Source of the DNA: Eledone cirrhosa
Taxonomy: Eukaryota
Direction of reading: 5' to 3'
Assembly: GCA_964016885.1 (NCBI GenBank)
Contig: OZ024752.1
Coordinates: 31,620,001-31,684,000, forward strand
DNA length: 64,000 bases
The position numbers and the translations under genes were made by a program. The notes beneath the pieces were generated by a model. It did not search any database, was not told where the DNA came from, and saw nothing but the letters and a program-made list of their open reading frames with translations. Positions 1-64,000 of this stretch are shown in pieces. The stretch's first letter is position 1. Every line of letters starts with the position of its first letter.

Positions 1-14419: not shown

Positions 14420-16740
14420 ATGTTGATCTTTTCTTCTTTTCTGGTTATAGCTACTGTCGCTCAGAGAGTGGGATTGGTTCAGTGCACAGTCTTTCCTCAC
14501 TTTAAAAAATATCTTCACGCACCGGCATTGCACGATAGAATTAATTAATAATTATTAATAATGGAGTATCGTGCAATTGCCATACTCAATAACGAGGGGG
14601 TAGCCATCATATATGTATGTATGTATGTAGGTAGGTAGGTAGGTAGGTAGATAGGCAGGCATGTATGTATGTATATGTATGTAGGTGTATATGTGTATCT
14701 ATATATGTATGTATGTAGGTCACCAGTTGGTGCTACTGGTAACATGTATCCCAGTACAACCTGTCCCATGGTCGGGTCGTTCGCGACTAAACTGGCAACC
14801 CCACCAAGGTTTCTGGGTGAGGAGGGTGACTTTGGACATCCTGCAGAACTAAAAACAAAACCTGTCAAAGGGCAAAGGAGCTCTTAAGAGTCAATGGCCA
14901 TCCAAAATCACCGGGAGAGATGACCCCTTAGCCTTTGTCAAGGCAGAATTCTAGGAGAAGGAAAACTCTGATATAACACCTGCAACCCTGATGGTATCCA
15001 ATGATGTTGACTTGTTCTTCTTTTTGGTAAATATCATCTTGGTTAAGAGAGTGGGACTGGCTTTGTGCAGTGCCTTTGCTCACTATAAAAGCTTCACAGC
15101 ACAGGCATTGCTTTATATCTGGAGATCTCTCTGCACTTGTCGTCACATGGTACCATGGGCCCAGCACTATGTGTCAATAATTGTCACAAGTGTAGTGTTT
15201 GTACCAGAGTTTTCAAGTCGCTGGCTGGACTAAAAAGTCACACTCGTTCAGCGCATCGATAGGAGTTCTCCTACATGGATATAAAGTAGTGGCCGTACTC
15301 GAAAACGAGTTGGCAGCCACCATGTATTTATGTATGTATGTATGTCTGGTCACTCTTGAGTGCTACTGGTAACATGTAACCCAGTACAACCTGTCGCATG
15401 GTCGGGCCGTCGGCGACTAAACCGGCAACCCAACCAAGTTTACTTAGTGAGGAGGGGGATTTTGGACACCCTGCAGGACAAAAAACAAAACCTGACAAAG
15501 GTCGGAAGAACTCATAAGAGTCAACGGCCATCCAAAAGTGTGTAAATATATATATACACATGTACATATGTATGTATATGTATATATACATGAGTGCATG
15601 TGTATGTATATGCGCAGCGACATAGATATAGTCGGGCTGGACACCCGATCGTGCGGTTAAACCACTGGGAGTGAAGGACGCTTAGCCTTTGTCAGGGCAT
15701 TCTTCTAGGAGAAGGCAACTCAGAAAACTGGGATAACTCCGATATAAACCCTGCGGCTCAGTAGTTAACGATGATGTTGATCTTTTCTTCTTTTCTGGTT
15801 ATAGCTACTGTCTCTCAGAGAGTGGGATTGGCTCAGTGCACAGTCTTTCCTCACTTTAAAGAGAAATCTTCACGCACAGGCATTGCACGATAAAATTAAT
15901 TAATAATTATTAATAATGGAGTATCCTGCAATTGCCATACTCAATAACGAGGGGGAAGCCATCATGTATGTATGTATGTATGTATGTATGTATGTATGTA
16001 TGTATGTATGTATGTATGTATGTATGTATGTATGTATGTATGTATGTATGTAGGTGTATATGTGTATCTATATATGTATGTATGTAGGTCACCAGTTGGT
16101 GCTACTGGTAACATGTATCCCAGTACAACCTGCCTCATGGTCGGGTCGTTCGCGATTAAACTGGCAACCCCACCAAGGTTTCTTGGTGAGGAGGGTGACT
16201 TTGGACATCCTGCAGGACTAAAAACAAAACCTGTCAAAGGGCAAAGGATCTCTTAAGAGTCAATGGCCATCCAAAATCACCGGGAGAGATGACCCCTTAG
16301 CCTTTGTCAAGGCAGAATTCTAGGAGAAGGAAAACTCTGATATAACACTTGCAACCCTGATGGTATCCAATGATGTTGACTTGTTCTTCTTTTTGGTAAA
16401 TATCATCTTGGTTAAGAGAGTGGGACTGGCTTTGTGCAGTGCCTTTGCTCATTATAAAAGCTTCACGGCACAGGCATTGCTTTATATCTGGAGATCTCTC
16501 TACACTTGTCGTCACATGGTACCATGGGCCCAGCACTATGTGTCAATAATTGTCACAAGTGTAGTGTTTGTACCAGAGTTTTCAAGTTGCTGGCTGGACT
16601 AAAAAGTCACACTCGTTCAGCGCATCAGTAGAGGTTCTCCTACATGGATATAAAGTAGTGGCCGTACTCGAAAACGAGTTGGCAGCCACCATGTATATAT
16701 GTAGGTAGGTAGGTAGGTAGGTAGGTAGGTAGGTAGGTAT
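14420..16740 (+). mobile_element. Tandem array of non-autonomous bipartite RTE derivatives (B'-A-B-A) separated by (TATG)n; ~1.37-kb duplication
   Basis: 14718-15325 matches 16087-16694 (offset 1369); RTE 5'UTR-like ctaggagaaggaaaactctga; terminal C2H2 CSVCTRVFKSLAGLKSHTRSAH at 15191-15262. Confidence 0.75.
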
Positions 16741-17069
16741 GTTTATGTATGTAGGTGTATATCGTCAACAACAAAATCCTTTTGCTTTATTCTTATCCAA
16801 TCAAAAGTTGCCTATATTATCAAATATATCCAGTGTGAGGAAAGCACGATCCAGAGAGGAATGGACGGCGTGCTGTGACCAGCGGCGCGGAATGGACGCC
16901 CGACAGACTGGTCAGTCAAGGTCATCCAGTGTGAGTCCTTTGATTAACCTTTTTTTTTATCTTCCAATGTTTTCACAAGACATGCGAGGATCGTAACAAT
17001 TTGTAAGGTTTCCAATGAAGTGTGTATGAATACATAGCAAGACAGGTATGGTTGCACACACATATTATT

Positions 17070-18330
<1,261 letters not shown>

Positions 18331-18747
18331 TGCTAGTTAAGTGCCATATGTATCTGCGAGTGTTTTTCAACTATAAAAATAGTCACATCATTGCCAAGAT
18401 TATATTACAAATAAGAAATATGATAAATCCTAGAAGACGGTTATTTTAGTTTGTCACAATTGTAATTTTAACTCAATAATACATTTTCAAAGATTCAAAG
18501 AATTCTTTTGTGTTAGGTTCATGTTTGATTTTTCTTCTTTTTTTCATTGTATTTACTATATTGAAATATAGAAATATTACATTTATTGGTCTCGCTTGGG
18601 GAATCAAGCCAAAATGAATACGGTTGCTTCCGCTAGGATCGCTCCGGAAAGTGTTGTCTAACGACTGTCTACACCTCACCCCACCCTAACCAACTACGAC
18701 ATTGTCAGCAAAAAAAAACAGGAATAAGTGGACACGACTACGACGTC

Positions 18748-18815
<68 letters not shown>

Positions 18816-18859
18816 CGACGACGACGACGAAGAAGAAGACATTACATTATTACACTTCT

Positions 18860-19032
18860 GCGGTGGACTGGCAGTAAAATCGGTAGAACGTCCGACAACG
18901 TGCTTTTTTTTCAGTTAAGAATCTTTAACTTTCTGAGTTCAAATCCCGCCGAGGTTAACTTTGCCATTCATCCTAACGGGGGTCGATAGAATAAAGTACC
19001 AGTAATGTACTGAAATCGATTTAATCGACTTT
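18860..19032 (+). mobile_element. tRNA-derived SINE
   Basis: gagttcaaatcccgccgaggttaactttgcc core. Confidence 0.82.
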
Positions 19033-19203
19033 TGACTCTTAAGGTTTAGCTGTAGGTCAACGCTGTTTCCATTCGTGAACATTCTATATGTTTTGTGGTA
19101 TATCTTCCACCCACGTTGGTATGGTATGATACGGACCTGTAACTCCTGAGGGAGCGTATGTGTGTATAAATATATATGTATATATATATATGTGTTTGTA
19201 CGA

Positions 19204-19238
<35 letters not shown>

Positions 19239-19539
19239 AGTGTGTGTGTGTAGCCATACCTATCGTTTAGCTGTTGGTCAACAGGTTTCCATTCGTGAAT
19301 ATTCTACATGTTTAGGGCTATATCTTCCACCCACGTTGGTATGGTATGGTATGGACCCATAACTCCCGAGGGAGTCGTAGGGGCACCATATTTACAAACG
19401 GCCTTTCTAGGGCACTTTTTAAAAACCCGGCAGAGTCCATCTCTTCTCCAGGTCTGAATACTGCAGATTTCTTCCAGAAAAGGATAGAGAGAAAGGGAGA
19501 ATTGAAGTGAGAAAGATATAGAAAGGAAGAGTCTACCCC

Positions 19540-20512
19540 AACACTTGACTGGTACTTTTTTATCGACTATAAATGGATGAAAAGCAAAGTTGAACTCGAT
19601 GGGATTTGAACTCAGAGAGCAGAAAGGAATACTGCAAGGCATTCTATCCGACGTTCTAACGACTCTGCCAATATTACAAAAGTTTTAAATATATTTAATT
19701 GACACAAATGGTTAACAGCATAATAATGGTTTCTACTATTGGCACAAGGCGAGCAAATACCCAGTACATTACTGGTACTTTATTTTATCGAACCCGTAAG
19801 CATGTAAGGCAAAGTTAACCTCGGCGGGATTTGAACTCAGAATGGCAAGGGCCGTAACTCTATGCGTCAAAGCATGGCGTCCGACCCTCTACCGATACTG
19901 CCAATCCACCGTCCTAACAGCATAATAATGATTTCTTATATAGGCACAAGGCCAGACTTTTGGAGGATGGAGAAAGTCGACTAAATCGACCCTGTAAGGA
20001 TGAAAGGCAAAGTTATCCATCAAATATAATTGTTTATACGACAGATACTCAAATGTATTCATTTAAAAACAAACACTACAAACTACAATTAGGATAAATT
20101 CCTGATTATGCAACATCAAAGGTTTTAATAGAAATGCAACGATGTCAATACCATCTGAAGAGCAAAGTAAATTAAGCAATGAAAATGAATGATTAATTTA
20201 GAGACATCCTATATAATGGTTTCTTGTATAGGCACAAGGCCAGCAATTTTGGGAGAGGAGAAAGTCGATTAAATCGATCCCAGTACATCACTGGTGCTTT
20301 ATTTTATCGACCCTGTGACGATGAAAGACAAAGTTAATCTCAGATAATAAAGGGCCGTAACTCTATGCTGAAAAGCATGGCGTCCGACCCTCTACCGATA
20401 CTGCCAATCCACCAACCTTAACAGCACAGTAATAATGTTGTGACAGAGAACCTGTAAATAATTGTTTCTACTTTTAGCACAAGGCCAGCAAATACCAGTG
20501 CATTACTGGTAC
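19540..20512 (-). mobile_element. Cluster of SINE copies/fragments (about 19540-19672, 19727-19912, 19928-20017, 20217-20412, 20458-20512)
   Basis: Repeated ggcacaaggccagcaa and gatgaaaggcaaagttaacc motifs. Confidence 0.85.
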
Positions 20513-21620
20513 ATGTAAACACCTCTCAGCCAGACCTCCCTCAAGCTATATGAGCAGTAACAACACCCTAAGTTGTGAACTCCCCTCAAGCCATAGGGAA
20601 CAACCCAGGCTGAGCAGACACCAGGATAGCCTAGAGATTGAATCGGACACAGCCATTATAATTTGGCCAACATCTATATAACACAAACACATTTTAATTT
20701 ACTTGATTTCTGACTTTCAAGTCCCAATTTTAAATCTTGATTTCTCTTTATTAATTTGTTATTTGTTTTCTGCCCTCTTCACTGTATCACCTTATATTTA
20801 TTTTTAAGTTGAGATTGATTATTACACAAACACATTTTGTTTCATTATCTTATTTTAACATCTTGTTCCTCATACCAATCTATCCAACATATTTCTGACC
20901 TTGAGATTGGTTCTAGCACACACACACTTTATCCTACTTTATTTGAATCTTCATTTTATTTTTCACTTATTCTTTATTCTCTATTTATTATTTATTTTCA
21001 AATTATACAAATTATATTATTTATTTTCTGTTTTCTCCATTTATTGCCTTATATTTCTTCATATACATGGAAGACCCCCCCCCCACACCACCACCACCAC
21101 TATGAGAGATGGTGGCAGGAGGGATGAAGAAAAACCATACACAGATGCTTCTAAATTGTCAACAGAAGCAAGACATAAGCTGACCACAACACCAACAACA
21201 CTACCAAAATAATGGTAGAGGTCAAATGTACTTAACAATAGCAAACACAAACACTACAGGGAGCCTCACCCCAGAAAGAATTCTATAGACTTCTGACTGA
21301 GGAATGCTCTCAGAACTGACCAATGGGAAGTTTGACACTTTTTTTGTTATTTTGTTCCTTTAACACCTTGTCCCTTCTACCACTTTATCAATTTTTTAAG
21401 CTAACTCCAACAATAACAACACTTAGAATGAGGAATGTTCTAACAACTGACCAATGAGAGGAGAAGAGGCCCTTTGACGCTGAAATTCGTTTGTTTGAAT
21501 TCATATGATTCCAGTTCCTCAGTGAAATAACAACCCAACCAGGAACTGGGCATATCAGAGTATTGACAATATTATACACCTCAACAACATATGTACTTGT
21601 CTATACCATACTAATTCAAA

Positions 21621-21673
21621 CTGCCTGAAGAGGTCACAGCCAAAGATGGCTGTCACTGAAATATATATAGCAG
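21621..21673 (+). ncRNA. Minimal type-I hammerhead ribozyme
   Basis: ctgc-CTGAAGA-ggtcacagcca aaga tggctgtcact-GAAA-tatata-TA-gcag; followed by aataaa and (TA)n. Confidence 0.82.
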
Positions 21674-21719
21674 CAATAAACGAAGCTAAATTTTAAACAT
21701 TTGACTTTTTATTTAACTT

Positions 21720-21771
<52 letters not shown>

Positions 21772-21840
21772 TATGAAGAGAGAAGAAACATTTAGATATA
21801 ATTAGTAATAAAATGTATCATACCTAAACTGCTCCTAAAT

Positions 21841-21930
21841 TCCTCGACTACGTAGTTTCGTGGCATAAACAAAAACAATATATCATAAAGATATAGAGTC
21901 CTTGCGAGGTCTGCCGACTTATCAAGAGGA
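21841..21930 (-). ncRNA. Variant hammerhead ribozyme (C3U/G8A core), copy 1
   Basis: Reverse complement tcctc-TTGATAA-gtcggca..tgccac-GAAAC-tacgta-GTC-gagga. Confidence 0.8.
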
Positions 21931-22435
21931 TACCTCATTTTACTAGTCTCAAGAACGCGTCTACACGACGTGAGAAAGAATCCCAAAAGGCGGAGGGGGA
22001 GATAGTCACGCGATATAACGGTCGAGAAACAGAGCTAAGCCTCTTATAACCTCGAAGAAAATACCACGGAGGCGGAGGGGGTATTTATATCGAGGCCGTA
22101 GAAGAGGTGGTGAAGAAGGCGAGAAGTATGAGTAATGGAAGCTTTCCAGCTGTCCCCACACTTCAAAGATTGCTCGACCAGAGGGAGTTATTAACAATAT
22201 ATTTAGAAACACACAGATACATGCGGACACACACATATATACATGAATGCATCCGCACCCAACTGTGAGTTAAGGGTGCCAACTTCACCGATGTTGCTCA
22301 ATGAATGACTGGGACAGACCAATTCAGTTGAACTAGACTGAACCAGTATCAGAGTTAAAAATACATTATGAAGAGAGAAGAAACATTTAGATATAATTAG
22401 TAATAAAATGTATCATACCTAAACTGCTCCTAAAT

Positions 22436-22525
22436 TCCTCGACTACGTAGTTTCGTGGCATAAACAAAAACAATATATCATAAAGATATAGAGTCCTTGC
22501 GAGGTCTGCCGACTTATCAAGAGGA
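22436..22525 (-). ncRNA. Variant hammerhead ribozyme (C3U/G8A core), copy 2
   Basis: Same motif 595 bp from copy 1. Confidence 0.8.
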
Positions 22526-23043
22526 TACCTCATTTTACTAGTCTCAAGAACGCGTCTACACGACGTGAGAAAGAATCCCAAAAGGCGGAGGGGGAGATAG
22601 TCACGCGATATAACGGTCGAGAAACAGAGCTAAGCCTCTTATAACCTCGAAGAAAATACCACGGAGGCGGAGGGGGTATTTATATCGAGGCCGTAGAAGA
22701 GGTGGTGAAGAAGGCGAGAAGTATGAGTAATGGAAGCTTTCCAGCTGTCCCCACACTTCAAAGATTGCTCGACCAGAGGGAGTTATTAACAATATATTTA
22801 GAAACACACAGATACATGCGGACACACACATATATACATGAATGCATCCGCACCCAACTGTGAGTTAAGGGTGCCAACTTCACATATAAATACCCCCTCC
22901 GCCTCCGTGGTATTTTCTTCGGGGTTATAAGAGGCTTAGCTCTGTTTCTCGACCGTTATATCGCGTGACTATCTCCCCCTCCGCCTTTTGGGATTCTTTC
23001 TCACGTCGTCTAGACGCGTTCTTGAGACTAGTAAAATGAGGTA

Positions 23044-23133
23044 TCCTCTTGATAAGTCGGCAGACCTCGCAAGGACTCTATATCTTTATGATATATTGTT
23101 TTTGTTTATGCCACGAAACTACGTAGTCGAGGA
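23044..23133 (+). ncRNA. Variant hammerhead ribozyme (C3U/G8A core), copy 3
   Basis: tcctc(23044)-TTGATAA-long stem II-GAAAC(23115)-tacgta-GTC-gagga. Confidence 0.8.
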
Positions 23134-23263
23134 ATTTAGGAGCAGTTTAGGTATGATACATTTTATTACTAATTATATCTAAATGTTTCTTCTCTCTTCA
23201 TAATGTTAACTTTATTTTTTGTTTTCTTTCGATTTTTTACTCTCGACTTGAAATCATGGCTCC

Positions 23264-23701
23264 GTGGCTCGTAGTATTCCAAGGAACAAATGGGACATAA
23301 CGTCCAATGCTTTCGAAGTCACTGTTACTCAGTACATGGGCTCCTTCGAATTCAGGGACAAAGACAATTTCAGGTTCTCCGACACCAAATGGAATATCTT
23401 TAACTTGACAACACCATCTGCTTCTGGTGGGCACAATTATGAAATTTACATCCACGAGAAGCTGCACGTACTGCAGCAACATTCAATACCCACAAGCAGG
23501 AAAGCAAACGTAACCTTTTTGCCGTCAACGGAAAAACGCTTTGTTAATCATGACAAATACGAGCCCCGGCTGTTCCACAAAATCACTGTAAGTTCACTTA
23601 GCCCATGGCGGACAGCCCTTACCTTCGCATCCTGCATATATACCAAAGAAACGCCTGCATTAATCCCAAAGAAACATCAGATATACCAAAAGGACGCCTA
23701 A
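23264..23701 (+). CDS. Hypothetical 145-aa non-repetitive ORF downstream of the HHR repeat; start possibly disrupted
   Basis: Complex open frame in AT-rich DNA; ATG at 23256 is 8 nt out of frame across a tggctc duplication; no recognised motif. Confidence 0.35.
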   Translation: MARSIPRNKWDITSNAFEVTVTQYMGSFEFRDKDNFRFSDTKWNIFNLTTPSASGGHNYEIYIHEKLHVLQQHSIPTSRKANVTFLPSTEKRFVNHDKYEPRLFHKITVSSLSPWRTALTFASCIYTKETPALIPKKHQIYQKDA

Positions 23702-23987
23702 ACCATTGAATTTGTTTATACATCACTACAATCTTATATATGTATATTAATATGAATATTCGTAATTCCACGTGAATTTTACATCTACACTCACACATTA
23801 ATGATGCTCTTCCTCAGAGCATTGAACATTCTGTATATATTACTTCAGCAAATATCGTGCTATATTCAGTTATATACTAGATTTTACACTACTGTTCCGT
23901 ATATAGAAACTATCGTCTCTCGGTCCGAGAATCAAACTAATAATAATACACACACACACATAATATATATATATATATATATATAGA

Positions 23988-24118
23988 AGATAATATAAAT
24001 TAATATATATGATAAACACAGATACCAACATATCAGTGTTTGTATTGTAAATGACTACAATACAAACACTGATATGTTGGTATCTGTGTTTATCATATAT
24101 ATTAATTTATATTATCTT
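23988..24118. repeat. Near-perfect inverted repeat, ~60-bp arms
   Basis: agataatataaatt..gtttgtattgta aatgac tacaatacaaac..atattatct. Confidence 0.9.
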
Positions 24119-24200
24119 GTATTACACGGCTCAGAAATACTTCTTTCTTTGAGCTATTTCATTGTAAACGACTGCCTGAGTTTTGAACTCTTTATTCATA

Positions 24201-24273
<73 letters not shown>

Positions 24274-24276
24274 GAA

Positions 24277-24325
24277 GGTTCCTGATGATTTCTCCCGAAT
24301 GAAACAGTTCTAGTTATGTAAAGGC
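24277..24325 (+). ncRNA. Hammerhead-like motif
   Basis: CTGATGA-tttctcccgaat-GAAAC-agttcta-GTT; weak stem I; family of 12362. Confidence 0.5.
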
Positions 24326-24384
24326 TATTTCTATATATATATATATATATGTGTGTGTGTTAGGTAATTCTGAAGAAAAAAAAC

Positions 24385-24456
24385 AACTCTGTCTGATGAA
24401 CGATCCAGACGTGTATTAATATTGTCTAGAGTCCAGAAACTTTTGGTAATGTAGTT
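24385..24456 (+). ncRNA. Hammerhead ribozyme motif
   Basis: aactctgt-CTGATGA-..ccagac..gtctag..-GAAAC-ttttg-GTA-atgtagtt. Confidence 0.6.
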
Positions 24457-24479
24457 ATATATCGTGTTGTTCACATTCT

Positions 24480-24525
<46 letters not shown>

Positions 24526-24747
24526 GTTATATTCCATGGTTTAGCTAGACATAGAAATAACGTTGCTTCGGACACATATTTATATATACATATATGTGTG
24601 TGGGGGGGGGGGGGGTTTGTGTCTGTGTATCTCTGTATCTGTGTCTGTGCGTGTGCCTATGTCTGTATGTGCGTGTATGTGCGTGTATGCGCGTGTGTAT
24701 GTGCGTGTGTGTGTGTATGTGTGTGTCTGTGTCTGTGTCTCTGTCTG

Positions 24748-24784
<37 letters not shown>

Positions 24785-25315
24785 TGTGTGTGTGTCTGCC
24801 TGTCGGTCAATGTGTTTGGAGATGATATTTATAGTTGGTAGTTAATCGGCGAATCAATAGTCGCAAGTGCCCAAAGGATATGTTAAAGAAACAAAGTCAT
24901 TATTCCCATGAAAGCAACATTACAAAATAACAAACCAGTCTATGGGTGTCTGTAATAAAGATTACAGAAAACTAACTTTACGTGTTATCTCTTTATTTTT
25001 TAAACATGATTTCACTGTTATTTGTAACTTCAAAACAAATAATTATGATATAAATTTGCATCGGAATAAATAATTTACGCAACGAGGTATATAAAAAAAT
25101 ATCTATAACCTTACGACAAAATCTCCAAAGATATGTTTTGAAAATAACAAAGTTTCTAACTAGTAGTTTGTAATAGATGGAATGAAGTAATTTGCTGTAG
25201 GCTGAACTATAAAGGATGTTTAATGATTCGAGCGAAATTGAAAACTGTATTGCTTCTTACAACTTCTTAACACTTTAATGTATAAAGTATTTCTCGAAAT
25301 TTCGTTTTTATATAT

Positions 25316-25414
<99 letters not shown>

Positions 25415-25449
25415 ATAACAATAAAAAAGGTTTGTTTAATGTATTTAAT

Positions 25450-25496
25450 TGCTAACGATAGTTTCTTCCAGATATAGGTCTGGATTCATCGGAGCA
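25450..25496 (-). ncRNA. Hammerhead variant with CCGAUGA core
   Basis: Reverse complement tgct-CCGATGA-a-tccaga..tctgga-a-GAAAC-tatc-GTT-agca. Confidence 0.65.
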
Positions 25497-25871
25497 TATA
25501 CAATGTTAAAACAAATAAATTCCTAATCCTTAGAACATTCATTAAGATATATTATATTAGAGAAGAACAATTATAGTTGTTAGTGTCAGTTACAATATAT
25601 TTAAAAGTAAAAGAACATTATAATAAAATAATTATAATGAAAAGATAATAATAAAGTATTATAAAGAAAATCTGTTTTAAACCTATATGATATATGCAAG
25701 GAAGATTACTTATAAAACATTATAGCAAGAATATCATACTAAGAATATAGATAATATATATATATTATTAAATTCAATACTACATTGAAGACATTACACG
25801 GATAAACGCAAGGCCAAGCGTTTCATTGAGTGAACTCAACTTATTCAACTTGCAGTGTTTCAACGATTTTG

Positions 25872-25917
<46 letters not shown>

Positions 25918-26954
25918 CATACAGAGAAAGAGAGGGAGACAGGGAGAGAGAGAGAGAGAGAGAGAGAGGAGGGTGGATGCCGTGTAGTAAATCTTCCAAC
26001 TCTACGCTCTGTGTTCAGATTTTGATGAGGTCAATTTTGCTTATAATCATATTAATATTTGCATTGTTTCTATCCAGAGGCTAAGTTGAAAAATAAACCT
26101 CATTCCACATTCCATGAGAGTATCTTGGTCAGACTGTGAACTTTTCAGTTGACCCTCATATGTAGAAAGATATATGTAATAAGAATTTCTTGATTTATGA
26201 TTTCCAGACATACATAAACTATTTCTCAAATATCATATATATTTATTCTAAAGTATATATACAACAAATGTCAATATATCCAAGACAATATATTTTATCG
26301 GTAATTTTACAGATTTAAAGAATGATATATATACAACGGTCAGTAAATAGAAACGGAAACTTAATCTGTGTGATCACTAAATTTTCTGATTTCATATTTA
26401 CTCAAGAAATTATTTCGATAACTTTCACTGGTCCTGAACTTTTGATATTTTAAACTAGATTAATATTCTGTTTTGATATTATGTTATAACATTCTGTTAT
26501 TTTTCTTATTTATTGATCTTTAAAATTGAAGCACCGCCATTTTGATTAAATCTTATCGCCTGGAGTTGCAGATAGTATCAGCAACTTGGTCCTATTTGAC
26601 GAGTTCCTCTCCACTTGGTGAGCGAATGATGTCTATGATCTTGTATATCGATTCGATCGATCGAGCATCATCTTCCCCCACAATGATAATTTTTATTTTA
26701 ACAAACGACAGTCTTTACATGTCGTTCCAGGGGTTAGAAGTAGCGACATTTTGGTCGAACTGGCGGATATAGATGATCATGTTGTATTAATTACTTGTGC
26801 CTAAAGTAGAAACAATTAATTAATCTATGTCTAGACAAAATATAAGTCGGAAAGACGCCGACCCGCTTGATGAGGGAGCCCTACGAGGTGGGGTGGCTGT
26901 CGTAGCGGGTATCTCTAGCCATTCTCTGCCGTAACACCTTTGCCATTCGGCCTG

Positions 26955-27090
26955 CTCTGTTAAACCCCTGTAGTTGGCAATTTTCCTCTCGTCTGTAGTG
27001 CGGGAGGCAGTGCCTGGGTTTACGGCCGAAGCGACAAGGCTGAAGGTGGAGAAGGATTCACAACACGTGGCATCCCAGATCACCAACAAC
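26955..27090 (-). mobile_element. CRE-like restriction-like endonuclease fragment
   Basis: LLVIWDATCCESF..SAVNPGTASRTTDERKIANYRGL. Confidence 0.7.
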
Positions 27091-27554
27091 ATATTTGATA
27101 AGGTAATTCTTCTAAATATAAATAAAGCCAATAAAACCGAGGACAAAAATGATAACATATTGATCGTCTTTGATCACAGCTATAATAATTAGATATGACA
27201 TAAAAATGTTTGTTTGTTTTTTGGTTCTAACTATTGATTCCACTAGTAGTGATTGATTTTCTGTCTTTAATTAGTATTTCTAAACTCTTAAACAACTTAC
27301 ATAGATTTTATAGAAGATATTCATTTATTGATAAGATCTGGTTTTTTTTCTATTTCTTCAATATTTTACTGGTGGAGTTTATTTCGAAAGTCGGTGATTG
27401 ACAATTTGTCTAATTTATCAAATCTATGACCACATAAATTGCATACCTTTATAATTAATAAATCGGTAACTAACCCCCCCCCCCCCCCCACACACACACA
27501 CACGTACCTACACACACACACACTAACCCTCACATACACAAACAAACACACACA

Positions 27555-27730
27555 TCTCGTCAAATCGAACCGAGGAAACAATGTTTCCATTGGTTTTTCC
27601 AATTGGTAATAAAATCTATCGGTCGCAACTCCAGGTAGAAGAAGCAGCGTGAAATAAAGTGTCTTGCTCAAGAACGTAACACATCGCCTGGTCCGGGAAT
27701 CGAAGTCACAACCTCACGATTGTGCTTCCA
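27555..27730 (-). mobile_element. Second SINE family fragment (CORE-like)
   Basis: aagtgtcttgctcaagaac..gggaatcgaa (reverse B box). Confidence 0.55.
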
Positions 27731-27944
27731 ATTATATATATATATATACTTATATATAACTATTATTTGTTACCCCGTATACTTATATATATATATATAT
27801 ATATGCTATGGTCCACCTGGTTCCTTACCACACTTTCTTCGTTCTCAAGCGTGAAACTAATACCACACTGTTCGTACTACACTCTTTGTTATTGTTTTTA
27901 GAGAGAGAGAGTTCATATATCATATATATATACACACTATATGT

Positions 27945-28026
<82 letters not shown>

Positions 28027-28328
28027 TCACTAAGTGTATGTATGAGCATGCTATACAAATATTTATTGCTGCGAAACAAATGTTATCATCGTAAGAGTTG
28101 TGAAAATGTTTGTGTCTAGACAGAAATAACCAAGATAAAGAAACGAAAGAAAGAATGGTTATATCCATTCTTAGTGCTTCGTGGATTCTTTTGATTCTGA
28201 TATATGAACATGTCCAATACCTTATCTCCTCCTTTACAGTCCCTGCCTACACAGTTAAATATCGACTAACACCAACGCAAATACAGATGTATACAGCTCT
28301 CATTCTTTCTTTCAACAGCCCTCTCTAC

Positions 28329-28331
<3 letters not shown>

Positions 28332-28386
<55 letters not shown>

Positions 28387-28571
28387 GTATATATATTTAT
28401 ATATGTATATATATTTATATATGTATATATATATATGTATTTATTTATGTATGTATATATATATATGTATATATGTATATATATGTATTTATGTATGTAT
28501 GTATATATATATATGTATATATTTATTTATGTATGTATATATATATATGTATATATATTTATTGATGTATG

Positions 28572-28616
<45 letters not shown>

Positions 28617-28657
28617 TTATTTATGTATGTATATATATATATATATATTTATTTATG

Positions 28658-28698
<41 letters not shown>

Positions 28699-28830
28699 TT
28701 ATGTATATATATATATTTATGTATGTATATATATATATTTATTTATGTATATATATATGTATATGTATATATATTTATTTATGTATGTATATATATATGT
28801 ATATGTATATATATTTATTTATGTATGTAT

Positions 28831-28900
<70 letters not shown>

Positions 28901-28940
28901 GTACGTATATATATATGTGTATATATATATATATATATTT
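28332..28940. repeat. (TA)n/(TTTA)/(TATG) microsatellite
   Basis: Direct reading. Confidence 0.95.
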
Positions 28941-29100
28941 CTTAACGGCATCTTCAAACACGTTCAAACTTCAGATGACTAGGTCAGGAGTTTAACCGCT
29001 CTTACAATCTGCGGAAATGGTCATAATTTGATCTTGAGACCTTAGTTAGTGCTTTTGTTCCGTGTATGAACATAAATGGATAAAAGAATAAATAAATAAA

Positions 29101-29180
<80 letters not shown>

Positions 29181-29431
29181 AGTCCGTGTGTGTAAATATA
29201 TATAATATATATACAGAGAGAGAGAGAGAGAGTAAGAGAAACAGAGATATGTACATTTAATTCTACAGACGCAAGTTTTTGCTTTGTTTTCGTCTTCATT
29301 TTCCAAGGACAGTGTTTGAGTATTTTGTCAGATATTCTGACTGTACCGTCGGTAGTGGTTGAAACTGTGTAGGTCCTTCTCGACGGCAGCTTAACTTGGA
29401 GGCTTAATTTGTTGCCAATATTACAATATAA

Positions 29432-29811
29432 GCGGTGGATTGGCAGTATTGGTAGAGGGTCGGACGCCATATTTGACGTACAGAGTTACGACCCTTGCCA
29501 TTCTGAGTTCAAATTCCGCCGAGGTTAACTTTGTCTTTCATCCTTACGGGGTCGATAAAATAAAGTACCAGTAATGCACTGGTTAATTGCTGGCCTTGTG
29601 CCAAACGTAGAAACAATATTACAATATAAGCGGTGAATTGGCAGTATCGGTAGAGGGTCGGACGCCATGCTTTCCAGCATAGTTACGTCCTTTTACGATT
29701 TGAGTTCAAATCCCGCCGAGGTTAACTTTGCCTTTCATCCTTATGGGGTCGATAAAATAAAGTACCAGTTATGTACTGAGTAATTGCTGGCCTTGTGCCG
29801 AAAGTAGAAAA
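29432..29811 (+). mobile_element. Head-to-tail SINE dimer
   Basis: Two full copies; aatattacaatataagc occurs before, between and after them. Confidence 0.9.
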
Positions 29812-30069
29812 ATATTACAATATAAGCAATAACGCTCGCCTGTGGAAGATCAGTAGTCGTCTATGCAATCAGTCTCCCCTCTCCACACTAACGATGTTGT
29901 CCAAGGGAAAGGCAATGTCCGGTACAGCTTGGCACCAGTGACATCAAAAAGAAGTGTCTTGTTCAGGAATCGAACTTACATACTCACTATTGTGTATCTA
30001 ACGCTCTTACCACTATGCCACCCGCTTACACACACATATATACATATAGGTATTTGTGTCTGTATGTGT

Positions 30070-30124
<55 letters not shown>

Positions 30125-30199
30125 GTAGAGAGAGAGAATAAATAGAGAGAGCCGTAAGGCCGTTATATATATAGAAAGAGAGAGAGAGAGGGAGAGGAA

Positions 30200-30230
<31 letters not shown>

Positions 30231-30530
30231 CGAAAGAGCGAGAGAGAGAGATGCACACATGCGTGCGCATGCGTGCCATCACGTTCGAACTCAATGCAAC
30301 AGGTTTAATCCATCTAAAGCTAAGCAGCTGCTAATTCAATACTGGATCATGTATGAAGGCAACACAAATACCGTAGATAATACTGTGAAGAATTTATAGA
30401 AATACCCACCCCAATATTGATGGCTTTCTTTACTAGTCCCTCACTAATCCACTCATCCATTTGGGAAGTAATTATTTCAGATTTCTGACGAGGTAAGCGG
30501 ATGAATATAAATCTCCACCATATAGATATA

Positions 30531-30574
<44 letters not shown>

Positions 30575-30797
30575 AGTAAACAGAAATAACAACGCAAACG
30601 ACACAGTACTATGAAGAAATATATTAGTTTAACGCTTTTTTTTTAGTAGGGAGATAGCCTTAACCGCAGGAGTTACGGGCCCATGCATGCATGTGCATCA
30701 AATATTAACTATCTTTTCCTAAAATAGAAGGTTTTTGTGTCTAGTTATAAAGAAGGCATAATAAGTAAATTATCTACAGAAATGTCTTGTAGTTGAG

Positions 30798-30985
30798 TGG
30801 TGGATTGGCAGTATCGGTAGAGGGTCGGACGCCATGCTTTGCAGCACAGAGTTACGTCCCTTTACGGACTGAGTTCAAATCCCGACGCGGTTAACTTTGC
30901 CTTTCATCCTTACGGGATCGATAACAAAGTACCAGTAACACACTGGGTAATTGCTGGCCTTGTGCCAAAAGTAGAAACAATTATT
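30798..30985 (+). mobile_element. tRNA-derived SINE
   Basis: A/B boxes and family core. Confidence 0.9.
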
Positions 30986-32537
30986 GGAAAAACAGAATCT
31001 AAAATATTAATACACATCTCTTGGAGACATGGATCCGGTGAGAAATTGGTAAGAATTCTGTGAAATATAGAAATCTGTTTGGCTAACAAATATACAATTC
31101 AATAATATTTCTGTGCTGTTTCAGGCATATGAATCAGCACTTACTAATTATATTTGGCTGTATGTAGTCAATATCAATTTATTCAGAGAAACATAGTTGT
31201 CTGTTAAAGAATCAATTCTTCAGAGAAATGGCGAATAATTTTCTAAAACTTTATAAAAAAAATATTGAAATCGAACGGAAAACTTTCGACGAGAAATATA
31301 AAAATATCCGCTGGAGATTCCATGTATTTATAATTTTATTTCGTTCCAACTAAATCGCATATTGTATAATTTAAAAACACAAAAAACAACATCATCTTAT
31401 ATATTAAATATTATTTAAAGATGTTTCTCTGCTTTGACAATTTGCTATGGAGCATTCTCTATTTATTTTCCCCAATGGTTGCTTTCACGTATGTTTCTAC
31501 TTCACAAAATGAAACATTGTTTAGTGACTTTTATACGTTTTCTTTTCTCTGCTTTAAAACATATTTTGCTAATCTCAACATTTATTTGAAGAGTCCACTC
31601 TATCATTTTATCATTTATAACATTCCAGGTGGTTCGTCATTCGCCACAATCTCATTACTGATGTATTTAAAAATAAAGGCAAAGACAAACAAAATATTGC
31701 CTAATGATATTACCCCAATAAAAATAAAAATTAAAATTATGCCAATTAATTATTTAAGAGTGATATCATTGTTTCATCATGTTACATGGGGTTATGATAA
31801 CAAATAAATTCAAATCACAAATTAATTTGCTTCCTAATACCAAACATTTAGACTTTTACAATGAAAAATGATCTCATATGAATGTTGAAACGACAACAGA
31901 AAAGAAAATAATAACACAAAATTCAAAATTACTACAAATCTTTTCGACGTTACTATAATGAATGGAATGTTATATTATATAAAATTGACAACTATCTCCT
32001 TATTCGCTTTCTATCAATGTATTTTTTTCTATATAGTTTCCCAACGGGCATTTTATTTTTCAGGTATAAGCAAATGTTCAATTTCGAATACAAAGACAAT
32101 GCCACTATACATGCCAGATGATGCTGGTTGTCTTGTAAAACCAGATGAGGTCTTCTCTCTCACACTAATTATCTCAATTTATTCAGAAAATAATTGGAAT
32201 ATTCTCCCATCATAGTTATTAATCACTCGGTTGTAAATCGATTGCAGCAAGACTTTCTTGTTGTTGTTGTTGTGTTGTTATTTTGACACCCTTATTGTTT
32301 AGTATATTCCCTCTTTCCCAATTATTACTTCGAGTGAGTATCTGGCTTTCTTTTCCGTCTCATACAACCAGCCTCCAAATTTCTCACTCGTTCTACGTTT
32401 TAATTTATCTCGTTGAATGCTATACACGTCGTTGTATTTACAATTGCACCTGTGCCCATTCTTAAGTGTACTTCGTTCATTTGCATAGGTTGTCTCATTA
32501 TTAATGTTGGTTTGAATCAATATACGAAACATTATAT

Positions 32538-32720
32538 TGGATTGGCAGTATGGGTAGAGGGTCGGACGCCATGCTTTCCAGCATAGTTACGTCCCTTTAC
32601 GATCTGAGTTCAAATCCCGCCGAGGTTGACTTTGCCTTTCATCCTTACGGGGTCGATAAAATAAAGTACCAGTAATGCACTGGGTAATTGCTGGCCTTGT
32701 GCCTAAAGTAGAAACAATTA
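32538..32720 (+). mobile_element. tRNA-derived SINE
   Basis: A/B boxes and family core. Confidence 0.9.
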
Positions 32721-34508
32721 TATATATTCACTCCATACATATTTCGATGTTTAGCGAGATATATTTATTTCACACAAACTAGAGTTATTTCGTTCTCGTT
32801 TTTAAAACATGATTTAGTGGACACTCTCCCTCTTTTTCTCTTCTCTTTCTCACCTCTCTCTCTCTCTCTCTCTCTAGATCAGTTTAATAAGTGAAATTGT
32901 TCTAGGGAGTAAAAGAAAAACTAACATTTCAGATTTTACATATTCGCCTGAGAAGCAGAAAATGCTTTAAAAAAGTAGATATCACTAGATTTTCCCAAAC
33001 GCAAAGGAAACCACAATACCACCTTCTCTTTGTTTCTTTCTTTCGGACAAAGAGAATCTGCCTGGAACTATTTATTGTTCACAGCTATGGTTGAGCTGAT
33101 CTATGCTTAATGGAAGTTCAACCGTCACCATCAAGATATTATTTCAGGAATAGTATATCAGCAATGGAAAAAACAATGGAAACATTGTTTGCTTGGTCCG
33201 ATGTGATGAGGTCCACCCCACTCGGCAAGCGAATGAGGTCGGGGATCTTGTCGATCAATCAGAGCGAGATATCCAGGGTTACATAATTCAATCCATCTTT
33301 CTTTCTTTTGTAAGAAGGTAAGTAGAGTTTCAGCGAGACAAGTCTAAAATGTAGAATTAAATTAAACAACTGCAAAGAAGCACCAACATTGGGTCGGATT
33401 GGACAAAATTGTTCAGTAGTATTTACGTCTACCAAATAAATCTTGTAGTTACAATATATGAAACGGTATCCTCGGGTCAAAGGTCACATTATTTACAGAC
33501 GTTAAAATTGCTAAGATATCATATTTGGTATCGATTAATAAATAACACAAACGAAAAGAAAAAAACAAAGACTAAACGAATGCAGAAGTACAATTTAATT
33601 GTCGGAGATATTATTACTGTTATTGTGAAAATGATGTTTACAGCCACCACTATTACTATAATAAAACACCATAATACACCAAAATAATTCGTGCTACAAC
33701 TTTTGTTAGAATTGCTATTTTGGGGTTGTGGAAATTCGTTTAGCAGCAATGATAATTCTGAAGAAGAAATAAGTAAAACCATTTACCAATATTAGATTGT
33801 TGGATTGTTAAAATATAAAAACAAAAATTCAATGATTTTATACGTCTAACACAAACAACAATTAATTCTGTTCGTCATTTATCTTCAGGAATATAACGAT
33901 CGAAATTATTTTCGTAGATATGATAGATAGCTACCATAACAAATACAATGATCAAATTAGATTATCAAGCTTCATCCCCATTGTGCATTACTTTAACAAG
34001 AAATATCATATCAAAAATGTGTTGTTTCTTAAGTTTCTTGCCGTTTACACTTTTTCTCTAATGTCGCTTAGCTTCATGTCATCACACATCGAATAGATTC
34101 ACAATCAAATGGATTTCAGCCTTGGGTGTGTTTTGTATGAATATCAGGAACTATGGATTCAAAGGAATCTTTCTTAAGTTAAGATGGCGGAGTGTAAGTT
34201 GAGATAGATATGTTGATATGCCTAGCAGGCTGAAGGAACCTTTGTTTCGGATTTATCTCGTTAGGTGTTTACAATGGTTGGCTACCTGGTAAACAATTAA
34301 TGCTCCGTGAGGTAGAGTGGCTGTTCCAGCTCGTCTATCTTGCCGTCCTATGGGGCAATGTATTCTACATCTTGTAAAATACATTGCCGGAACCAAGAGA
34401 CACAGGGTAAAGTAGTTGGAGGTGGAGGATACTCGTTCGGACGTCACACATATATACTCAACCATTTACACAGTAAAGTTTTAGAGGAAAACATCAGAAA
34501 GTAATAAC

Positions 34509-34694
34509 TGTTTCTACTTTAGGCACAAGGCCAGCAATTACCCAGTGCATTACTGGTACTTTATTTTATCGACCCCGTAAGGATGAAAGGCAAAGTCAAC
34601 CTCGGCGGGATTTGAACTCAGATCGTAAAGGGACGTAACTATGCTGGAAAGCATGGCGTCCGACCCTCTACCGATACTGCCAATCCCCCGCCCT
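34509..34694 (-). mobile_element. tRNA-derived SINE with 15-bp TSD
   Basis: tcagaaagtaataac at 34494-34508 and 34695-34709. Confidence 0.92.
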
Positions 34695-35144
34695 TCAGAA
34701 AGTAATAACACAACCTAGTAGTAGTAAAGTTATAATGCAAAGCTGATAAGATAGAATAAAAGATATAATGTCGTTACTGGCATATCGCACAGCTCTTTTA
34801 TTGTGGACATGTTCTAGAAGCCGAGTGTCTGCCTATGAATAACGCCTATCTCACTATTGCAAATAACTTTGATGCCTCTACACGGCCGTCAAAACTGGAA
34901 GTGATATCAAGCAAATTTCCTTTAAATTATACCCTGCCTTCTTGGCATGGGAAGAGGACAATAGATATTCTCAGTCAAGGCTAATCTTGTATCTATATAT
35001 GAGTATAATCTTAACACGAACCAGGCAACATTCAATCAAGCTGATACAAACAGCACCCAATAATTTCTAAACTTAAGTCCTACTGTCTTGAAAAAGAAAA
35101 TATTAGGGTCAATGTAGTTAGATATATATATATATATATATATG

Positions 35145-35806
35145 AACTAAATGAACTGACACGGATCACTAACAGATGTAGCGACCCGATGGGTGGTCTC
35201 ACCCATACCACGCAATTCCGTAATCTACTCAGATCTAATGGTTATCCCAAGCGACTGATTAACGGAATTAGAGACCCCAGACCCAATAGACAGACACCCA
35301 CTAGAAACTTAAATAAAAGCAAGTGCTTCTTTAAAATCCCCCACCTGAGTGATTATACCACGAACGCCATCCGCAGGGCCATACGGACGGAGGGACTTGA
35401 CATACATTTGGCCCACACAGGACCTTCGCTGCGAAGATGCCTCTCCAACAAACCCGACGAGTCAGATGGGACGTGTTCCCTCAGCAACTGCCCGATACGG
35501 GGGGCAGATTGCCTACGCACCTATGTCGTATATAAGATTCAATGCGATAAATGTAACAAGTTTTACATAGGTAGCACCATCCGACCCCTACATGTTCGTA
35601 TCAAGGAACATATCAACACCAACGCATCTTCCTTCCGTAAACACATCCTTAAATGCGGAAACCCACAGGGTAGACCCTTGGTCACAGTCCTAGCGACTGA
35701 ACGCAGCATCGGATCCTTAAGGACAAAGGAAGCACTTGTTATTAAGAACCTCAGACCCCCACTTAACAACCGGGCTGAGAGAAATGAGCTGACATGGCTA
35801 ACTTAA
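35145..35806 (+). mobile_element. Penelope/Poseidon-type PLE 3' fragment, GIY-YIG endonuclease
   Basis: LRSNGYPKRLI, CSLSNCPI, VVYKIQCDKCNKFYIGSTIRPLHVRIKEH, KEALVIKNLRPPLNNR. Confidence 0.9.
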
Positions 35807-36413
35807 CCATAGTGACCATTCACAGCCTACGGCCTGCTATCTTCACACACACGCACGTATATGCATACCCATACGCATACACACACACACATCTATATTT
35901 ATACACGCACACATGTTTTTACAACCTACCACCTTTCACACCCTTTGATTTCCAGCTTCTACAGCCCACTATCTTTCACACACACACGCACTCACACATA
36001 TACACACACAGTTACACACACATGTATACCCATACGCTTACACACACACATCTATATTTATACACGCACACATGTTTTACAACCTACCACCTTTCACACC
36101 CTTTGATTTCCAGCTTCTACAGCCCACTATCTTTCACACACACACACACTCACACATATACACACTTACACTTATACACACACAGTTACACACACACATA
36201 TATATTTACACACACATATTTTACGGCTTTCACACGCTAGCGCACCCTCTTGATTTAACCCATTTGGTCAGTAGCTTTTGCCACAGCCTATCACGCGCAC
36301 GCGCATTCTTTCCCTCGTTTAAATTTTAAATAATTTTCTCCCCATAACGGCATTCCTGTCTTAACGACATCACAACTTTCTCCGCTTGGCCTGTTCCCCC
36401 CCTTTTGGAACTT

Positions 36414-36449
36414 TCCCCCGTTGATGGGCGTGAGCCCGAAATATTGGGA
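36414..36449 (+). ncRNA. Degenerate hammerhead in the 3' region of the PLE
   Basis: tccc-CCGTTGA-t-gggc gtga gccc-GAAA-ta-TT-ggga. Confidence 0.45.
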
Positions 36450-36640
36450 TTAAATCTCCACTACGGTAACCCTTCTACCTTTGTTTTGTTTTCATCTTTG
36501 TCTCTCTCAATTTTCACTTTCTCCTGTTTCTCCTATCTATCATTCACTTCCTACCTCGAGATTTCCCTCTGCATTGTTGTGGCTTTCTTAACTACGTATT
36601 TTACACATTTCACAATGCTTCAAGCAAACTTTAACACCCT

Positions 36641-36709
<69 letters not shown>

Positions 36710-37567
36710 AAATAAATCTACCAAAATATACGGTAGTGTCCAATCCGTATGAAGAACTCAATGTAATCCAAATATCATGAAAAGAGAAGATGTATTCAAA
36801 ATTTTTTTAGATGAAAAACACAGGAAAACAGAGTCAAGATAAACTTTTACATAGATCTATATGATATACATACCAACACACACATATATATCCTAGAAAC
36901 GATCGTAAAATGATGAATTTTTATATATAACGAACTGTTTCTTTGTTTTTATTCATTATTTTTATTAATATATATATATTTTTTTTTCTTAGATATAGAT
37001 ATATAGATAGTATCCAAATTTCCCTTAAACTATACTCTACTTTCATAAACCCCTAATGGATATATCGGTTCATGCAATCCTCTATCTACTGTGTCCTACG
37101 AAGCCGGGATAACCACGGCTAGAATGCTTTTAACTATAGATTATAGGTCTAGTTTATTAGAGTTAGTATACGTAGATCTAAACAACTACAACAACGATAT
37201 CAATATTAACCCAAACACTAGTCGTATGCTGTTATGCAAATACAACAAAATCGATTTACTCTAATATTCTAAAAAAAATTTCAATATTTTAATTTTGATT
37301 ATGAATTTTAGTTTATCATTTTTTCGTTTATTTCTATTTTATTATTTAAAGTTATTCCTTCACTCCATTTTTCGTAGACTGAATTGCAAATGGCGGACAT
37401 AATAGTCACAAATGTTTTCCGATAAAACTTTACAGACTTTACGTATTGTTTTTTTTTTTTTGTATCTATTCTACATTTTTTTTGTTCAATTTCTCTTGTT
37501 GATTGTTATTGTTGCAGACATTAAACAAAAAGCATGATCAAGTAGTTTACAGCGAAAGATGAAGAAC

Positions 37568-37755
37568 AAAAGTAGAAGCAAAAGTAATGGTGAATAAAGG
37601 TGAGTAAAAATAGAGGTTTTATATACTCACACATACATACACAGAGATATACACACACACACATGTGTGTGTGTATCTCTGTGTATGTATGTGTGAGTAT
37701 ATAAAACCTCTATTTTTACTCACCTTTATTCACCATTACTTTTGTTTCTACTTTG
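37568..37755. repeat. Inverted repeat, ~90-bp arms centred on a (CA)/(TG) tract
   Basis: agtagaagcaaaagtaatggtgaataaaggtgagt.. and its reverse complement. Confidence 0.9.
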
Positions 37756-38084
37756 TGTGTGTATGTGTACATATATACAGAAAGAGAAAATGGATGAGAA
37801 GAAAAAGAACAACAGCAACCAACGCTTAAAATGGAAGGCGATAACATGTAGGGCTAGGGAATATTGGAATGACTTATGAGAGGAAAAATAGGAAGCAAAA
37901 GAGCGGGGGCGAAAGGGGAGAGAGAAAAAATTAATAAATCAATTAGGGAAAAAGAAAACTAAAGATTTCAGTAGCAACAGAAGAAACCACTTAGAAAGAT
38001 GGAGGTATGAAACTAAGTAAAACTAAGTAGAGTAAAACTAAGTAAAATATGAGAACTGTTTCTTGTTACTAACCAGTAACAACA

Positions 38085-38850
38085 CCACCCCACAGAGAGG
38101 CCTAACACTAGTAGCACTACCACAGATAGACCTAACACTAGTAGCACCACCACAGATAGACTTAACACCACCACCACCACCACCTCACAGAGAGACCTAA
38201 CACCACCGCCACCACCACCTTACAGATAGACCTAACACCACCACCACCTTACAGATAGACCTAACACCACCACCACCTTACAGATAGACCTAACACCACC
38301 ACCACCACCACCTCACAGATAGACCTAACACCACCACCACCTCACAGATAGACCTAACACCACCACCACCTTACATATAGACCTGTCACCACCACCACCT
38401 TACAGATAGACCTAACACCACCTTACAGATAGACCTAACACCACCACCACCTTACATATAGACCTAAAACCACCACCACCTTACAGATAGACCTAACACC
38501 ACCACCACCTTACAGATAGACCTAACACCACCACCACCTTACAGATAGACCTAACACCACCACCACCTCACAGATAGACCTAACACCACCACCACCTTAC
38601 AGATAGACCTAACACCACCACCACCACCTCACAGAGAGACCTAACACCACCACCACCACCACCTTACAGAGAGACCTAACACCACCACCACCTTACAGAT
38701 AGACCTAACACCACCACCACCTCACAGAGAGACCTAACACCACCACCACCACCACCTTACATATAGACCTAACACCACCACCACCTTACATATAGACCTA
38801 ACACCACCACCACCTTACAGATAGACCTAACACCACCACCACCACATTAC
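38085..38850. repeat. Minisatellite, unit ~cttacagatagacctaacacc(acc)n
   Basis: About 25 units with variable ACC number. Confidence 0.95.
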
Positions 38851-38998
38851 AGAATGTCACCACATCGCACAATGTCATTACTTCTTCTCAATAGGTCGCA
38901 GAAAGGCATGAATGTCACCACCTCACAGAAATCAATTAGTAGATTATAGTCATATTTATTTAATGATTTCTTGAATGAAACGTATATATATATATATG

Positions 38999-39033
<35 letters not shown>

Positions 39034-39199
39034 GGGTGGAAAGAAATGGAGAGAGGGGTGGAGAGAAAGAGAGAGGGAGAGAGAGACATTTGGTGTGTAA
39101 ATGTGTATATGTGTGTGACTATGTATAGAATAGATGTTCTTATATATATTCGCACACGTAGAACGTATAGGCACACACCTGCCATTCTAGATCTTTGAG

Positions 39200-39635
39200 A
39201 GTGTGTGTGTGTCTTTGTCTGTGTGTGTATGTGTGTGTGTTTGCCTGTGTGTGTGTGTATGTGTGTGTGTGTGTATGTGTGTCTGTGTGTGTGTTTGCCT
39301 GTGTGTCTGTGTGTCTGAGTGTGTGTTTGTGTATGTGTGCCTGTGTGGCTGTGTGTGTTTGACTGTGTGTCTGAGTGTGTGTGTGTGTGTGTCTGTGGGT
39401 GTCTGTGTGTTTGTGTCTGCGTGGCTGTATTTGCCTGTGTGTGTGTCTGTGTGTCTTTGTGTCTGAGTGTATGTCTGTGTGCGTGTGTATGTGTGCCTGT
39501 GAGTGCCGTGTGTGTGTGTATGTGTGTGTCTGAGTGTGTGCGCGCGCGTGTGTATGTGTGCCTGTGTGTGTTTGTGTGTTTGTGTCTGTGTGGCTGTGTG
39601 TGTGTATGTGTGAGTGCATGTGTGTGTACGTGTGT
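39200..39635. repeat. Degenerate (TG)n repeat
   Basis: Direct reading. Confidence 0.93.
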
Positions 39636-40000
39636 TTATGTTATACAGACATGCCTACATCCCTTACTCTTCATGTCTATCTGAAATAATTTCACTAGCT
39701 CTACCGATATTTTAGTCTAATTCAAGAACCTGTTGGCGCCTTCTTCGCTTCGTTTCGTCCATTCTCTTTAATAATAAAATATGAGGTTGAAATACAGCTA
39801 AATATTGCCATATTGTGCTTCTATTTTTATCATCTATTTTTATTGTGACTAATATATAATTCAGTTCCTCTCTTTTCCTCTTGCAGAACTGTGTGTAGCT
39901 ATTTTGTGTGGACCTGTATTTTCTGATAAAGTCGTAGGGGAGCATCGTGATGAGTAGTCAGTATTGTACGTATATGTAGTTGGAAATATACACTTTTCCG

Positions 40001-40037
<37 letters not shown>

Positions 40038-40254
40038 GGGCGGTGGATTAGCAGTATCGGTAGAGGGTCGGACGCCATGCTTGGCAGCATAGAGTTACGG
40101 CCCTTTATGATCTGAGTTCAAATCTCGCCGAATGTAACTTTGTCTTTCATCCTTAAGAGGTCGATAAAAAAAATAAAGTACCAGTATTACACTAGTGTAG
40201 ATTTAATCGACTTTCCCCTCTCCCAAAATTGCTGGCCTTGTGCCTATATAAGAA

Positions 40255-40257
<3 letters not shown>
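40038..40257 (+). mobile_element. tRNA-derived SINE embedded in (CTA)n
   Basis: Family core; (CTA)n on both sides. Confidence 0.9.
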
Positions 40258-40294
<37 letters not shown>

Positions 40295-40334
40295 AACACT
40301 TCTAATGGGACATTTTCTAACACACGAAACAGAA

Positions 40335-40560
40335 AGATGTGAAGAGAGACGCGCTGGAGCCGCCAGTCAACCACGTGGGCCTCGCAACTGCAGGGAGTCA
40401 ACTCCGTTTCCTCCAATAGCAGTGAGTAGGGATACGGTCCGGGGCCCAAGAATGCCGGAGGTTTCCACTGCTATAGGCTTTACCATAAACGTATCAGAGA
40501 GCGGTCGATAGGTGGACAGTTAGCCTCCTTTGGCCTGGCGGGCAGCGAAGCCTGGTCTGG
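40335..40560 (-). mobile_element. CRE-like LINE 3' fragment
   Basis: YRPLSDTFMVKPIAVETSGILGPRTVSLLTAIG..WRLQRVSL. Confidence 0.75.
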
Positions 40561-41081
40561 TAGTCGAACGTCCCAGGTTGCCACTAGAGAATGTGACTCG
40601 GCATGAAACAAAAGTAATGATTTTATTATGTACTAACGGCCACAGCTAGATCTGTTGTTGTTGTTCCTGGGTTTGTTGTCAGACCATCTTATACAAACAG
40701 CAGGAGTTTTAATATATATTTGTATTTGTGCCACAAAATCAATCAAATGCGAAGAAAAACAACCCCCATACTGGGAAAGCGAATCCTTGCAACTACAGAT
40801 ATCAAAATATTAACCGTTCTTCGGACTTCCGACATCATGTTCTCCAATATACACCATCTCTAAAACATCTACATTATTTGTTCAAATTAACCCGTAACCA
40901 AATATGGAATGATCATTAAGATGAGTAAAAAATCAACAAATAGGATTTAATGAACACACTCTAGCAAAAGATGTTAGTTAGCGAGTCTGATAATAAAACG
41001 ATATATCAGCTGAGTGTCGGAGAAGTAACATCAAAACCCGTCCAGAATATATCACACGTAGAACAAAAGATTACACAATAG

Positions 41082-41137
41082 CTGTCTGATGAAGGCTTCT
41101 CTATTACATAATAGATACCACTGAGATATATATAATG
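41082..41137 (+). ncRNA. Degenerate hammerhead (GAAA changed to GAGA)
   Basis: CTGATGA-agg..ctatt acat aatag..ccact-GAGA-tatata-TA. Confidence 0.45.
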
Positions 41138-41341
41138 TAATATATATATAAAGTAATTTATAACTGACTTCTTCGTTATAATATGTGTATGGGGGGGGGG
41201 GGGTAACTACAGTTGCAAGCAATGCACCGTTCTAAGCACTCAGTGTTGTTACGAGTTCTGACTCTCCTTTGCTCTACGGTTCTTATATATTTATCCTTAT
41301 CGAGCCCTCTTTGGATTTTAGTCTTCAATTTTATTATTATT

Positions 41342-41515
41342 ACTATACACATATAATATATATATATACATATACGCAGTATATATATATATATACACAT
41401 ATAATATATATATATATATACATATATGCAGTATATATATATATATATATATGTATATATGCAGTATATATATATACACATATAATATATATATATATAT
41501 AACAGTATATATGCA

Positions 41516-41552
<37 letters not shown>

Positions 41553-41594
41553 TGCAGTATATATATATATATACATATATATACATATATGCAG

Positions 41595-41650
<56 letters not shown>

Positions 41651-41954
41651 CATATATGCAGTATATATATATATATATATATACATATACATACATATAT
41701 ATATATATATACATATATGCAGTATATATATATATATATATACATATATGCAGTATATATATATATATATACATATATATACATATATGTATATATATAT
41801 ACATATATACATATATATACATATACATATATACATATATATACATATATGTATATATATATACATATATATACATATACATATATACATATATATACAT
41901 ATATGTATATATATATACATATATATAATAATTATTTATATATACATATATGCA

Positions 41955-42003
<49 letters not shown>

Positions 42004-42038
42004 CATATATGCAGTATATATATATATATATATATATG

Positions 42039-42086
<48 letters not shown>

Positions 42087-42117
42087 TGTATATATATATA
42101 TATATATGCTGTATATA

Positions 42118-42154
<37 letters not shown>

Positions 42155-42229
42155 TGCATATATATATATATATACTTCATATATATATATATATATATAT
42201 ACTGAATATATATATATATATATATATAC

Positions 42230-42268
<39 letters not shown>

Positions 42269-42314
42269 TGCATATATATATATATATACTGCATATATAT
42301 ATATATATATATAC

Positions 42315-42349
<35 letters not shown>

Positions 42350-42365
42350 GTATATATATATATAC

Positions 42366-42430
<65 letters not shown>

Positions 42431-42524
42431 TGCATATATGTATATATATATATATATATGCAGTATATATATATATATATATATACAGCATATATGTATA
42501 TATATATATATATACATATATGCA

Positions 42525-42563
<39 letters not shown>

Positions 42564-42567
42564 TGCA

Positions 42568-42608
<41 letters not shown>

Positions 42609-42612
42609 TGCA

Positions 42613-42649
<37 letters not shown>

Positions 42650-42653
42650 TGCA

Positions 42654-42700
<47 letters not shown>

Positions 42701-42705
42701 TGCAG

Positions 42706-42739
<34 letters not shown>

Positions 42740-42743
42740 TGCA

Positions 42744-42780
<37 letters not shown>

Positions 42781-42784
42781 TGCA

Positions 42785-42833
<49 letters not shown>

Positions 42834-42838
42834 TGCAG

Positions 42839-42872
<34 letters not shown>

Positions 42873-42877
42873 TGCAG

Positions 42878-42909
<32 letters not shown>

Positions 42910-56699: not shown

Positions 56700-57280
56700 A
56701 AATTAAATTATTTAGAACTACAAAGGAAGTTATTATTTTCCTTTTTTTCAAATATACCTAACTGTACCAAGGATCTCACACATTTTCCAATATATATATA
56801 TATATATATGAATACACCCAATTATATTTAAAATTACGATTGATGAATATTTTTAGATATTTCAATAATTCAATGAATTGAGTTTTTTCTTTTTTCCTAA
56901 AGCTAAGCCCAAATGTTGTTCTAATTTAATATCTCCCTATATTATTACATTATAAAAGTTATTCCTCTTTATCTCTCTCTCTCTGTAATCAACTCTCTTT
57001 TGTTTTCTAGGCTCCTACTAGCTATATTATCCCATTATCTGTTTCTTCCTCTATGTCTTTCTTCAGTAATATAAATTATTTGAATCTTTAACAGTTATAT
57101 TGCTGCCATATATTTTTTTTAAGCTTTCTCACACGCACCCTCTCTATTATATGTATTATATGTAGGTTTTTTCATGTTTTCAATATTAAGGTATATAAAT
57201 ATTGAGTTTTGTCATATATTACTCACTACCATGGCTGAATCTTAACCATCTACTATATCAGGGTATGTCATGCATCATCT

Positions 57281-57347
57281 TATTTTATCTGATGAGGACA
57301 TACTGTTGAAGTTAACTCAGTACCTCTGAAATATGTATAATAAAATA
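57281..57347 (+). ncRNA. Minimal type-I hammerhead ribozyme (family of 55299)
   Basis: tattttat-CTGATGA-ggacatactg..cagtacctct-GAAA-tatgta-TA-ataaaata. Confidence 0.8.
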
Positions 57348-57404
57348 TACTTGATCACAAGAATATCTATTTTGTTAATATTTTGAATTAATATACATAT
57401 ATAT

Positions 57405-58014
57405 ATAAAACATGAGAAGAGAGAATACTGCGTGGTTGCACATGGGTTACATATGATAAAAATAGTCCTTCATCAGTGATTTTCCAACCTTCATTGGTAT
57501 TTCATCGCTTTAAAAATCATATACCTCCAGTTGGTGCGAGCAATAGCTAAATAAAGCTATTGGGACAAGTAAATCGCGTAAAGCGAACGAGACAAGTAAA
57601 CAAACATAGAAGGATAGCAACGCAAAGCTAGGAAAAAACAAGCACATGGGAGTCCGATCAGCTTAAGCTGTGTGGATTTCATGGGCGAGAGACTACAGAC
57701 CGTACGACGCGAGTGAGGTGTGAGCAAGAAAGGACCCCACTTCAGGCCAAACGGGAGGAAGTGAGAAGGGGAGAAGCAGAGAGTGAGTGAGTGAGTGGAA
57801 GTGCGAGGAAGAGGCCAGTCGAGAGAAAGTGTAACTGACAGAGGGGGCGAAAGAAGGTGATATAAACATAGAGAGCGAGGAAGCAGTAAGAGAGAAACAG
57901 ACAAACGCAGCTGGGGAAAATATATATAAAAACATGAGAAGAGAGAATACTGCGTGGTTGCACATGGGTTACATATGATAAAAATAGTCCTTCGTCAGTG
58001 ATTTTCCAACCTTC
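57405..58014 (-). repeat. Partial tandem repeat: ~520-bp unit with ~90-bp terminal direct repeat
   Basis: 57405-57492 repeated at about 57927-58014; homologous to 7283-7730. Confidence 0.85.
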
Positions 58015-58028
58015 ATATATATATATAT

Positions 58029-58073
<45 letters not shown>

Positions 58074-58081
58074 TGAGAGGA

Positions 58082-58113
<32 letters not shown>

Positions 58114-58284
58114 TATGCCCTCTACTAAATTCTATCCTTGCATCATTATTCTGCAGCACCAACGAATGTACTTCCGTGAGATTCCAGCTTATAGTTTTCT
58201 ATTCCACACAACATACTACAGAGTTAACTGGTAGGTGAAGACTAAAATGTATCTCCCTTTCGCTCTCCTTTACTCTGTCATTCC

Positions 58285-58420
<136 letters not shown>

Positions 58421-58464
58421 CATGTATATCTGTGTGTGAATATCCAGTTGACTTAAGAAACATG

Positions 58465-58512
<48 letters not shown>

Positions 58513-58599
58513 AACAATGAGTTCTTTAATTTGTTGATTATTCAACAAAGTTAATTTATAACGAATTAGAAGCACTCAACAAGTCTTTCTGGAGTATAA

Positions 58600-58775
58600 T
58601 ATCAATAATATTGATAAATGGAAAATATCTTTATAAAACCATATTTATATATTATACATGTTTCAAGGGTACCAGTATTTTGACGATAGCGTATCAAAAT
58701 ACTGGTACCCTTGAAATGTATATAATAAAATAAATATGCTTTCATAAAGATATTTTGCTTTTATTAATATTATTG

Positions 58776-58778
<3 letters not shown>
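58600..58778. repeat. Foldback of an HHR 3' half (pLTR family of 4808)
   Basis: tttcaagggtaccagtattttga..tcaaaatactggtacccttgaaa. Confidence 0.85.
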
Positions 58779-58819
<41 letters not shown>

Positions 58820-58989
58820 AGGAGTATTATATATATATATATATAGGGACCGGTTGTATCTCAGCGTACTCAATAGGCAATGTAAGATACATTACCAGAG
58901 TATACACATAGTTATTTCCTCCAATACAACACACGTAAAACGGGTGCCTATAATAGTTCCCGGACTCGAGTTTCGGCCGCACTAATGCA

Positions 58990-59068
58990 GCAGTAAGGTG
59001 CACTGCACCATTCGTCTGCATATATATATACATACATACATACATACATACATACATACATACATACA

Positions 59069-59101
<33 letters not shown>

Positions 59102-59172
59102 GGAGGTGGGGTTGTATTGCACAGGTGCCTATTTGCAAAGAGTCCCAAACATTTGCGATGAAATAAACCGAA
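58990..59172 (-). mobile_element. Possible LTR-retrotransposon integrase fragment split by (TATG)n
   Basis: [20 protein letters not shown]-[microsatellite]-QTNGAV resembles the rve motif T.PYHPQ.NG. Confidence 0.4.
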
Positions 59173-59912
59173 AAACGTTCTACTTCTTGCAAAGGAAATT
59201 CCTTGAGATATTTGTTCTTCAGCTCTTTCTTATAACTCCCAGATCACGAGAAGCAAGAAACACGAAACGATGAAACGGTGATATTGCAATCGAAAGATGT
59301 ATCATGTAACTGAACAACGAAATATTTCATAAATTGCTCTATGAAACAAATCCATTAATAAATAAACACATATGTTGAAAATATGATATAATTTTCAGTT
59401 AGCTAATTCACAATCGCTCAAGGGGAAAAATCGAAATGTTACATTTGCTATTTCCTTTAAGCTAAGATGGAGGAAAGAAAATACCTGAACAAAAACAAGA
59501 AAATATATATTTTTAAAAAAATTATATTTGTAATTTTTCAAAAAGTTACATCAGGAATATATTACAGTTCATAAACATAATAGTAATTTTAACTCATGAA
59601 TAAAGATTGCATATATTATATTTTTCAAGTTGAAATGTTATACCTGAAAAGATCTGTCAGGAAATGTATTTTAAATAAATGTTATACAATAAATATTGGA
59701 CAATTATAAACATATAGCAATCCATCTTGCTATGTATATTTTAACGTCATCTCTCTCTCTCTCTCTCAACTTGCTCTCACATTCTTTCACAAAGGCGCAT
59801 TCTTACATTAATGTACACATATATACAAACACTTACAAACACATACGTACATACATACCCTTGTGTGTGTTTATAAATATTAATGTGTATACATACATAA
59901 GTGGAAGTGTGG

Positions 59913-59950
<38 letters not shown>

Positions 59951-60096
59951 AATAGGTTTTCGCTTCAAGCATAGCTTTATACAATATGTATAAATATTTC
60001 GTATCTCCAAAGAAATACGGTTTTAGGAAGCCGTAGCTATGCAAACACCGGGGGGCTAACGCCCTCTGGTGATGTCCAGCCGAAGCAAGGGGGTCA

Positions 60097-60140
60097 ACCG
60101 TCTATGCATTTCAGGCTTAACTGGCCTTCGTCAGGACGGT
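60097..60140 (-). ncRNA. Canonical minimal type-I hammerhead ribozyme in a GC-rich island
   Basis: Reverse complement accgtc-CTGACGA-aggc cagttaa gcct-GAAA-tgca-TA-gacggt. Confidence 0.88.
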
Positions 60141-60585
60141 CCCTCCCACCGCTTGCGACTGCTGGACTAGAAGACAGGCGAGAATATATACTTTTCTCGT
60201 CTGTGTAAATGATGTGATTAATCTCATTTGCATATGAAGCTGCATAAGTTGGCTCAACTTATAATAAAAAAGAAATGCAGCTTCGTTGTTTTCCTAGTGT
60301 TGGTTTTTAAAAAATCTTATTTGATTGTCTTTATTGGAACGCTTGACACTCCGTGAGAATATAAACAGGAATATTTGAACCAAACTAGAAATTCTGTTTT
60401 CATTTATATCCTAAAACTTGATGGATCCTATGTTGCATTCAAAATATAACTGCACAAGAAACCTACTCGTTTGTTAATAATAACATTCTATAAATTACGG
60501 ATACTTGCATCGGAAAAAAAACTTTGAAACTCTCAAAAATATATATTGGTTTATTTTGAAGCAATGAATTTCACCTTTAGAATTG

Positions 60586-60623
<38 letters not shown>

Positions 60624-60624
60624 G

Positions 60625-60830
60625 AGGCGGTGGATTAGCAGTATCGGTAGAGGGACGGACGCCATGCTTTATACCAAAGAGTTATGGCCCTTTATGGTCT
60701 GAGTTCAAATCCCGCCGAGGTTAACTTTGCCTTTCATCCTTACGGGGTCGATAAAATAAAGTACCAGTAATGTACTGGGTAATTGCTGGCCTTGTGCCAA
60801 AAGTAGAAACAATTATTATTATTATTATTA
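60625..60830 (+). mobile_element. tRNA-derived SINE between (TTA)n tracts
   Basis: A/B boxes and family core. Confidence 0.9.
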
Positions 60831-61664
60831 ACTTTTTCAGAGTTCATTTGAAAAGGAGAATCAGGGTGGAGAGGGAAGTGCTCGCTTCTCAGCAATTTGT
60901 TGAAAGATGGGTGAGAGAGGCAAGAATGGCCCGAGTGAATGGGCCTGCTCTCAGTATGCTCCAGTAAATTGGAGGTGGATAATTGGGAGAGGGTACTTGC
61001 ACTTGTGGTCAGGGTCACCGTGGCTTTATTAATGGGCTTTCTCCACGAGTGTCCCTCGGAAGTCTCCTCCCTATTGGGGAATTTTCCTTATTTTGCTATC
61101 TATTGCTCAATGCTTCCTTTTTTTTTTTTTTTTTTTTTTTTTTTCAAACCTTTTCAACATTTTTCAAATCTTTCGTCGTTATTTTCTCGGGATGACATCT
61201 TTTTGCATGTGTAATTTTCTCGCGAGAAGATCTCTTTGCATATGTTAGCATGTCATGTGTATTTTTGCACCACAATGTTTACTCCACAATTTCAATAATT
61301 GTTTCTACTTTTGGTACAAGGCCAGCAATTACCCAGTGCATTACTGGTACTTTAGAATTTCAATAACAACACAATTTCAATAATAACACCCGGAAAGCAA
61401 CACTTTGAAAACAATTCAACCATTGTTATCCTACACATTAATGATTTAGAAATACAAAACAATTAAGGCTTAATTTATATTTCCTTTGAGTCCCCGAGGA
61501 ATATTTTCTGCGCAAGTAAAGGTAAAGAATTACAATTTAACTTGTTTTCATCTTCTAGTCAACAAATGTGTGAAATGTAGAAGTTAAACTGAGCGGAAAC
61601 AACTTTGTTGTTTGTTTTGTTATTATTATAATTATTTATACATTTGTATTTTGTATTTATATAT

Positions 61665-62540
<876 letters not shown>

Positions 62541-62885
62541 GCTGTCAGATTCCCACGGCTACTCAGGTTGAAAATATAACTACATAACATGAACATTTTA
62601 GTGTAGCTTCATTATTGAAGGTTTCAAAGGGAGGTTTATGTGTTAATTATTTAAACACATTAAAGAACGCTAGGTAGTCTCTGAAGAATGTTGGAAAATT
62701 ATTTGAAATTTTAAAATTAATTATACTCCGTTCACGACCTAAGGGAATGTGTATCAATTTGTTTCAAGATAATGTGTTAATGTGTGTGTGTGAGAGAGAG
62801 AGGGAGAGAGGGAGAGAGAGACCACGCTCGTGTGTATCTATTTATATATCTATCTACCTATATGCCTCTCTATCTACCTATATAT

Positions 62886-62963
<78 letters not shown>

Positions 62964-63384
62964 AGCACAAGGACAATTCCCGTCCACCGCCTGTTTTCTG
63001 TGGATTACTGATGTTCGAACGCATTAGAGACAGTACATCTTACAACAGTGCGTTAATAGCTAAAATGTATAAATGTCCGGTAAGAAACACAACGGCCTAT
63101 AACGAAGAGACCGACAAAAAAAAAAAAACAAATACAAAAAAGAAAGAAAGACATACCGATAGAGAAAGGGGAAAAAACGAAGGCAGCCGTACATGAAATT
63201 TTGGTAGTAACCGAAGGAAAGGGAAAGGGAAAGAGTTAATACTAGGACGGAACATAAGTTCTGAAACCGTATTAACAATAAGCGAAAGAGAGAGAAAAAA
63301 AAACGTCTGGTCGTACCGACAACAGGCGTGGAAAGAAAGAGCCGAAGGAAAACGGAAGTGGGTAGGAGTGGAAAAGTAGTAAGA

Positions 63385-63843
63385 CCTAAAGATCCGTTTC
63401 TTCGTTGCTGCAGTGGAGTCTGTGCTGCTGTACGGGTCTGAGACTTGGACACTGACCAAGAAACTCACTCAGATGGTGGGTGGGTGTTACACGAGAATGC
63501 TGAGGATGGCTCTGAACAGTAATCAGTATACACTGAGGATGAAGAACTCAGAGCTGTACGGGAGCCTCTCAAAAGTCAGCTCGAAAGTAGCACAGAGGAG
63601 ACTGAGGTTAGCTGGACATGCTCACCGACATTCAGAGTTGACACTGCACTCAGTGCTCCTGTGGGAGCCCCTGCACGGACACACTAGAAGAGGGAGACCG
63701 AGGTTGATATATGTTCATGCCCTAAGGACATACACCGGTCTCTTGGAGACGCGGGACATGGCAGCGATGATGAGGGACAGAGACCGCTGAAGAGAACTCG
63801 TCCATGGATCTCGGGAATTTTACCCGCCCTAGATAGATAGATA
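63385..63843 (+). mobile_element. RTE-group LINE 3' fragment with (TAGA)n tail
   Basis: [45 protein letters not shown]. Confidence 0.9.
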
Positions 63844-64000
63844 AATATATATGGAGAAAAAATTCAAATACCCATAAATTGTGCGTGTGAATGTGTGATT
63901 GTGTGGATTGTTCGCGTACGAGCGTTTGCGTGTATGTCTATTGTTTTATATAATGCAAATAATCTAAAGTTTAGAGATATTTTTCAGTATATTGGAATAT

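Follow-up and report, generated by a model that had tools for sequence, protein, structure and literature searches.

Introduction

The closest described systems to the element analysed here are the non-LTR retrozymes of metazoans and the hammerhead-bearing pseudo-LTRs (pLTRs) of Penelope-like elements (PLEs). Metazoan retrozyme units are 150–450 bp long with a GC content below 50% (PMC7229834), among them axolotl Rtz_331 and the 350–390 bp units of mussel (Cervera and de la Pena, 2020, PMC7229834), and their cycle has been described as read-through transcription, dimeric cleavage, circularisation by an RtcB-type ligase and PLE-mediated integration (PMC7229834; PMC7761336). The survey by Li, Clavereau and Pollet (2026, bioRxiv 10.64898/2026.07.22.740005), which took in 31 vertebrates and, among its 4 invertebrates, 3 insects and 1 anthozoan, describes dispersed monomers as something that retrozyme families give rise to and traces such families to PLE pLTRs; of 9 predicted Xenopus retrozyme dimers, only 1 cleaved. 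The canonical metazoan type I hammerhead has a helix I of 6 bp, a helix II of 4 bp and a helix III of 1–2 bp with a palindromic loop, and the minimal hammerheads of PLEs have a long helix II (7–8 bp) and a short helix I (PMC4209133). Axolotl HHR_Amex1, found in 330-bp repeats, has a helix III of one pair with a palindromic tetraloop, and a monomer with such a helix III was 6% cleaved in one hour (PMC7229834). A bias toward insertion at TA microsatellites has been described for PLE clades (PMC8557442), and in one autonomous PLE hammerhead cleavage depended on protein, while insertion in vitro could do without that cleavage (PMC11167929). From the giant squid, 235 “hammerhead 1” Rfam loci have been reported (PMC6962438).

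Compared by description, the element at our locus resembles the non-LTR retrozymes in its canonical type I hammerhead, its non-coding and highly self-paired sequence, its GC content below 50% and its many copies, and it shares with axolotl Rtz_331 and HHR_Amex1 a unit of ~330 bp and a one-pair helix III with a palindromic tetraloop. Unlike metazoan non-LTR retrozymes with their tandem arrays and circular RNA, it is known here as a single copy at the locus. Like the solo PLE-pLTR-derived monomers described by Li, Clavereau and Pollet, it is a dispersed full-length hammerhead monomer in a PLE-rich genome, differing from them in that no parent PLE was identified for its family. With the pLTR hammerheads of PLEs (PMC4209133; PMC8557442), it has in common a type I motif near a 3′ end at (TA)n and a dimer-dependent design; unlike them, it combines a short helix II with a long GC-rich helix I, and it has neither a linked ORF at the locus nor similarity to the PLE ends nearby.

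A type I hammerhead on the minus strand

Motif analysis of the window, by which we mean the whole 64-kb stretch of DNA analysed, found a full type I hammerhead with a canonical metazoan core on the minus strand at 60096..60141, in which the CUGANGA core, the GAAA and a UH cleavage site are all present. Its parts are as follows.

60141-60135/60102-60096, minus strand: helix I, 7 bp (motif analysis)
60134-60128, minus strand: core CUGACGA (motif analysis)
60127-60124/60116-60113, minus strand: helix II, AGGC/GCCU, 4 bp, closing the 7-nt loop CAGUUAA
60112-60109, minus strand: GAAA (motif analysis)
60109-60104, minus strand: palindrome AUGCAU, including the UGCA tetraloop; helix III of 1–2 bp
60104-60103, minus strand: UA cleavage site, with the predicted cut 3′ of 60103

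Folding of the hammerhead region gave pair probabilities of 0.90–1.0 for helix I and 0.98–1.0 for helix II, and a pairing probability of 0.0 for helix III in the monomer. The original prediction had called this hammerhead both fully canonical, which agrees with what we found, and perfect, which describes the core and not helix III of the monomer. Looking at the loop 1–loop 2 contact, we found both the internal loop of helix I and the 7-nt loop 2 to be present. When two copies were cofolded, the minimum-energy structure was a strand-swapped double hammerhead in which the helix III between the two molecules is 6 bp long, at -85.5 kcal/mol versus 2 x -40.9 (-81.8) kcal/mol for the separate monomers.

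A strict type I descriptor (helix I of at least 6 bp, helix II of at least 4 bp and a short helix III, which are published canonical sizes chosen after the motif had been seen) matched once in the window, at the 60096..60141 site, and in 0 of 300 local block-wise dinucleotide shuffles. A relaxed descriptor gave six window sites against a shuffle maximum of 1, and the core pattern alone occurred 12 times versus 1.22 expected. In Rfam searches, the window had no match at the gathering score, to the hammerhead models or any other; at E ≤ 10 it gave 648 matches, the 150 listed being all microRNA models on microsatellites, and the 261 bases round the motif gave two chance matches and no hammerhead. 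We read this miss as a matter of library score, not as a biochemical feature. The lack of an Rfam score would suit a chance match, an explanation that we consider scarcely credible given the 0 of 300 shuffles and the 21 metagenome loci that matched a looser core pattern, of which none had a helix I longer than 3 bp. None of these 21 loci resembled the element (best E 0.63), and an exact 20-nt pattern matched neither metagenome nor viral contigs (0 in each).

Extent and composition of the repeat unit

The hammerhead had been assigned to a solitary, GC-rich island of about 140 bp. The island at 60040-60180 is indeed GC-rich (0.60 versus 0.32 for the window), and neither blastn nor nhmmer found a second copy of the element within the window; “solitary” thus holds locally, but the element is high-copy in the genome (1.3e5 versus 14 in run X1, below). 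The length did not stand, as the island proved to be the middle of a repeat that spans about 59950 to 60276–60285 and measures ~323–340 bp (about 59946-60276/60285). The unit and its edges comprise the following features.

59946..60276 (right end perhaps ~60285), minus strand: high-copy repeat carrying the hammerhead, placed by read depth, flank contig and TA junction
59918..59945, no strand: (TA)14 microsatellite, next to the element's 3′ end as read on the ribozyme strand
59945..59953, plus strand: left copy of a 9-nt exact direct repeat, AAAAGAAAT (family D3; 13 nt, 92%)
60268..60276, plus strand: right copy of the 9-nt direct repeat, AAAAGAAAT, which appears to be family sequence
60275..60284, no strand: perfect inverted copy (10 nt) of 60236-60245 on the right border of the element, inside or just outside it (I13)

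Because simple repeats up to 59957 were skipped in read mapping, we inferred the left end from the TA junction. The (TA)14 tract is likely to be the target into which the element inserted. On the right, a contig of run X1 with zero differences spans 60247-60538 and represents the unique flank reaching into the element; if the contigs were built on 31-letter words, as we assume, the family sequence is most likely common through 60276. A contig of the second organism (run X5) covers 8 + 44 + 17 positions, corresponding to 60208-60276. A variant at 60267 in run X1 sits 19 letters from its contig end and therefore indicates that some copy reaches about 60285, which, set against the end at 60276, is why we give the unit size as 323–340 bp. 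The two copies of the 9-nt repeat stand at a period of 323, and could represent either a terminal redundancy of the unit or a target-site duplication, the right copy looking like family sequence.

The unit as a whole has a GC content of 0.44 over 59954-60276 and so, like its size, falls within the published retrozyme range (150–450 bp, GC <50%). It is non-coding: we found no ORF and no Pfam or PLE match in it, and two of three minus-strand frames are stop-rich. A simple scan of the unit for Pol III boxes yielded one weak A-box-like match and no B box, and ARAGORN predicted 0 tRNA genes in the window; neither supports reading the unit as a tRNA-derived SINE.

Copy number and variation of the family

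We assessed depth over 59600-60900 at 80% likeness in four of eight sequencing runs: X1, perhaps the window's own source sample, in which case its junction evidence is not independent; X4, another sample; X5, which carries a second organism label; and X6, consisting of raw reduced-representation reads from another study. In run X1, the summed contig depth was 7.8e4–1.9e5 in each of the seven bins that make up 59952-60259, peaking in 60216-60259, and dropped to 1.6e4 in 60260-60303 and to 7–25 in 60304-60567, with 7–20 in 59600-59775 on the other side. The mean was 1.3e5 over 59996-60259 versus 14 over 60304-60567, and since contig depth is thus ~9,000-fold above that of the adjoining flank, we conclude that the element is a high-copy repeat. 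Short overlapping contigs inflate this depth, which therefore does not count copies; judged from the sequence data, the family would number on the order of 10^3–10^4 copies. Depth along the unit did not fall toward the 5′ end before the edge in run X1, so that no 5′-truncation gradient was apparent.

The other runs gave the same picture. Run X4 had a depth of 115–559 over 59952-60259 versus 0 in the right flank, and the raw reads of run X6 had a mean of 442 over the unit versus at most 0.55 per strand in 60304-60611, the majority variants of the unit being backed by 46–59 start places. A copy-number check had been proposed along with the original prediction, and by sequencing depth (the ~9,000-fold excess over flank in X1 and the raw reads of X6) the family is abundant. 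It also occurs under the second organism label, where a 197-nt contig of low depth lay on 60003-60157 with 9 differences, and no depth was seen on the unique flanks at partial coverage.

The family is diverse, since pieces of other copies in run X1 differ at 14–30 letters over 150–180. Among the 40 of 203 variant rows listed, nearly all other copies read another letter at 60081, 60094 and 60213, and at each of these positions the facing base pairs with the majority letter (at 60094 in an alternative register) but not with that of the window copy. No core position varies in the same 40 rows, and a common family variant at 60119 falls in loop 2 of the hammerhead. This pattern fits a window copy that may have decayed slightly from a better-folded master and is not under constraint, three cases being too few for statistical significance. 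A head-to-tail joint was absent from the 15 joints listed of 306, a weak test in which the simple repeat at the left junction was skipped and some joints were uncounted, and no loose end of the element appeared among the loose ends listed, 1,244 more existing beyond these; both lists were dominated by a very abundant SINE-like repeat in the mapped stretch. That repeat, at 60627-60805 between (ATT)n tracts, has a depth of about 2e7 in run X1 and is also present in the second organism, and short medium-copy repeat pieces with an X1 depth of 4e2–6e3 occupy 59810-59900, beside the left end of the TA tract. Of the 15 joints listed, one lies inside the element: a run X1 contig (depth 180) switches strand at 60126/60163, representing an inverted rearrangement in some element copies.

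Folding of the element

Relative to shuffles, the 60040-60180 island folded with z -4.45 on the plus strand and z -2.25 on the minus strand. The unit folds throughout; at four trial boundaries z lay between -5.8 and -7.8 for the minus strand and between -7.5 and -10.2 for the plus strand, the plus strand folding more stably than the ribozyme strand. We distinguished four structural parts outside the hammerhead core.

60074..60167, minus strand: extended helix I rod, with an internal loop and two distal helices closing the hammerhead (folds, inverted repeat)
60046..60071, minus strand: GC-rich hairpin 3′ of the rod (fold)
59969..60042, minus strand: multibranch domain on the 3′ side, with small hairpins enclosed by an 8-bp inverted repeat (fold and inverted repeats I21, I22)
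60174..60260, minus strand: three 5′ hairpins at 60174-60204, 60207-60229 and 60241-60262 (fold and inverted repeats I12, I25)

The flanking complementarity that had been described for the hammerhead was borne out as an inverted repeat (I1) made up of GTCCAGC at 60074 with GCTGGAC at 60161, AAGC at 60083 with GCTT at 60151, and a G-run at 60089 with a C-run at 60141. Circular folding of the unit was no better than linear folding (-101.1 versus -107.5) and produced no rod-like closure.

Penelope-like sequences in the window

The window is rich in fragments of PLE endonucleases and in PLE-type hammerheads.

4816, 21625, 52774, 55307 and 57289: cores of PLE-type hammerheads with a long helix II, the five clearest others in the window
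35045-35803: GIY-YIG fragment (Pfam E 7.6e-5)
48967-49725 and 53240-53689: GIY-YIG fragments, both below the curated Pfam cut-off
2823-3389 and 51963-51439: related Penelope-like pieces, by similarity to the GIY-YIG fragments

The 3′ end of our element adjoins (TA)14, 182 nt downstream of the hammerhead core, and four of the five clearest other hammerheads have a TA tract 93–187 nt downstream. The element is thus not exceptional in its TA position, contrary to the original prediction that it differed from most others in not being directly embedded in a TA tract. The contrast with Penelope-type hammerheads consequently fails for position, both ending at (TA)n, and persists for architecture, a short helix II facing the long one described in PMC4209133. 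The absence of an adjacent PLE ORF was confirmed: at this locus, tblastn with the PLE peptides of the window found none near the element, and the nearest GIY-YIG fragment found is that at 53240-53689, on the other strand. We also found no DNA similarity of the element to the PLE termini or PLE-type hammerheads in the window.

Penelope-like ORFs survive as broken pieces with GIY-YIG domains at 35045-35803, 48235-49725, 51439-51963 and 53240-53689. Two PLE-type 3′ ends, 4765-5008 (plus strand) and 52609-52823 (minus strand), with hammerhead cores at 4816 and 52774, are 82% alike and run into TA tracts, and the first lies ~1.4 kb downstream of the GIY-YIG fragment at 2823-3389. A second PLE-type hammerhead family is represented by 55196-55412 and 57225-57395 (cores 55307 and 57289), which are 92% alike; within it, 55196-55243 repeats the 3′ end at 55364-55411 in inverted orientation (97.9%), an inverted-end structure of the sort described for PLEs. 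Further hammerhead or core motifs occur at 21625 (plus), 12405 (minus), 24282 (plus), ~56282-56392, 48022 (minus) and 9231 (plus), of which those at 12405, 24282 and 56282-56392 are related (71–80%), and 12343-12438 is self-inverted. The window also holds a LINE at 44150-46931 on the minus strand, presumably RTE-like, with endonuclease and RT domains (RVT_1 E 5e-17) and an open frame of 698 aa. Domain scans of 10 of the 119 ORFs brought up no host gene.

Discussion

We interpret the stretch, with a probability of roughly 0.6, as a dispersed, slightly decayed monomer of a ~323–340 bp non-coding hammerhead repeat that is non-autonomous, Penelope-mobilised and of the non-LTR retrozyme type. The short retrozyme monomer of the original prediction therefore survives as the best reading, although as one member of an abundant family and at ~323–340 bp rather than 140. 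A fixed-length non-autonomous unit is favoured by the canonical architecture, the unit size and the lack of a 5′-truncation gradient. Since we saw only a monomer, and tandem arrays are the defining trait of non-LTR retrozymes, we say that the element works as retrozyme monomers do and stop short of counting it as a proven member of that class.

It is possible, if clearly less probable, that the window copy is insertion debris, being a solo or 5′-truncated pLTR of an autonomous PLE whose canonical hammerhead processes PLE transcripts. The order of hammerhead, ~180 nt and then (TA)n is the layout of the window's PLE-type hammerheads, and according to PMC4209133 most PLE hammerheads are single dispersed motifs, some with a small palindromic helix III. 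Other copies were followed here only to ~60276, and a longer autonomous parent may exist. This explanation has to contend with the lack of DNA similarity between the element and any PLE terminus in the window, with the absence of a PLE ORF remnant nearby, with a helix II of 4 bp and not the 7–8 bp typical of PLE minimal hammerheads (PMC4209133), and with a depth profile that shows no 5′-truncation gradient. The retrozyme and pLTR readings grade into each other, because, of 57 Xenopus retrozyme families, 24 have matches among known TEs, and almost all of these matches are to PLE termini (bioRxiv 10.64898/2026.07.22.740005).

The remaining explanations appear much weaker. The original prediction had also raised domestication, by which the window copy would be a host ribozyme in an intron or intergenic transcript, and the intact catalytic core and strongly folded rod would agree with this; yet the family is high-copy, the nearly private letters at 60081, 60094 and 60213 each break a pair formed by the majority letter (too few for significance), the second organism has the family with no depth on the unique flanks at partial coverage, and no host gene emerged from the 10 of 119 ORFs scanned, so that we consider domestication very improbable. 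We give equally little credence to the capture of a hammerhead by a non-autonomous DNA element of Helitron or other type. A CTAG at 60293-60296 lies just past the hairpin ending at 60284, an arrangement that we take to resemble a Helitron 3′ end, but family depth collapses before 60293, the unique flank contig already starts at 60247, and no TC start after A was seen at the left end.

On the retrozyme-type reading, and by analogy with published retrozymes and PLEs, master copies, probably tandem, would be transcribed by read-through of host polymerase, and pairs of hammerheads would swap strands through the AUGCAU palindrome and excise unit-length RNAs. These RNAs would be circularised by an RtcB-type ligase, after which a PLE RT/GIY-YIG protein would nick a TA-rich target and copy the RNA into it; the window copy would be one such insertion at (TA)n. 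Having one hammerhead and an unstable helix III, this copy is expected to be a poor cleaver on its own and cannot release an RNA of unit length, and since the axolotl monomer of the same helix III design was cleaved 6% in one hour, the lone window copy is probably nearly inactive. Alternatively, though we think it unlikely, the family could be of fixed length, TA-targeted, SINE-like and purely interspersed, with few or no tandem arrays. If so, its dimer-dependent ribozyme would have to cleave in trans between transcripts of separate loci, making it a copy-number-dependent RNA switch.

Our search for literature on cephalopod retrozymes found none, although one part of it is weak, having returned mostly general cephalopod papers, and octopus is not mentioned in the main texts of PMC7229834 and PMC7761336. 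The supplement of PMC7229834, or the curated Octopus vulgaris TE library cited in PMC13282606, may already contain the family. Hammerhead-bearing repeats of such size are widespread in animals, with corals, mussels and salamanders among the known cases, and the family described here adds one from a cephalopod, the SINE-like repeat at 60627-60805 and the microsatellite load of the window having an octopus-like look; as far as the literature searched goes, it would be the first retrozyme family described from cephalopods. It would matter more if it were interspersed only and cleaved in trans. It would also offer a convenient test of whether invertebrate retrozymes arise from Penelope pLTRs, a question left open in bioRxiv 10.64898/2026.07.22.740005.
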